A stretch of DNA of 64,000 nt from Chloroflexota bacterium (GCA_027623195.1 JAQBUT010000021.1:1-64000); one strand, 5' to 3'; shown: positions 1 through 64,000, numbered from the stretch's first letter. The notes: a model not told the origin generated them from the sequence alone. Made by a program: numbers and translations.

Positions 1-315
1 CATTGAGACCCGCCCCCAAGTAGCGGAAGACTCTCTTAATTTGGCCTCATTGTTGTTTGAATAAGTAGATCCACCTTAGCCCGCGCTCTTGAACGATTAT
101 GAACGAGTCTTGGTGAAAGGGGTTACCTTACAGGTATGGGGCTGATGAAGCCCAACCCGAGGGCGATCCTGAGGAATTACCGGACATTCGTTGGATATGT
201 GGTCAATCGCTTGTATGGGGTTGGAGGTTGATTGTAATATCCTTCTGGTAGTCGCCCGCGTAAATGAATATTGGCGCGCCCTCAGTCTGAAGGCAGCTTC
301 GTTAGAGGAGATTCC

Positions 316-1587
316 ATGAACGGTGGAAACAAACGCATAGGCATACTTGTTGGCGGCGGCCCCGCGCCGGGGATTAACAGCGCCATAAGCGCCTGCGTTA
401 TAGAGGCTGCCAATAAGGGCATCGAAGTAATAGGCATATTGGATGGATTTAGCCATCTCATGAAGGGGCGCACTGATATGACCCTTCCCTTAACCGTGCA
501 GGACGTTGCGCTGATTCACGCTGAGGGCGGGTCAATATTGAGAACATCCCGGGCGAACCCGACTACGGCCCCGGGTAACCTGAAAACAACCATCAACATG
601 TTGCGAGAGTTGGGTGTGTCTCATCTCGTTAGTATTGGTGGTGAGGACACGGCGTTGTCAGCGTCGCAGGTAGCCTTAAATTCCGACGGCGACGTTAGGG
701 TCGCGCACATACCAAAGACCATAGACAACGATCTTCCGCTGCCCGGGGGCATACCGACATTTGGTTATGAGACGGCGCGGCACGTTGGCACCCAGCTGGT
801 GCTTAACTTGATGGAAGACAGCCGAACTACAAATCGTTGGTTTGTCGTTGTGGTAATGGGCCGCAAGGCAGGACACCTGGCCCTGGGCATAGGGAAGGCT
901 GCCGGCGCCGCTCTGACATTGATACCTGAGGAATTCCCAGACGGAGGCATTGGCATAGATGACGTCGTAAAAGTCATCGAAGGGGCCATGCTCAAGCGGA
1001 AGATTTCGGGGAGAGACGACGGTGTCGCCGTAATTGCAGAGGGAGTGGCCGAGAAACTGGACCCTGAGGAGCTGGCGAGGCTGGCAGGCGTGGACATCGC
1101 CCGAGACCCTCACGGTCACATTAGGCTAGGCGAAATCCCGGTTGCCGCTATCATCCGACGCGAGGTGCAAAAGAAGTTCGCGCAGTTGGGAGAAGACCTG
1201 GGCATGGTAGACGTGACTGTTGGATATGAGCTTCGGTGCGCGCCTCCTATCCCTTTTGATATCGATTACACCCGGACGCTGGGGTACGGAGCCATCCAAT
1301 TCTTGCTATCGGAGCCGACGAGCGAGAAGCTGGCCCACGGCGGTCTGGTCTACATGGAGGACGGCAACCTGAGCGCAATGCCTTTCGAAGATATGCGAGA
1401 CGAGGTTACGGGTAAGACTAGAATCCGTGTCGTCGATACAGCATCTCAGTACTACGAGGTCGCCCGCGAGTACATGACGCGCCTGGAAAGCTCGGATTTG
1501 GATGACGAGGATAAGCTGTCCAAACTGGCGGAGGCATGCCACAAGACGCCAGATGAGGTCAGGGCTCGATTCGCCTCGGTTGTCTAA
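316..1587 (+). CDS. pfp: Pyrophosphate-dependent 6-phosphofructokinase
   Basis: PFK motifs GGGPAPGIN, GGEDT, PKTIDND and MGR. The Asp of GGED and Lys of PKTIDND are the PPi-type signature. GAGGAG RBS precedes ATG 316. Confidence 0.9.
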   Translation: MNGGNKRIGILVGGGPAPGINSAISACVIEAANKGIEVIGILDGFSHLMKGRTDMTLPLTVQDVALIHAEGGSILRTSRANPTTAPGNLKTTINMLRELGVSHLVSIGGEDTALSASQVALNSDGDVRVAHIPKTIDNDLPLPGGIPTFGYETARHVGTQLVLNLMEDSRTTNRWFVVVVMGRKAGHLALGIGKAAGAALTLIPEEFPDGGIGIDDVVKVIEGAMLKRKISGRDDGVAVIAEGVAEKLDPEELARLAGVDIARDPHGHIRLGEIPVAAIIRREVQKKFAQLGEDLGMVDVTVGYELRCAPPIPFDIDYTRTLGYGAIQFLLSEPTSEKLAHGGLVYMEDGNLSAMPFEDMRDEVTGKTRIRVVDTASQYYEVAREYMTRLESSDLDDEDKLSKLAEACHKTPDEVRARFASVV

Positions 1588-1684
1588 TGTATCGATTCAG
1601 TCTTAACTATCTAGTCAAATGCCATTTTCCGCAATTTGTGGCGAATAGCACGGAGCCAAGATGATTGAACTCGTGGTCGGGTAG

Positions 1685-2647
1685 TTGAACGAGTCATTGC
1701 CGGAAGGACTGCAGGGCCACTCTCACGACCTCAGGGACGCAGGCCGCCGAAGTCTCTGGATGGCTTTTGCGTTGGTCGTTTCGTTCATGCTAGTCGAAGT
1801 TGGCGCCGGATTGTGGTCCAACAGCCTGTCGTTGCTGGCGGACGCCGCGCATATGATTACGGATGCCGCAGCTATCGGTCTTGCTCTATTCGCCATGTGG
1901 ATCGCTTCCAGGCCTGAGTCCTTCAACCGCACCTTCGGCTTCCATCGAGCAGAGGTCATCGCCGCCCTCCTGAACGCCCTGGCCATGTGGCTGATTGCCG
2001 CCGGGATCTTCTTTGAGGCCTCGGGCAGATTCTCTCAGCCTCCCGAGATTCAGGGTGTGCCGGTTCTGGTCGTCGGCGCTCTAGGGCTGGCGATTAACGT
2101 GGTGGCCGCGTGGTTGTTAAAGCGAACGTCCGGGGCCAGCGTAAACGTTGAGGGTGCGTTTATCCACGTTCTTGGTGACCTTCTGGGGTCCATGGGGGTA
2201 ATTGTAGCCGCCCTTCTGATTATTTCCTTTGGGTGGTGGCTGGCCGACCCTATAATTAGCATAATTATTGGAATCCTTTTGCTCATTAGCTCCGGTCGTC
2301 TGCTTTGGAAGGTGCTTCACGTCCTCATGCAGGGCACACCAGCGCATATAGACCTTGACGGCCTGTGCCAACGTTTGGAGGGTGTGGCTGGCGTCACTGG
2401 GGTCCACGATATTCATGCGTGGACCGTTACCACCGGCTACGATGTTTTCAGCGCCCACGTAACCGCCAATGAGGCATCCGGCCGAACCCGCGAGCAGACT
2501 TTGCTGGCACTTCGGGACATTGCCTCGCGGGAGTTTGGCATCTCCCACGTCACCATACAGTTAGAGGACGGTATGGCAGAGTGTGAGGAGGTCCATCACA
2601 ATCCGCATGCTCTTCAAAGCGGGAGAAATACTGCTTCCAAGGTCTAA
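1685..2647 (+). CDS. Cation diffusion facilitator (CzcD/ZitB-like Zn/Co/Cd efflux)
   Basis: SLSLLADAAHMITD, HVLGDLLGS, VHDIHAW and HVTIQLE motifs; His-rich termini. Confidence 0.92.
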   Translation: MNESLPEGLQGHSHDLRDAGRRSLWMAFALVVSFMLVEVGAGLWSNSLSLLADAAHMITDAAAIGLALFAMWIASRPESFNRTFGFHRAEVIAALLNALAMWLIAAGIFFEASGRFSQPPEIQGVPVLVVGALGLAINVVAAWLLKRTSGASVNVEGAFIHVLGDLLGSMGVIVAALLIISFGWWLADPIISIIIGILLLISSGRLLWKVLHVLMQGTPAHIDLDGLCQRLEGVAGVTGVHDIHAWTVTTGYDVFSAHVTANEASGRTREQTLLALRDIASREFGISHVTIQLEDGMAECEEVHHNPHALQSGRNTASKV

Positions 2648-2723
2648 AGCCGGCAAGGCTTTACCATCGTATTACAGGTTGACCGGGTTTCGGTAACTCG
2701 TCTTTGCCATCGCGAGATGGCGT

Positions 2724-3683
2724 TTGGGGATTACATATATGTACTCTAAAAAAACAACAGGGCTTACAAGGGCGATATACGCGATTTTATTTATCGTCGT
2801 CATGACAGCCTGCACGGGAACGCCCCCGCAGGCGGAACCAACCGCGGTACCGACAGTTACAGTTACGCCATCAATTCCACCGGGGCAGCAGCAAACTCAG
2901 CTTCAGTTGGCGTTCGCTACTACGGATTACGGAGTAGGCCGCAATCGTCTGGCCTTTGGACTGATTGACAGCGAGAATGGACCTATTCGTGACGCCGCCG
3001 TCGAGGTCCAAACCTTCATTCTTTCGCCGGGAGGTCAGCAGGAGGGCCCTGTGGAGACCGTGATGGCCGTATTTCGAGAGTGGCCCGTCAGTCCCAGGGG
3101 CATATACACTGCGGAGCTTAATCTGGACAGGGAAGGGGCGTGGGGCATTGGTGTGATTGCCAGCCAGGCCAATGGCGATGTGCGCTCCGCTGCTAGTCCC
3201 GTCCAGGTGAAGAAAACCAGCTCTACTCCGGAACTGGGCTCGCCCGCGCCACGCAGCGTTACCAAGACCTTGGCCGACGTAGATGGACTGGACCAGATCA
3301 CTTCGGACGTTGACCCTGACGTCGACCTTTACCAGATGACGGTGGCCGATGCGCTTGATACGGGAAAGCCGCTTCTACTCGCTTTTTCGACCCCAGCGTT
3401 TTGCCAGACAGCAACCTGTGGACCTCAACTAGACGTCCTGAAAGAGCTGAAGGCCGACTATGCGGGCAGGGCCAATTTCATCCACGTTGAGGTGTACGAC
3501 AATCCTCACGAGATACAGGGAGACCTGCGCAACGCGGTCGTATCACCTGCGCTGGCGGAATGGGGCTTGCCCAGCGAACCCTGGACTTTCGTCGTAGACG
3601 GACAAGGCATAGTACAGGCCAAGTTCGAGTCATTTACTACCAGGGACGAGCTGGAGGCTGCGCTGGAGGCTGCGTTGCCGTAG
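2724..3683 (+). CDS. Lipoprotein with C-terminal thioredoxin-like fold
   Basis: Hydrophobic leader ending MTAC; TPAFCQTATCGP and EPWTFVVD motifs. Start is uncertain. Confidence 0.65.
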   Translation: MGITYMYSKKTTGLTRAIYAILFIVVMTACTGTPPQAEPTAVPTVTVTPSIPPGQQQTQLQLAFATTDYGVGRNRLAFGLIDSENGPIRDAAVEVQTFILSPGGQQEGPVETVMAVFREWPVSPRGIYTAELNLDREGAWGIGVIASQANGDVRSAASPVQVKKTSSTPELGSPAPRSVTKTLADVDGLDQITSDVDPDVDLYQMTVADALDTGKPLLLAFSTPAFCQTATCGPQLDVLKELKADYAGRANFIHVEVYDNPHEIQGDLRNAVVSPALAEWGLPSEPWTFVVDGQGIVQAKFESFTTRDELEAALEAALP

Positions 3684-3709
3684 GGAGTTTCGCTCGCGCC
3701 ACCTGGGCG

Positions 3710-4729
3710 TTAAGACGCCGCCTTACCTGCTAATTTGCTGGATAGGCCTCCTGTCTGATGCATCCAGCGGATCATGTCCGAGACCGTCTCATTGGTGTTT
3801 CGATATTTTATGCCGAGATCGCCAATCGTGCTTGAGTCGTCACAGTGAAGGTCCCACTTGGCCAAGTCAAATACCTCCCTGTTGATTGGAAGTCGAATCC
3901 TGAAGGCATTCTGGGCAAATTGGGCCAATTGAACGACCGGGAGCAGACTCCAAGCAGGCATGGTGACGAGCCGAACTGTATTGCCAGTGACTGTGGACAG
4001 GCTGCCGGCTAGGTCGCCGACCGGGTTGTAATTACCGCTGGCCATGTACCTACGAGAGCCTTTGCCTGGTTCCATTAATGCCGCGTGGATATTTGCGACA
4101 TCTCTTACATCGACTATCGGTATGCCGCCCGGCGGGAAAGTGTTCAATGGGTTCTTCAGAATGTTGACTATCGTTTGCGGCCCCTCGCCCCAATGTGGGT
4201 CGTGCGGCCCCCACACCGCACCGGGATAAGTGATTGCCACAGGAGCTCCCTGCGCCTGATAATCACGCGCAACTCTTTCAGCGTCCGCTTTAGACCTGAT
4301 GTAGACACCCGGTGGGTTTTTGACCGGAGACTCGGGTGTCAAGACTTCGCCCTCAGGCGGCACGAGTGCGACTACGCTGGAAACATAGACAATGGGGTCT
4401 TTCCCTGAGCGATATGCGGTCCCTAAAACCGTGTCGGTGCCAGTGACGTTCGTATTTCGGATATTCGCGGCCTGGCGAACGTCGAAGGAATATACAGATG
4501 CCGCATGGACCACGGCATCGCAGCCATCCATCGCCTTTTCAACGCTGCCGGAGTCAATTACGTCCCCAGCGGTAAATGGGATATCTTCGGTTATTCCAAG
4601 GGGTTCAAGTGCAGACTTGATTCTGTCGGGAGAGCGCACCAGTAGGTTCACCTCGTGACCCGCGTCCAGAAGCGCCTTGACAGTGTGCGCGCCAACAAAT
4701 CCAGTGCCTCCGGTTACCATTACACGCAT
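3710..4729 (-). CDS. NAD-dependent epimerase/dehydratase (extended SDR)
   Basis: VTGGTGFVG, HAAS and YIRSK (YxxxK) motifs. Confidence 0.9.
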   Translation of the reverse strand: MRVMVTGGTGFVGAHTVKALLDAGHEVNLLVRSPDRIKSALEPLGITEDIPFTAGDVIDSGSVEKAMDGCDAVVHAASVYSFDVRQAANIRNTNVTGTDTVLGTAYRSGKDPIVYVSSVVALVPPEGEVLTPESPVKNPPGVYIRSKADAERVARDYQAQGAPVAITYPGAVWGPHDPHWGEGPQTIVNILKNPLNTFPPGGIPIVDVRDVANIHAALMEPGKGSRRYMASGNYNPVGDLAGSLSTVTGNTVRLVTMPAWSLLPVVQLAQFAQNAFRIRLPINREVFDLAKWDLHCDDSSTIGDLGIKYRNTNETVSDMIRWMHQTGGLSSKLAGKAAS

Positions 4730-4841
4730 TTGATTCTCCTCCTGGGATATTTAAGACTGAGGTCGATTTCCTGGAATCTTAGGTCGGACTGTTATCGTTT
4801 TGTCTAGATTCCGGTAGCGTTCTGCAACCAGACTTATTTCG

Positions 4842-5129
4842 CTAAGGCATTTCCACCATGATGGCGTTGCCATTCGAGGCACCGGTGCGAAGACCTATGA
4901 TGGCCTGGTAATCGTCGGAATGGTACCACTCCTTGGCCCGTTCCAAGCTCTCGAACTTTAGCACCACGATGCGATGGGGATTCCAGTCGCCTTCCAGCGC
5001 CTCGGCAACGCCGCCCCGAATTATGTATTCGCCTCCGTACTTAGCGATGGTGTCCGGCACGACCTTCCTGTATTCGTCGAACTTCTCCTGATCAGTCACT
5101 TCTATGTCTGCGATGAGGTATCCTGCCAT
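4842..5129 (-). CDS. DUF1330 family protein
   Basis: MAGYLIADIEV...YGGEYIIRGG...LEGDW...KEWYHSDDYQ. Start trimmed from the ORF track. Confidence 0.88.
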   Translation of the reverse strand: MAGYLIADIEVTDQEKFDEYRKVVPDTIAKYGGEYIIRGGVAEALEGDWNPHRIVVLKFESLERAKEWYHSDDYQAIIGLRTGASNGNAIMVEMP

Positions 5130-5359
5130 GTTGCCATCCGTTCGAATGTGATTTCCATTCGGTATCGTATTGTCGTGCTTAATGCGTGTCAACATCGAAG
5201 GCAGGGTTTGAGCAGGACGAACGCCTTCTTGCCAGCATGAACTGAGGAAGCGAAATGGTGGTAGGATTTTCATCACATATTGGATAGAAGGGTTTGATGG
5301 GGCACGCCTAATTGTGCGTAAAGGTTTATATGAAAAGAAAGAGCGTTTGAGGCGATAAG

Positions 5360-6412
5360 ATGGCATGGTTCTTGTCCCGGCTGAGGGGAGTAGTTGTTGC
5401 CTTACCGACAGGGTTTTGGCCCTCTGTGTGGGTCGTTGCCATCGTAAGCACTCTACTATCATTGGTAGTCGGCATGGGATTCCTCTCCGTTAATCAGGAC
5501 AGATTTCTTCCCCCGTTCAAGAAGCCTCAGTACTCCGAATCAGTGATCGAATACGACATGCAATACATCCTCAACTCGGAGGAATATAACGATGTAATTT
5601 TCGTCGGCGGAAGCGGGGCGTTGGCAGCGCTGGTTACCAACTCGTTTCAGGAGAAGACCGGGCTTCGCGCATACAATTTGGGAACAGTCAACCTCATAGG
5701 ACCAGACGGTCAACTAGAGATGGTCAGGGCATATCTTAATAATCATCCCAAGCCTCAGGCGGTAGTCAATCTGGCCTTTCCAGGAGACCTGGTCGATACC
5801 AGTACATCCGACCCCGAACTTCGAGATAGATTCCTCCGAGCCTATGGCGTCGAGTTGAAGTCAGGAGGGCTCTCTCGGTTCGAGCAGGCGAAGAATTACG
5901 TCCAAGAGGGAAGGCTAATCGTAAAGCGCGTGGTCAGCAATCGCTTAAAGGACCCGTACTATATAGGACGCGGCAGCCGTCCTACCCATAACGCCATGGG
6001 CCCCCAAATGGTCGAATCGAGAGGCTTCGTTCCATATCCTCAAGAGGAATTCGAGTTCGTAGATGTGGATTACCTGGAATTCATAGACGCCTTTATCGTA
6101 ACGGACTGGTATGACCGAAACCTGCGAGATATGGCTCGGCATGTGCAGGTACAGGGTGTTGAGTTCGTCGTATTTATCATGCCCGTCCCCCAATACGACA
6201 AGGAAATTGACGAAGACCCTTTAGCTCTTTGGGCCTCGGAATTCCTAGATGATTTCCCTGATGCTACCGTCAAGGGTTTGCCTTTGGAGAGATACGAGGG
6301 CAGCCTGTGGGGTAACCCGACCCACCTAAATCAAGGCGGGGCCGAGTTATTTACCGGAAGCGTTTCAAGAGAGCTTGGCAGTTTGTTGAGCGGATCTACT
6401 GCCGGCAAATAG
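5360..6412 (+). CDS. Membrane-anchored hypothetical protein, possibly SGNH-like
   Basis: N-terminal TM helix; VIFVGGS, AYNLG and C-terminal THLNQGGAELF resemble SGNH blocks. Confidence 0.55.
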   Translation: MAWFLSRLRGVVVALPTGFWPSVWVVAIVSTLLSLVVGMGFLSVNQDRFLPPFKKPQYSESVIEYDMQYILNSEEYNDVIFVGGSGALAALVTNSFQEKTGLRAYNLGTVNLIGPDGQLEMVRAYLNNHPKPQAVVNLAFPGDLVDTSTSDPELRDRFLRAYGVELKSGGLSRFEQAKNYVQEGRLIVKRVVSNRLKDPYYIGRGSRPTHNAMGPQMVESRGFVPYPQEEFEFVDVDYLEFIDAFIVTDWYDRNLRDMARHVQVQGVEFVVFIMPVPQYDKEIDEDPLALWASEFLDDFPDATVKGLPLERYEGSLWGNPTHLNQGGAELFTGSVSRELGSLLSGSTAGK

Positions 6413-6665
6413 CCAGTGCCGTTGAGGGACGGAGCTATTTGGCCTCACGGAAACGAACAAGGACAGCCCCGGCCAATTCAAAGGAACGGGCAGTGAACCG
6501 CCGGCGGGCCTTGGCCCCTCCACCGGGTGTTGGAGTTCATTGGCTGTCGGGAGTGCTCGCGGACGGGCAATTTTAATATTCGTGATATGATTAGGTACTT
6601 GGGCTAGCCCGCCTTTGGCGGGGTGGCCGTTTGGCGTGTTCAGTTTTTTGTTCGAGGTCTGATTT

Positions 6666-9600
6666 ATGAGTCTTAGCGTGTTGGGCAGTATGCTGGAGTC
6701 GGCTCCCCAGTACCAACGGCTTGAGGAGTCGCTGAAAAAATCCAGGGTGCGGGCCAGGGCGCAAGTGCTCTCCAATGCGGTGCCATTTACGCTGTCCACC
6801 ATATGGCGTCGGCTGCAACATCCCATGCTGGTAGTAACCCCAAAGCCCGAGGACGCCAGGCGAGTCCACGAGCAGCTCATCAACTGGATTGGTGACGATT
6901 CCATGGTCCTGCACTTTCAGGAGTCTGAAATCCTTCCCTTCGAACGTCTCGCATCCGACAGGGAAACGGTTCACCAGCGCCTACGAACGCTCTCCGCAAT
7001 GTCTAATCAGAATGGGCAAGCCCCTATCATCGTAGCCTCCACGGCGGCGGTGGCCCAGAAGACACTGGCTAAGGAAACTTTCTCCTTTCGAAGCCACTCG
7101 ATTACCAAAGGACAGCAGATCGACCTGGACGACATGTTGGACCAGTGGAGGCGTATGGGCTACGACTTCGAGTCTGCCGTGTACGGACCTGGCACTGTAA
7201 GCCGGCGCGGCGGAATCATCGACATATTTCCCATCGGCGCAGACCGCCCATCTCGCATCGAGCTCTGGGGCAACGAGATAGACAGCATCCGCCACTTCGA
7301 ACCCTCTACGCAACGTTCCACCGATATTGTCGAGTCCATAGACATCATCCCGGCAGACGAAATTCTTCCTGGCCTCACCTCTTTTGAAGAACTGGACCGC
7401 ATGATGGCCTTCATTGACGTGGCCAACTGCACCGAGCAGGCTAGGGAGCGCATTCGAGAGGAATTCGACCTTCTTCTCGATGGGCAACAGGTAGACGATC
7501 TGGGATTCTACGCCGGATTCTTCAATCGAGGCTCACTGCTGGACTACTTCGCCAGCGATGGGATTGTAGTGATGTACAAACCCAGCGAAATCGAGGGGGC
7601 CGCTTGGGACCTTGAAGAGCGGTCGCATCAGCTCAGAGAGAACAAGGAGCAGCGAGGCGAACTCCCGGCTAACTTCCCCTCCTCGCACCTGATCTGGCAT
7701 GACATTACCCAGGCCATCGAGACCTTTGACAGGGTGTTGGAGTTGACCCCTTGGGGGGCAGAGGATCTGGACTACCATGACGCCATCGTGCTGCCCTTCT
7801 CATCTCCGCCGTCCTACTTCGGTAAGCTAGACAGCTTTGTTGAGGACGTGCGCGAACTGAATGAGGACTCCCATCGGGTTGTAGCCGTCACCAACCACGC
7901 CCGCAGGTTAAGAGAGATTCTTGCGGATTACGGCGTGGGCGCGACGCTTCCTGATGAGTTGGAGGCGCTACCCGAGCCGCCCGTTGTTACGGTGTTGCAG
8001 TCCGAAGCAGGTGGCATTAATGAGGGCTTCATCCTATCAGGGGAGAAGCAGAAATTGGCGGTCTACAGCGACCTGGAGATCTTTGGCGTTGCCAAGCAGC
8101 GTCGGACGCGTAGGCGCAGCACGGCAGCTATGCGAGACGCCTTCCTTGCGGAGATTTCGCCCGGTGATTACGTGGTGCACGTGGAGCACGGCATTGGCCG
8201 CTTCACCGGCGTAGGCCACATGGCTAAGGACGAGGAAAAGAAGGGCGCGGAATATCTGATCCTTCAGTATGCCCAGGGTGACAAGCTGTACGTGCCGCTG
8301 GATCACTTGGATAGGGTGACCGGGTACGTCGCGCCATTGGACAGGGCACCAAACCTCACTCGCCTGGGCACGCAGGAGTGGAAGAGGGCCAAGGAAAGGG
8401 CCGAGAATTCCACCAGAGAGATGGCGGCAGAGTTGCTGACGCTGTACGCCTCCAGGGAGATGGTGGAGGGCCACGCCTTTCAGCCCGATAGCGTTTGGCA
8501 AAACGAGATGGAAGAGTCCTTCCCCTTTGAGGAGACCGTGGACCAGCTCTCAACTATCGCCGAGGTCAAGGGCGATATGGAAAACAAGAAGCCAATGGAC
8601 CGCCTGGTGTGCGGTGACGTTGGCTACGGCAAGACTGAGATCGCTTTACGCGCTGCGTTCAAGGCCGTAATGGATGGGAAGCAGGTGGCAGTGCTGGTGC
8701 CGACTACCGTGCTTGCCCAGCAGCATTACGTCACATTCTCCCAGAGACTCAGCGCCTACCCGTCCAGGGTAGAAGTGCTTAGCCGATTCCGCTCGGATAA
8801 GGAGCAACGGGAGATTCTAGAGGGCCTGGCGGATGGTAAGGTGGATATCTGCATCGGTACCCATCGGCTGATTCAGAAGGACGTGCAGTTCAAGGACCTG
8901 GGCCTGGTCGTCGTAGACGAAGAGCAGCGCTTTGGAGTCGCCCACAAGGAGCGCCTAAAGCAGATGCGCCAGGAGGTTGACGTCCTCACGCTGACCGCGA
9001 CGCCAATTCCTCGAACGCTGCACATGTCCATGGCGGGCGTTCGAGACATGAGCACCATGGAGACGCCTCCTGAGGAGCGCTTGCCCATCAAGACCTACGT
9101 TTCGGAGTTCAGCGACGAGCTGATTCGCGAGGCTATCCTGAGAGAACTGGACAGGCAGGGGCAGGTCTACTTCCTGCACAACCGCGTGCACAACATCGAC
9201 TACATGGCCCAGTACGTCAACAGGCTGGTGCCTGAGGCGAGAATCGGCGTGGGCCACGGGCAGATGGCCGAGGGCGAGCTGGAAAACGTCATGATGGAAT
9301 TCGCCGAGGGCAAAATGGATGTGCTGATGTGCACTACCATCATCGAGTCCGGCCTTGATATCCCTAATGTCAACACGCTCATTATAAACCGGGCGGACTC
9401 CTTTGGACTCTCCCAGCTTTACCAGCTACGAGGCAGGGTAGGGCGCAGCGCCCGCAGGGCATACGCCTACTTGCTGATTCCGCCGGCCAAGGGCCTCACC
9501 GAGGCTGCCGAGAAGCGCCTGAAAGCCATGTTGGCCGCAACTGAGCTTGGCGCGGGCTTTCGCATCGCAATGAAGGACCTGGAGATTCGCGGCGCGGGCA

Positions 9601-10274
9601 ACATTCTGGGCGCGGAGCAGAGCGGCCAGATACACGCGGTGGGCTTCGACCTCTACACCCGGTTGCTGTCCAACGCCGTGGAGGAGTTGCGGGCCATGCG
9701 GGAGAGCGGGCAGCAGTCCGCCGCAGCGGACGAAAACGGCGCCGACATGTCCAATATTCTTCCTGCAGGGAGTTTGCCCGGAGCGAAGGCGCTCAGCGTT
9801 GAACCGGAGTACGGGACCGCGGTGGAAGTCGGCATCCCGGCTAGCGTTCCCGAGGACTACATCGATGACCTGTCTACGCGGCTGGGCATCTACCAGCGGC
9901 TGGTTCAGCTCAAGGGCACAGAACAGGTCGACGATATGGAAGATGAGCTACGGGACCGCTTCGGCCCGGTACCCTGGCAGGTGGAGAATCTTTTCTATGT
10001 GGTGAAGCTGAAGTTGCTGGCCAAGACCGCGCACATCGAGTCCATCAATCGAGACCGGGACAAGATAGTGCTGCGTTTCTCCGGCGATATTGGCGGCGCG
10101 AAGCGGGCGATGCAGCGCACGCTGGGCCGTAACTACGAGGTAGGCAACAACCAGATTCGCATGTCGCTGGAAAACCTGGACGCCGAGTGGGAGAAGCCCC
10201 TGATGGAGGGCGTCAAGCAGCTAGCCGACTTCATGAACCAGATGGCCACCGCCGGCATGGCCGCAGTGCGGTAG
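6666..10274 (+). CDS. mfd: Transcription-repair coupling factor
   Basis: UvrB-like N-terminus, CarD-like [39 protein letters not shown]-terminus. Confidence 0.98.
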
Positions 10275-10278
10275 GGGG

Positions 10279-10482
10279 TTATCCAGGTTTTAGGGACGGT
10301 TTTGCCTGCTGCATCCAATTTTGAATAATGGAGCTCGCCTCTGTGTGGCCAAGGGCTGTGAGTTTATAGCCCCCGTCATTGTTTCCTTCAATGAGTCGTT
10401 TGCTGAATGAGGAGGTGATGATTTTGGAAACGGTAGAACGCGCTCTCCTGTCCATGTCTTTAAGGATCTGCGCTACTGGCAC
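10279..10482 (-). pseudogene. C-terminal remnant of a winged-helix-like protein, cut at the IS relic
   Basis: AT-richer fragment (GGYKLTALG wing-like motif) whose 5' part abuts the transposase fragment at ~10500. Confidence 0.35.
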
Positions 10483-10501
10483 ATAAGCAGGGTAATATGA
10501 G

Positions 10502-10990
10502 TTCAGAAGACTAGCTCTCCCAGAAGCGATAAAGCGCTGGTCTCTGACGAGTATTCAGACGAGGCTGATCAAGACGGGCGCTCGGCTGGTGCGCCATGCC
10601 AGGAGACTCACATTCCAGTTCCGACTCCGTCGAGAATCCTCGATGAAATCGGGACTTGCCGAGGTGATGGTCAGCAGGGCTATGTTCGATGAAATGCTGG
10701 AAAGGATTGGGAGGCTGAGACCTGTACCTGGATAGCAAACCACCGACGAGCGCAAATTCATGAACGTATCGAGACTACCCAGGGCGAAGTGCGCGACGTG
10801 TAAGGTGAGGTTCGGCCTGAAACGGCCGTTCAGAGTCTTTCCAAGTCGATCGGAACTTCATTTCTCTAGATGAGATAATTTTGAGTGCGGTTCGTGGCAT
10901 TTGACAACTTCAGAATGCCGCCATATATTCTGTACTATCTCAGGAGAGCATGGTTATACAAGGACTGGATGCCATCTGGGAAATATCAGT
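10502..10990 (+). mobile_element. IS1380-family insertion sequence remnant (transposase C-terminus plus right end)
   Basis: Frame 10502-10735 reads FRRLALPEAIKRWSLTSIQTRLIKTGARLVRHARRLTFQ...LAEV...IGRLRPVPG*, typical of an IS1380 transposase end. An IR-like end CATCTGGGAAATATCAGT lies at 10973-10990. No N-terminus. Confidence 0.8.
10618..10655. repeat. Short imperfect palindromic (REP-like) element inside the transposase relic
   Basis: GTTCCGACTCCGTCGAG-AATC-CTCGATGAAATCGGGAC; the arms pair with G-U wobbles and a few mismatches. Confidence 0.6.
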
Positions 10991-11018
10991 TTAGATTTTT
11001 GGATCGAGTAAGGGGAAG

Positions 11019-11480
11019 ATGCTAAAGGATTTCAAGGACTTTGCGACGCGAGGTAACGTTGTAGACCTTGCCGTAGCGTTCATCCTCGGTACGGCGTTTA
11101 CAACCATAATAAAGTCACTTGTGTCAGACATCATTATGCCACCCATAGGTTTGTTAATCGGCGGAGTAGACTTTGCAGACCTATTCATTCTTCTCAAGGC
11201 AGGCACACCCTCAGGGCCCTACGTAGCCCTCGCCGACGCTCAGGCGGCCGGGGCCGTCACAATGAACTATGGTGTTTTCATAAACAACGTCATAGCATTC
11301 ATCATAGTCGCTTTCGTCTTGTTCCTGATCGTTCGCTGGATTGTCAAAATGAAGCGCGTCGAGGAAGCGCCTCCAGCAGTGCCGACAACAAAATCATGCC
11401 CGTATTGTTTCTCCAACATTGCGATTGAAGCTTCCCGCTGCTCTGCCTGTACATCCGAACTTTCCGCTGAGTCCGCTTAG
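11019..11480 (+). CDS. mscL: Large-conductance mechanosensitive channel with C-terminal Zn ribbon
   Basis: FKDFATRGNVVDLAVA, SLVSDIIMPPI, NYGVFI; CPYC...CSAC tail. Confidence 0.96.
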   Translation: MLKDFKDFATRGNVVDLAVAFILGTAFTTIIKSLVSDIIMPPIGLLIGGVDFADLFILLKAGTPSGPYVALADAQAAGAVTMNYGVFINNVIAFIIVAFVLFLIVRWIVKMKRVEEAPPAVPTTKSCPYCFSNIAIEASRCSACTSELSAESA

Positions 11481-11501
11481 GCTTTTTCCATACGATTACG
11501 C

Positions 11502-11772
11502 ATGACTAAGGTACGAGGCGCATCTGTCGGCGCTGGTGGCAGAGGTGGCCTTCGGAGGGCAGCAGGTCATCATCGAGCGGCGGGGTAAGCCCATGGCAGC
11601 TCTGGTCGGCCTGGATAATAAGGGACCCAAGACGGAGCGTCAAAAAAAGTCGCCTGATGATGCACGTGGTGCGCTGGCGCTGGTGGGTGCGTGGCGTCAG
11701 TTGGATGATTCTCATGCCGCAGCAACTCTCGCAGACATTCACGCCCAGAGAGACAAGGGTTACAACGCCTGA
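11502..11772 (+). CDS. Phd/YefM-family antitoxin, 5' end apparently frameshifted
   Basis: AHLSALVAEVAFGGQQVIIERRGKPMAALV is a Phd/YefM core. ATG 11502 (MTKVR) is out of frame with it; the first in-frame start is GTG 11536. The stop overlaps the toxin start (TGATG). Confidence 0.75.
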
Positions 11773-12194
11773 TGTATCTGCTGGACACCGACGTTTTGCT
11801 GAATCTGATGTCCCGGCTGCCGTCTACTTCTCTTGTGGCGCGGTTGGCCATGGTGTCGCCGGACAGACAGTTCACCTCCAGCGTCAGCTATGGTGAGGTG
11901 GTATACGGCGCCTATAAACTGGGCGGTTCCACTGACAAGTTGCTAGGGGACATGGAAGAACGGATGCTTCCCAATCTTACTGTGCTGGATTTCGATACCG
12001 CGGCGGCTCGGCGATACGGCATATTGAGGGAGTACCTTCAGCGGGTCGGCATTAGAGTCACCGACACGGACGCGCGAATCGCGGCCATTGCCATAACCCA
12101 CGGCCTAACTCTAATCACCAGTTCGCCTTCGCGGTTCAGTGGCGTGCCGGGACTACGGGCGGAAAGTTGGATTGAAGACGAGGTCGCCGTTTAG
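11772..12194 (+). CDS. vapC: VapC PIN-domain toxin
   Basis: YLLDTDV, EVVYGA and DARIAAIA PIN motifs; coupled to the antitoxin. Confidence 0.9.
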   Translation: MYLLDTDVLLNLMSRLPSTSLVARLAMVSPDRQFTSSVSYGEVVYGAYKLGGSTDKLLGDMEERMLPNLTVLDFDTAAARRYGILREYLQRVGIRVTDTDARIAAIAITHGLTLITSSPSRFSGVPGLRAESWIEDEVAV

Positions 12195-12200
12195 TCTTTC

Positions 12201-12908
12201 TTAAGACAGGTCGCTGAGTAACTGCGGAAGCTGACTCAGGTTTTCGATGCGTGGGTGCTCCTCGTAACCGGGGTGGTTGCCGTCGCGGTCAAGCAACACA
12301 GGGCTGATTCCAACCCCCACCGCTCCGTCCACATCCGACGTTAACTGGTCCCCCACGTGCACCGCCTCTGCGGGTGATGCGTTGGCTTTTTCCAGAGCCC
12401 TGTGGAATATTGGCGGCTTGGGCTTTTCCGCGCCAACCTCCATGGAAGTCACCGTAAAGTCCAGGTGAGCTAGCAGCCCAAGGCTTTCGGCCAGCTCGTC
12501 CCCGTCCTGGTGCATGTTGCTTATCAGTCCCACAACCAACCCCTGGTTCCGAAGCTGCTGTAGGACGGGGACGGAATCATCGAACGCCGCCAGGCTGTAA
12601 TCCACCTTCCGGATGCGTGTCCAGATCTCCCCTGCCAGTGTAGGCGTGACCTCCACGCCCGCGCCGCTGAGGACCAGCCTCTCGTATTCGGCGAAGAAGG
12701 CGTCCCGTTCACTCTTGCTCAAGCCGCGCATGGGCTTGGTGGCGTTCTGGGCAGACATGAACCCGTCGGCCAGGTGATAACCCCGGATGATACCCTCAGG
12801 AGTTACCTGGATGTCGAATTCGGCCAACGCCTCGGACTGTATCTCGTGTCGAGACGGCCGAAACCCGGCCAGGGTGTTATAGAGGTCGAAGAATACTGCT
12901 CTGATCAT
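12201..12908 (-). CDS. HAD-superfamily hydrolase (subfamily IA)
   Basis: FFDLYNTL, ISN, EKP and HVGDQLTSDV motifs. Confidence 0.92.
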   Translation of the reverse strand: MIRAVFFDLYNTLAGFRPSRHEIQSEALAEFDIQVTPEGIIRGYHLADGFMSAQNATKPMRGLSKSERDAFFAEYERLVLSGAGVEVTPTLAGEIWTRIRKVDYSLAAFDDSVPVLQQLRNQGLVVGLISNMHQDGDELAESLGLLAHLDFTVTSMEVGAEKPKPPIFHRALEKANASPAEAVHVGDQLTSDVDGAVGVGISPVLLDRDGNHPGYEEHPRIENLSQLPQLLSDLS

Positions 12909-13061
12909 TAGCTTCCTTTGATGGGGCTTAGGCCTATGATAGCATTCGAGTGTGGCGGGGTTTCCGATTAAGTATGCAAAGCCTGCGCAACACGGTGCAA
13001 GAGGCTTGCCTACTAGAACCCCTAATGGCCATCAGACGTTTTTGGAGATATCCAAAAGAAT

Positions 13062-14066
13062 ATGCAGGCAGGTAAGTTGCCTTTGGGGCTTCTTTCGGAG
13101 CTTCTTGGCAAGATAGACGTGACAGACCCCAGGGTCTTTCTGGGCGCCAAGCTCGGCGAAGACGCCGCGCTAATCGATTTCGGAGACCGCTACCTCGTCG
13201 CCAAGACCGATCCCATCACCTTCGCGTCGGACCTCATCGGCTGGTACCTGGTTCAGGTCAACTGCAACGATCTGGCTGTTATGGGGGCCACGCCAAAGTG
13301 GGTTATGGTCACTCTGCTGCTGCCGGAGGGCATCTCCGAGGCCGTGGTAAGCGGAATCTTCGATCAGCTGTTGGAGGCCTGCGAGTCACGTAACATCACC
13401 CTGGTAGGCGGCCACACAGAGGTTACCTACGACCTGCCGCGACCCATCGCCATCGGCTGCATGCTGGGCGAAGTGGCGAAGGACCGGGTGGTTATGACAT
13501 CCGGCGCGCAAGTAGGCGACAGCATTATACTCACCCAGGGCATCGCCATCGAGGGCACGGCGTTGCTGGCGCGGGAGGCCGGTGAGAAATTGGTGGCTGC
13601 TGGCGTGGAGGCCGACGTCATCGAAAGAGCAAGAGACCTTCTTTTTAAACCCGGCATTAGCGTTTCGGAGGCGGCCCGCATCGCCTGTGACTCCGTAAAC
13701 GTACACGCCATGCACGACCCAACGGAGGGCGGAGTGGCGACAGGTCTTCTGGAGCTGGCCACGGGCGCTGGGACCGGAATGCGAGTGGAACTGGAAAAGA
13801 TACCGGTGCTGCCAGAATGTAGGGTCTTCTGCGACGCGCTAGGTCTGGACCCGCTGGGTCTGATAGGGTCGGGGGCATTGCTGGCCACGGTGTCGCCGGA
13901 CGATGCGCCGACGTTGATTGACGCACTGGCCCGCCAGAACATTCCAGCCTTTGAGATTGGAACCATGATGCCGCGCGATGAGGGCCTAATACTGGCGACC
14001 TCTCAAGGAGACCGCCAGTGGCCAACGTACGCTAGGGACGAGCTGGCGAGATTCCTAACTACGTGA
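13062..14066 (+). CDS. AIR synthase-related (HypE/ThiL-like) protein
   Basis: GEDAA, TDPIT, NDLAVMGA, VGGHTE and MHDPTEGG motifs. Confidence 0.88.
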   Translation: MQAGKLPLGLLSELLGKIDVTDPRVFLGAKLGEDAALIDFGDRYLVAKTDPITFASDLIGWYLVQVNCNDLAVMGATPKWVMVTLLLPEGISEAVVSGIFDQLLEACESRNITLVGGHTEVTYDLPRPIAIGCMLGEVAKDRVVMTSGAQVGDSIILTQGIAIEGTALLAREAGEKLVAAGVEADVIERARDLLFKPGISVSEAARIACDSVNVHAMHDPTEGGVATGLLELATGAGTGMRVELEKIPVLPECRVFCDALGLDPLGLIGSGALLATVSPDDAPTLIDALARQNIPAFEIGTMMPRDEGLILATSQGDRQWPTYARDELARFLTT

Positions 14067-14145
14067 TGCGGAATCAGACTTCTCGACGAGTTGTTATTGA
14101 CGAATTATACGTAGCATCCTAAACTGGATACGCAGATGTGTAGAT

Positions 14146-15450
14146 ATGAAAAGGGACGAAGGTGATGGGAGTTTGCTCCGAATGAGGATCAGATCGTTGA
14201 GGGGAAGGGGCGTCCCTGTATCGTCATTCAGCGCTTTGGCAGTGCTTTGCGCATTGGCAATTGCGCTGTTGGGTTGTGTCAGGGCAACAGCGCCCACCGT
14301 TCAGACTACGCTCACCTCAATTCCAGTTGAATTTCAGGCTAGCCCTACTTTGACGGCTATACCTGTTGCTGAAGCAACCACCACGCCGATACCCACCCGC
14401 ACCTTCAGGGCAACCGTCGTGCCTTCTGCCACACCCACTAAGGTCCCTACGACAACGCCTAGCGCCACGTCCACTACCGGACCGACTGCGACACCAACGT
14501 CCGCACCGTATCCGACTAGCACCGCCTTTCCCACGCAAACGCCGTTGCCGACAGCAATTCCGACTGCCATTCCGACGTTGGCCCCCACTCCTGTTAGGCA
14601 GGCTACAGGAAACCTTCGGCCCTCGGCCCTCAGTAGGTGGGATGCTCCGATAGTAGTACGGAAAAGCCATGTGAAGGACTCAAACGATCTGCACGTAGCC
14701 TCCGAAGTTTACGCCGATGAGGATACGTTCATCAGTTGGGCCGTCACAAACCTGGGTCCGTATTCAATCAATCAAGGGTTCTTTGTGGACCTGTATTTCA
14801 ATGGCGTGGTCGTGCAGCGCTGGAGCAACGAAAGTGGTGTATCGAGAAATGGCGCCTTCGTTACGAATGGCTGGAATGGGCTTTCTAATGTAATCACTCC
14901 ATACTCAGGCAGGCACACCCTTAAATTGGTGATTGATCCCACCAACCTGGTTATGGAGACAGATGAGACAGACAACACATTCGAGTTGACCTTCGATTGG
15001 CTGGAGCCCATCGGGAGCTTACCTCCAGCGGTGCCTCCGGACATATTCGACCTGTCGCCATATACGCCGGATGGCTGGTCGGATGCGATTGTTGCCAGCG
15101 CAATTATTGAAGCGAGAACTAGTAGTAATCTCAACGTCAACTTGCGCACTTACCTTAGCTACGCCTTTGCAAACTATGAGGCCAGCGACGTTCCGGAAAC
15201 CACAATCGTTCCTGTGTACCTGTTTTTCGACGACGTGCTGGTGCATATCGACTACTGGCAAGGCATTCATGGTTCAGGGTCCGTCGTACAGGCCGATTGG
15301 CCTGGGCTGCATGAGGCGATCCACGTTCGTGAAGGACGGCATCGACTAAGAATCGAGATTGACCCCCTTAATCAGGTGTTGGAGATAGACGAGTCGAATA
15401 ATTCCTATGAAGTCGAATTCGTTTGGGCCTCTCCGATCGGCGCACAGTGA
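14146..15450 (+). CDS. Exported/lipoprotein with Pro/Thr-rich stalk and two CARDB-like Ig-fold domains
   Basis: Signal/lipobox LLGC; long PT repeats; duplicated GRHxLxxxIDPxNxVxExDExNN motif. The true start is probably downstream of 14146. Confidence 0.7.
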   Translation: MKRDEGDGSLLRMRIRSLRGRGVPVSSFSALAVLCALAIALLGCVRATAPTVQTTLTSIPVEFQASPTLTAIPVAEATTTPIPTRTFRATVVPSATPTKVPTTTPSATSTTGPTATPTSAPYPTSTAFPTQTPLPTAIPTAIPTLAPTPVRQATGNLRPSALSRWDAPIVVRKSHVKDSNDLHVASEVYADEDTFISWAVTNLGPYSINQGFFVDLYFNGVVVQRWSNESGVSRNGAFVTNGWNGLSNVITPYSGRHTLKLVIDPTNLVMETDETDNTFELTFDWLEPIGSLPPAVPPDIFDLSPYTPDGWSDAIVASAIIEARTSSNLNVNLRTYLSYAFANYEASDVPETTIVPVYLFFDDVLVHIDYWQGIHGSGSVVQADWPGLHEAIHVREGRHRLRIEIDPLNQVLEIDESNNSYEVEFVWASPIGAQ

Positions 15451-15583
15451 CCGAATTCGGCGTCTCTGGAAATGGGGTCGTTGGCCGCTCTAATTCCGCA
15501 TAAAGTGGACATAAGATTGTTTGCATGTTCCAAATGCCCGATGCTAAACTTGTTCTGAACTCAAAGAAGCTCGGAGAGACGAT

Positions 15584-15952
15584 TTGCCCGAAGATTTCGT
15601 ACTAAATTGGACTGCCGTGCTCATAGTGGCTGGAGTCGGCGTGGCCGGGATACTGGGCATGTTCCTGACCTCTTATCTAATCGCTCCCAAGCGACCCTCA
15701 GCAATGAAAGACCTGCCGTATGAGTGCGGTATCGAACCCGAGCCATTTCGCTGGTCGCAGATCCACATTCGGTACTACGTGTTTGCGATCCTTTTCCTGA
15801 TATTCGACGTCGAGGCAGTGTTCCTGTTTCCCTGGGCCATGGTCTTCCTCGACACCATTTCGGCAGTGTTCTACGAAATGCTGATATTCATTGGCATTTT
15901 GCTCTTCGGTGTCCTGTATGGGTGGCGGAAAGGCGTGCTTCAGTGGAGATAA
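15584..15952 (+). CDS. nuoA: NADH-quinone oxidoreductase subunit A
   Basis: [28 protein letters not shown]. Confidence 0.96.
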
Positions 15953-16554
15953 GGCCAAAGCCTTTGGGCCTGGGTTACGAGCCGGGTCATGGCAACACCC
16001 CTGCGGAAAGTGTGCTCCAGAAAGTATTGCCCAATGCCCTTACCGCCAAATCTGATGAGTTGTTCGCCCTGGCGCGAAGTTCGTCGCTGTGGACGCTCTC
16101 TTTCGGATTGGCCTGTTGCGCTATCGAGATGATTGGCGCGCACATGTCGCACCACGACGTGGACCGGTTCGGAATCGTCACGTGGCCGTCGCCTCGGCAG
16201 GCCGATGTGATGATTGTGGCCGGCACTGTGGTCAAGAAGATGGCAGACCCCATCAAGCTGCTTTACGAACAGATGCCAGACCCAAAATGGGTGATTGCCA
16301 TGGGCAGTTGCGCTACCAATGGCGGGCCGTACTACCGTTCATACTCCGTGGTCATGGGAGTGGACCACCTCATTCCTGTAGACGTGTACGTGCCGGGATG
16401 CCCTCCCCGTCCCGAAGCTCTTATGTACGGGCTTTTACAGCTTCAAGAGAAAATAAAGCGAGATGCCAATACCCGTGGCGTTACTCTTTCCGGAGACATC
16501 CTGAATCCGCTTCCAGAATTACCTAATGACGACACCTCCGAATCAACCAACTAG
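15943..16554 (+). CDS. nuoB: NADH-quinone oxidoreductase subunit B
   Basis: [32 protein letters not shown] start overlapping nuoA was chosen. Confidence 0.96.
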
Positions 16555-17062
16555 GCGGCCTCGGCATGAGCCCGAAGTCCCTGAAGCACCGGTAGCCCTC
16601 AGCTCGGTCAGCGAGGCGCTATCCGATGTAATCAAAGAGGTCTTCGCGGATTTTGACGTCGAAGTGGGCGCCAAAGTGGACGAGGTCACGTTGACGGTTA
16701 AGCCTAAGGACGTTCCTGCGGTATGTCGGCTGGCCAAGGAAGATCCTCGACTGCTTTGCGATTACCTCCGGTGCCTGTCCGTAGTTGACTACGTCGAGCG
16801 GATTGAAGTCGACTACCATCTTCTGTCGCTAAGCAAAAGGCATAAGTTTGTGGTGAAAACCAACGTTTCGCCCGAAGAGCCATACCTGCCATCGATAATC
16901 TCGGTGTGGCGCGGCGCAGACTGGTTCGAGCGGGAAGGGCATGACCTGTTTGGAGTAGTTTTCGAGGGACACCCAAATCTGTCGCCGCTCCTGCTTTACG
17001 AAGGTTTCGAAGGGCACCCCGGCCTAAAGAGCTTTCCATTCCACGATTACGAAGAGTGGTGA
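16526..17062 (+). CDS. nuoC: NADH-quinone oxidoreductase subunit C
   Basis: [29 protein letters not shown]. Confidence 0.95.
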
Positions 17063-17072
17063 ACGAGTCATC

Positions 17073-17153
17073 AGTTGTTGGTATTTAGTAATTAGTTTCA
17101 ACAACCATCGGTTCATGCCGGCGCACTTCGATTTCTACTAAAGACCAACAACT
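17073..17153. repeat. Inverted repeat with heptamer-periodic arms between nuoC and nuoD
   Basis: AGTTGTTGGTATTTAGTA (17073-17090) pairs 17/18 with TACTAAAGACCAACAACT (17136-17153). Confidence 0.8.
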
Positions 17154-17179
17154 AAAGATTAAAAACTGTGAACTAACCA

Positions 17180-18301
17180 ATGCAAATTCAAGAACAAGAC
17201 AGGACCGGAGACGCCATCGACCTCATGATTAACATGGGGCCGCAGCATCCCAGCACGCATGGGGTTTTCCGGATCGTCATCTGGGTGGACGGCGAGCGCA
17301 TTGCTCGGGCGGAGCCACACATAGGCTATCTGCACCGAGGGTCTGAGAAGCTTTGCGAAGGCGAGCTTTACAGCCAGATCATCACGCTGTTCGATAGGAT
17401 GGACTACGTCGGCAACTTCAACTGCGAGTTAGCCTTCGTGCTGGCGGTTGAGAAGCTCATGGGAATGGAGATTCCGGACCGCGCCAGCTACATCCGCGTT
17501 ATCCTTTGCGAGCTAAATCGCATTGCCAGCCATATGCTTTTCTACGGCGTATACGGTCTGGATGTGGGCGCTATGACTCCGGTGCTGTACGCCTTCCGCG
17601 AGCGGGAGCGCATCCAGGCGCTGTTCGAGAGCGTAACCGGCGCCCGCATGATGCACAACTACTTCCGGGTGGGTGGCGTTAAAGAGGAGCTTCCAGATGA
17701 CTTCGGCTCGCGTATGGCCGAGCTTATGGATCATCTCAAACAGGGCATCCAGGAGTGTGACGACCTCCTGTCTCAAAACGAGATGTTCCTGGCGCGCACC
17801 AAGGGCATAGGTGATATCAGCGCGGCGGACGCCATAGATTTCGGCGTCTCCGGACCTATGCTTCGGGCCAGTGGCGTTGCCGAGGACGTTCGTATATCCG
17901 AGCCCTACTCAATCTACGACCGATTCGAGTTTGGTATACCCGTGGGAACCTATGGGGACTGCTGGGACCGCTATTACGTTCGCGTCGAGGAGATGCGCCA
18001 GTCCATGGCCATCATCGAGCAGGCCATGGCGCAGATGGAAGCTGGCCCTATTATGGCCGACGTGCGAAGAATAGCCCGGCCTCCCAAGGGAGAGGTCTAC
18101 GTTCGCACAGAGTCGCCGCGTGGAGACTTCGGCGTCTTCCTGGTCAGTGACGGAAGCGACAAGCCCTATCGGGTCAAGGTCAGGACTCCTTCATTTGCGA
18201 ACCTGCAGGCGTTACAGCATCTACTGAGAAACGCCTACATCGCCGATGCCGTTGTCATTCTAGGTTCCATAGATATCATCTTGGGAGAGGTCGACAGGTG
18301 A
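17180..18301 (+). CDS. nuoD: NADH-quinone oxidoreductase subunit D
   Basis: NMGPQHPSTHGV, GYLHRG, ESPRG, C-terminal GEVDR. Confidence 0.97.
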   Translation: MQIQEQDRTGDAIDLMINMGPQHPSTHGVFRIVIWVDGERIARAEPHIGYLHRGSEKLCEGELYSQIITLFDRMDYVGNFNCELAFVLAVEKLMGMEIPDRASYIRVILCELNRIASHMLFYGVYGLDVGAMTPVLYAFRERERIQALFESVTGARMMHNYFRVGGVKEELPDDFGSRMAELMDHLKQGIQECDDLLSQNEMFLARTKGIGDISAADAIDFGVSGPMLRASGVAEDVRISEPYSIYDRFEFGIPVGTYGDCWDRYYVRVEEMRQSMAIIEQAMAQMEAGPIMADVRRIARPPKGEVYVRTESPRGDFGVFLVSDGSDKPYRVKVRTPSFANLQALQHLLRNAYIADAVVILGSIDIILGEVDR

Positions 18302-19464
18302 GCCTAGAACTGGTTTTATACCTGGTCCTGGGAGCTGTTGGACTTTTCGTCTTCTTATCGGTGATGGTCCTGGCGCAGACCTGGGTTGAGCGTAAAGCTT
18401 TGGCCCGCATTCAGATGCGAATGGGGCCTATGATCGTGGGCTTTCACGGCACGCTCCAGCCCTTAGCAGACGCCCTGAAACTGGTATCCAAAGAAGATAT
18501 TCTGCCTTCGTGGGCAGACAAACGGGTGTACTGGCTGGCTCCCTTGGCTGTGTTTATTCCGGCGTTACTTCTTTGGGTCACCATTCCGATTGCTCATGAT
18601 CTGGTGTTAAGCAATTTGGACCTGGGCCTTTTCTACATCGTTGCCGTGTCTGTGCTCTCCGTGATGGGTCTGTTGATGGCCGGCTGGGGATCTGCCAATA
18701 AGTACGCCATTCTGGGAGGCCTTCGTGCCGCTGGCCAGCTAATCAGCTATGAAATACCCTTCATAATGTCGATTCTGGGCGTCGCTATGTTGGCACAGTC
18801 GCTGAATCTGCGAGACATCGTGGCCGGTCAGACATACGTTGCGTATGGGCTGCTTCAGCCTCTGGGATTATTCCTGTTCATCACAGCGGGATTGGCTGAG
18901 CTAGGCCGCACGCCGTTCGACATACATCACGCAGAGTCAGAGGTGGTTGGGGGCCCCTTTATTGAGTACAGCGGAGCGCACTGGGCTGTGTTCTTCTTGG
19001 CCGAGTACATCAACACGTTCACCATTGCGGCGCTGACCGTGTTGCTTTTCCTGGGTGGATGGAATTGGCCGACCATCCCATTCGACGGCGCACTGCACTC
19101 GGCTCTGTCGGCCCTCTGGTTCCTGGTGAAGACGTACGCCGTTATACTAGGTTTCTTCTGGATACGGGGGACCTACCCCAGGCTTCGGATCGATCAGTTG
19201 ATGTCCTTTGGCTGGAAAATGTTAGTGCCACTGTCCTTCATCAACATCGTGTTAACGGCGGTGGTGCTGTTTTACGGCCTGCCCCTTTGGGTGCTGACGG
19301 TGATGTCCCTGATTCTGTTGGGCGGGACGTTCTTTATCATTTCAAGAAACGCCGGAACAAAGCTGGAAAGGCATACGGTCAAGGTGTATTCTGCTAGCAG
19401 TTTGCGGTCTGGTTCAGTAATCATACCGGGGGCATCTGACGCTCATCCCTCCGGTGCGGATTAG
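18298..19464 (+). CDS. nuoH: NADH-quinone oxidoreductase subunit H
   Basis: QPLADALKL, ISYEIP, RTPFD..AESE, PRLRIDQLM. Confidence 0.97.
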   Translation: MSLELVLYLVLGAVGLFVFLSVMVLAQTWVERKALARIQMRMGPMIVGFHGTLQPLADALKLVSKEDILPSWADKRVYWLAPLAVFIPALLLWVTIPIAHDLVLSNLDLGLFYIVAVSVLSVMGLLMAGWGSANKYAILGGLRAAGQLISYEIPFIMSILGVAMLAQSLNLRDIVAGQTYVAYGLLQPLGLFLFITAGLAELGRTPFDIHHAESEVVGGPFIEYSGAHWAVFFLAEYINTFTIAALTVLLFLGGWNWPTIPFDGALHSALSALWFLVKTYAVILGFFWIRGTYPRLRIDQLMSFGWKMLVPLSFINIVLTAVVLFYGLPLWVLTVMSLILLGGTFFIISRNAGTKLERHTVKVYSASSLRSGSVIIPGASDAHPSGAD

Positions 19465-19512
19465 CTGAATGATTTCTACATTTCGTTACTCGTTCGCGGT
19501 CACTCGAGGTAG

Positions 19513-20319
19513 TTGATGATAGGCTTTTTGGAAGGGCTAATGGTGACGCTGAAGACGGCCGGTCGAAAGCCGATTACAGCGCAGTACCCTGAGCCTGACA
19601 AGCGCCAGGCGGTCCAGGATCGTTTTATGGGCTTTCCTGCGCTAATGTGGGACGAAGAGGTAGGCGAACCCTACTGCACCGGATGCATGGTATGCATCCG
19701 GAACTGCCCCACGCAGTGCATGAGTGCCGAAATGAAAGACAACCCTTTGGCTGCTGAAGGCCAGAGCAGTCGGCGCAAGATTATCGACGTTTTCGAGATA
19801 AATCTCGGCAGATGCATTCTCTGCGGGATCTGCGTCGACGTTTGCAATTTCGATGCTATCGAGATGAGCCACGAGCACGAGATGAGTAAGTTCCAGCGAG
19901 ACGGAAACCGGACGGCCCTACCCGGACTGTTGGAGATGGGGAAGGAGTTCCAGGCTAAAATGCAATGGGCTCCTTCGCAGCCGGAGAAGAACAGCGGGGT
20001 TCCAAAGGCCAGGCCCGCCAAAGCTGAGGCTCCTGCTGTCACCTCGGAGGCTCCGGCCGCGTCTGTTATGACCAAAGATGAGCGTCTTGCTGCGGCCAGG
20101 GCTCGCGCCGCCGCCAAGAAGTCTGGTTTTTCGGCGGAGGCGTCCGTAGCAGATGCGCCGGCTCCAGTGGAGCCTAAAACGGACATGACTAAAGAGGAGC
20201 GTTTAGCTGCGGCCAGGGCTCGCGCTGCCGCCAAGCGGTCCGGTACGGCTGAGTCAGACCAACCTGCTGCCGAAGCCCAGGCGGTGCCTGCTGAAGGCGA
20301 AGCCTTTGAACAAACCTAA
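19513..20319 (+). CDS. nuoI: NADH-quinone oxidoreductase subunit I with Ala-rich repeated C-terminal extension
   Basis: Two 4Fe-4S motifs (CTGCMVCIRNCP, CILCGICVDVC); two MTK(D/E)ERLAAARARAAAK repeats. Confidence 0.95.
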   Translation: MMIGFLEGLMVTLKTAGRKPITAQYPEPDKRQAVQDRFMGFPALMWDEEVGEPYCTGCMVCIRNCPTQCMSAEMKDNPLAAEGQSSRRKIIDVFEINLGRCILCGICVDVCNFDAIEMSHEHEMSKFQRDGNRTALPGLLEMGKEFQAKMQWAPSQPEKNSGVPKARPAKAEAPAVTSEAPAASVMTKDERLAAARARAAAKKSGFSAEASVADAPAPVEPKTDMTKEERLAAARARAAAKRSGTAESDQPAAEAQAVPAEGEAFEQT

Positions 20320-20443
20320 GGCCGAAATGAGCTCTCAGCAGCGGGTGGCCGCCGCCAGAGCCCGCGCCAAGCGGGAGGCAGCCGAGCCGGGGGACGAGAC
20401 CTCGACTCCGACAGAGGCCGTTGAGGAGCCTTCTGACGAATAG
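20306..20443 (+). CDS. 45-aa ORF carrying a third copy of the NuoI tail repeat (small gene or frameshifted NuoI end)
   Basis: Reads (TTG)NKPKAEMSSQQRVAAARARAKREAAEPGDETSTPTEAVEEPSDE*; its TAG directly abuts the nuoJ ATG at 20444. Confidence 0.55.
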   Translation: MNKPKAEMSSQQRVAAARARAKREAAEPGDETSTPTEAVEEPSDE

Positions 20444-20941
20444 ATGATAACCCCCTCTCTGATACTGTTTTACGTGGCAGGAGCGCTTACCTTGGGTGGC
20501 GCTCTTGGTGTGGTTATGAGCCGCAACATCGTGTATGCGGCCTTCGCCCTTCTCGCATCTCTCATTGGAGTCGCGGGGCTTTTTCTGCTTGCCTTCGCGG
20601 AGTTCCTCGCCCTGGTGCAGCTTCTGATATATGGCGGGGCCGTGGTCATCGTGATTCTTTTCGCGTTAATGCTGACCCGCATCGAGGATTTCGACCACCT
20701 TACCGACAATCGACAGTGGCCCATTGCGGCGGTGGTAGCTATCGCGCTGTTTGTTGTTTTCGCTGCGTCCATCGTAGGCACGTCCGTGCGTACCACGGCG
20801 CGAGAAGGCATCAGTTTCGAGGCAATGGGCACTTCGCTGTTTACCGAGTGGGCGGTGCCGTTTGAAGTCGCATCTCTGGTGCTGCTGGTGGCCTTAATTG
20901 GCGCAGTCGTGCTGGTTCGCACCACCGGAGGGCGAGATTGA
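20444..20941 (+). CDS. nuoJ: NADH-quinone oxidoreductase subunit J
   Basis: AEFLALVQLLIYGGAV, PFEVASLVLLVALIGAV. Confidence 0.96.
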   Translation: MITPSLILFYVAGALTLGGALGVVMSRNIVYAAFALLASLIGVAGLFLLAFAEFLALVQLLIYGGAVVIVILFALMLTRIEDFDHLTDNRQWPIAAVVAIALFVVFAASIVGTSVRTTAREGISFEAMGTSLFTEWAVPFEVASLVLLVALIGAVVLVRTTGGRD

Positions 20942-21255
20942 TTGAGTTAGCCCACTTCCAGATTCTGGGCGCTGCGCTGTTTGCCATAGGGGCATACGGC
21001 GTCTTGGCCCGGAGAAGCGCCGTCCTCATTTTGATGTCCATAGAGTTGATGCTCAACGCAGTGAACGTGAACCTGATTGGATTTGCAGCGTTCGGCGACT
21101 TCGTGGAAGGGCAGAAGGCGTTGGGTCAGGTGCTGGTCATATTCGTGATCACTATTGCCGCAGCGGAACTGGCGCTGGCGGTGGCAATCATTCTGCGCCT
21201 GTACCGCAACCGGTCGTCGGTAAACGTGGACGAAATAGACCTGATGAAATGGTAA
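20938..21255 (+). CDS. nuoK: NADH-quinone oxidoreductase subunit K
   Basis: LMSIELMLNAVN, IAAAELA. Confidence 0.96.
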   Translation: MIELAHFQILGAALFAIGAYGVLARRSAVLILMSIELMLNAVNVNLIGFAAFGDFVEGQKALGQVLVIFVITIAAAELALAVAIILRLYRNRSSVNVDEIDLMKW

Positions 21256-21557
21256 TGATGGCCTCGTCAACTAATTCTAGGCTTCTTCGAAAGAACTCCA
21301 CCGACGCTGAACGGCTCTTCTGGCTACACCTTCGAAATCGCGATATGGAGTCCTTGAAGTTCAGACGTCAGGCTCCTATCGGACCTTACATCGTAGATTT
21401 CGTATGCTTCGAGCAAAAGCTGATTATCGAACTAGATGGCGGTCACCACCAGGCGCAGGTCGAGGATGACAACGTTCGCACTGCATGGCTGGTGTCGCAG
21501 GGTTTTCGCGTTTTGAGGTTTTGGAATAATGAAGTGATGGTCAATATTGAGGGGTAA
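21249..21557 (+). CDS. DUF559 (Vsr-like PD-(D/E)XK) endonuclease, C-terminus probably frameshifted
   Basis: LRKNSTDAE, KFRRQAPIGPYIVDF, IELDGGHH, VLRFWNNEV. Stops at IEG*, while VITVILEAI continues in another frame. Confidence 0.88.
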   Translation: MVMMASSTNSRLLRKNSTDAERLFWLHLRNRDMESLKFRRQAPIGPYIVDFVCFEQKLIIELDGGHHQAQVEDDNVRTAWLVSQGFRVLRFWNNEVMVNIEG

Positions 21558-21585
21558 TCACAGTGATTTTGGAAGCCATTGACCA

Positions 21586-21666
21586 CCCTCATCCCGGCCT
21601 TCTCCCGTCAAGGGAGAAGGGGCGAATTTCCTCTCCCTCGATGGGAGAGGACTATGGTGATGGTGA
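21586..21666. repeat. Inverted doublet of REP-like palindromes
   Basis: CCCTCATCCCGGCCTTCTCCCGTCAAGGGAGAAGGGG followed by a degenerate inverted copy CCTCTCCCTCGATGGGAGAGGACTATGGTGATGGTGA. Confidence 0.8.
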
Positions 21667-21733
21667 AAAAGGGTTGAATTCTAAGTCTCACCCAGCCGAT
21701 TCAAATAGCGCAAATCGCAAGGAAACTAACTAG

Positions 21734-23587
21734 ATGGAACTGGCCTGGGTCATTCCGGCTCTGAGCGCGGCGGCATTCTTTGTCGTTGCCTTTTTGGGTA
21801 GATACCTGCCCAAGAAAGGGTCGTTTGTCTCCATTATCGCCATCCTCGCTGGCTTCGTGCTTTTCTGGTTCGTTCTCGCGGACCTCCTGGGCACAGGCGA
21901 GCCCAGGGCATTTGCCTTCAACTGGGTGACTATCGGGGCAACCAACATCACCTGGGGCGTTCATGTCGACAAGCTTTCCGTGGTTATGTTGGGCCTGGTG
22001 ACGTTCGTGGCATTTCTCGTGCAGGTCTACTCGCTGGAGTACATGCGGGACGACCCTCGGTTCGGCTGGTACTTTGCGGTCCACTCGCTATTCGCAGCGG
22101 CCATGTTAGCGCTGGTGTTGGCCGATAACCTGATTTTCCTATACGTGGTGTGGGAGCTGGTTGGTCTTGGTTCCTACCTGTTGATTGGCTTCTGGTGGGA
22201 GCGGAAGTCTGCTGCCGAGGCGGCCAAAAAAGCCTTCATAACAACGCGTATTGGCGACGTCGGCCTGCTGATAGGAATCATCCTCCTTTTTAGGGCCACG
22301 GGGACCTTCGACATCTCAACAATCATCCACATGGCTGAGGCGGGAGAAATAGGGCGGGGAACCATCACGGCCTCGGCGCTTCTCCTGTTCATGGGTGCCA
22401 TGGGCAAGTCGGCGCAGTTTCCGTTTCACGTGTGGCTGCCGGACGCCATGGAAGGCCCGACACCGGTTAGCGCGTTAATACACGCCGCCACCATGGTTGT
22501 GGCCGGGGTGTATCTGACCGCGCGAATGCTGCCCATGTTCGAACTGGTTCCGGCGGTGATGATGACCGTGAGTGTGGTTGGTCTGATTACCTTCATATTC
22601 GCAGGCACCATGGCACTGGTTATGACGGACCTAAAACGGGTCTTGGCCTATTCGACCATTAGCCATCTTGGACTAATGATGCTGTCGCTAGGGTCATTTG
22701 GTCTGGCAGCAGCGATATTTCATTTGGTGGCCCACGGCGTTTCCAAGGCGATGCTCTTCCTGGGCGCGGGTAGCATAATGCACAGCATGCACGACGAGAC
22801 GAACGTGTGGAAGATGGGCGGCCTTCGGCTGAACATGCGCATCACCACTCTGACTTTTGTGATAGGGGCAGCCTCGCTGGCAGGCATCATTCCGTTAAGT
22901 GGCTTTTTCAGCAAGGACGAAATTTTACTGGCCGTTCAGCACCGAGGGGCGGTCTTCCTGGTGCTAACGCTGGTCGGCGTACTACTCAGCGCCCTGTACA
23001 TGGCGAGAGTTGTGTTTATCGTTTTCCCAGGCGCACCTCGCAGCGACGAGGCAGAGCACGCTCACGAGTCCCCGTATTTGATGACATTGCCTCTATTGCT
23101 GCTGGCCTTCTTCTCCGTGACCGTGGGCTTTTTGGCCATCGGCTGGACGGCAGATTACCTGGGCTTCGCGGATTTCTTGGCCGACGAAGGTCCTTTCCAC
23201 CTGGAGATATGGTTGACGGTGGTTTCGCTGGTGTTAGCAGGGGCCGGTGTCGGCTTAGGCTGGTTGGTCTATTACAAGGGGGCGATTTCTCACCAGGCAA
23301 TAGCTCAGAAGCTTCCGACGATACACCGGCTGCTGGTGAACAAGTACTACATGGACGAGATGTACCAGTGGATTATCGACCGCATCGTCCTGGCATTTGG
23401 TCGGCTCGTTGCTCTATTCGACCGGGCTATTGTAAATGACAGGGCCGTTGATGGCTCTGGCCTTGTGACGCGGATGTCCGGCGCAGGCCTGAGGTTGGTT
23501 CAAACAGGAAAGCTGTACAACTACGGCATGGCCATGGGCCTGGGAGTCGTCGCGCTGGCCCTCGTCTGGTGGCTGGTTTTGGCATAA
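21734..23587 (+). CDS. nuoL: NADH-quinone oxidoreductase subunit L
   Basis: WELVGLGSYLLIGFW, GKSAQFP..WLPDAMEGPTPVSALIHAATMV, GFFSKDEIL. Confidence 0.97.
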   Translation: MELAWVIPALSAAAFFVVAFLGRYLPKKGSFVSIIAILAGFVLFWFVLADLLGTGEPRAFAFNWVTIGATNITWGVHVDKLSVVMLGLVTFVAFLVQVYSLEYMRDDPRFGWYFAVHSLFAAAMLALVLADNLIFLYVVWELVGLGSYLLIGFWWERKSAAEAAKKAFITTRIGDVGLLIGIILLFRATGTFDISTIIHMAEAGEIGRGTITASALLLFMGAMGKSAQFPFHVWLPDAMEGPTPVSALIHAATMVVAGVYLTARMLPMFELVPAVMMTVSVVGLITFIFAGTMALVMTDLKRVLAYSTISHLGLMMLSLGSFGLAAAIFHLVAHGVSKAMLFLGAGSIMHSMHDETNVWKMGGLRLNMRITTLTFVIGAASLAGIIPLSGFFSKDEILLAVQHRGAVFLVLTLVGVLLSALYMARVVFIVFPGAPRSDEAEHAHESPYLMTLPLLLLAFFSVTVGFLAIGWTADYLGFADFLADEGPFHLEIWLTVVSLVLAGAGVGLGWLVYYKGAISHQAIAQKLPTIHRLLVNKYYMDEMYQWIIDRIVLAFGRLVALFDRAIVNDRAVDGSGLVTRMSGAGLRLVQTGKLYNYGMAMGLGVVALALVWWLVLA

Positions 23588-25111
23588 ATGCAATTATTCG
23601 ATAGTTACGTCTTATTCATAATCATATTGCTGCCCGTGGTCGGGGCGGCGCTCTTCATGGCGATGCCCAGCGAATGGGAGGGGCGGATCCGTTGGGTGGC
23701 GTCGGCATTTGGCCTCGTAGCGATGCTTCTCACTTTTTACGTGTTCTTGTCCTATTACCTCGATCCAGGCGGTTATCAGTTTGAGCGGACCTGGAACTGG
23801 TTGGAGATACCAGGCCCTTGGGCATTTGGCGACCTGGGCATTTCTCTGACACTGGGCGTCGACGGTATCGCGGCTCCTATGATCTTGCTGACTGGCGTGG
23901 TGATGTTCACAGGCGTTCTGGTCTCCTGGAACATCAAGTCCTGGAATAAGGACTTCTTCATCCTGTACTTCCTGCTGTTGGCGGGAGTATTCGGCGTGTT
24001 CGCCTCCATGGACCTGTTCTTCTTTTTCTTCTTCTACGAGCTCTCGGTGCTGCCCATGTACCTGCTGATTGGCGTATGGGGTAGCAGCAGCGACTTCGGC
24101 ACGTTCAAGCGGCCCAAAGAGTACGGGGCCATGAAGCTGATGTTGTTCCTGGTCGCCGGCAGCGTGCTTATTTGGGTTGGTATAATGGCCGTCTTCGTCG
24201 AGGCAGGTCTCGGAACCTTCGACATACGGGCGTTGGCAGGAGTGGATTACTCTCGCAACTTCCAGATTATTTTCTTTCCGTTTTTGGCCCTGGGCTTTGG
24301 AATACTGGCCGGTCTTTGGCCGTTCCACACCTGGTCTCCGGACGGTCACGTGGCCGCGCCCACCGCCGTCAGTATGGTGCACGCCGGTGTGTTGATGAAA
24401 CTGGGTGCCTTCGGCATCATTCGCATCGCAATGTTCATCCTGCCGGAAGGCGCCCAGTTCTGGATGCCGGTGCTTATAGGCCTGGGAACTGTGAACGTTA
24501 TATATGGCGCAATCTCCGCAATGGGCCAGAGCGACCTTAAGTATGTCATCGGTTACTCAAGCGTTAGTCACATGGGCTACGTAATCATGGGGATCGCGAC
24601 GCTGAACCCCTTGGGTATGGGCGGCGCGGTGCTTCAGATGTTCTCGCACGGAATTATGACGGCCCTATTTTTCACGGTGGTTGGCGTCATATACAGTAGG
24701 ACTCACACCAGAGACATCATGGTGTTGGATGGCCTGGCGAAACGAATGGGGGTGACGGCAGTGTTCTTCGCCATTGCCGGGCTGGCATCCCTTGGTCTGC
24801 CAGGACTGAGCGGTTTCGTGGCGGAACTCCTGGTGTTCCTTGGCCTATTCCAGACGTATCCAATCTTGGGCGTTCTGGGCGTTATAGGGGCGGCCATTAC
24901 TGCCATATACATACTGCGGCTAATGGCCAAGGTTTTCTTTGGGCCCATATCTGAGCGCTGGGAGGACCAGACGGACATGGGCAAGCTAGATGTGGCTTCT
25001 GCTGCGATATTGGCAGGCTTCGTGCTGCTCGTTGGTCTGTTCCCCTTCCCATTTATGAAAGTGATAAATACTGGCGTGTCCGAACTCCTGACTAGATTTA
25101 CGAATATTTGA
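23588..25111 (+). CDS. nuoM: NADH-quinone oxidoreductase subunit M
   Basis: GVDGI, PMYLLIGVWG, PFHTWSPDGHVAAPT, YSSVSHMG, GLPGLSGFVAE. Confidence 0.97.
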   Translation: MQLFDSYVLFIIILLPVVGAALFMAMPSEWEGRIRWVASAFGLVAMLLTFYVFLSYYLDPGGYQFERTWNWLEIPGPWAFGDLGISLTLGVDGIAAPMILLTGVVMFTGVLVSWNIKSWNKDFFILYFLLLAGVFGVFASMDLFFFFFFYELSVLPMYLLIGVWGSSSDFGTFKRPKEYGAMKLMLFLVAGSVLIWVGIMAVFVEAGLGTFDIRALAGVDYSRNFQIIFFPFLALGFGILAGLWPFHTWSPDGHVAAPTAVSMVHAGVLMKLGAFGIIRIAMFILPEGAQFWMPVLIGLGTVNVIYGAISAMGQSDLKYVIGYSSVSHMGYVIMGIATLNPLGMGGAVLQMFSHGIMTALFFTVVGVIYSRTHTRDIMVLDGLAKRMGVTAVFFAIAGLASLGLPGLSGFVAELLVFLGLFQTYPILGVLGVIGAAITAIYILRLMAKVFFGPISERWEDQTDMGKLDVASAAILAGFVLLVGLFPFPFMKVINTGVSELLTRFTNI

Positions 25112-26625
25112 TGAGCAATAACTTCTTACTGCTGTTGCCTGAGTTCCTCGTCACGGGGTTAGCCTTCCTGGTGCTGACGCTGGACTTCTTTACCCGTCGT
25201 GAGCGGAAGACCCTTTTGCCCTTTGTGGCGCTGGTGGGTCTCGGGGCTGTCCTTGCGTTCTCCTTGTATTACCTGTGGGGCATGGACGAGGTGCTGTATG
25301 GCGGCCTGCTGCACATAGATGGCTACGCTCTTTTCTTCAAGGGCTTCTTCCTGGTTCTTGGCGGCTTCGTCGTTTTGACGTCCTACGACTACGTGAGGCG
25401 CAACCTGGAGTACCCCGGCGAATACTACGGCATTGTGCTGTTCACCGTGGTTGCGATGATGCTCATGGCGGCCTCGGGCGAGCTGCTCACGGCTTACATC
25501 TCGCTGGAGTTGCTGAGCTTTGGGCTTTACGTACTTGTGGCCTACGACCGGTACAACGCAAAGTCCAATGAGGGCGGCGTAAAGTACATTCTTTTGGGGG
25601 CCTTCTCATCCGCACTGCTCCTTTACGGAATCAGCCAGATGTACGGTCTGTTGGGGACTACACGGTTCGATGAAATTGGCGCCGCGTTAGCCAGCGCTGG
25701 AGACATGAGCCCGGGTCTGATGTTAGGCATAGTGCTGATAATTGCAGGCCTTGGCTTTAAGATAGCCGCTGTGCCATTCCATATGTGGGCGCCGGATGTT
25801 TACGAGGGCGCGCCGATTCCGGTGACGGCATACCTTGCTGTGGGCTCCAAAGCGGCGGCATTTGCGCTGATTCTGAGGCTATTCACGGAAGCCTTCCTGC
25901 CGGCAGTAAGCGACTGGCAGATGCTACTGGTTATCATGGCGGTGACCACCATGTTCCTGGGCAATTTGGTAGCGCTGGTGCAGACGAACATGAAGCGACT
26001 GCTGGCGTATTCCAGTATTGGGCAGGTTGGATATCTTGTGATGGGGGTGGCTTCCATAGCCGTCGTTGAGAGCGACGCCGGTAATTCGATGGAGCTGTCG
26101 CACCTGGTAACCAACGGCATTATGCTGCATCTGGTTGCATATGCGGTTACGAACATGGCAGCTTTCCTGTGCTTGGCCGCCATATACAACGTAACGGGGC
26201 GCGACGACATTGCGGGCATGGCAGGCGTTGCGCGAAGGGCCCCGCTGCTGGGTCTGGCGATGGCAGTTTCGTTGTTCTCGTTGGCTGGGCTGCCCATATT
26301 TGCCGGGTTTACCAGCAAGTTCTACCTGTTCAACGCCGTGGCCGCCAGTGGCATGCTCTGGCTTGCCGGGCTGGCCATCGTCGCCAGTCTGATATCGCTC
26401 TACTACTACCTGACGATTGTGAGGCAGTTGTACATCGAAACTGCCGAGGACCCAACCCCTATCTTCGTACCCAAGCTGACCTCGGCAGTACTGGTCATAC
26501 TGCTGGTGGGCATAGTCTTCTTAGGCGTCTACCCCGCGCCGCTGATGGAGGCCATCCAGCACGCTAGCGACGTCCTGATTTCCGTTGAATCGGTGACAAA
26601 CACTGCCGCCGCGCTAATTCCCTAG
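25108..26625 (+). CDS. nuoN: NADH-quinone oxidoreductase subunit N
   Basis: FKIAAVPFHMWAPDVYEGAP, KRLLAYSSI, SLAGLP..AGF.SKF. Confidence 0.97.
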   Translation: MMSNNFLLLLPEFLVTGLAFLVLTLDFFTRRERKTLLPFVALVGLGAVLAFSLYYLWGMDEVLYGGLLHIDGYALFFKGFFLVLGGFVVLTSYDYVRRNLEYPGEYYGIVLFTVVAMMLMAASGELLTAYISLELLSFGLYVLVAYDRYNAKSNEGGVKYILLGAFSSALLLYGISQMYGLLGTTRFDEIGAALASAGDMSPGLMLGIVLIIAGLGFKIAAVPFHMWAPDVYEGAPIPVTAYLAVGSKAAAFALILRLFTEAFLPAVSDWQMLLVIMAVTTMFLGNLVALVQTNMKRLLAYSSIGQVGYLVMGVASIAVVESDAGNSMELSHLVTNGIMLHLVAYAVTNMAAFLCLAAIYNVTGRDDIAGMAGVARRAPLLGLAMAVSLFSLAGLPIFAGFTSKFYLFNAVAASGMLWLAGLAIVASLISLYYYLTIVRQLYIETAEDPTPIFVPKLTSAVLVILLVGIVFLGVYPAPLMEAIQHASDVLISVESVTNTAAALIP

Positions 26626-26632
26626 CTGAGAC

Positions 26633-27949
26633 TTACAGGATCACCCCTTCGTCCTGAAGGCTGGCGATGTCGTCCCAAGTGTAGCCCAACAGGTCTATGA
26701 GGACGTTCTCTGTGTCCTCGCCGTGCTGAGGTGCGGACTTGCGCGTTGAAAGCGGCGTGTCGCTATAGCCCACAGGCGTCTGAAGGTATTTCACCTTGCC
26801 CAGTACATCATGCTCGAAGTCGACGATATAGTTGTTCTGGATAACCTGTGGGTCGTCCGGCAGGTCCCAGACATCCTGCACAGGGGCCCAGATGATGCCG
26901 CCGGTGTTGTCCATGGCCTTTTCCCAGTACGCCCTGTCCCTGGTCAAGAAGATTTCGTCAAGAAGCCTTATAAGCTCCTCCCGGTTATCGGCCCGGGCGT
27001 TCATATCGTTGTACCTCTCGTCCTCCAGGAAATCGGGCCTTTCAAGGGCCTTACAGAAATCCGGCCAGTAGCGGTCGCTCTGGTTCATCGAGAAGGCAAT
27101 CCAGAGGTCGTCCTTGCACTTATAGGCGTTCCACAGCACGTTACGGGCTTCGCTTCTGTCCTGCCGTTGTGGGGTGTTGCCGCTTAGCAACGCTATGCCG
27201 TTGCGGTTGCCCCCCAACCACATAAGGCTGCCCAAATGTGATACGTCAACCTTCTGGCCGAATCCCAACTTGTCACGGGATATAAGGCCTCCCAGCACTC
27301 CATAGGAAAGCATGATGCCCGCAATCTGGTCCGCCACGCTCTGCAGGTTGTACGGCCTTCCGTCGTTGGGGCCAGCCCACCACAAGGAGCCGGACCTTGC
27401 CTCTCCAGTGTACGCGAAGGCCGGCTTTCCAGAGTCCGGACCATTGGGGCCGTAACCGGTGGCGGAGCCGTACACCAGCATCGGGTTTTGCTTGTGCAGG
27501 TCCTCGTAACCAACGTTCAACCGCTCGGCCACTCCCTGCCGGAAATTCTGGACAAATGCATCGGACTTCTTTGCTAGCTTGTAAAGGATCTCAGTCCCCT
27601 TGGGGTTCTTGAGGTCCAGGGCGACGCTCATCTTCTGTCGGTTCAGGGACTCGAAATAAGCGTTGAGACCGCCGGGAAGCACAGTGGCGGCTCCACTGAC
27701 CCTATGGAACTGCCTGGCATGATCGCCGTCCAGAGACTCGATCTTGATGACCTCCGCGCCCATGTCGGCAAGCATCATGCTGGCGACGGGCCCAAATTGC
27801 CACATGGTCCAGTCGAGGACTCGAAGGCCGTCCAGAGGGCCCTTGCTTTCCTGCGGCGCCTGGCCGTTACTTTCAGCGAGCCTTCTGCCGCAGCCGTCGC
27901 AGAATTTGGCGTCGGCCCTGTTATCTCGGTCGCAGTTTGCGCACATCAT
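26633..27949 (-). CDS. CaiB/BaiF family III CoA-transferase with N-terminal zinc ribbon
   Basis: GPLDGLRVLD, LADMGAEVIKIE, NRQKMSVALDLK, NFRQG; N-terminal CANC..N...AKFCDGCG. Confidence 0.9.
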   Translation of the reverse strand: MMCANCDRDNRADAKFCDGCGRRLAESNGQAPQESKGPLDGLRVLDWTMWQFGPVASMMLADMGAEVIKIESLDGDHARQFHRVSGAATVLPGGLNAYFESLNRQKMSVALDLKNPKGTEILYKLAKKSDAFVQNFRQGVAERLNVGYEDLHKQNPMLVYGSATGYGPNGPDSGKPAFAYTGEARSGSLWWAGPNDGRPYNLQSVADQIAGIMLSYGVLGGLISRDKLGFGQKVDVSHLGSLMWLGGNRNGIALLSGNTPQRQDRSEARNVLWNAYKCKDDLWIAFSMNQSDRYWPDFCKALERPDFLEDERYNDMNARADNREELIRLLDEIFLTRDRAYWEKAMDNTGGIIWAPVQDVWDLPDDPQVIQNNYIVDFEHDVLGKVKYLQTPVGYSDTPLSTRKSAPQHGEDTENVLIDLLGYTWDDIASLQDEGVIL

Positions 27950-28091
27950 GAAGATTTGTCTCCTGAATCCTACTTTGCTGCCTGCACGCGGCAAGTTTAC
28001 CAACGCCTGTATGGTCGGTCAATCGCAGACGCGACAAATCCAGTTGACGGCCTATTTTTACGCATCTATAATCGACTTCGATCTTAGGAGT

Positions 28092-28811
28092 ATGGTATTG
28101 AAAAACAAAGTATTCAAGACATTTGATGAAGCAGTAGCAGATATTCCCGACGGCTCGACCGTAATGTTTCCAGGGTTCGCCGGGGTGGGCCATCCTAGAA
28201 ACCTGATGGCCGCGCTGCTGAGTCAGGGCGCAAAAGACCTTACGGGCGTTTCTAACGGCTCAGGAGGTAGGGACGACCAGATGGACGTTGCTACCTTAAT
28301 TAATGCCCACCAGTTCAAGAAGATGATCATGGCCTTCACGGCGTCACCACATCCATCCAACGTTACCGTATTCGATGAGATGTACCAGGCGGGTCAGATT
28401 GAGGCAGAGCTTGTTCCTCAGGGCACGTTGGCGGAGCGAATTCGTGCTGCAGGCTCGGGCATAGGCGCATTTTATACCAGGGCAGGTGTGGGCACCGAAC
28501 TGGCAGAAGGCAGGGAGAGCCGTGTCATCGACGGTAAAGAGTACCTGCTGGAGTATCCTCTTCATGCAGATTACGCCTTCATTAGGGCGTTACGGGCCGA
28601 CGAATTCGGTAATCTCCAGTTCAAGCTATCGCAGAGGAATTTCAATCCCATCATGGGAATGGCTGCCAAGACGACCATTGTCGAGGTGGAGGAAGATATC
28701 CTCAAGCCTGGTGAAATCGACCCGGACCACGTGCATCTCTCCGGCATATTCGTCGACCGCGTCGTGAAGATCCCCGAGGACGGCATATGGGACAAGATCA
28801 ACCGCCGTTAG
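28092..28811 (+). CDS. 3-oxoacid CoA-transferase subunit A
   Basis: PQGTLAERIRAAGSG, RNFNPIM, DPDHVHLSGIFVDRVV; AGGAG RBS before ATG 28092. Confidence 0.92.
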   Translation: MVLKNKVFKTFDEAVADIPDGSTVMFPGFAGVGHPRNLMAALLSQGAKDLTGVSNGSGGRDDQMDVATLINAHQFKKMIMAFTASPHPSNVTVFDEMYQAGQIEAELVPQGTLAERIRAAGSGIGAFYTRAGVGTELAEGRESRVIDGKEYLLEYPLHADYAFIRALRADEFGNLQFKLSQRNFNPIMGMAAKTTIVEVEEDILKPGEIDPDHVHLSGIFVDRVVKIPEDGIWDKINRR

Positions 28812-28898
28812 CGCGACGATCTCTAGGCGGGCAACAGAGATACCAGGCAAGGTACGTGACCCAAGTGCGAATCAATCAAGAATCGGGGAACTAAACTG

Positions 28899-29555
28899 GT
28901 GGAACAGAAACCTTTAACACGACATCAGATGGCCGCTCGTCTTGCCAATGAGTTTGAGGACGGCTGGCTCGTAAACCTGGGTATTGGCATACCTACGCTG
29001 ATTTCCAACTACGCTAAGGACGTCATATTCCATTCTGAGAATGGTGTAATAGGCTACGGCGGCCTGCTGCCGGAGGGTGAGGAGAACATCTACCTCGTTA
29101 ACGCCGGTGGCCAGTACGTGGACATCAATCCGGGGGCGTCCATAGTGCACCACGCAGACGCTTTCGCCATTATTCGGGCGGGTTACATAGACGTTTCGAT
29201 AATGGGAAGCTACGAGGTCTCGGAGACAGGTGACTTTGCTAACTGGCGCACTGGCGGTCGCAAGGGCGGCGGCATTGGGGGCGCAATGGACCTGGCAATG
29301 GGAGCACAACGTGTTTTCATCGCCATGGAGCACACCACCCGAGATGGGAAGCCGCGCCTCCTCAAACAACTCAATCTACCGGCCACGGCGCTGGGGGTAG
29401 TAAAGACCCTTATGACGAACCTTGGCCTCTTCGATATTAGCTCAGAGGGCTTCGTGATGCGAGAGATTGCGCCAGGCTATACGCCTGAGCAGGTTCAGGA
29501 GTTGAGTGAGGCCCACCTTACGATCTCACCGCACCTTAAAGATGTGGATGTTTAG
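28899..29555 (+). CDS. 3-oxoacid CoA-transferase subunit B
   Basis: VNLGIGIPT, SENG, GIGGAMDL. Confidence 0.93.
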   Translation: MEQKPLTRHQMAARLANEFEDGWLVNLGIGIPTLISNYAKDVIFHSENGVIGYGGLLPEGEENIYLVNAGGQYVDINPGASIVHHADAFAIIRAGYIDVSIMGSYEVSETGDFANWRTGGRKGGGIGGAMDLAMGAQRVFIAMEHTTRDGKPRLLKQLNLPATALGVVKTLMTNLGLFDISSEGFVMREIAPGYTPEQVQELSEAHLTISPHLKDVDV

Positions 29556-29614
29556 CATCCTTCCTCTGGCTTCGAAATACTGGAATTAAGAAGGGAAACA
29601 CCGGGAGGCGTTGA

Positions 29615-30457
29615 TTGACTACTGCGCCATACAAGTCGGGCGTGATAGAGGTTGCCGACAACGCCTACGCAATCATCAAGGAGAATTGCGCCACCAACTC
29701 TGGATTCATTGTAGGCGAAGAGGGCGTGATTCTGATTGATACTCTGATGACGCCGACGCTGGCGGGTAATTTGCTAACTACAGTTCGCAATGTAACCTCC
29801 AAGCCCATACGATACGTTATCAACACACACTTTCACGGCGACCACGTTTACGGCAACCAGTACTTCCTTCCCGCTCCCATCGTGGCTCACGAAAATTGCC
29901 GCACCGCTTTTGTGGACGACTGGGACGGCAACATGAACCGGTATTACGCCCGTGAGGCCCTTAGGCCTGAGCTAGACCAGATTCGCATGACGCGTCCGGA
30001 CGTTACGTTCAACGATGAGATGTCGCTCTGGCTGGGCGATAGGGAGATCAGACTTTCGTTCCATGGGCGTGCCCACACAGGCAGCGATATTCTCATTTAC
30101 CTTCCCGAAGAGAAGGTCCTCTTTGTTGGTGACCTGGCAGTTAACAAGACTCTTCCTGCCTTCCCGGATGGTCATATCACCAAGTGGCTTTCCGTAATGG
30201 ATGACGTTTCCAAAGTGGATGCAGAGACGATTGTGCCCGGCCACGGTCCCGTAGGGGGCAGGACAGAGTACAACGAGTCTGTCGAATTGCTCGGTCTCCT
30301 TAATTCCGAGATTCGCAGGGGATACGACGCTGGCCTCTCCGAAGAGGATGCGGCCAAGCAGGTGGACATAAGCAAATTCGCGGATTTCGCTAATCATGAC
30401 CGCGTTGGCCTGATAACCCGAATGGCGTACCGAGCCTACAGCGGGGACCTTCAGTAG
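29615..30457 (+). CDS. MBL-fold metallo-hydrolase
   Basis: THFHGDH, AHT, GDL and PGHG motifs. Confidence 0.92.
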   Translation: MTTAPYKSGVIEVADNAYAIIKENCATNSGFIVGEEGVILIDTLMTPTLAGNLLTTVRNVTSKPIRYVINTHFHGDHVYGNQYFLPAPIVAHENCRTAFVDDWDGNMNRYYAREALRPELDQIRMTRPDVTFNDEMSLWLGDREIRLSFHGRAHTGSDILIYLPEEKVLFVGDLAVNKTLPAFPDGHITKWLSVMDDVSKVDAETIVPGHGPVGGRTEYNESVELLGLLNSEIRRGYDAGLSEEDAAKQVDISKFADFANHDRVGLITRMAYRAYSGDLQ

Positions 30458-30553
30458 GCCAGATGAAATTTTCCTATAAGTCTTCTCGGCGTTCGGCGGG
30501 CGAAGGCTAGGAAGAAACGGGCTGTTCAAACCCGTAAACACAGGAGTGGTCAA

Positions 30554-31705
30554 GTGGCATTGCAATTCGGCGTTTTTGATCATATAGAACCCCAGCAGGA
30601 CATGCCGCTACGGCGCTCCTACGAGATGCGTCTGGAACAGATCGAGCGTTTGGACAAGGCTGGCTTTTACGCTTACCACCTGGCGGAGCATCACACGCCG
30701 GCGATTCACAGTCTTGCGCCTTCGCAGAACGTGTTTCTTGCCGCCGTCTCCCAGCGCACCACCAACCTGCGTTTTGGACCGTGTGTCTATGTGCTTCCGC
30801 TGCACCATCCCCTGCGCCTCATTGAAGAAATCAGCATGCTGGACAACCTCAGTGGTGGGCGCATGGAGATCGGCGTCGGTCGCGGTGGCGTCATGGAGGC
30901 CTACTTCTGGGGACAGGAGGCCGACTCGGAGACCAACTTCGCACGTTACACCGAAACGCTAGAGATCATTCGGCAGGGCCTGAGCAATGACATTCTGGAC
31001 TACCAGGGTAAGTTTCACAGCTTCGACGACCTGCCCATGCGGATGCACCCTATGCAGAGGCCGTACCCTCCCATGTGGTACATGCGCAACGCAGAAACTG
31101 CTGCCATTGAGGGCATGAACACGGTCATTGTGGGCAACATCGAGACGCTGACAGTCGAGGTTAAACGCTACCATGAGGTCTGGGCGAGCGAACACGGCGA
31201 AGGCTCGTTGACCATTCAGGGCCAAGAGCCCAAGATAGGCCTGGTAGTTCACATGGTGGTGGCGGAGACCGACGAGGAGGCCATTCGCATCGCCACACCG
31301 TCGTGGGATGCCTACCGCTGGAACCTGGCCGCACCACGTCGTCTGGAAGCGGAGAAGCGGGGCATGGACAACTTCTCGCAGGATGCCAAGGACGGCTCGT
31401 TTGGCTTTTCGGGTCAGCGCCCGGTCGGGCTGCCTGAAAGGGAGTTGCGTCGGGACATTGAGGCCGAGCTTGAGCGATTCGACCAGCAGAAAACCCGCAC
31501 CGATCCAACAAGATTAGGCGGCGTCGCGTTGGCTGGCTCACCGGCTTCAGTGCGGAAGTACATGGAAGAGTATCTGGAGACTGGGGCCAACTACTTCGTC
31601 TGTTCGTTCCAGTGGGGAAGCATCTCCCACGACCACGCCATGCAGTCCATAGAGCTATTCACAAATGAGGTCATGCCGCACTACACTGCCAAGGTGACGG
31701 CGTAG
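30554..31705 (+). CDS. Luciferase-like (LLM) flavin-dependent oxidoreductase
   Basis: AEHH, LPLHHPLRLIEEISMLDNLSGGRMEIGVGRG. Confidence 0.93.
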   Translation: MALQFGVFDHIEPQQDMPLRRSYEMRLEQIERLDKAGFYAYHLAEHHTPAIHSLAPSQNVFLAAVSQRTTNLRFGPCVYVLPLHHPLRLIEEISMLDNLSGGRMEIGVGRGGVMEAYFWGQEADSETNFARYTETLEIIRQGLSNDILDYQGKFHSFDDLPMRMHPMQRPYPPMWYMRNAETAAIEGMNTVIVGNIETLTVEVKRYHEVWASEHGEGSLTIQGQEPKIGLVVHMVVAETDEEAIRIATPSWDAYRWNLAAPRRLEAEKRGMDNFSQDAKDGSFGFSGQRPVGLPERELRRDIEAELERFDQQKTRTDPTRLGGVALAGSPASVRKYMEEYLETGANYFVCSFQWGSISHDHAMQSIELFTNEVMPHYTAKVTA

Positions 31706-31763
31706 CCGGTATCGGAAGCACTAATCCGTCGCGCCGTGTAGACTCGTTAAAATCAACAGCCGA

Positions 31764-31973
31764 CTACACCCGCGCCCCGGTACGTAGCGCGGCTAGCAAC
31801 TGCCTTGATGCCATAGCCACCTCACTCACCGCGTCGTTGAACGGCCCCTCGTTGGCCTTGGAGGGTACCCTGTAGCCGCTTATCTTGCGGACGTACTGTA
31901 AGGCAGCTTCGTGAAGCTCCTCCTCGGTAGCAGGCTCTTCGGGTCGCCTGAGCTTCTTGATACTTCTGCACAT
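31764..31973 (-). CDS. DUF2277 family protein
   Basis: MCRSIKKLR...EAALQYVRKISG..PSKAN. Confidence 0.88.
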   Translation of the reverse strand: MCRSIKKLRRPEEPATEEELHEAALQYVRKISGYRVPSKANEGPFNDAVSEVAMASRQLLAALRTGARV

Positions 31974-32045
31974 TGTTTTGAGTACTCCTTGGAATGCCTT
32001 TGGTTGAAACAGAATGCCATTGCAGGCCAAGCCGGCCTTATTCCG

Positions 32046-32357
32046 TTAGTCCAGCTTCCTAAATAAAGAGTGCGACCTGTTAAGGGTATGAGGCCGAATC
32101 TTTGGCGCCCAATCGCCCTTGTCGGACTGCTCAACCCACGCCGGGCTCTGTGGGATGTCCAAAGAGTCCACCTCGTACAGCGCCAGGTATGCCGCGACGC
32201 CTTCCTCCCCGGATGACTCCAGCTTGAATCGGGTGCAAGAATTCACGCCAGGCACCGTCAGGATATTGGGAATGTGCTGTGTATCGTATATTCGGTTGAA
32301 ATCATCCTCTAGCTCGTCAGGGACATCCATCTGCACCATGTAAAGGTAACCAGCCAT
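32046..32357 (-). CDS. Small dimeric alpha/beta-barrel (EthD-like) protein
   Basis: EDDFNRIYDTQHIPNILTVPGV...YLALYEV; GGGAGG RBS upstream. Confidence 0.75.
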   Translation of the reverse strand: MAGYLYMVQMDVPDELEDDFNRIYDTQHIPNILTVPGVNSCTRFKLESSGEEGVAAYLALYEVDSLDIPQSPAWVEQSDKGDWAPKIRPHTLNRSHSLFRKLD

Positions 32358-32562
32358 TCGATCTTCCTCCCTAAGCGGATTCGTAGAAATACAGTACCAA
32401 ATGGGGTTGGCCGATGAGCCGTTAATACCGGCAACCCGGAGCGAGTGTAGCAACGCATATATGCATCGTCAAGGACAAGTTGCGTTCCGTGCGGAGGCGG
32501 GTATAATGCCTTCCGTCAAGCACTATATATTTGAAAACTTTTGCTGGAACGGGAGGAAATTC

Positions 32563-33492
32563 ATGTCAACATCCGATAGGCGAGTGCCAACGCTGGAAGA
32601 GGTTAAAGCCTTCATGACCGAGCGTCGAAACTGGGGACGCTGGGGAGACAAGGGCTCGGCTGGCGCTATCAATCTCATCGACGACGAGAAGCGATTGAAG
32701 GCCGCTCAGCTGGTTACAAAAGGACGAGCCGTGTCCCTAAGCAGGCCCTTCCCGGTGGAGCCCAGTGCTGAAAATCCCAGGCCGGCTCACCAGTTCCTTA
32801 CCGTATGGGATAGGCCTAACAACTCGGGTGCGGCGGTGGACTATTACGGCATTATGTACCACGGCACCTCCACGACGCACATTGACGCGCTATGCCACGT
32901 TTGGGACGAGAACGGAATGTGGGACGGCCGAAAGCCGGAGGACACACTCACATTCTCCGGCGCCAACTACGGCACCGTGGACCAGTGGAGTAACGGCATC
33001 CTGACCAGGGGCGTGCTGCTGGATGTTCCCAAGCACCGAGGTGAGCCTTACGTAACGGTGGACAAGCCTGTGCACGGCTGGGAGCTGGAGGACATCGCCA
33101 AGGAGCAGGGCGTCACCATCGAACCCGGCGACGCTCTTGTTGTCTACAGCGGGCGCGACGCATATGCCAGGGACCACGGCGGCGTGTGGGCGCCTGCTGG
33201 CCAGGACACCAGGGCGGGCCTCCATACGTCGTGCATGCCGTTCATTCGCGACAACGACGTTTCGTTGCTGGTGTGGGACATGATGGACGCATCGCCCAAC
33301 GAGTACGGTCTGGGTTGGGGTGTGCACCTGGTGATCGCCTCTTATGGCGTGGCGCTGGTGGACAACTCATTGCTGGAACCTCTCGCCAAAGTCTGCGCCG
33401 AGGAGGGCCGGTACGAGTTCATGTTCAGCATCAATCCGCTGGTCGTCCCAGGCGGCACCGGTTCGCCGGCAAATCCCATAGCGGTTTTCTAG
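32563..33492 (+). CDS. Cyclase-family (kynurenine formamidase-like) protein
   Basis: NWGRWG, HGTSTTHIDALCH, RGVLLD, GGTGSPANPIAVF; GGAGG RBS. Confidence 0.92.
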   Translation: MSTSDRRVPTLEEVKAFMTERRNWGRWGDKGSAGAINLIDDEKRLKAAQLVTKGRAVSLSRPFPVEPSAENPRPAHQFLTVWDRPNNSGAAVDYYGIMYHGTSTTHIDALCHVWDENGMWDGRKPEDTLTFSGANYGTVDQWSNGILTRGVLLDVPKHRGEPYVTVDKPVHGWELEDIAKEQGVTIEPGDALVVYSGRDAYARDHGGVWAPAGQDTRAGLHTSCMPFIRDNDVSLLVWDMMDASPNEYGLGWGVHLVIASYGVALVDNSLLEPLAKVCAEEGRYEFMFSINPLVVPGGTGSPANPIAVF

Positions 33493-33565
33493 GGAGAGTC
33501 TTTGGTTCTTGGTTGACGATTTTTAGTATAGGGGCGGCTCAGATGGGTCGCCCTTCAGTGCATTC

Positions 33566-33988
33566 TTGTCAGGAGGCCACGTAGTGAATCAGAGCTGGGA
33601 CGCTAAGACATCGCGCATCATATATCGCCGCTTTCAGCCGGGAGAGTCCCTGATTGAAGACTTGGAGACCTTCGCAAATTCAGAGGGCATTCGTGAGGCC
33701 ACCATAACGTCATGCATAGGCAGCTTCAGCCAGTTGAAGCTGCGAAACCTATGTCGACGAGTCGAAGGCAACCCTGAATTTCAGCGGCAGACCTTAGACG
33801 AGAATCTTGAACTGGTCAGCGCAGAAGGCTACATACAGCCGTCACCGGAAGGGGGCTTGCGTGTGCATATCCACGTAGCGGCTGCCCGCCCCTCGGGCGA
33901 GATGGTTGGAGGGCATTGTGAGGATGCAACCATATTCACGGGCGCCTTTATGTATCTACACGTCATCGAAGAGGAATCAAGAAGCTGA
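33566..33988 (+). CDS. PPC/DUF296 domain protein
   Basis: CIGSFS, ELVSAEG, HIHV, VGGH motifs. Start uncertain. Confidence 0.85.
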   Translation: MSGGHVVNQSWDAKTSRIIYRRFQPGESLIEDLETFANSEGIREATITSCIGSFSQLKLRNLCRRVEGNPEFQRQTLDENLELVSAEGYIQPSPEGGLRVHIHVAAARPSGEMVGGHCEDATIFTGAFMYLHVIEEESRS

Positions 33989-34776
33989 TGCCGTCACTCA
34001 GACTAGAAGGTAAAATAGCCGTCGTAAGCGGCGCGGGGACCTACGGAGGAAGCGGCGTAGGCAATGGTGCAGCGACCGCTATCGTTTTTGCACGCGAGGG
34101 CGCCAAGGTCCTCTTGGTGGATGCGGAAGAGCGGTGGGCCGAGGCCACAAAGGTGATAATCCAAGATGAAGGTGGGGAGGCTGAGACCGCATCCGCTGAC
34201 GTAACCAATCCAGATGACTGCCGTCGGGCCATCGACCTAGCCGTGGAGCGCTTCGGAGGTCTGCATATTCTTCATAACAACGTGGGTGGCGGAGCCAGAG
34301 GCAGTGTAGTGGAAGCCACCGAAGAAACCTGGCAGCAAAGCATCTCCGTCAACCTGATGAGCATGGTCAACATGTGCCGCTATGCAATTCCCCAGATGAT
34401 CGCCGCAGGTGGTGGGTCCATCACCAACGTGTCTTCGGTGACCGCTCTCAGGCCTAAGGCAGATTACTCAGCCGCCCCTTATACGGTTAACAAGTCTGCG
34501 GTCGTGGGGTTGACCAGCGCAATGGCGCTTGACCATGCCAAGGACAACGTCCGGGTCAATTGTATAATGCCCGGCCTTATGTGGACACCCAGGCTTGCCA
34601 CTGGACCTGTCGACGCGAGAGAGACGCGCCGAACGTCTACACCTTTGCCGGTCGAAGGTGAGGGTTGGGACATTGGGTATGCTGCCCTTTATCTCGCAAG
34701 CGACGAGGCAAGGTTTGTCACTGGAATCGTCCTGCCCGTGGACGGAGGGTTTCTGCTGACCAGCGCCCCAAACTGA
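33988..34776 (+). CDS. Short-chain dehydrogenase/reductase
   Basis: Gly-rich N-terminus, NNVG, YTVNK, VRVNCIMPG, LPVDGG. Confidence 0.93.
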   Translation: MPSLRLEGKIAVVSGAGTYGGSGVGNGAATAIVFAREGAKVLLVDAEERWAEATKVIIQDEGGEAETASADVTNPDDCRRAIDLAVERFGGLHILHNNVGGGARGSVVEATEETWQQSISVNLMSMVNMCRYAIPQMIAAGGGSITNVSSVTALRPKADYSAAPYTVNKSAVVGLTSAMALDHAKDNVRVNCIMPGLMWTPRLATGPVDARETRRTSTPLPVEGEGWDIGYAALYLASDEARFVTGIVLPVDGGFLLTSAPN

Positions 34777-34893
34777 ATTCTTGATTAGTCCTGCAGACCA
34801 CTATGTCCGTCAGGGTTACATGGAGAAACAGCAACAGGCACCCTGTGGAGCACGCATGCACGGTCCCAATCTATTGCCGAAGCCATATTACAT

Positions 34894-35856
34894 ATGAAAC
34901 GAGCCTCATTCTCCATACAGCCGGTTCCTCCGTTTGATTTCGATCTGACAGCAGGTTACCTCACCTACTTTCGTGGCCGTTACGCCACTGAAGTGTTCGA
35001 GGACGGCGTCTACAGGCGGCTGCAACGGATGGATGGTGGCCTCGCCCTGCTCTCCGTCTGGTCCGCTGGAACCATCGACGCGCCGATGCTGGAGGCCGAG
35101 GTGCGGTCGGACGGTCTTGACGAGGAGATGATCGTCGAGGCCCGAGACAGTGTGGCCTGGCTGCTCGGCGCGCACGACGACCTGACCCCCTTCTATGGAA
35201 TGGTTGAGGATGACCCGTACCTGCCGCCGGTTGTGAAGGGCATGCATGGTCTTCATATCGCCCACACGGCCACCGCATATGAGGCGTTGGTGTTGGCAAT
35301 CCTGGGCCAGCAGATTAGCACACACGTTGCCCGATTGCTGCGCAACTTGATCACCGAGACCTACGGCGAATCGTTAGAGGTTGACGGCGAACTCTACCGG
35401 GCATTCCCTTCGCCGCAAAGCCTGGCAGACGCCGGGGTGGACGGCCTCCGTAAGATAAAATTCAGCCAACGCAAGGCCGAGTACATTGCAGACATCTCCA
35501 AGCAGATCGTTTCGGGCGAACTGGACCTGGAGTCGATGCGCCATCAACCTGCCGAGGATGTGGTGAAAGCGCTAACGAAGATTCGTGGCATTGGCCCCTG
35601 GACGGCCCACTGGCTGCTGATTCGCTCCCTGGGCTACGCCGACGGCTTCCCCCACGGCGACCTGGCTATGGAGCGCATGATGGGTATGCTGGTTAACGGG
35701 GCGTCCCCTGGGTTGCCTATGTCATCCAAGGAAGCCTCGGCCTTCTCGGAACGCTGGTCGCCGTACCGCAGTTACGTTACGACGTACATATTCGGCGCTG
35801 GTCGCTCCGGTAGGTTCGAAGAGCTGATAAAGGACCACAACCTGCCTTCAGCGTGA
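34894..35856 (+). CDS. alkA: DNA-3-methyladenine glycosylase II (AlkA family)
   Basis: AlkA N-terminal domain, AILGQQIS, HhH motif IRGIGPWTA, FPHGDL, WSPYRSY. Confidence 0.9.
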   Translation: MKRASFSIQPVPPFDFDLTAGYLTYFRGRYATEVFEDGVYRRLQRMDGGLALLSVWSAGTIDAPMLEAEVRSDGLDEEMIVEARDSVAWLLGAHDDLTPFYGMVEDDPYLPPVVKGMHGLHIAHTATAYEALVLAILGQQISTHVARLLRNLITETYGESLEVDGELYRAFPSPQSLADAGVDGLRKIKFSQRKAEYIADISKQIVSGELDLESMRHQPAEDVVKALTKIRGIGPWTAHWLLIRSLGYADGFPHGDLAMERMMGMLVNGASPGLPMSSKEASAFSERWSPYRSYVTTYIFGAGRSGRFEELIKDHNLPSA

Positions 35857-35903
35857 GGCGTGGCGGTTCGTTCAATCCTCGACGGACGAGCTCTTTTAGG
35901 TTG

Positions 35904-35955
35904 TTGACATGCCGATACGCGCTGCCATATTATGGAACGCATGTTCTATTATAGT
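35904..35955 (+). promoter_or_regulatory. Sigma70 promoter region with consensus LexA (SOS) box GAACGCATGTTC at 35935-35946
   Basis: TTGACA at 35904 and TATTAT at 35928; perfect GAAC-N4-GTTC; a second -10 TATAGT at 35950 just before the GTG. Confidence 0.8.
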
Positions 35956-35960
35956 GATGT

Positions 35961-36377
35961 GTGTTGCACGGCAAAACCAGGGCGGTAGAGGTATGGCGTT
36001 CCCACCACCTCAGCATACCCGTTGATCTCCGACGCCTGGTCTCTGAGATGGATCTGGAGGTCGTTCTGTTTCCGTTCAAGGGTCGGGTAAACGAGATGAT
36101 CGTGGATGGCATCATCGGATTGAGCCCAGGCCTTACGAGACCGTGGTTCCGCTGGTTGGTGGCTCACGCCGTAGGGCATCATGTCATGCACGTGGGTTCA
36201 ACCTTCGGACTGGAGCCGTGGCAGTGGGTTAGCCGGGCCAGAGACGAATTGCAGGCGGAAGAGTTTGCCGCGAGTCTGATGGGTGGTCCTGATGGCTGGT
36301 CCTACTCAGCGAGGTGGCTGGGTATACCCGATGAAAAGTACCATTTGGTGCATAGATTGACGGGTCCGGATAGATAG
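35961..36377 (+). CDS. ImmA/IrrE-like (Peptidase M78) protein with degenerate HExxH
   Basis: RWLVAHAVGHHVMH and ELQAEEFAASLM match the family pattern R(F/W)xxAHELGH...ExxAxxFAxxLL. Confidence 0.8.
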   Translation: MLHGKTRAVEVWRSHHLSIPVDLRRLVSEMDLEVVLFPFKGRVNEMIVDGIIGLSPGLTRPWFRWLVAHAVGHHVMHVGSTFGLEPWQWVSRARDELQAEEFAASLMGGPDGWSYSARWLGIPDEKYHLVHRLTGPDR

Positions 36378-36420
36378 AAACAGAGAACGGCAAACGAGTG
36401 ATGGGGTTAAGGAGGGCAGG

Positions 36421-36795
36421 CTAGCCGGAAGCATCGCGCCTGCTGCGAATGTACCTCATGAAATCCTTTGCCGAATTCCATTCGTCATCCGTTAGGTCCT
36501 CGACCTCATTTAGTCTGGCCAGTTGACGGTCGTCCAGCGGGTTTTCGAACTCGTGGGCCGATATATAATCCGCTGCCATGGCAAGCTGGCCATACGGCAA
36601 ATCCAGGGACAGCGATAAGGCCTTGAGCGTTTCCACGGTAGGTCGAAAGCGACCGCTCTCCAGGTGCCCCACGTAGCCCTGGCTCTTGGTCAACAACTCG
36701 GACAGACGGCGCTGGCTCATCCCCTTACCTAAACGGGCCAGGCGTACTGCGTCCGCTAGTGTGGCGTATGGACGATTGCTGCTGCTCATGGTCAA
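36421..36795 (-). CDS. XRE-family HTH repressor (ImmR/CI-like)
   Basis: VRLARLGKGMSQRRLSELLTKSQGYVGHLESGRFRPTVETL. ATG at 36789 is an alternative start. Confidence 0.9.
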   Translation of the reverse strand: MTMSSSNRPYATLADAVRLARLGKGMSQRRLSELLTKSQGYVGHLESGRFRPTVETLKALSLSLDLPYGQLAMAADYISAHEFENPLDDRQLARLNEVEDLTDDEWNSAKDFMRYIRSRRDASG

Positions 36796-36819
36796 TCCTT
36801 GGATATTGTGTGCTCGATT

Positions 36820-36885
36820 ACTTTAATGGGACAGGACTTCAGCGTCAAATCTGTATTGACACAAATGTTCTACTCTCGGTATAAT
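36820..36885. promoter_or_regulatory. Back-to-back divergent sigma70 promoters with a degenerate LexA box
   Basis: Leftward TTGACG (36848-36843)-17-TAAAGT (36825-36820). Rightward TTGACA (36856)-18-TATAAT (36880). ACAC-AAAT-GTTC at 36859-36870 overlaps the rightward -35. Confidence 0.7.
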
Positions 36886-36919
36886 AGTGTTCGTCATTTT
36901 GCTTGTCGGTGATGATGGA

Positions 36920-37252
36920 TTGATACTTTTTAAAGCCTGTCCTCGGTGCGGCGGGGACGTAGACGCTACTTATAAGGAAGATATTTTTTGCATTCAATGT
37001 GCCTTTAGGCCGCAGGTGGCGTATCCGAGGCCTATGTTGGTGAGAGGAAGTGAGCAAGGAGGAGAGAGCGTGACGTTGGTCAACCGAAATTCGACCCCGG
37101 TAGGTTGTCCGCGATGTGCGCTGGAGGACGTAATCCCGCTGGAGAAGCTGCGGCCTCACTACAACACATGCTACAGGTGCAGGCTTTGCGGACACATCTT
37201 CAGTCCGGGATTTACGGACCCTCTATCAAAGTCTGAGGCCGCCAGTTTATAG
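36920..37252 (+). CDS. Double zinc-ribbon protein
   Basis: CPRC...CIQC and CPRC...CRLC. TTG 36920 (MILFKACPRCGGD) is the probable start, downstream of the promoter. Confidence 0.75.
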   Translation: MILFKACPRCGGDVDATYKEDIFCIQCAFRPQVAYPRPMLVRGSEQGGESVTLVNRNSTPVGCPRCALEDVIPLEKLRPHYNTCYRCRLCGHIFSPGFTDPLSKSEAASL

Positions 37253-37308
37253 GCGCTACTCTTCCTTGTGCGGCAACACATGCAGGCGTACAATCAGTAG
37301 CACATTTC

Positions 37309-38811
37309 ATGAAATTGCCTCGCCTGGACTTAACACAGAACCGTCACTACAAGTGGTGGGCGTTTATCGCCATCGCAGTAGGGACGTTCACCTCAGTTGC
37401 TGATTTTGGCAGCCTCATCGTGGCATTGCCCACCATATCCGCCCATTTTGGCACAGACCTACCTACGACCCAATGGGTCATGATTGGCTACTCCCTGACC
37501 ATCAGCGCCTTGCTTCTTCCCATGGGACGCTTGTCTGACATCATAGGCCGCAGACGTGTCTACATCATGGGGTTTTGCATATTCATTGTGGGTGGCATTC
37601 TGGCCAGCACCGCTCAGAATATCCAAATCCTTATCTTCTTCAAAATCTTGCAGGGTATTGGCGGCAGCATGACCCAGGGCACCGGTATGGCCATGGCGGT
37701 CACGGCTTTCCCTGCCAACGAGCGAGGCCAGGCGCTGGGGTCATCGATTACCGTAGTAGGGGCCGGCAATATTCTCGGGCCGGTTCTCGGTGGTCTTATA
37801 GCCGGGACGTTGGGTTGGCGTTGGATCTTTTACACCTCTGTGATTCTCAGCGTCATCTCCATAGCTGCCGTGGTGTTGGTTCTGGACGGAAAAAGGTTTT
37901 CCAGGAAAGGCACGGGCTCTGCTGCTTTCGACTGGCCAGGCGCCGCGCTTTCCACAGGGGCGTTGCTGTCCTTCCTGCTGGTCATGACCAACGGCCCACG
38001 TTTTGGATGGACCTTCCCGCCCGTGCTGATAGGCATGGTCACACTCCTGGCGTTCGTTGCGCTGTTCATTTGGCGGGAGCAGCGAGTACCTGCGCCCCTC
38101 ATGGATCTGGAATTATTCAAGTCCAGGTTCGTTTCCATGGCCGTCGGCGCGCAGTTCCTGTCATTTGCCGCCAACTCCTCTGTTAGATTTCTCATACCCT
38201 TCTACCTGCAGGCTGTTCGGGGATACTCACCGCAGCAGGTCGGGCTTATAGTTGTGCCAAGTGCCATAGCCATGATCGTGGCCGGGCCCATCAGCGGTCG
38301 CTTGTCCGATAAGTATGGGCTGCGGCGTTTTACCGTGGGTGGGCTGATAATGTCTACGACGGGCCTGCTACTTCTGTCAAACGTCACCGAGAATTCGCCC
38401 CTGGCGCTTGTGGTAGTGGCCCTGGTGATGCAAATGGGTGGTAACGGGACCTTTTACCCGCCCAACAACGCCTCTATTCTGGGATCGGTGCAGGAAGGCA
38501 AATATGGGGTGATGTCCGGCTTCGTGAACCTCGTTCGTAACGCGGGCAACATTACCGGCATTGCCGTGGGAACGGCTATCGTGACTGCCGTGATGGCATC
38601 CCACGGATTTCCGCCAAGCCTTGCCGCCGTGTCGGAGGTTGGAGGAGGAGAGGTTATCGGCTCCTTCGTGTCAGGACTGCGGGTGGCTTATAAGATCATG
38701 GCTCTGATTTTGATAGTGAGCATGGTTCTGTCCTTTATCCGTGGCAGTGGGCCCAAGCCCCAGGCCGAAGAGCCTTCGTTGGATGAGGCCCGCCCCGCGT
38801 CAGCCGCCTAG
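37309..38811 (+). CDS. MFS drug efflux transporter (14-TM DHA2-like)
   Basis: GRLSDIIGRRR motif A, GPVLGG motif C, many TM helices. Confidence 0.93.
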   Translation: MKLPRLDLTQNRHYKWWAFIAIAVGTFTSVADFGSLIVALPTISAHFGTDLPTTQWVMIGYSLTISALLLPMGRLSDIIGRRRVYIMGFCIFIVGGILASTAQNIQILIFFKILQGIGGSMTQGTGMAMAVTAFPANERGQALGSSITVVGAGNILGPVLGGLIAGTLGWRWIFYTSVILSVISIAAVVLVLDGKRFSRKGTGSAAFDWPGAALSTGALLSFLLVMTNGPRFGWTFPPVLIGMVTLLAFVALFIWREQRVPAPLMDLELFKSRFVSMAVGAQFLSFAANSSVRFLIPFYLQAVRGYSPQQVGLIVVPSAIAMIVAGPISGRLSDKYGLRRFTVGGLIMSTTGLLLLSNVTENSPLALVVVALVMQMGGNGTFYPPNNASILGSVQEGKYGVMSGFVNLVRNAGNITGIAVGTAIVTAVMASHGFPPSLAAVSEVGGGEVIGSFVSGLRVAYKIMALILIVSMVLSFIRGSGPKPQAEEPSLDEARPASAA

Positions 38812-39423
38812 GCCAATAGACCGTACAGGCAGCCTGGGGAAGAGTCGCCCCGTCCTGTTCATGTATTGCGCGTAATCGTCTCCGAAATACTCCAACATCA
38901 TCTGCTCCTCTCGGTCTACACGCATCAGGTACACCGGCACGAGGGTCGCCAAGCCGGCGAACCCGGCAATCCAGTTTTGCAGCAACAGCGCCTGCGCGAT
39001 GCCCCAGAGCAGGTGAGCCGCGTACATGGGATGACGCATGTACCTGTATACGCCGTCGGTGACCAGTTCGTGTTTTTCTCTTATAGCCAGCGTTGGTGTC
39101 CAGCTTCGACCCAGGTCCGCGTGTGAGCGCCACAGCAGCCAGATACCCGCGGTGTAGGCGCACGCTCCGGCAATTCCGGTCCACCTGCTGGTTTTCTTAG
39201 GGAGGCAGTAGTCGGCAGCTTTCAGGCATTTGCTGCGCATGTAGACGATGGGAATTACCTGGGAGCTAACGCCCCAAAGCAGCATTAGGGACCATTCCAG
39301 GAGAGAGGTATGCCTCTCCTCTTTGTAGTCCTTGTTGCGGTATCTCTTTGTGTAGATGCCTCTTACTACAGCTCCAACAACTAGGCCGATTACGTACAGC
39401 GCGTTCAGTTGCTTATTCGACAT
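38800..39423 (-). CDS. Isoprenylcysteine carboxyl methyltransferase family protein
   Basis: HELVTDGVYRYMRHPMY, REEQMMLEYFGDDY. Confidence 0.9.
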   Translation of the reverse strand: MSNKQLNALYVIGLVVGAVVRGIYTKRYRNKDYKEERHTSLLEWSLMLLWGVSSQVIPIVYMRSKCLKAADYCLPKKTSRWTGIAGACAYTAGIWLLWRSHADLGRSWTPTLAIREKHELVTDGVYRYMRHPMYAAHLLWGIAQALLLQNWIAGFAGLATLVPVYLMRVDREEQMMLEYFGDDYAQYMNRTGRLFPRLPVRSIGLGG

Positions 39424-39435
39424 GGGGACATCCTC

Positions 39436-40668
39436 CTATAGCCGTCTTATCTTTGGGAGCAAAAGCAGAACCGCGACCCCTATGAACGCCAGGCCCACCC
39501 CGTTGGATACCAGGGCCACGCTCACGCTGAACGTTGCCGCCAGGTACCCCACCTGCAATGTGCCCAGGGGCGCAGTGCCTACTCCAACCACCCACGCTCC
39601 CATGGCGCGGCCCCTCTGCTCGTTTCTTACGACGCTCTGCATAAGGCTTTGAGTAAAAAGGTCCGTCAGGGACATCATGCCGCCGATTATGGCGATTGCG
39701 AATAGGGCAACGGCAAAGGTGGGAGAAAGCCCGAGCATAATTACGGCCACTCCGAAGACAATCATGCACAGAAGAAGCAGCAACCCCCTGCGTGAGACCT
39801 CCCCCAGAAGTGATACCAGCAAGACCGCGAATATGGCGCCCACGGAACGCCAGGCTATGAGATCGCCCAAGCCGTCGGCGCCAACGTAAAGTACGTCGCG
39901 GGCCAGGCTCGGGAGGGCGGTTGCGGTGGCGAATCCCATGACCTCTATGCCGATGGTGACGAGTATTAGCACCAGCAAAGATCGATTGCGGCTCAACTCT
40001 CCGCCAAACTCCTTCAGACTGCTCCATATGGGTTGTCGGGCGGACAGCGCCGCCTCACCCCGAGTGCTCACCAGGGTAAGTGCGGTTGCGGAGGCCAGGT
40101 ATCCTGCTGCCAGGAGGAAATAAGCTGCGCTTGGGCTCACCTGAACGATGAGGCGCCCCACTATTACGGCACTGACGAACCCGCCGACCCGCATTCCCAA
40201 ACTAAGGAATGCCAAACCGCTCACGAGGTTATTGACGCCCACGATATCGTGGACGAAGCTCTGGCGAGACGTGTGGTAGAGCGCGGCGGAGCTTCCGGTG
40301 ATTACCGCCGAAACCAACAGGTGCCATGTCTGAATGTGTCCGCTGAGAATAAGCACGCCGACTGCGGATGTGACGACGACCATCCCGACGTTCAGGATGC
40401 GCATGAGGTCACGTCTGCTGACCCTGTCGGCAATGGCCCCCGCGGGCATGCCCAGGAAAAAGAAGGGCGCTGACCGCAGGCTTAATGCTACGCCCACCAT
40501 AAAGGGGGAGTTGGTGAGCTCCAGCACGAGCCAGCCCAGCACAACCATCTCTCCCGTGAAGCCGATGGCGTCGAACACGGCGGAGGCGAACAAAAATCGG
40601 AAGTCGCGAATGCGCATGGCGGGGGCGCGCAACGCGGTTCGCAACAGAAGGGCTGGGTTAAGGCTCAT
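39436..40668 (-). CDS. MFS transporter (EntS/macrolide-efflux-like)
   Basis: GAIADRVSRR, QRGRAMG, 12-TM pattern. Confidence 0.9.
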   Translation of the reverse strand: MSLNPALLLRTALRAPAMRIRDFRFLFASAVFDAIGFTGEMVVLGWLVLELTNSPFMVGVALSLRSAPFFFLGMPAGAIADRVSRRDLMRILNVGMVVVTSAVGVLILSGHIQTWHLLVSAVITGSSAALYHTSRQSFVHDIVGVNNLVSGLAFLSLGMRVGGFVSAVIVGRLIVQVSPSAAYFLLAAGYLASATALTLVSTRGEAALSARQPIWSSLKEFGGELSRNRSLLVLILVTIGIEVMGFATATALPSLARDVLYVGADGLGDLIAWRSVGAIFAVLLVSLLGEVSRRGLLLLLCMIVFGVAVIMLGLSPTFAVALFAIAIIGGMMSLTDLFTQSLMQSVVRNEQRGRAMGAWVVGVGTAPLGTLQVGYLAATFSVSVALVSNGVGLAFIGVAVLLLLPKIRRL

Positions 40669-40686
40669 TAGTTCGAGGAGGCATGG

Positions 40687-41628
40687 TCAAGTGGTTATTT
40701 TCCGTCCGGGAATTGTGGCCGCGATTCGATTTTGCAATTTCACTTTCAAGTCCTCAGGGGTAGACCATAGGATGTGGTTGTACTGCCTCGTATCGAAATG
40801 TAAATTCTCAACATCAATCTTTGTGTCGCTGCACGTCCAAATGACAGGTATTCCCAATCCCATCGCAAAACCTGCGTCAAAATATACCCCGCCTCTGTTC
40901 CCGGTGAAATCCGCAACTAGCAGGCCGCTGAGTCGAATATCAGCGATGATTTGGTCATCGATTTTATTATTGTGTTGGACGTGATCGACTCGGATTGGTT
41001 CGTACCCCGTCGCCTTTAATGCAGGCTCAAACCCGTTGTCCCAGGCGGGTTTCAATTGCTTATCAAACGACATTGCAACGAAGCTTCGATCACTATCAAT
41101 TCGACTCTTTTTCAGTTCACCCACTCGTTCCCATCCCTCTGGAGTAAGACGATAGAACTGGTTATTTTTGCCTTTAGATTCTCCTCGTCGGCTAAGTAAA
41201 TGTTGGTCGAACAACGTATCTAAGAAGAATTGGAATTCGTCAGCGTCCTTCGCAAAAGCTAAAGGATAGTCATTTTGGTAGAAGACTTGAGTCTCCTCAT
41301 CAGCCTTACTTTGTTTTTCGCTGACGTAAATCAGGGCAAAGTTCATGTTTTCCAACGGACTTGAAGGAACGGATACGGACCGGACAAGATCAGAGATATT
41401 TTCTATAGTTATGGTTATCAAATGGCCTGAATCCCAGGCTCGGCGTGTTACTCCCGATAACAGATGAATTCGATTCTCTGCGTGTGTCTCTACATCTGGA
41501 GTAGTTACTTCATAGGTAACGTTGAATGTCCCACAAGTGGAACAATCTATTTGGGCTCCATCAATTTTTTGGAGAATCTGACTTCCTGCGTTACCTTTGC
41601 AGAGAGGGCATAATGGATTTATAGTCAT
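40687..41628 (-). CDS. Zn-finger plus nucleoside 2-deoxyribosyltransferase/TIR-like domain protein
   Basis: N-terminal CPLC...CSTC; C-terminal FVAMSF, KIDDQIIADIR, VADFTGNRGGVYFDAGFAMGLGIPVIW, HFDTRQYNHI. Visibly AT-richer than its flanks. Confidence 0.8.
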   Translation of the reverse strand: MTINPLCPLCKGNAGSQILQKIDGAQIDCSTCGTFNVTYEVTTPDVETHAENRIHLLSGVTRRAWDSGHLITITIENISDLVRSVSVPSSPLENMNFALIYVSEKQSKADEETQVFYQNDYPLAFAKDADEFQFFLDTLFDQHLLSRRGESKGKNNQFYRLTPEGWERVGELKKSRIDSDRSFVAMSFDKQLKPAWDNGFEPALKATGYEPIRVDHVQHNNKIDDQIIADIRLSGLLVADFTGNRGGVYFDAGFAMGLGIPVIWTCSDTKIDVENLHFDTRQYNHILWSTPEDLKVKLQNRIAATIPGRKITT

Positions 41629-41694
41629 ATTGATTCTCCATTCAACATACGGTTCCGAGAAACACATACATCTCGCATGCGCTGCGCTAGGCAG

Positions 41695-41731
41695 AAAAGC
41701 CCTCCCGCACTTCGTGCAGGAAGGCTCTTTT
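41695..41731. terminator. Intrinsic terminator-like hairpin downstream of the SMP-30 gene
   Basis: AAAAGCCCTCCCGCAC-TTC-GTGCAGGAAGGCTCTTTT with A/T runs on both sides. Confidence 0.6.
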
Positions 41732-41772
41732 GGCGTTTAATTTGCAGCGCCACTTCTTAAAAGGGCCTTGCG

Positions 41773-42633
41773 CTACGCCTTCGGAATCTTGGTCCCGTCT
41801 GTCTTCATGCGCATGCTGAAGACCGAGGTGTTGGCGGTGAAGTACATGGTCTTGTTGTCGGGGCCGCCCCAGCCGCAGTTGGCAGGGTACTCCGGCAGCT
41901 TGATGATGCCGATAAGCTCTCCAGTCGTCTCGAAGACCCAGCAACCGCCCGGTCCTGTGCAGTAGACTCGGCCCTCCGCGTCCACCTTCATGCCGTCAGG
42001 CACACCGGCTTCCTCAGACGACATGTCAGCGAAGTGTCTGCCGTTTGTAACCGTGCCGTCGGCGTTAACGTCGTACGCCATGATGAACTTATCGGGCCTA
42101 GTGTTGGCCACGTACAGAATCTTTTCATCTGGGGAAAACGCCAACCCGTTAGGGTAGTCGAACTGCTGAATGATCGTGTCGACAGTTCCGTCGGGCTTGA
42201 CTCGCAGCACATTATTGGAGGCAAGGTCCACGTCGGCGGACTCCAGGCGCTCGCGACCAGGGTTGGTGAAGTACAGGCTGCCGTCGGACTTTCCGATAAC
42301 GTCGTTGGGCCTGTTAAAGCGCTTGCCGTTTACCTTGTCGGCGACCACCGTATACGTATTATTGGGTCCCATACGCGTCAGCCGTCGATTAACCATCTCG
42401 CAGATGATAACCCGCCCCTGATTGTCGAAGGTCATGCCGTTGGACTCGCCGCTGTTCTCGCGGATGATCGTGGTCTTGCCGTCTGTGCCCAGTCGCACGA
42501 TCTGGCTGCGGCGGATATCGACAAAGGTCAGCGTACCGTCCGGGTGCCATAGAGGCCCCTCGGTGAACACGAAACCGGACGCAACCTGCTTGGGCTCGCC
42601 AGTCTCGACGATATCGGAAAGTGTAGTAGCCAT
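41773..42633 (-). CDS. SMP-30/gluconolactonase family protein
   Basis: FTEGPLW, SNGMTFD, RPND, PNGLAFSPDE, PDGMKVD. Confidence 0.93.
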   Translation of the reverse strand: MATTLSDIVETGEPKQVASGFVFTEGPLWHPDGTLTFVDIRRSQIVRLGTDGKTTIIRENSGESNGMTFDNQGRVIICEMVNRRLTRMGPNNTYTVVADKVNGKRFNRPNDVIGKSDGSLYFTNPGRERLESADVDLASNNVLRVKPDGTVDTIIQQFDYPNGLAFSPDEKILYVANTRPDKFIMAYDVNADGTVTNGRHFADMSSEEAGVPDGMKVDAEGRVYCTGPGGCWVFETTGELIGIIKLPEYPANCGWGGPDNKTMYFTANTSVFSMRMKTDGTKIPKA

Positions 42634-42792
42634 GAATATCTCCTTGCGCTCTTATCTATACTTAATTACGGAATCCAGATGCCTGCGTTGAGAGCCAAGA
42701 CTCTGAATTGCAAAACATTCGTCATGCTGGAAGAGTCTTGCCATACAATTTACTGTCTTAGGCAAGAGCTTTCCACAGGTCATCCCCGCGAA

Positions 42793-43701
42793 TTACTGCC
42801 GAACGTATTTCACGATACGGCGGCCTGTGCTGCCCTCGCCGGACGTTGGCTGCACGAAGTAGATGCTGCCTTCGGAGTCGCCAGCCGCGCCGTGGCAGCT
42901 TCGGTACTTCTCGTCGCCCCATCGCGCCAGTAGTTCGCCGTCCTCCGACAGTACGCTGAAAAAGCCGCCATTGTGCTCGGCAACGTAGCAGATGCCATCA
43001 TTGTCCTGCCATACGACCGCCGGGCCTGCGAGCTTGGTGGGCCACTGGGTTATGTATTCGCCATCCTGGGTAAACACCTGTACGCGGTCGTTTTCTCGGT
43101 CGGCGATGAGTAGTTGACCTTTGCTGTCGATCCACGCTCCATGGGGAAGCATGAACTGGCCAGGGCCGTCGCCCGGGTCGCCCCAAGACTTGATCAGCTT
43201 GCCCTCGGCCGTGAACTTGTGCACCCGGCAGTTAGCGTAGCCGTCGGAGATAAAGATCTCACCGGAGGGGGCCACTGCGATGCCCGCCGGCATGTTGAAT
43301 GGCGCCGCGCCGTGTGTGACCTGCAGGTAGCCGCTGGATCCGAAATCGGTGTTGTCCGCGCCGGTGTCGGAGCGGTACCCCTTTTCGCCGATGGTCATCA
43401 GCAGGGTGCCATCTGATGTGTACTTGAATATTTGCTGGTCATTGCGGTCGACGATCCATATGTTGTCGCTGGCGTCGGCGTAAATGGCATGGGGGAAAGC
43501 GAACTCGGTCACGCCCCAGTCAGACAGGTGGTTGCCGTCCTTGTCGAACACGATGATTCCGTGCTCGCCCCGGTTGAAGCCGTAAACCCGGTCCTGCGAG
43601 TCCACGGTGACCGCAGCCATGGGGGCATTCCAGTTATTGGGGACCTTTGCCCAGTCTTCGACTGCCTCGTAGGTGTACTTTCCGCTTCCAACTGTTGCCA
43701 T
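42793..43701 (-). CDS. NHL-repeat beta-propeller (peptidyl-alpha-hydroxyglycine lyase-like)
   Basis: SDGYANCRVHKF, GQFMLPHG, ADRENDRVQVF; AAGGAG RBS before ATG 43701. Confidence 0.9.
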   Translation of the reverse strand: MATVGSGKYTYEAVEDWAKVPNNWNAPMAAVTVDSQDRVYGFNRGEHGIIVFDKDGNHLSDWGVTEFAFPHAIYADASDNIWIVDRNDQQIFKYTSDGTLLMTIGEKGYRSDTGADNTDFGSSGYLQVTHGAAPFNMPAGIAVAPSGEIFISDGYANCRVHKFTAEGKLIKSWGDPGDGPGQFMLPHGAWIDSKGQLLIADRENDRVQVFTQDGEYITQWPTKLAGPAVVWQDNDGICYVAEHNGGFFSVLSEDGELLARWGDEKYRSCHGAAGDSEGSIYFVQPTSGEGSTGRRIVKYVRQ

Positions 43702-43736
43702 ATTGTTGCTCCTTAATAATTGTATGGATGTTTGGA

Positions 43737-44786
43737 TTAGCCGATCAACGAAGGCTTGCATGCCTCCATGACGGCGCGTACTGAATCTATATTAGGTCTG
43801 GCGGCGACGACCCGTACCATGGCGATGTCGAGGCCCTCGGCGATGCGCTTGAACTCTTTAGCCGCGCCGCCGGGTTTGCCGAAATAGCCGACAGTCCTCA
43901 ATATGGCGACAGGGAAGGCCTCCGCTACCTCGTCGTTGGATGCGCCGGCTCGTCGCATGTCGTCCAACTCGCCTAGCTCCTTCACGAACCCCATGCGCTC
44001 GAAGTGGGCTCGGTAGCCCAGTTGACGCTCTCGTTCAGTGGGCACAGTCGCGCCAAGGGCGTAATGCATCGTGGCTTTGGCAAATGCGATTCGAGCGACA
44101 TCCTCGTCCTCGTCGATGCACACGCGGATGTACTGCGCCATCTTTATCTCAGAAGGGCTGCGTCCCGCCTTTGCGGCTCCCTCATTGATGCGCTCTCGGC
44201 TCCAGGCGATCTGCTCTGGGCTGCACCAGTTCAGGCAGGCGCCATCAGCCAGCTCACCGGCCATATTCAGCATCTTCGGCCCTAACGCGCCCAGGTACAC
44301 GGGCGTTTTCGGCGGAGGGTTTATACCCAGCTTCGCGCCCTGCAAGCTCACGGTCTCCCCCTCGTAGTCCACGGTTTGGCCGTTGACCAGCGCCCGGGCC
44401 ACGGTGACGTAGTCCCGCATGAGCGCCAGCGCCGAAAGCTTGGGCATGCCCAGAGCCTGCCTCGTCTTGGGACGGTAGGCACCGCCGGAACCGAGGCCCA
44501 TGATGAACTTGCCGCCAGTAATATCGCTGACGGTTCCGCCAGCCATGGCAAATGCGATAGGTGTGCGGTACATGACAGGAGATACCGATATGCCTGTGGT
44601 CAGTCCTTCCGGAACGACCTCTCGCGTGGCGGCCCAGCGCTGCAAGCAGAGCTGGTACGAATCTTGGCCTGTGCCCTCCGGCGTCCAGATGCTGGTGTAG
44701 CCCAGCTTGGCCGCCTCTCTGGACATTTGCGCCTGATCGTCCCAGTTGAGATTGAGTGATGCGTCGAGTCCTACGCCGATATCCAT
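43737..44786 (-). CDS. LLM-class (possibly F420-dependent) oxidoreductase
   Basis: SIWTPE, GGKFIMGLGSG, PVYLGALGPKMLNMAGELADG. Confidence 0.9.
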   Translation of the reverse strand: MDIGVGLDASLNLNWDDQAQMSREAAKLGYTSIWTPEGTGQDSYQLCLQRWAATREVVPEGLTTGISVSPVMYRTPIAFAMAGGTVSDITGGKFIMGLGSGGAYRPKTRQALGMPKLSALALMRDYVTVARALVNGQTVDYEGETVSLQGAKLGINPPPKTPVYLGALGPKMLNMAGELADGACLNWCSPEQIAWSRERINEGAAKAGRSPSEIKMAQYIRVCIDEDEDVARIAFAKATMHYALGATVPTERERQLGYRAHFERMGFVKELGELDDMRRAGASNDEVAEAFPVAILRTVGYFGKPGGAAKEFKRIAEGLDIAMVRVVAARPNIDSVRAVMEACKPSLIG

Positions 44787-44908
44787 ATTTCGTCCCCATT
44801 CAGGTGATGCCAGTTTTAAGGCTCCGCAGTGGTCTAGGTTGGCGGATAAGCGGCATTATATGGGGGTTGCAGCGGTTGGGCAAGCGTGTCAAATCGGGAA
44901 AAGAGAAC

Positions 44909-44931
44909 GGGGCGAATCATAAACTCGCCCC
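44909..44931 (-). terminator. Probable terminator of the MaoC gene pair
   Basis: GGGGCGA...TCGCCCC stem followed on the minus strand by GTTCTCTTTT. Confidence 0.5.
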
Positions 44932-44983
44932 ATATTTGCTGTTTGGCCTGAGTTAGCATTTAAAGGCTTGGGAAGCTGCGGCC

Positions 44984-45415
44984 CTAGCTTCGCGAAGGCA
45001 GTTCCGCAATGGCAGAGCCTGGAGTCGTTTTCTGACCCTCGTGGTTCTCCAGCCAGATCTCGCACTCCACCAGGTTCGCGCCGTTCTCGGTGTACTTGCG
45101 CTTCACGATGCCCTTGCCCAGAATGGGCGTGCCGGGAACGTCCATGCCGCGGTACTGCGTGACCAGCTTCTTTAGCGTGCCGTCTTCGCCAATCCAGTCG
45201 GTCATGACCTGCCCCAGCCAGGAGCCCTTCAGCGCGCCATGCAGGATCACGTCCGGCAGGCCGTTGTTCCTGGCGAAGTTCTGGTCGTAATGAATCTGGT
45301 AGTAGTCGCCCGAAGCGCCTGCATATTTGACCAACTGCTGAGTCGTTGGGTCCTTGCGTAGAATGGGCAACTCCGTACCTTCTTCGATGTCTTCGAAGTA
45401 GACTTGCTCCGCCAT
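44984..45415 (-). CDS. MaoC-family dehydratase subunit
   Basis: YAGASGDYYQIHYD, ILHG. Confidence 0.9.
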   Translation of the reverse strand: MAEQVYFEDIEEGTELPILRKDPTTQQLVKYAGASGDYYQIHYDQNFARNNGLPDVILHGALKGSWLGQVMTDWIGEDGTLKKLVTQYRGMDVPGTPILGKGIVKRKYTENGANLVECEIWLENHEGQKTTPGSAIAELPSRS

Positions 45416-45434
45416 ATTCCGTCCTTTCGGTTAG

Positions 45435-45508
45435 AGCTTTCAGTTATCAGCAGTCAGGCATCAGCCGTTATTTTGGGCTGAACGCTGAAAGCTAATGGCT
45501 GACCGCTA
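45435..45508. repeat. Heptamer-periodic inverted repeat (nnTCAGC / GCTGAnn) between the MaoC genes
   Basis: AGCTTTC AGTTATC AGCAGTC AG ... GCTGAAC GCTGAAA GCTAATG GCTGACC GCT. Confidence 0.7.
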
Positions 45509-45967
45509 CTTCGGGTCGTAGCTTATCCCTGTGGTCCGCTGCAGGGCTGCCGTAGCGCCGAACTGGTTTACGTACTTGGTCTCCCGTATCGTAAACAGCA
45601 TATTGCCCAGCCGACCGGGCCTTTCGAACAACTCTGCGATCTTTGTCGTAACAGTGATGCGGTCGCCAGGACGCACAGGCTCGAAGTACTCCCACTCGCT
45701 GCCTCCGTCCAGGGCGGCAGAATAGGGGCTCTTGAAGCTGGGAGGCGACTTGGATATCAAAGAGCGCATAAAGGTGGGCGGGGCGATTAAGCCACCGTGA
45801 CGCGACTTTCGGGCGGCCTGCTCGTCAGTGAAGAGCGGATTGTCGTCGCCAATGGCCTGAGCGAATTTAATAATAGCGCCCTTTTCTACCTCGTAGGTGA
45901 CAGGCTCCGAGTCTACCCCTACCGCCTCTTTCATCTCTTGCGTGATGATCGATTCCTCGGTTGTCAT
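45506..45967 (-). CDS. MaoC-like (FAS1-type N-terminal) dehydratase subunit
   Basis: IIKFAQAIGDDNPLF, APPTF, EYFEPVRPGD. Confidence 0.9.
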   Translation of the reverse strand: MTTEESIITQEMKEAVGVDSEPVTYEVEKGAIIKFAQAIGDDNPLFTDEQAARKSRHGGLIAPPTFMRSLISKSPPSFKSPYSAALDGGSEWEYFEPVRPGDRITVTTKIAELFERPGRLGNMLFTIRETKYVNQFGATAALQRTTGISYDPK

Positions 45968-46092
45968 GTCGTTGACTCCTCTAAGACTGGTCCCTCTTAA
46001 CGCCTTCGTGGCCTGAATGGAGTTTACGTTTGCTCAAGAGAGGTGTCAAGAAAATTGGTGATGCTCAAGCCCTCCACATGTACAATATCGGC

Positions 46093-46320
46093 GTGATTAT
46101 CAATGGCTGCAAAACCACGAAAATATACTGCCGCCCTAACTGCCCGCCCGGCAGACGCACCAAGCGGGAGAACCGCGTCCAATTCGGTTCTTTTCAAGAG
46201 GCTAAAGAGGCTGGATTTCGCGCCTGTATGGTCTGCAAACCAGAGTTTGGCGAGTATGGTGCGTGGGTGTCGAAGGGTGGTAAAAATGTTTTAGATGAAT
46301 GTGAGAACCGGCGAATATAA
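46093..46320 (+). CDS. Stand-alone Ada metal-binding domain protein
   Basis: TTKIYCRPNC and AGFRACMVCKP (four Cys of N-Ada). GTG 46093 lies 6 nt after TACAAT. Confidence 0.82.
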   Translation: MIINGCKTTKIYCRPNCPPGRRTKRENRVQFGSFQEAKEAGFRACMVCKPEFGEYGAWVSKGGKNVLDECENRRI

Positions 46321-46351
46321 TTTGGAGTAATCATTTCGAGGAGGCCAGGCA

Positions 46352-46735
46352 TTGCAGATTGCTAAGTACGTTCGGATGTATGCGGACGAGGATGGGGAGT
46401 CCCATTTCGAGGATGTAGATATGGAATTGCAGCCTGTGGACTTCGCTCCGCCGGCCGCACCGCTGAACATCGCGCCTATCTCGGCAGCGGCTCAATGCCT
46501 GTGGGTGGGAGGCCCCATTGGGTGGCGAGGTGACATCCCTCACCCTGCGCCCAATCGTCAGATATTCTGCTGCATGGTGGGGTCTTACGAAATCACAGTC
46601 AGCGATGGTAGCGTGAGGAGCTTTCCCACGGGGTCAGTGTTGCTGCTAGAGGACACCCACGGCAATGGCCACTCTACTCGCATCACCAGTGACGAAGATG
46701 CGCTGGTCTTCGCCGTTACGTTGGCGGAGGGCTAG
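46352..46735 (+). CDS. Cupin-fold protein
   Basis: YADEDGESHFED, HPAPNRQ, LLEDTHGNGH; GAGGAGG RBS. Confidence 0.85.
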   Translation: MQIAKYVRMYADEDGESHFEDVDMELQPVDFAPPAAPLNIAPISAAAQCLWVGGPIGWRGDIPHPAPNRQIFCCMVGSYEITVSDGSVRSFPTGSVLLLEDTHGNGHSTRITSDEDALVFAVTLAEG

Positions 46736-46804
46736 GGCCTGTTCTGACGGTCCTTTTGGAGTTATCCAGTCCTTGCGATTATAGGGATACAGAATAGGCG
46801 AGTG

Positions 46805-47326
46805 TCAATATCCCAGGGCCGCCAACTGTTGCAGGATCTGGTCTGGCGTAGGCCGGTCCTGAATGTTTTCACCAATGTGACGCCAGGCAATCTTTCCATC
46901 GCTGGTTATGATGAAAGACGAGGGCGTGGCGACGCCGTCCCCCAGCAAGTTATGGACCTTGTAGGCTTTCGTGGCAACGCCCTCCGGGTCGGCCAGCACC
47001 GGGAACTTGACCCCAACCAGTGATGTCATCTCTTGGGCGTCGATAACGCCGTCGAGGCTGATGGCGGCCAACTCCACGTTACGCCCCTGGAGAAGAGGGT
47101 AAATCTCCTGCAGCTCACCGAGCTGTCCACGGCATATGCCTCAGAAGAAACCACGGTAGAAGACCAGCACTACGGCGTCGTTCTCCTGCAGCAGGTCTTG
47201 CAGCGCTACCTGTCGGCCAGCGGCGTCGGTTAACGAGAAGTCAGGCGCCTTGCCGTTGTCTGAGGAGCAGGCGGCCATTGCCAGCACGGCTAGAGTTAGC
47301 ATCAGTCCAAAGAGTAGCTTCTTCAC
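46805..47326 (-). CDS. AhpC/TSA (peroxiredoxin-like) lipoprotein selenoprotein; UGA at 47143-47141 read as Sec
   Basis: Two ORF-track pieces are in one frame: ...APDFSL...VLVFYRGFF-UGA-GICRGQLGELQ...AAISLD...FPVLADP...PSSFII. UxxC sits at the CxxC position; lipobox AMAAC. Confidence 0.88.
47111..47140 (-). promoter_or_regulatory. Candidate bacterial SECIS element
   Basis: Hairpin CAGCUC-GGU-GAGCUG starts 15 nt after the UGA, with G at the start of the apical loop. Confidence 0.72.
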
Positions 47327-47429
47327 TCTTCACTCCCACTCAATCAGATTTTCCAAGCATAGTTCAGTCGGCGTGAGGAAGGCGTGAAGTTGGCGGCAAC
47401 AGGAGGCAGGAAGAGGCGAAATCCCAAGC

Positions 47430-49745
47430 CTACTCCACCTTTTCCAGGTGGGCGAGGCCTTGCATCAGGCGTTTGATGCCTGCGCCGTCCTTGAAGGCCA
47501 CGGTGACCTCGAAGTCCTCGTGAGACGCTTTGCACTCAACAACGATTCCGTCGCCGAACTTGCTGTGCTTTACCTTGTCGCCTGTCGAGAAATGCGGCAA
47601 AGCAGGGGCGGGAGTCGGCCTGGGATTCTTAGCTGGCCCAACAACGCTGGTCTTTGAACCTCTGCCATTCCCCACGCTTGGCTCGACCTGACGTGCGCGT
47701 CGTGCCCCTGGAGTCCAGGCCGCCGACTTGATCGTCTTGGACTTGGGCTGACTCTGCACCGGCGCGGTGATGAGCTTGGGCGGAATGTCCATGAGGAAAC
47801 GCGAAGGAATGCTGGGCTCGGAGCCGCCTCTGAAGCCGCGTCGGAAGGACCTGCACAGGTATAGCCTTTCCCTGGCACGAGTCACCCCCACGTAGCAAAG
47901 CCGGCGCTCCTCCTCCAACTGAGTCGGGTCGTCCATGGAGCGTATGTGGGGCAGCAGGCCCTCCTCCATGCCCACCATAAACACCACGGGGAACTCCAGA
48001 CCCTTAGCCTGGTGCAGGGTGATTAGGGTTATAGCGTCGGGCTTTTCCTCCATGCTGTCGATGTCGGCAACCAGGCTGACGCTCTCAAGAAAAGCAGTCA
48101 GCGCCTCGTCACGGCCAAAGGCCAGAAAATCACGCGCCGAGGCCTTGAACTCCTGGATGTTCTCCAGTCTCTCCTCGCCTCGGTCCGACTGGTCCATGAG
48201 GTAAGTCTTGTAGCCTGTGCGGTCAACGACGCTATCGATCAGGTCCAGAATATCTGATGCCTCACGCTCGGCCTGTAGGCTCTTGATAAGGTCATGGAAA
48301 TCGGTGAGCGCTCGGAGAGAGCGGGCAGGGAAGGGGTTGGTTATCGCAGTCCCAGATTCACCAGACTCTTCTGTGACACCGGATGCTAAAGAGTTGATGG
48401 CTGCAAACATAGACATATTGGCCGTGCGGGCCAGTCGGGTCAGCTCGTCCATGGTGCGCTGACCGATGCCTCGCGTTGGCGTGTTGATAACCCGTTCCAG
48501 GCTAACGTCGTCGTTGGGGTTGACTACCAGCCTCAGGTACGCGGTGACGTCCTTGACCTCCTGTCGCTGGTAGAACTTCTGGCCGCCCACAACCTGGTAG
48601 GGCATGCCATAGCGCCGGCAAGACTCCTCCAGCGCGCGGGACTGCGCGTTGACGCGGTACATGACTGCGATGTCGCCCAGCTTGTAGCGGGGCTTACTCC
48701 CTCTGGTTAGCGACTGGATTTCCTTGACGACGAACTGGGCCTCCTCGGTCTCGTTGTAGCCCTCGCTGACAACGATGGGAACGCCCTCGCCGTTTTGAGT
48801 CCACAGGTCCTTGTCGACACGCTGGGTGTTGACGGCGATGAGGCTCTTGGCCGCGTCCAGAATGGTCTGCGTGGAGCGATAGTTCTCCTCCAGCGCGATT
48901 ACCTTTGCATTGGGGTAATCGTCCTGAAAGCTAAGGATGTTGCGTATGTCGGCGTTGCGCCATGTGTAGATGGACTGGTCGGGGTCGCCCACAACGCATA
49001 TGTTGGAGTAGGAGTAGGCCACCTGCTTGGCGATGGCGTACTGGGCCACGTTGGTGTCCTGGAACTCGTCGACCATGAAATGGACGTAGCGCTCCTGGTA
49101 TTTTTTCGCTACTTCCGGCATACGATCAAATAGAAGATAAGTTTTCAGCAGCAGGTCGTCGAAGTCCAGGGCGGAGCATTGCTGAAGAAGGCCTTCGTAG
49201 TGCTCGTAAGCCCGCACCACGATCTCCTCGAAGTAACTGCCCGACTTGTAAGACAGGCCTTCGAAGCCCAGTAACTGGCTCTTGGCGCTGGAGATTGCGG
49301 AGAGGATTGCCCTGGGAGCATAACGCTTTGGGTCTAGCTCCAGCTCTTTCATTACGCGCTTCATCAGCGACATCTGGTCCGAGTCGTCGTAGATGGCGAA
49401 GTCGCGCTTGACGCCTATGGCCTCGCCCTCCTGGCGAAGCACCTGCGCGCAGAACGTGTGGAAGGTCTTGGCCGTAACGTGGTCAGCGGCCGGGCCAAGC
49501 AGGGGCGTCAGCCGTGCGCGCATCTCTCTCGCTGCTTTGTTGGTGAAGGTGACGGCTCCAATGCGGTACGGCGATACGCCTACGACGCGCGTGAGGTAGG
49601 CGATGCGCTGGGTTATGACGCGAGTCTTGCCGCTGCCTGGGCCTGCCAGAATAAGCAGAGGACCTTCGATAGTCTCGACGGCCTCGCGCTGGTTTTTGTT
49701 CAGCCCATCGAGGATTCGCTGGGCTGTCTGTGAGGAATTGACCAT
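47430..49745 (-). CDS. pcrA: ATP-dependent DNA helicase PcrA/UvrD
   Basis: AGPGSGKT, VDEFQDTN, VGDPDQSIY, LEENYRS, TLHQAKGLEF, EEERRLCYVGVTRA; Tudor-like C-terminus. Confidence 0.97.
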   Translation of the reverse strand: MVNSSQTAQRILDGLNKNQREAVETIEGPLLILAGPGSGKTRVITQRIAYLTRVVGVSPYRIGAVTFTNKAAREMRARLTPLLGPAADHVTAKTFHTFCAQVLRQEGEAIGVKRDFAIYDDSDQMSLMKRVMKELELDPKRYAPRAILSAISSAKSQLLGFEGLSYKSGSYFEEIVVRAYEHYEGLLQQCSALDFDDLLLKTYLLFDRMPEVAKKYQERYVHFMVDEFQDTNVAQYAIAKQVAYSYSNICVVGDPDQSIYTWRNADIRNILSFQDDYPNAKVIALEENYRSTQTILDAAKSLIAVNTQRVDKDLWTQNGEGVPIVVSEGYNETEEAQFVVKEIQSLTRGSKPRYKLGDIAVMYRVNAQSRALEESCRRYGMPYQVVGGQKFYQRQEVKDVTAYLRLVVNPNDDVSLERVINTPTRGIGQRTMDELTRLARTANMSMFAAINSLASGVTEESGESGTAITNPFPARSLRALTDFHDLIKSLQAEREASDILDLIDSVVDRTGYKTYLMDQSDRGEERLENIQEFKASARDFLAFGRDEALTAFLESVSLVADIDSMEEKPDAITLITLHQAKGLEFPVVFMVGMEEGLLPHIRSMDDPTQLEEERRLCYVGVTRARERLYLCRSFRRGFRGGSEPSIPSRFLMDIPPKLITAPVQSQPKSKTIKSAAWTPGARRARQVEPSVGNGRGSKTSVVGPAKNPRPTPAPALPHFSTGDKVKHSKFGDGIVVECKASHEDFEVTVAFKDGAGIKRLMQGLAHLEKVE

Positions 49746-49949
49746 ATGTTCTCCTGGTCAGATTATAGCAGTTTTGGGTGGGTTCTTATGGGAGGGGATT
49801 GGCAGGATTATTGGTTGTTGGCTCTTCAAAGCGTCCCAGGTAGAATTCGCGTAGCGAGAACCTGCTTGAGGAAGCGACGCAGCGTTTCTATAAGTTGCCT
49901 GGACGCCTTGGTTCCTCGAATCCGCGCGTATGAGTGGGAATGGTGGCAG

Positions 49950-49978
49950 TTGACACTTCGATAGGGTGGCAATATAGT
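49950..49978 (+). promoter_or_regulatory. Sigma70 promoter
   Basis: TTGACA-17 bp-TATAGT. Confidence 0.7.
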
Positions 49979-50076
49979 CTGTGCCATCTTAAAGCAGTGC
50001 GAATGCGGGAGCGCTGGACTACATTCAGGTATTGACCGGCGTTTCCTGCCCTTGTGCCACGAAGGAGAGCGGTTGT

Positions 50077-50490
50077 ATGAACTTAGACTTCGGCAACATC
50101 AACTACTTGGCCGTGATAGTTGCGGTCATACTTAACATGGTTGGAGGGGCGGCCTGGTACGGAATCCTCGCAAAGCCGTGGATGGCAGAAGTAGGGCTCA
50201 CCAGAGAGGCTATTGAAGCGAATCGCCCCGCTATGTACCGCGACTACGCTATCGCGATACTGGCCTCCATCGTAATCGCGTTAACGCTGGCCACCTTTGT
50301 CGAGGTTACCGGCGCGACGGGTATAGAGGGACTGACCCTCGGTCTAGTTGCGGGAATAGGCTTCGTAGCCACCACGCTGGGCTCGATATCCGCCTTCGAA
50401 AAGCGCTCACTGAAACTGTACCTGATGAACGCGGGATACCCGGTGCTGATGATTGCAATTATTGGAGCCTTGCTGGGGTACTGGCAGTAA
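50077..50490 (+). CDS. DUF1761 family membrane protein
   Basis: INYLAVIVA..GAAWY..AKPWM, FEKRSLKLYLMNAGY; AAGGAG RBS. Confidence 0.88.
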   Translation: MNLDFGNINYLAVIVAVILNMVGGAAWYGILAKPWMAEVGLTREAIEANRPAMYRDYAIAILASIVIALTLATFVEVTGATGIEGLTLGLVAGIGFVATTLGSISAFEKRSLKLYLMNAGYPVLMIAIIGALLGYWQ

Positions 50491-50524
50491 GGCGAACCGC
50501 AGTCACCACGAGAGGTCGCACTTG

Positions 50525-51102
50525 ATGACTTCCGGGAAGATCATAATCCTGAACGGTGCGTCCAGCTCGGGCAAAACGACTGTTGCGAAGGCCATGCAAG
50601 AGATCATGCTGGAGCCGTTCTGGCATATTCGTTCGACCAGTTTGTTGTGGCCCAGATGCTGCCCCAGCGGCAAGAAACCGGTCCTCATGCGTGGTGGACT
50701 GTCATGCGGCCTCGTATCTTCGATGCGTTTCACAGGTGTATCCCGGCCATTGCCAGCGCGGAAAACAATGTGATCGTGGAGCATGTATTCGCATTCAGCC
50801 ATTGGGTACGGGATCTTGCGGCGCTTCTAGAGAACTTCGATGTGTTTCTTATTGGAGTGCATTGCCCTTTGGAAGAGCTAGAGCGGCGGGAGGGTCTCTG
50901 AGGAGATAGAAAGGTAGGAGAGGGTAGGGAACATCTACGGGTAGTGCATTCACACGGGCGTTACGATTTTGAAATCGATACCTCTACCCGGTCTACGGGG
51001 GAGAACGCACGGCTGGTTATTGACGCTTGGAAATCGCGGCGCAAACCCACGGCGCTCGATGAGTCAAGAGAAGAGCTAGCCACTGAACTCGATAAAGGCT
51101 GA
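50525..51102 (+). pseudogene. Chloramphenicol phosphotransferase-like kinase pseudogene
   Basis: IIILNGASSSGKTT, then a frameshift at ~50630; GVHCPLEELERRE-GL-TGA(50899)-GDR...YDFEIDTS continues in frame to 51102. Confidence 0.85.
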
Positions 51103-51105
51103 TGC

Positions 51106-52026
51106 CTACTCCACGAACAGCGGATTGGCCTGGGTGATGACGCGGTCCTCTGCGGCGATGGCCTGTCGCAGGTACTTGGGCACGGAGAACATGCCCTGCT
51201 GCGTGATGCCGTCGTAGAAGCGTAGCTCGCTACTGATGCGCTCCGCGATACGCTGGTCCACGTATTCCACAGTCATGTGCGATGGGTCGGGCCCTTGCGA
51301 CCCGATAACGAATCCCCAGGTAGAGCCAAAAGCCGGTACGAAGGCCTCGCAAAGGTAAGCAGTCGGGAACACGCTGCCCACGGTGTTGGCTACGGCAGAG
51401 AAGCACTGCTCAGTGAACGCTGGGCCTGTTGGGCCCGACTGCGCCACCATGAGTCCTTGCTCCGTCATGCGGCTCTGTAGCAGCCGGTAGAACTCCTGCG
51501 TGAAGATCATGTAGGCCGGGCCAGCTTCCAACGGATCGGGCACGTCGATGATGGCAACGTCGAACCGCTCGGAGGTCTCCTCCAGGTATTTTAGGGCGTC
51601 GTCATGAATCAGTTCCAGGCGTGGGTCGTCAAATGAGCCCTGATGGTGATTCGTGAGGTACTTCTTGCAAAGCTCCACGACCTCCCTATCGATGTCCACC
51701 ATGACGACTTTCTCGACTGAGCGATGCCTCAGCACCTCGCGGATGGTCGCGCCCTCGCCGCCCCCGGCCACGAAGACCGTACGCGGGTTGGAGTGGGCAA
51801 TCATGCACGGCTGCACCAGCGCCTCGTGGTACACGAACTCGTCTACTTCGGTGGACTGGGTTTTGTCGTCCAGCACAAGGCTACGCCCAAAGCAGGCTGC
51901 GTCGTGAATACGGACGTGCTGATACGCCGTCTGTCCCTCGTACAGAATGTTGTGGATGTTCTCGACCTGAAGAAGGTCGGGAGTTATCAGTTCGTAGTGC
52001 CAGTTGCCGTCTGGCAGTTTGTCCAT
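51106..52026 (-). CDS. speE: Polyamine aminopropyltransferase (spermidine synthase)
   Basis: DEFVYHEALV, GGGEGATIREVL, VDID, IIDVPDP. Confidence 0.95.
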   Translation of the reverse strand: MDKLPDGNWHYELITPDLLQVENIHNILYEGQTAYQHVRIHDAACFGRSLVLDDKTQSTEVDEFVYHEALVQPCMIAHSNPRTVFVAGGGEGATIREVLRHRSVEKVVMVDIDREVVELCKKYLTNHHQGSFDDPRLELIHDDALKYLEETSERFDVAIIDVPDPLEAGPAYMIFTQEFYRLLQSRMTEQGLMVAQSGPTGPAFTEQCFSAVANTVGSVFPTAYLCEAFVPAFGSTWGFVIGSQGPDPSHMTVEYVDQRIAERISSELRFYDGITQQGMFSVPKYLRQAIAAEDRVITQANPLFVE

Positions 52027-52045
52027 CTTATGCCTGTTTTATGGG

Positions 52046-52429
52046 TTAGACCGGTGTAGAGGCGACCTGAGGTATTACGCCGCGCTGGACCTCGGATATC
52101 GACGGGTCCTTGCACTGGAGCCGCTCCACAATGAGCTTTGCGGCATCGTAAGGCTTGAAGTCCTCGCCGCACGTGAAGATGTCTGCGGCGGCGTACTGGT
52201 ATTCAGGCCAGGTATGTATACAGATGTGAGACTCAGCAATAGCGACGACGCCTGTCACTCCCACCGGCGAGAACTTGTGGAAAGTCTCACCAACGATGGT
52301 AGCCCCGGCTTCAATGGCGGCTCCCATCATCGCCTGCCTGATCAGGTCCATATCATCTAGAATATCGGGATTGCATTCCTTCAATTCCAGCAGAAGATGG
52401 GTGCCTAGTGACGTGAAACGTGCATTCAA
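52046..52429 (-). CDS. speD: S-adenosylmethionine decarboxylase proenzyme
   Basis: GVTGVVAIAESHICIHTWPE, DIFTCG. Confidence 0.96.
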   Translation of the reverse strand: MNARFTSLGTHLLLELKECNPDILDDMDLIRQAMMGAAIEAGATIVGETFHKFSPVGVTGVVAIAESHICIHTWPEYQYAAADIFTCGEDFKPYDAAKLIVERLQCKDPSISEVQRGVIPQVASTPV

Positions 52430-52508
52430 GCACCTGCCCTCCGACGTAGTATCTCATGTAGCCACACAAGCGGATATTATACAGGATAAAATGAAGCAGG
52501 AACAGATT

Positions 52509-54116
52509 TCATGACGCAGTACCGACCTTGGTTCCTTTGGAGGCCTTCTCCCGCACCAGCCAGTACTCCATGCTATCGGCCAACGCCATCCAACTGGCCT
52601 CGATGACGTTCTCGGAAGCCCCCACGGTGCTCCAGGTCTGCCGCCCGTCCGTAGACTCGATCAGCACGCGAACGACGGCCCCTGTGCTGCTGCCCTGGTC
52701 CACGACTCGAACCTTGTAGTCCACCAGTCGCACGGCCTCCAGGCTGGGGTAGAACTGCAACAGAGCCTTCCGCAAAGCGTTGTCCAGCGAGTTCACCGGG
52801 CCGTTGCCGTCGGCTGCGGTGTGCATGACCTTCTCACCGACACGAACCTTCAGCATCACTTGTGGGCTGATGTCTGCGGCGTGGCCGTTGCTCGCGCGCT
52901 TTTCTACCATGGATACGAAGTCCACCAGAGTGAAGGGTGCGACGTAGTTGGAGGCCAGCCTGCGTACCAGCAGTTCAAACGACGCCTCGGCCCCCTCGTA
53001 CTGAAAGCCCATGCTCTCCTGAAGCTTGATGTGCTCCAAAAGTTCTAAAGCCTGAGCGGGGGAGAGCTTTACGTCCAGTCCAAGCTCTTCGACCTTCCAC
53101 AGGATGTTGCCGCGGCCTGAAAGCTCAGAGATTAGCACCCGCTTTTCGTTGCCCAGGTTTTGAGGTGGAACGTGCTGGTAGCTGTGCTCCACCTTGGCAA
53201 CTGCAGAGGCATGCAGGCCTCCCTTATGCGCGAAGGCGCTGGTCCCTACGTAAGGTTGGGACGCTGATTGTGGCATGTTCGCGACCTCGGCGACGTATCG
53301 GCTGACGTCCGTTAGTGTGGCCAGCCGCTCATCGGATATGCAGTCAATTCCCATCTTCAGCTTAAGATTGGCTATGACGGAGAGCAGGTTGGCGTTGCCA
53401 CAGCGCTCGCCGTAGCCGTTAATCGTCCCCTGTACCTGCACTACGCCCGCCTGTACGGCAGCCAGCGCTCCGCCAACAGCGAGGTCGGAGTCGTTGTGGG
53501 TGTGGATTCCTAGGGCGACGCTTGTCTCGCTCTGGACCTTTCTTATGATGTCCGCGATTTCGTGGGGCAATACGCCGCCGTTGGTGTCGCAAAGGATGAC
53601 GCATTCGGCCCCGGCGTTGGCTGCTGCCTTCACGGCCTGGACTGCGTAATCGGGATTTGCCTTGAAGCCGTCGAAAAAGTGTTCAGCGTCGAAAAATACG
53701 CGGCGTCCCTGCGCCCGAAGAAAGTCCACTGAATCGGAGATCATCGCAAGGTTCTCCTCCAGCGACGTCTCCAACACGCGGGTTACGTGAAGGTCCCAGC
53801 TTTTGCCCACCAGCGTAACGACGGGAGTCTCGGCCTCAAGCAATGCCAACAGATTGGCGTCATCTTTGGCGTCGATATTAGCGCGCCGGGTGCTGCCGAA
53901 CGCGGCCAACGTAGCGTTCTCTAGCTTGAGACTCTTGGCCTTTTCGAAGAATTCGGCGTCGGTGGGATTGGACCCGGGCCAACCGCCTTCAATGTAGTGG
54001 ACGCCTAACTGGTCAAGCTTGGCAGCGATGGCGAGCTTGTCATCTACTGACAGCGATATGCCTTCGTACTGCGCACCGTCCCTGAGTGTGGTGTCATATA
54101 ACGCTAACTGCACCAT
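52509..54116 (-). CDS. cimA: Citramalate synthase
   Basis: YDTTLRDGAQ, YIEGGWPGSNP, FDAEHFFDG, HTHND, AHKGGLH; LeuA-type regulatory domain. Confidence 0.93.
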   Translation of the reverse strand: MVQLALYDTTLRDGAQYEGISLSVDDKLAIAAKLDQLGVHYIEGGWPGSNPTDAEFFEKAKSLKLENATLAAFGSTRRANIDAKDDANLLALLEAETPVVTLVGKSWDLHVTRVLETSLEENLAMISDSVDFLRAQGRRVFFDAEHFFDGFKANPDYAVQAVKAAANAGAECVILCDTNGGVLPHEIADIIRKVQSETSVALGIHTHNDSDLAVGGALAAVQAGVVQVQGTINGYGERCGNANLLSVIANLKLKMGIDCISDERLATLTDVSRYVAEVANMPQSASQPYVGTSAFAHKGGLHASAVAKVEHSYQHVPPQNLGNEKRVLISELSGRGNILWKVEELGLDVKLSPAQALELLEHIKLQESMGFQYEGAEASFELLVRRLASNYVAPFTLVDFVSMVEKRASNGHAADISPQVMLKVRVGEKVMHTAADGNGPVNSLDNALRKALLQFYPSLEAVRLVDYKVRVVDQGSSTGAVVRVLIESTDGRQTWSTVGASENVIEASWMALADSMEYWLVREKASKGTKVGTAS

Positions 54117-54167
54117 TTGTCTGGACCCTCCGTCATTCCTGCCTAGAAAAGTTAAATATCGGAAAAT

Positions 54168-54503
54168 AAAAAAATCCCGTCCCTACGAAAGGGACGGGAT
54201 AAAACTTTCGTGAGAAAGTACCCGCGGTACCACCCTAATTCTCCGGCATGGCCCATTTCTTTGAAAATCCGAAGGCCGTTGCAGGAGCGCTCCTCCAAGG
54301 TACGTATTCATACCTCTGCTCTCGATAACGGGGAGCTAATCCGTCGCCGCCTACTCGAATAACGCTTGTTCTTAGTTGAGGGTTACTCTTTAGGGGCGCG
54401 GCTCGGGAGTGATTTTCCGAGGAGGTCCCAGGCGTCTGCTTCCACCAAACCAGACTCGCTATGCCGGGAATTGTCTCGTACTCGTCTCCGTCGTAGCCTT
54501 TAC
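54168..54503 (-). ncRNA. T-box riboswitch with Ile (AUC) specifier and terminator
   Basis: Minus strand shows AGUA/GAA stem I motifs, specifier loop GAAA-AUC-ACU (54413-54411), T-box AAUUAGGGUGGUACCGCG (~54240-54223) and terminator AUCCCGUCCCU-UUCGU-AGGGACGGGAU-UUUUU. Confidence 0.93.
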
Positions 54504-54528
54504 ACGATTTTGTTAAGGTCTAAAATTA

Positions 54529-54557
54529 AGGTTATCGCGAGGGTGACAGGGTGTCAA
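54529..54557 (-). promoter_or_regulatory. Sigma70 promoter of the T-box/cimA leader
   Basis: TTGACA-17 bp-TAACCT on the minus strand. Confidence 0.7.
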
Positions 54558-54598
54558 GGCAAATCGGACGCCGTCATCACCTTCATGATCTGGATGCC

Positions 54599-55696
54599 TT
54601 ACGATTGCGAACCTTCTATGATAATTTCCTTTTCAACCTCTGAATGTCCGGAATCCAGGTGAAACTTCTCGATTCTCTCTCGAACGTCGTCCGGAAGATT
54701 CTCTAACATTTCGTCCATGGCCTCGGGAGAAAGGAAATCGGGGAACTCATCTCCGTGCCCTGGCAGCATTCGCAGGTCCCTCTGGAACATGTGGAACTGT
54801 GGACCTTGGAAGCCCATCCCGAAGCCACCTGGTAGTCCGTGTCCCCTCATGAACGAATGACCGGATTTGATTCCCGAGTGCTCACCTTGTGATACGGACT
54901 TCACTTTCCATTCGCCGCCGCCGACTGTCATATCTACGACCGTCGTCAGGTCGTCGGTGTTCAGGCTTGCCAGGTCTCCGACGTGATGAATCGTGACTAT
55001 GGTTTCGTCGTCGATCTGGTATTCGATTATCTCGGAACCGTCTTTTAGGGTCAGCGAAAAGGATCCTGCTTCAACGTCTATGTCGCTTACCGTTCCTACG
55101 GCAGTTCGAATGGTACGCACCCCGTCTTCGGTCTCCTGCTTCACCTCTGACTTTATCAGCCCACTCATGTCGCCGAATTGAGGCGGGTAATGTGGCATAA
55201 AGTTAAGGCCCGTGTAATCGCGGAATGCAGAGGCCGCCACCTGGCGTCCCCCGGACGTGACGTCTATATCCAAGGATTCTCCGTTGCGGGACACTGTGAA
55301 GACAAGCAGGTCTCCGGCTTGGGAGCCATGAACGATTTCAACGACGTCGATTGGGCTGGTCACGACCTTGCCGTCGACCGCCGTAACGATGTCTCCCTGC
55401 ATAAGCAGACCGTCAGCCGGGCTTCCCTCTACCACGCTGGCCACCAGGGCTCCATCCTCCAGACCGGCATCCGCAGCCTCCGCGTCCGATAGAGGAGCTA
55501 ACGCGACGCCAATGAAAGCGACGCCGCTGTGTTCTTCTCCGTCTGCAACCTGTCCCTCGGTCTGATGGGTAGCGATGCGTATGTCAGTCGCTTCGTTGGC
55601 TTGCGACGTCCTGGCGTTGGACGCAACCACGCCGGCAACAGTCAGTACACCTACCACTATGATTAGGCCCGGTATCAATCTTTTCATACTTTTCAT
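54599..55696 (-). CDS. Exported PDZ-domain protein
   Basis: Signal peptide; FIGV..GALVASVVEGSPADGLLMQGDIVTAVDG; GGAGG RBS. Confidence 0.8.
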   Translation of the reverse strand: MKSMKRLIPGLIIVVGVLTVAGVVASNARTSQANEATDIRIATHQTEGQVADGEEHSGVAFIGVALAPLSDAEAADAGLEDGALVASVVEGSPADGLLMQGDIVTAVDGKVVTSPIDVVEIVHGSQAGDLLVFTVSRNGESLDIDVTSGGRQVAASAFRDYTGLNFMPHYPPQFGDMSGLIKSEVKQETEDGVRTIRTAVGTVSDIDVEAGSFSLTLKDGSEIIEYQIDDETIVTIHHVGDLASLNTDDLTTVVDMTVGGGEWKVKSVSQGEHSGIKSGHSFMRGHGLPGGFGMGFQGPQFHMFQRDLRMLPGHGDEFPDFLSPEAMDEMLENLPDDVRERIEKFHLDSGHSEVEKEIIIEGSQS

Positions 55697-55814
55697 AAAT
55701 AGACCTCCACCGCCTTTATCAAGAATTTCAAATGCTGGAATCGGGCATGTGCTTGACCGAGCGATAACGCTACGTCTATGTCAGGAGCATACCCAGACAA
55801 TCGAAATAACGTGA

Positions 55815-55879
55815 AAGGGCGGCATCTGGTTAGTGCTTTTACCGCCGCATCAACCTCAACCTCGCCAGATGCCGCCCTT
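55815..55879. repeat. Perfect 15-bp inverted repeat with 35-nt spacer
   Basis: AAGGGCGGCATCTGG ... CCAGATGCCGCCCTT. Confidence 0.8.
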
Positions 55880-55983
55880 GATGGAGGGGACCTCGATCGT
55901 TATTACGCGGCAAAATCGTATGTGGATTTGTGACAAATGAAGGAAGGGGTTAGGTGAGTTCTGTGCGGTAGTGGCAGGGCGCT

Positions 55984-56418
55984 CTACTGGGGCGTTCCTG
56001 CCCCCTGGATCGTCAGCGGTCTCTCGACCACCGTGCCGTTCTCCATAATATGGAAGGCCTTGATGTCTGGCTCATCGGGGCTTGCAAGAGAGATAAGCAG
56101 GTAATATATGTCTTCACCCAGCCAGCCGCTCTTTTGGGCCATGCGAACGTCTGTGGTTGAGGGGTGTGCCGGGCCTTGAGGATGGGAATGGTAGAAGGCC
56201 ATGAGCTGCCTGCCCTGATTTCGGGATTCCAGCATAACGTTGAGCTGTTGTTGAGGCTCCATCAAGTAGCGGTTTGGATTGCTGGACGTGTTCTTGATGC
56301 GGTACAGATGAGAGGCCACGTCGTCATTTCCGGCAAGGATGCCGCAACACTCGTATGGATTAGCCTCCCGGGCGTGTTCAATGAGTTCTCTCATATGTTC
56401 CCGGGTTATGGCTGGCAT
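55984..56418 (-). CDS. JAB/Mov34 (M67) metallopeptidase
   Basis: PYECCGILAG and YHSHP..PAHPSTTD (JAMM motif). Confidence 0.92.
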   Translation of the reverse strand: MPAITREHMRELIEHAREANPYECCGILAGNDDVASHLYRIKNTSSNPNRYLMEPQQQLNVMLESRNQGRQLMAFYHSHPQGPAHPSTTDVRMAQKSGWLGEDIYYLLISLASPDEPDIKAFHIMENGTVVERPLTIQGAGTPQ

Positions 56419-56747
56419 TTTCTTCTGACTCCGGTAGCCCCACCCTCTGTCGAAAGGTGGTGATTAAGGCACCCTTAGCGTCCGCGCCGAAACATGTCCA
56501 AGAAGCGGTTCAGCAGTTGGCGCAGAGTTATTTTCCCGGGTCTGTTCAGGCGCTTCTCCGTGCAAGCTACACAACTGCAAGTAGGGGGGTGATCGCTATA
56601 CCATCCTGCTCTGCCCATGACATCGACCTGCCTTCTATCTATGCGGATTTATTGGGAACTGGTCCGAATATCCCTAATTTATTTGAACGTTCAGCTTAGC
56701 ACAAGGTTGGTTAAGAGTTGTTGTTGCAAAGATAATCCGCAAGCCGG

Positions 56748-56776
56748 TTGACAAATAAGAACAAATATTCTAATAT
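56748..56776 (+). promoter_or_regulatory. Sigma70 promoter of the tail operon with a LexA box in the spacer
   Basis: TTGACA (56748)-17 bp-TAATAT (56771). GAAC-AAAT-ATTC at 56759-56770, flanked by A and T, is one mismatch from GAAC-N4-GTTC. Confidence 0.78.
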
Positions 56777-56782
56777 GTTGTG

Positions 56783-56815
56783 AAGGGACGGACCCATTGG
56801 GTTCGCCCTTTTTTT
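56783..56815 (+). terminator. Promoter-proximal intrinsic terminator in the tail operon leader
   Basis: AAGGGACGGACCC-ATT-GGGTTCGCCC followed by T7. Confidence 0.72.
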
Positions 56816-56889
56816 GTTTGTGATTTTTCGAAATGGATTGCTGGGGTCCGAAGTTCGTCGTCCGAAGCGGATAGTTGATGGAGGTACGT

Positions 56890-57315
56890 ATGGCCTTTTT
56901 CGATTCCAAGGTCTCCAAGTTATTGCTGGATGACACAGGGGGCACACAGCGGGACCTGTCGCCCTTTATCAAGGAGGTGCGCGGGCTTCCCGGCGCCAGG
57001 CTGCTAAACGAAGTCACCGCGTTGGGCGACAGTGGCGCGCGCTTCATCCCCGGTCTGGAAGACGTGATGATTTCGCTAGCTGGCATATTTGACGACACGG
57101 CGACCTCCGGCCTGGACGCGGTTCTGGGACCGTTACGTACTCACACATCGGCGGTTGATTTCGAGTATGGCCCCGAAGGCTCGACGACCGGAGACGTAAA
57201 GTATTCTGGGACCTGTTGGGTAGCTCAGTACGACCTGCGGAGTCGGGTAGGCAGCCTGGTCGAATGGTCCGCCTCATTGCAGGTGGAGGGAACCGTTGCC
57301 CGTGGCGCGTTTTGA
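56890..57315 (+). CDS. Phage-like non-contractile tail tube (major tail) protein
   Basis: 141 aa. EVTALGD...FIPGLED..ISLAGIFD, FEYGPEG..TGDVKYSGTCWV..Y, VEWSASLQVEG follow the siphophage tail tube pattern. GGAGG RBS. Confidence 0.82.
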   Translation: MAFFDSKVSKLLLDDTGGTQRDLSPFIKEVRGLPGARLLNEVTALGDSGARFIPGLEDVMISLAGIFDDTATSGLDAVLGPLRTHTSAVDFEYGPEGSTTGDVKYSGTCWVAQYDLRSRVGSLVEWSASLQVEGTVARGAF

Positions 57316-57327
57316 TCAGTTGGCCAG

Positions 57328-57903
57328 ATGCCTGGTCTGACAGCCAAAGTATCGCAGGAGTGGCGATTGTTGGAAGTTAGGCGCATAAGTTTGCCCTCAG
57401 GCGGATGGTGGGCTATTCGAACACGGCCTACGTGGCAAGATGTTGGGGCTCTTGGCGACGGCATCGAGGGCCGCCTGGAACAGCTGCTAGTCAACGTAAC
57501 GGAGGCGTGGAGCTTTGAGGATGCGATCTCGTTGGATGCCCTGGCACGCATCGACGATGGCGACATGGCGGCAGTGATGCAGGTCGTTATCGAAGATGTT
57601 TTGCCCTGGCTGGACCAGGACTCCCCAGAAGAGATGGCGAAAGGTTTATTCGCCGGCATGTCGACCGGTCAGGTGCCAGAGGAGTTCCTGGATGTCCAAC
57701 TCATGGATGCCACTGGTTGGAGCTGGCAGGTCCTTCAAAGCGCCCCTGCAGACGTTGTGTTGAAGATGGCGATATTCCTGGCCGTTTCGCAGGTCAAAGC
57801 GGAGGGAGGAGCACTGCAATTTCCTCCGGATTTGCGCTCGTGGGAGGCCGCTGAAATTGTTCAGTTGGATGTTGGGTCAGAAGGAGATAAAGCCGGTGAC
57901 TAA
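57328..57903 (+). CDS. Putative tail assembly chaperone (G- and T-like parts in one frame)
   Basis: Lies directly after the tube gene; acidic N-terminal half with a WSF motif; C-terminal LMDATGWSWQVLQSAP resembles gpT-like motifs. Confidence 0.6.
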   Translation: MPGLTAKVSQEWRLLEVRRISLPSGGWWAIRTRPTWQDVGALGDGIEGRLEQLLVNVTEAWSFEDAISLDALARIDDGDMAAVMQVVIEDVLPWLDQDSPEEMAKGLFAGMSTGQVPEEFLDVQLMDATGWSWQVLQSAPADVVLKMAIFLAVSQVKAEGGALQFPPDLRSWEAAEIVQLDVGSEGDKAGD

Positions 57904-58219
57904 TGACTTCCCTCAAGAGAAGCTTAACAGCCTGAGAGTGGACGCCAATCAATCTATGCAAAGGTTTGCCCGGAACAGGCAGGCACCGACTCTGTGGTCG
58001 TTAACGTCGGGACCCCGGGAGCGGCATAGGACAGCAGCTTCGGAGGCGTCGGCGACCTCGCGTCCGGCAAGCCGTCGGAGCGAGGGCGCATCAGTCGATA
58101 TCGAGGCCTCGGCCTCTGGCGTCACCGTTGATGAAGAAAGACAGGGCCGGGCCATGGCCAAGGAGATCAAGAGGCTTATTGTCGAGGACCGCCGACGAGG
58201 TCTCGGAGTGGGCGGCTAG
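57896..58219 (+). CDS. Miniature tape-measure-like protein (107 aa)
   Basis: AAGGAG RBS and a GTG overlapping the chaperone end. Occupies the tape-measure position; the C-terminus VTVDEERQGRAMAKEIKRLIVEDRRRGLG resembles TMP termini. Confidence 0.5.
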   Translation: MTNDFPQEKLNSLRVDANQSMQRFARNRQAPTLWSLTSGPRERHRTAASEASATSRPASRRSEGASVDIEASASGVTVDEERQGRAMAKEIKRLIVEDRRRGLGVGG

Positions 58220-58260
58220 TAATTCCCAAAGGCAACAACACTTGAGATGGCGAGGTGAAC

Positions 58261-60222
58261 ATGCCGCAGGCCAAATGGCTGGTAAAGGTGGACTGGAATG
58301 GGGACGGAGACTTCAGCGACGCCAACGAGGACGTGACATCTGAAGTGCTGGGACTGACGCTGGAGCACTTTCGGGACCTGACCAGCGGGCACATAGAGGC
58401 GGCGCGTCTTGAGCTTCAGTTACGTAACGATAATCACAAGTACAGTCCTCCCAACGCGTCGTCGCCCCTTAGCGGGAACCTGAAGCCCGGGCGCAAAGTG
58501 TGGCTCAGGGCGGCATTTCCTTTCGACAGCTTTACGGACAGTGGAGGGAAGCAGCTATCAACCCACACACCGGATTACGACGGCACCTTCTCCTGGAGCG
58601 AACATCTTCAGGGATTCGACGTAGTCCCCGGTGGCGTCGGCGCTCAAACAGACGGCATCGAAAGCAATGGCGACTGCGTTGCCACAATGGACTTCGCAGA
58701 GGCAGACCTCTCTTTGGGCTGTGACTTTACCAGGGGTACTGATGCAACGGACCACGGTGGCCTTTGCTTTCGATACTCGAATACCAGCAACTACCTGTAC
58801 GCCCGTGTGACAGGTTCTGCTATCGAGGTGAGAAAGGTAGAGGCGGGATCGGATTCGCTTGTCGCATCGGCGTTGCACACCTGGGCATCCACAACTCAGA
58901 AATTCTTGCAAGTGCTGCTGCACGGGAATGCCATCCGAGTCTTCGTTAACGACACGGAGGTTATCGACGCCAGTTCGTCGTTCAACGCTACGGCCACCCG
59001 CCATGGCCTCTTCTGTGACGATGAGGCCGACCATAAATGGGATGCTTTCGGTGGCTGGGTTTCGCTCTTCTACGGCTGGGTGGACTCCATCCACCCGCGA
59101 CCGCGAATCGGAGCGCAATACTGCTACCTGCGCGCCCTGGACGAGATGGAGCGGCTAACGGGCACTACCCTGTACATGGCCCCGACTTCCTCGTTTCCTC
59201 AAACCTCAGACGAAATTTTGGGGGACATACTGAATTATGGTGATGTCGATTCGAGCCGTCGCCAGTTAGACACAGGGGTTCAGCTAGTCCCCTCTTTGTG
59301 GAGCGCTCCGGAATGGGGGGTCCAGGCCACCGATGAGATACATCGCCTGCAGGACGAGGAGGATGGCTTCGTCTATGTGGACGGCCATGGCTACTGGCGA
59401 TTGGAAAACCGCTCTCACCGGACAAGTGCGCCTCACAGCACCTCATTGGCTACTCTCAAAGACACGGACGATGGAACGAACCCTTACTTCTCGGAGTTGG
59501 TGTGGGACGACGGGGTGGACAACGTCGAGAACCTGGTATTCATGAAAGTGTGGGAGGCGACCAACAACGGCCTCAACACGGTATGGACCCTTACGGAGAA
59601 ACCAACGTTCAGCGCGAACGAGACCAAGGATTTTCTAGCGGAGAGTAAGGACTACGATATTGTCGTTGGGCAGCTTACGCCTCTGGAGAATACGGACTAC
59701 GACGCCAATACCGTCCAGGATGGCTCGGGAACCGACATCTCCAGCCAGCTAACCGTAACCCACCCGAGCACCGCGAACTTCAACGGCAAGGGTACTTTGA
59801 TTCGCGTCACCTTCGGGGCGACGCCCGGTTACCTTACGCTGTTGAAGCTGCGTAGCCTCAACGCGCTGACGTTGGATGCCCCTGTCCTGGTTAAAGCAGA
59901 CGACAGCACCAGCAAATCAACGTTCGGCCAACGCATCAGAAGCATCGATGCCCGCTGGACCAGGGAGGTAGGCGTTGCGCAGGCCACGGTGGACAGCAGG
60001 CTGGCCCGGCGGAAGGACCCCAGGACGGTGCTTAATCTAGTAGTGGTAAATGGCTCAGCGGCCAACCTGATGCTGATCCTGCAGCGCGCATTCTCGGACC
60101 GAGTGACGATCAGCTACAGCGCCATGGGCATCAGTGAAGATTTCTTGGTAGAGGGACATCGGCTTATTGTGAGCCGCGGCTGGACCCTGGTAGAGCGTGA
60201 GCTGCTGCTGCAGGGGGTTTAG
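58261..60222 (+). CDS. Tail tip/baseplate hub-like minor tail protein with inserted beta-sandwich (lectin-like) domain
   Basis: N-terminal VDWNGDG..EDVT..LELQLRN..KYSP.N..SPL.G.LKPGR; resumes at LFYGWVDSI..LRALD after a beta-rich insert; EDGFVYVDG.G; C-terminal DRVTI..FLVEG. Confidence 0.68.
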   Translation: MPQAKWLVKVDWNGDGDFSDANEDVTSEVLGLTLEHFRDLTSGHIEAARLELQLRNDNHKYSPPNASSPLSGNLKPGRKVWLRAAFPFDSFTDSGGKQLSTHTPDYDGTFSWSEHLQGFDVVPGGVGAQTDGIESNGDCVATMDFAEADLSLGCDFTRGTDATDHGGLCFRYSNTSNYLYARVTGSAIEVRKVEAGSDSLVASALHTWASTTQKFLQVLLHGNAIRVFVNDTEVIDASSSFNATATRHGLFCDDEADHKWDAFGGWVSLFYGWVDSIHPRPRIGAQYCYLRALDEMERLTGTTLYMAPTSSFPQTSDEILGDILNYGDVDSSRRQLDTGVQLVPSLWSAPEWGVQATDEIHRLQDEEDGFVYVDGHGYWRLENRSHRTSAPHSTSLATLKDTDDGTNPYFSELVWDDGVDNVENLVFMKVWEATNNGLNTVWTLTEKPTFSANETKDFLAESKDYDIVVGQLTPLENTDYDANTVQDGSGTDISSQLTVTHPSTANFNGKGTLIRVTFGATPGYLTLLKLRSLNALTLDAPVLVKADDSTSKSTFGQRIRSIDARWTREVGVAQATVDSRLARRKDPRTVLNLVVVNGSAANLMLILQRAFSDRVTISYSAMGISEDFLVEGHRLIVSRGWTLVERELLLQGV

Positions 60223-60225
60223 GGG

Positions 60226-60323
60226 GTAGTCGTTAGTTCTTAGTATTTAGTGGAGTTGCCGGGGCACCGATGGCCACTTGCGCAAGTCTCCTTACTAACA
60301 ACTCAAAACTAATAACCAATTAC
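60226..60323. repeat. Heptamer-periodic imperfect inverted repeat
   Basis: GTAGTCGTTAGTTCTTAGTATTTAGTGGAG ... CTCCTTACTAACAACTCAAAACTAATAACCAATTAC; same style as 17073-17153. Confidence 0.65.
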
Positions 60324-60342
60324 TCGACACTTGGAGCCACGC

Positions 60343-60564
60343 ATGCAAATAGATCTAACGCAATTCCTGAACGCCGGCATAGCGGGCATAATCCTGCTCT
60401 GGTTCATGTTCCGGTTGGAGCGCATCCTCACCCGATTCGACAAGACGGTGCAGTTGATGACCCGCGCCATCATCCGGCTGCTGGAGCGCCACGACGAGCA
60501 TCTGGCCACTCAACTCAGCAAGGAGCTTTACGGCGTAAACGGGGACGAGAGCGGTGGTGGGTAG
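60343..60564 (+). CDS. Small single-TM plus coiled-coil protein (YvrJ/BhlA holin-like)
   Basis: NAGIAGIILLWFMFRLERIL..FDKTVQLMTRAI; GGAG RBS; last gene of the tail operon. Confidence 0.6.
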   Translation: MQIDLTQFLNAGIAGIILLWFMFRLERILTRFDKTVQLMTRAIIRLLERHDEHLATQLSKELYGVNGDESGGG

Positions 60565-60639
60565 AGGGGGAACTCGTAGTCGAAATTGAGCGGTCCACTG
60601 TTCTTTTACGACTGCGTATTTGAAGGGGATTCATGGACG

Positions 60640-60671
60640 AAAAAGGGGCGGAATTGATTCCGCCCCTTTTT
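60640..60671. terminator. Bidirectional intrinsic terminator
   Basis: AAAAAGGGGCGGAAT-TG-ATTCCGCCCCTTTTT between convergent genes. Confidence 0.9.
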
Positions 60672-60693
60672 AAATTCTGATTCTTATTGCTGG

Positions 60694-61719
60694 CTAACCC
60701 TTTTGGTAAACCTGTATGCGGTGCCGCGACGTCTCTGTCACGAACATGTGGCCTTGCGGGTCTACGTTGACCGAGGCGGGACCCCAGAAGTAGGGCTCGA
60801 TCTGTGACGAGACAAGGTGCGGTGTGTTGTACTGCTTTGGAAGCTCTTTGGGGTCTAGGTTCGAGATCTTTCGAGTTGCCGTCTCATCCAGGTTGGCGGC
60901 AAAAAATTCGTGGGCCCACTTGGAAAGTGTAGCCTCGCCAAGCAAGGTGGCCCGGTGAGCGAAATCGGCTCCGAAAATCTGGATTCGTTCGTTCTCCCAA
61001 TCCGCCACGTAGATGAACCCGTCTGAGTCCACATCCACGCTGGATGGCCTGCTCATCTGGCCGTCGGCCCGACCCGAGCCTCCGAACTGACCAAGGTACT
61101 GGCCATCACCGGAAAACTTCTGGATGCGATCGTTGCGCCAGTCTGCCACGAATACGCTTCCGTCGGGTGCGGCGTCCACGCCCCAGGGCATGTTCATCTG
61201 GCCGTCGCCGCTGCCGAAGCCGCCAAAGGCCAGTATGAAACGACCATCCTTGGAGAACTTCTGCACCCTGTGGTTGTTCTGGTCGGCAATGTAAACGTTG
61301 TCGTCGGCATCAATATCTATGCCCGACGGTCCGTCCAACTGGCCGTCTCCGCTGCCGCCTTCGCCCCAGTTACGTATGAAATTACCGTCCGCGTCGAAAA
61401 CGACAACTCGATTGTGAAACTCGTCGGTGACGTGCAGGTTCGTGTCACTATCCATGGAGAGGCCCGCAGGCAACTTGAACTGGCCGTCGTCGTCGCCGAA
61501 CTTACCGAACTCGTAAAGGTAGTCCTCGTCTATGTTAGTGACGCCTACGCGGGCGAAGTTAGGCGCTCCGCGGTTCATCACAAAGATGCGTCCGTCTGGA
61601 TGGAATGCCACGTCGACGGGATTAGCAAACCCCCGACCTATCGGCTGATTGTTCACGATGCCGATTGTCTTGAGGTAGCTCAGTTTAATTGTCTTGGATG
61701 CCGATTGCGTTGTCATCAA
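60694..61719 (-). CDS. NHL-repeat beta-propeller protein
   Basis: Repeated GSGDGQ(F/L/M)xxPxG(I/V)...ADxxNxR(I/V)Q units. Confidence 0.9.
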   Translation of the reverse strand: MMTTQSASKTIKLSYLKTIGIVNNQPIGRGFANPVDVAFHPDGRIFVMNRGAPNFARVGVTNIDEDYLYEFGKFGDDDGQFKLPAGLSMDSDTNLHVTDEFHNRVVVFDADGNFIRNWGEGGSGDGQLDGPSGIDIDADDNVYIADQNNHRVQKFSKDGRFILAFGGFGSGDGQMNMPWGVDAAPDGSVFVADWRNDRIQKFSGDGQYLGQFGGSGRADGQMSRPSSVDVDSDGFIYVADWENERIQIFGADFAHRATLLGEATLSKWAHEFFAANLDETATRKISNLDPKELPKQYNTPHLVSSQIEPYFWGPASVNVDPQGHMFVTETSRHRIQVYQKG

Positions 61720-61743
61720 ATGTACCCTGGGTCTGGCTTCAAG

Positions 61744-63186
61744 TTAGTTAATCTGATATTCCGTGGTAGATGCGATGAGACCAAGCAACTCGCCGATACG
61801 CTGCTCCGACTCGTCACCGGCCTGATGACCTGCCAGAGAAATGGAACCTTTTTCTGCGACTCGTCCCATTAAGGAGTCTCGGGTCTCCGGGTCAACCTGT
61901 CCGGTGCCCAGTAGATCCAGGCAGCTGTCCACAATCTCCTCGGGGGCATACTGACCGCCATTGTTGTTGGCCAATATTTCGATGATGGCGCGGACGCCTG
62001 GCTTGGTGATGTCGCTAATTTCCTTGGCTGCGAAGTTCACTCTCTCCACCAGGGAGCCGCTGTTTATCCATTCCGTGCCCTCGTGCCAGCCCTCTACCGA
62101 TGGCGGATTGAGCAGTGTTTGGCCCATGTATCCTGGCAAGTCCGCGCCTGGAACCATTTCCAGCGTAGGTTTGGTCACGCCGCCGCTGAGCCGCATTGTC
62201 CCGGCCACTAATTCCGCCGGGCCTTTGATCCTAGTGTACTGGGCCTTCTTGAAAAAGTCCGAGTTGAACAGAACGTTCAGCATGTGACCTATATTGTGGC
62301 CGCCGTCGAAGTAGGCCTGCGCTAATGTGTCGATGGCTTCGGGGTCTTTGGGCGGAGTGTAGGGCCACTGGGGCACCGGCTCCTCGTCTGCCACAAAGTA
62401 GTCGTACAAGTGTCGGGCGATGTAACGGGAAGTGGCTGGCTGCTCGCAGATGATGCGAATGATGTCGTCGCCGTTCAGGTCGCCGGTCTCACCCAGGAAG
62501 CGCTTCTCGCCATGGTCATGGTCGTTGTCGCGGAAGTCGAAGTGCCACGCGATGCGTCCGTATGGCCAGATAGAGTCCTTGGAGGCCCGCATAGCCATGT
62601 ATTCGGCATTGCCCAGCGTCCAACCTGTAAAGGCTCGTGAGGCCTCTTTGACATCGTCCTCAGAGTAGTTGCCGATGCCCATGGTAAAGAGCTCTAGCAA
62701 CTCCCGGCCCCAGTTCTCGTTAATGGCGCCGTTGTGGTTGTCCTGGTTGTCCAACCAGATGATCATTGATGGGTCCTGGGCCAGTTCGATGAGCAGATCG
62801 TCAAGCTTGCCCAGTCCATAGTTGCGGAACATGTCTATCTGGTTCAGCAGCGCCCTTGCCTGATTGGTCTTGGCGTAGCCCGTGGCGAAGATGCCGTGCC
62901 AGAACAGCGCGATCTTCTCCTGCATCGGGGCTTTGGTCGTCACCATGCGGTACAGCCAGTAGGCCGCTGCCGAATTGCCAAACCTGAGCTCGTGCATGTC
63001 CGTGTGGTAGCGCTTGATGAGATCATCAGGCAGGTTTTGCGGATTCTCCGCCCGGAGCAATTCATCCACGGCGTCCTCGTAGCTAAGCGACGAGTAGTAG
63101 TCAAGCTCGTCCGGTGTGGCGCCGAATCCAGCCCTGCGAAGCAGGTGCGCATATTTGGAAGTGTCTTTGGCGGTCGTAGTAGTCAT
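61744..63186 (-). CDS. DUF1800 family protein
   Basis: HLLRRAGFG, EKIALFWH, NENWGRELLELFTMG, RAFTGW, PPSVEGW. Confidence 0.93.
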   Translation of the reverse strand: MTTTTAKDTSKYAHLLRRAGFGATPDELDYYSSLSYEDAVDELLRAENPQNLPDDLIKRYHTDMHELRFGNSAAAYWLYRMVTTKAPMQEKIALFWHGIFATGYAKTNQARALLNQIDMFRNYGLGKLDDLLIELAQDPSMIIWLDNQDNHNGAINENWGRELLELFTMGIGNYSEDDVKEASRAFTGWTLGNAEYMAMRASKDSIWPYGRIAWHFDFRDNDHDHGEKRFLGETGDLNGDDIIRIICEQPATSRYIARHLYDYFVADEEPVPQWPYTPPKDPEAIDTLAQAYFDGGHNIGHMLNVLFNSDFFKKAQYTRIKGPAELVAGTMRLSGGVTKPTLEMVPGADLPGYMGQTLLNPPSVEGWHEGTEWINSGSLVERVNFAAKEISDITKPGVRAIIEILANNNGGQYAPEEIVDSCLDLLGTGQVDPETRDSLMGRVAEKGSISLAGHQAGDESEQRIGELLGLIASTTEYQIN

Positions 63187-63190
63187 ATTG

Positions 63191-64000
63191 TTACGGCCTC
63201 GAGAAGTTCAATTTTTCAAATTTACCGTTTACGATGGACGGAGCGTCCACCTCCATCCAGTCCTCCAGCAACTCTGTGTATGTGCTGCGGAAGTCGTTAT
63301 TGAAGTGCATGTCGCCCTCCAACTGTTCTACTGATTTGAGGGAAGGCTGCTCTCCGTAAAGTCCGCCCTTGACCGAGCCACCGATCACAAAGGCCACTCC
63401 TCCAGAACCGTGGTCGGTGCCAGAGCCGTTGTCCTTGATACGACGCCCGAACTCGGAGAATATTACGATTACCGCATCCTTGTCGTAGCCGTGCTCTTCC
63501 ATATCATTCATGAAATCGCTGACGGAGGAAGACATATCGCCAATCAGCTTGGTGTGCAGCGGAATCTCGCCAGAGTGGTGGTCGTAGCTGCCTTGGCCTG
63601 TGTAGAAGATGCGGGTGCCCACGTCTGCGAACATCACCTGGGCTGCGTCCCTAAGGCTTTGCGCCAGTGAGTGGTCTGCATACTCCACGCTGGAGGAGTA
63701 CTTTTGTGGCGCGGTGCCAAGGATGTCGGCACCCTTCAGGACTCCCTGCCCGGTCTGATGTATGAATTCCTTGACGGCGTCCCTGCCGGATCCACCGTAC
63801 ATCTGCGAAAACATGGCCAGAGTTTGATTGCGAATCTGGTCATCTTTAATGTCGGGGTAAAGGCCGTATGTGGCCAGGTCTCCTACAGAGGCTACGGGTA
63901 CACCCTGGGCCGAGAGGGCTCTTGGCAGTCCGCGGCCAAAGTTTACGGCCGTAAGAACGTTTTCACCGTGGGGGTCCAGCTCACGCACCGTTTTGCCTAG
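63191..64000 (-). CDS. DUF1501 family protein (5'-truncated by the window edge)
   Basis: YDHH, SEFGRR..NGSGTDHG, DFRSTY; the frame stays open to the window end. Confidence 0.92.
   Translation of the reverse strand, partial: LGKTVRELDPHGENVLTAVNFGRGLPRALSAQGVPVASVGDLATYGLYPDIKDDQIRNQTLAMFSQMYGGSGRDAVKEFIHQTGQGVLKGADILGTAPQKYSSSVEYADHSLAQSLRDAAQVMFADVGTRIFYTGQGSYDHHSGEIPLHTKLIGDMSSSVSDFMNDMEEHGYDKDAVIVIFSEFGRRIKDNGSGTDHGSGGVAFVIGGSVKGGLYGEQPSLKSVEQLEGDMHFNNDFRSTYTELLEDWMEVDAPSIVNGKFEKLNFSRP

Follow-up and report, generated by a model that had tools for sequence, protein, structure and literature searches.

Gene transfer agents (GTAs) and non-contractile tailocins are known from few lineages, and tailocins are inducible by DNA damage. 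A 2024 GTA review names, in its accessible part, Alphaproteobacteria, Brachyspira, Desulfovibrio and Methanococcus voltae, and Chloroflexi go unmentioned there (PMC11841831). The CcGTA of Caulobacter crescentus is reported, in the accessible part of its description, to use transcriptional activation together with anti-termination (PMC11150451). Among papers returned by literature searches, titles and abstract openings report no GTA, no tailocin, and no element like the one described here, from a marine Chloroflexota bacterium, in Chloroflexi or SAR202.

The genome studied, G000, is a MAG that is 87% complete. In the window, by which we mean the whole 64,000-nucleotide stretch of DNA that was analysed, ORF analysis finds five plus-strand ORFs at 56890-60564, with no internal stops and with starts refined by homologue lengths and Shine-Dalgarno motifs. 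Gene g1 (56890..57315; 141 aa; GGAGG 5' of its ATG) encodes a major tail (tube) protein, while g2 (57367..57903; 178 aa) occupies the position of a tail assembly chaperone. Gene g3 (57857..58219; 120 aa) encodes a small protein in the tape-measure position, with a conserved C-terminal basic helix. The structure model of g4 (58261..60222; 653 aa) is that of a tail hub of gp27/gp44 type into which a CBM66-like lectin domain is inserted at about residues 91-267; g5 (60343..60564; 73 aa), which has a single hydrophobic helix and ends in a charged part, is holin-like by shape only. The original prediction, made from the DNA itself, described five intact co-oriented genes without stops or frameshifts, host-like in composition and set between ordinary genes. 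Apart from the refined starts, this description holds: the neighbours are JAB on one side and NHL-DUF1800-DUF1501 on the other, and GC of 0.49-0.61 within the operon overlaps the 0.51-0.62 of the flanks. Neither an integrase nor replication genes occur at the G000 tail locus.

A PHROG profile search matches g1 to phrog_10528 (major tail protein) with E 1.4e-33 over 140 of 142 profile positions, while its score against Pfam Phage_tail_2 (E 0.028) lies below the family cut-off. Its homologues are 74-93% identical among at least 120 matches listed, and major tail proteins in 12 Arthrobacter phage records are 29-31% identical to it. The g4 protein belongs to no Pfam or PHROG family, and the phage collection holds no full-length relative of it from cultured phages, the single record matched covering 21% of the query; homologues are 56-86% identical among at least 120 matches listed. 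Its structure model (pLDDT 76.8) aligns with 3d37_B (Z 21.4, 283 aligned, rmsd 3.5), Mu gp44 (1wru, Z 18.9), T4 gp27 (1k28_D, Z 18.4) and the monocin tip protein 9j1k_L (Z 16.4, rmsd 4.0, 276 residues), and residues ~91-267 adopt a CBM66 lectin fold (4b1m, Z 20.4). As modelled, g4 is a hub of the gp27/gp44 type, with the hub fold extending over the whole chain. The structural comparison with tail proteins that had been proposed as a check thus finds similarity for both the tube, through phrog_10528, and the hub, through the gp27/gp44 fold.

Assignments for the other three genes are of a different kind. The g2 protein is 28% identical (E 4e-7) to an ORF between the tube and the tape measure of IMG/VR locus L061, and the best PDB look-alike of its model (pLDDT 72.5) is the HK97 tail assembly chaperone 2ob9, at a sub-significant level (Foldseek E 1.6, VIA Z 4.9). 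An ORF for g3, 48-120 aa long, is present in all six genomes compared, where 16 of the 17 invariant columns fall in the last 26 residues. It has no Pfam or PHROG match, and BLASTP aligns nothing of it with the tape measure (592 aa) in L061, the nearest phage-like relative; as judged from its sequence, it agrees with a tape measure in position only. The frame of g3 relative to g2 differs among genomes, and some have no overlap, so no conserved frameshift arrangement is seen. The hub is followed in 9 of 11 relatives' loci by g5, which has no Pfam, PHROG or NCBIfam family; its look-alike YvrJ (PF12841, score 0.92), found from language-model features only, is a lead only. Of the siphophage gene labels proposed originally, tube and hub are upheld; chaperone, tape measure and holin are positional labels, of which the last two were not confirmed.

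When the tail operon is searched with Pfam, PHROG and NCBIfam, neither a tape measure nor a distal tail protein, tail terminator, fibre or lysis enzyme can be recognised, and the Pfam search shows no endolysin within it. Locus L061, by comparison, runs adaptor, Neck1, tail terminator, tube, chaperone pair, tape measure and hub; order is shared, with tubes 60% and hubs 44% identical, but the tape-measure slot has here shrunk to the small g3 protein. Like F-type tailocins (pyocin F, monocin), the locus consists of host-kept, non-contractile tail genes without heads, a likeness subject to MAG completeness. It differs from them in having five genes only, rather than a complete tail set and lysis cassette, and in deriving from a set that has heads elsewhere. 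A free-standing tail of five genes has no precedent among the systems compared.

Head genes do occur in relatives, at other loci, as the proposal of split loci anticipated. In G025, from a different family, one strand carries M78-HTH-ZnR-TerL-portal-(IS)-protease-capsid-six further genes-adaptor-tube-g2-g3-hub-g5, flanked on both sides by host genes and containing no integrase or replication gene. In G004, of the same family as G000, the head part is whole on contig C163 and the tail locus is detached, adjoining JAB. A further genus of the family, genus g4, has three separate operons (TerL-portal, protease-capsid-adaptor and tube-hub-g5); it lacks g2 and g3, and its tape-measure slot is empty. 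The set of head and tail genes in relatives amounts to ~15-17 kb, and wherever heads exist, tube and hub are adjacent and co-regulated with the head genes. The tail operon is best read as the tail end, now detached, of an old, chromosomally inherited head-tail gene set that relatives still carry with its heads. The JAB/tail/NHL-DUF1800-DUF1501 arrangement recurs across family f1, so the proposed synteny check finds the same chromosomal site throughout that family.

Of the family's other genomes, 22 of 24 have the hub in single copy, and portal and capsid are likewise single-copy, each in 22 of 26 genomes. Across a sample of the order, 61 of 251 genomes have the hub and 90 of 251 the capsid (53-81% identity). 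Comparing the two tables by reading, we found that 50 of the 61 hub-positive genomes have the capsid too; these include fragmented MAGs, which indicates that the capsid is not usually lost by binning. By the same reading, a full-length hub without a capsid occurs only in G000, G067 (68% complete) and G243 (89%). Decayed hubs, split or truncated, are found in G008, G011, G083, G121, G147 and G099. Hubs from other families share 72-77% identity with the G000 hub, more than do those of genus g4 in its own family (52-60%), so strict vertical descent across the order is not established.

RcGTA-type GTAs resemble the relatives' gene set in that it is chromosomal and phage-derived, has no integrase or replication genes, lies at several loci in some lineages and is conserved like host genes. 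Head, portal and terminase genes are found in the same genome in G004, G025 and genus g4, but not in G000, G001 or G002; the lack of integration and replication genes, chromosomal inheritance and purifying selection are GTA-like. The system here differs from that of Rhodobacter capsulatus in its Chloroflexota host, in its seemingly LexA-based control and in that no head or packaging gene was found in G000, and its likeness is known from gene content.

A sigma-70-type promoter, TTGACA-17-TAATAT, lies ahead of g1 (56748..56776, plus strand; 10 of 12 consensus positions). The promoter scan gives one promoter-like site in the region, where shuffled sequences yield 2.1 +/- 1.4, so that taken by itself the consensus match does not exceed chance; among relatives whose tail locus is detached, however, 13 of 13 have the same -35/-10 pair 5' of the tube gene. 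The operon's own promoter, as originally claimed, is thus sustained by its conserved architecture and not by its consensus match. Between -35 and -10 lies a LexA-like box, AGAACAAATATTCT (56758..56771, plus strand), which resembles the boxes before this genome's own recA (AGAACAAATGTATT) and lexA (AGAACATTAGTACT), in agreement with the SOS box of the original prediction; G000 encodes LexA, and the Gram-positive LexA-box consensus served as a general-knowledge reference. Promoter and box recur in every upstream region inspected, 13 of 13 for the tube, 5 of 5 for TerL and 4 of 4 for the protease. The putative operator, overlapping the promoter and like those of lexA and recA, would place the tail operon under LexA control. 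At the other end, the predicted bidirectional intrinsic terminator (60640..60671), common to the convergent NHL gene, does fold on both strands (-23.1 and -22.5 kcal/mol, z -5.4 and -5.6); a simple terminator scan did not list it.

The leader also contains a terminator-like hairpin and T-run, absent from the original prediction, about 7 nt past the -10 element (56783..56815, plus strand). It folds at -19.1 kcal/mol (z -4.98) and is listed by the terminator scan. Of the leaders inspected, 10 of 13 for the tube and 4 of 5 for TerL contain the same GGGACGGACCC hairpin. In the leader-hairpin alignment the paired cells amount to 88.3%, whereas slid controls reach 61% at most, and one pair shows GC:7/AU:5. 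The anti-termination reported in the accessible part of the CcGTA description parallels these leader terminators.

A related regulatory triad at 35961-37252, likewise missing from the earlier account, sits 20 kb upstream of the tail operon. An M78 (ImmA/IrrE-like) metallopeptidase gene (35961..36377, plus strand; phrog_87, E 1.8e-5) follows a promoter behind which lies a GAAC-N4-GTTC box, GGAACGCATGTTCT (35934..35947, plus strand). Its product is 56-59% identical to the copies in G025 and G004, where the homologue heads the complete cluster. An XRE-type HTH repressor-like protein (36421..36795, minus strand; Pfam HTH_3, E 6e-10) is 62-67% identical to the copies in the same two genomes. The third member, a Zn-ribbon protein (36920..37252, plus strand), has its start refined to a TTG at 36920, and its promoter (36856-36887) bears a half-box, ..ATGTTCT. 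ICEBs1 and temperate phages carry ImmR/ImmA-type pairs, a repressor together with an anti-repressor protease. Like them, the triad has its XRE HTH gene beside the M78 gene, the two heading the element in G025 and G004; unlike them, it includes a third conserved partner, the Zn-ribbon protein. The M78 gene is missing from two complete genus-g4 genomes that retain heads and tails.

Within the genus, dN/dS is 0.02-0.31 for the tail genes, 0.06-0.18 for the triad and 0.055-0.23 for flanking host genes; these ratios are rough, with dS at 0.55-2.9 and partly saturated. The tube is the most constrained of the five (0.02-0.04), the others giving 0.18-0.20 (g2), 0.17-0.31 (g3), 0.07-0.085 (g4, two parts of which are available in G002) and 0.11 (g5); the triad genes give 0.07-0.09 (M78), 0.06-0.13 (XRE) and 0.12-0.18 (Zn-ribbon). 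On these estimates the tail genes are under purifying selection apparently at least as strong as that on flanking host genes, and the proposed dN/dS check argues against neutral evolution.

The original prediction also held that terminase, portal and capsid are lacking. TerL (phrog_2), portal (PF04860) and capsid were not found in the assembled G000 or in its two mates in genus g1, G001 and G002, which are likewise MAGs (86% and 89% complete). In tblastn with 17 G025 proteins, G000 gave matches only to M78, ZnR, tube, g2 and a transposase. The synteny HhH-M78-HTH-ZnR-MFS is common to the three genomes; MFS comes after the triad, and TerL hence no longer does. The operon appears to be stand-alone and headless, although with three incomplete MAGs the absence of heads is not proven. 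That incompleteness is what would favour a complete, split GTA-like system of the genus-g4 type, with head operons in the unassembled or unbinned part of the genome; nearly all full-length-hub genomes of the order do have a capsid, and strong constraint on tail and regulators is expected of parts of a working whole. We consider this unlikely, given that TerL, portal and capsid are missing from each of the three independent MAGs in the genus, that other fragmented MAGs of the order retain head genes, and that an MFS gene occupies the place of TerL after the triad in every case.

An incomplete tail set, with no recognisable tape measure, Dit, terminator or lysis enzyme, a CBM66-like domain on the hub, and a genus g4 that manages without g2 and g3 might instead suggest genes kept for a role outside any particle, for instance in an assembly that binds carbohydrates at the surface or after secretion, or in decoying or fending off related phages. 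The adjacency of tube and hub and their co-regulation with heads wherever heads occur speak against this, as does the tube being the most constrained of the five genes, as expected of a polymerising tail part; we regard such a role as rather improbable. A decaying prophage remnant, or a piece of an active mobile prophage, of no function to the host, is already disfavoured and strikes us as very improbable. Its genes all come from phages, a few relatives have split or truncated hubs, and further relatives lie on two IMG/VR contigs, but the reading frames are undamaged, dN/dS is low at a dS of roughly 1 or above, the chromosomal site is fixed across the family, GC is host-like, and integrase and replication genes are absent both here and beside the complete G025 cluster. 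No complete prophage occupies this site in close relatives; the G025 head-tail cluster, in another family, is without integrase. The reading we prefer, with a probability of roughly 0.58, is a host-maintained, SOS-induced tail operon of GTA-like origin that has outlived its heads and is probably headless and tailocin-like. An old virus-derived tail part persisting behind a damage-type promoter without heads suggests that the host uses the tail genes. What was first proposed, a domesticated tail module that is short, non-contractile and of the GTA or tailocin kind, thus gains support from structure, synteny, selection, regulation and split loci.

Under this host-maintained reading, a LexA-type repressor would bind the box between -35 and -10 and be relieved by DNA damage, the triad with its own LexA-like boxes forming part of the same circuit. 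Transcripts would start a few bases ahead of the strong hairpin and U-run, so read-through should need anti-termination or attenuation; the Zn-ribbon protein is no more than a candidate for the factor involved. The product may be a very short non-contractile tail in which tube rings stack on a trimeric gp27/gp44-type hub bearing CBM66-like lectin domains, with g2 as chaperone, g3 as a short ruler or plug, and g5, a small membrane protein, aiding release. The resulting headless particle could act as an F-type tailocin or in another tail-only role. In this scheme we infer that LexA binds, that termination is overcome, how the parts assemble, what g2, g3 and g5 do, and any activity the particle has. 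More tentatively, and at somewhat less than even odds, a hitherto undescribed GTA-like system spanning an order of marine Chloroflexota may have had its operons scattered into the SOS regulon behind a shared leader terminator, one genus then dropping the heads while selection kept the tail operon and regulators.

If true, a GTA would here have passed naturally into a tailocin of just five genes, its tip bearing a lectin and its ruler protein reduced to miniature size. The operons that have this promoter, box and leader in common form a regulon that can be tested directly. The family shows graded states, namely contiguous cluster, three scattered operons, minimal tube-hub-g5 tail and headless tail, which display the dismantling and reuse of a virus-derived machine. 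None of these bacteria is in culture, and in the dark ocean, where they are abundant, a particle system maintained by the host would matter for gene flow or competition.

The region from 56748 to 60671 had been described as a stand-alone tail operon of five intact genes. An ORF scan bears this out, finding five co-oriented reading frames without internal stops. Start codons, set from homologue lengths and Shine-Dalgarno motifs, fall at 56890 (tube), 57367 (g2), 57857 (g3), 58261 (hub, 653 aa), and 60343 (g5). The assembly, G000, comprises 3.0 Mb in 65 contigs, the window being contig C3, and is 87% complete. The setting is likewise as first described: the flanking genes (JAB, NHL, DUF1800, and DUF1501, with a PDZ protein gene and a gene for a LeuA-like enzyme beyond them) are ordinary, the GC content of the operon is host-like, and its 3' end is a hairpin that folds as well from one strand as from the other, as expected of a bidirectional terminator.

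By profile, the tube gene encodes a major tail protein of phages (phrog_10528, E 1.4e-33). The hub belongs to no family in Pfam, PHROG, or NCBIfam, the last of which yielded nothing useful for any of the five proteins. However, an AlphaFold model of the hub, with 34 homologues as input (pLDDT 76.8), aligns over its entire length to tail hubs of the gp27/gp44 type, including the Neisseria Mu-like tail protein 3d37 (Z 21.4), Mu gp44 (Z 18.9), T4 gp27 (Z 18.4), and the monocin tip protein (Z 16.4), so the structural similarity to tail proteins on which the original prediction depended is present. Inserted in the model at residues ~91-267 is a CBM66-like lectin domain (Z 20.4), and a profile search of PDB sequences also gave a weak match of the hub to levanase CBM66 (E 0.017).

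Families were not matched by g2, g3, or g5. A guide to the places of g2 and g3 is a more distant IMG/VR contig, its hub 44% and its tube 60% identical to those of the window, on which the genes run adaptor, Neck1, tail terminator, tube, chaperone pair, 592-aa tape measure, and hub, presumably the ancestral siphophage order. Gene order, together with 28% identity (E 4e-7) to the chaperone-position ORF of that contig, assigns g2 to the chaperone position. By the same order, g3 occupies the former tape-measure slot, but it has no similarity to the 592-aa protein and is not a recognizable tape measure. Of the labels first proposed, tube and hub are backed by profile and fold, and chaperone, tape measure, and holin are positional. 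Gene g3 is real: an ORF of 48-120 aa is kept in all six genomes compared, and of the 17 columns that never vary, 16 fall within its final 26 residues. A programmed frameshift joining g2 to g3 was rejected, because their relative frame varies and the ORFs do not overlap in some genomes; a complex prediction pairing the hub with the conserved C-terminus of g3 (41 residues) scored 0.00, which is uninformative either way. The g5 product has a single hydrophobic helix, and its sole lead is a resemblance to YvrJ reported by a language model. No tape measure, distal tail protein, tail terminator, or lysis enzyme is recognizable among the five genes.

Selection on these genes was estimated with our own Nei-Gojobori script, comparing G000 with its two genus mates, G001 and G002. 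With dS at ~0.55-2.9, hence partly saturated, dN/dS was 0.02-0.04 for tube, 0.07-0.085 for hub, 0.11 for g5, 0.18-0.20 for g2, and 0.17-0.31 for g3, against 0.055-0.23 for flanking host genes. A regulatory triad discussed below (M78 peptidase, XRE, and Zn-ribbon genes) gave 0.06-0.18. Values of 0.02-0.31 indicate that all tail and triad genes are under purifying selection, in a genus without detectable head genes.

The absence of head genes, noted at first for this locus, extends to the assembled genomes: large terminase (TerL, phrog_2), portal (PF04860), and capsid were not found in G000, G001, or G002. A tblastn search of G000 with 17 proteins from G025, a genome of another family of the order, matched only M78, Zn-ribbon, tube, g2, and a transposase. 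In all three genus genomes the next gene after the triad is the same MFS transporter gene, not TerL, and many MAGs of the order that are just as fragmented retain the capsid. Taken together, these observations make real loss of the head genes more likely than an assembly gap, although three MAGs, 86-89% complete, cannot prove loss.

Fetched loci from relatives fall into three states: contiguous, head in one piece with the tail detached, and scattered. In G025 the tail genes form the 3' end of a single co-directional cluster, which begins with M78 peptidase, XRE HTH, Zn-ribbon, large terminase, portal, and an inserted DDE transposase, and continues with prohead protease, HK97-type capsid, six genes (one with a LamG domain), head-tail adaptor, tube, g2, g3, hub, and g5. 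Host genes flank this cluster, a dehydrogenase gene at one end and genes for thioredoxin-like, PIG-L, and complex I subunit proteins at the opposite end, and no integrase occurs in the cluster or its flanks. The transposase between portal and protease (DDE_Tnp_1_4, L044 9031-10599) has a 66% identical copy on a short contig of G000 (C57:346-1878). In G004, of the window's family, the part from M78 to adaptor lies on contig C163, while the tube already adjoins JAB as it does in the window. Genus g4 of the same family, which includes several single-contig genomes, has three separate loci, TerL-portal, protease-capsid-adaptor, and tube-hub-g5; here g2 and g3 are absent, the tube being followed directly by the hub (L014-L021), and the tail locus is still beside NHL-DUF1800-DUF1501. 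Synteny across relatives, one of the checks proposed at the outset, holds on both sides of the operon within the window's family. Downstream of the hub in G035 (L013) there are two copies of g5, at 5673-5876 and 8616-8813, ~2.7 kb apart; the interval contains ORFs of 501 and 192 aa on the opposite strand.

Close homologues of tube and of hub number in the hundreds. Among the best 120 matches, identity is 74-93% for tube and 56-86% for hub; many lie on megabase-size contigs, and the few with a name are labeled 'Chloroflexi bacterium'. The hub is found in 22 of 24 other family genomes, as a rule in single copy, and portal and capsid are each found in 22 of 26, the exceptions being G000, G001, G002, and G003. 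Of 251 genomes sampled across the order, 61 have the hub and 90 the capsid (53-81% identity); by our reading of these two sets, 50 of the 61 genomes with a hub carry a capsid as well. Only 3 of 401 genomes in a phylum-wide sample gave a hub match, G000 among them and the other two partial, and the hub family is essentially confined to the order.

Some observations do not fit a simple history. The hub of G000 is 72-77% identical to hubs of other families, versus 52-60% to the g4 hubs of its own family. Within g4, tail genes diverge faster than their neighbor: hub 56-76% and tube 59-75% identity, versus 85-91% for the adjacent DUF1800 gene. Hub and DUF1800 distances correlate weakly there (Spearman 0.57 over 10 pairs), which does not establish congruence. 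The g4 divergence reflects either acceleration after loss of g2 and g3 or exchange between lineages. Split or truncated hubs in G008, G011, G083, G121, G147, and G099 indicate that the system has been lost in places. Inserted DNA of ~2.5 kb and ~0.8 kb splits the hub in G011 (L020) and G008 (L021), both complete g4 genomes; in the other four only C-terminal or end fragments remain, some of them containing stops.

The M78, XRE, and Zn-ribbon genes at the start of the G025 and G004 clusters have homologues in the window at 35961-37252, 20 kb upstream of the tail operon. Synteny of these homologues is constant in all three genus genomes, with HhH-GPD upstream and the MFS transporter downstream. 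The M78 promoter is followed by a perfect GAAC-N4-GTTC box, and a half-box in the Zn-ribbon promoter is conserved; the triad with its LexA-like boxes (35904-37252) keeps its place though the terminase, the next gene in G004 and G025, is gone. Zn-ribbon homologues are patchy or weak in genus g4, so the protein is at most a candidate for a universally kept activator.

The claim that the operon has its own promoter is strengthened by comparison. The match itself, TTGACA-17-TAATAT at 56748-56776, agrees at 10 of 12 positions and alone is not above chance, but the layout recurs upstream of tube in all 13 relatives whose tail locus is detached: TTGAC(A/T), five bases, a GAAC-N4-(G/A)T(T/A)C-like box, and a -10 hexamer. 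The box of the tube promoter, AGAACAAATATTCT, resembles those of lexA (AGAACATTAGTACT) and recA (AGAACAAATGTATT) in G000, and because of this likeness we read it, in line with the SOS box originally proposed, as a putative LexA operator of the Gram-positive type. A box directly behind TTGA(C/T) occurs at five places in G000, three of them, tube included, with an ORF downstream. The other two, with GAAC-N4-GTTC directly behind TTGAC, are C19:16570 (485-aa ORF) and C50:8099 (95-aa ORF), which may be SOS genes.

A few bases past the -10, in 10 of the 13, begins a leader hairpin, GGGAC(A/G)GACCC-loop-complement, with a T-run. With a folding energy of -19.1 kcal/mol (z -4.98), it resembles an intrinsic terminator. 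When 14 leaders are aligned, 88.3% of cells are paired, versus at most 61% with slid partners, and one pair alternates between G-C (7 sequences) and A-U (5 sequences); a shuffle control was weak because the columns are highly conserved. Promoter, box, and hairpin as in tube also precede TerL in G004, G005, G035, and G007, and the box, without a clear hairpin, precedes it in G018. A genome search of G000 found the promoter with the GGGACGGACCC leader only at the tube locus. By analogy with phage late genes and with CcGTA, which is reported to use anti-termination (PMC11150451), the hairpin would stop most transcripts unless overridden.

In G004, G005, G007, and G018 the protease-capsid operon shares the promoter and box, but its structured leader is a different one (L032 7300-7600, L031 15700-15800, L034, L036): a GCTCCGnGACGGAGC hairpin, then a GCCCCCGAT...ATCGGGGG hairpin, after which G004 and G005 have a T-run and G018 has CGTTTCG instead, the G007 stretch examined ending before that point. 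The JAB-tube intergenic region at 56470-56710 is strikingly conserved in nucleotides among G000, G002, and G001. It contains a 10-bp palindrome (56684-56693) and overlaps an 80-aa ORF (56457-56699) with 61% identity over 54-56 aa in G001 and G002. The block may represent a small gene, an RNA, or the JAB leader, and Pfam has no family for it. Rfam has no family for this block, the tube leader, or the G004 TerL and protease leaders, its only two matches being far below gathering score.

The order-wide set is like a gene transfer agent (GTA) in gene content and inheritance, whereas in the window's genome the heads that define a GTA were not found. That genome looks like an F-type tailocin but is without the complete tail and lysis set required of that family. 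The phage collection of cultured phages contains no full-length relative of the hub, and Arthrobacter phage major tail proteins are 29-31% identical to the tube. Titles and abstract openings in the literature searched report no GTA, tailocin, or element of this kind in Chloroflexi/SAR202, and a 2024 GTA review does not mention the phylum Chloroflexota (PMC11841831). The original observation is confirmed, and its interpretation as a domesticated tail is supported. Its main interest lies in a state that is headless yet constrained, in the SOS promoter and leader terminator that are shared, and in the graded steps of reduction seen across its relatives.
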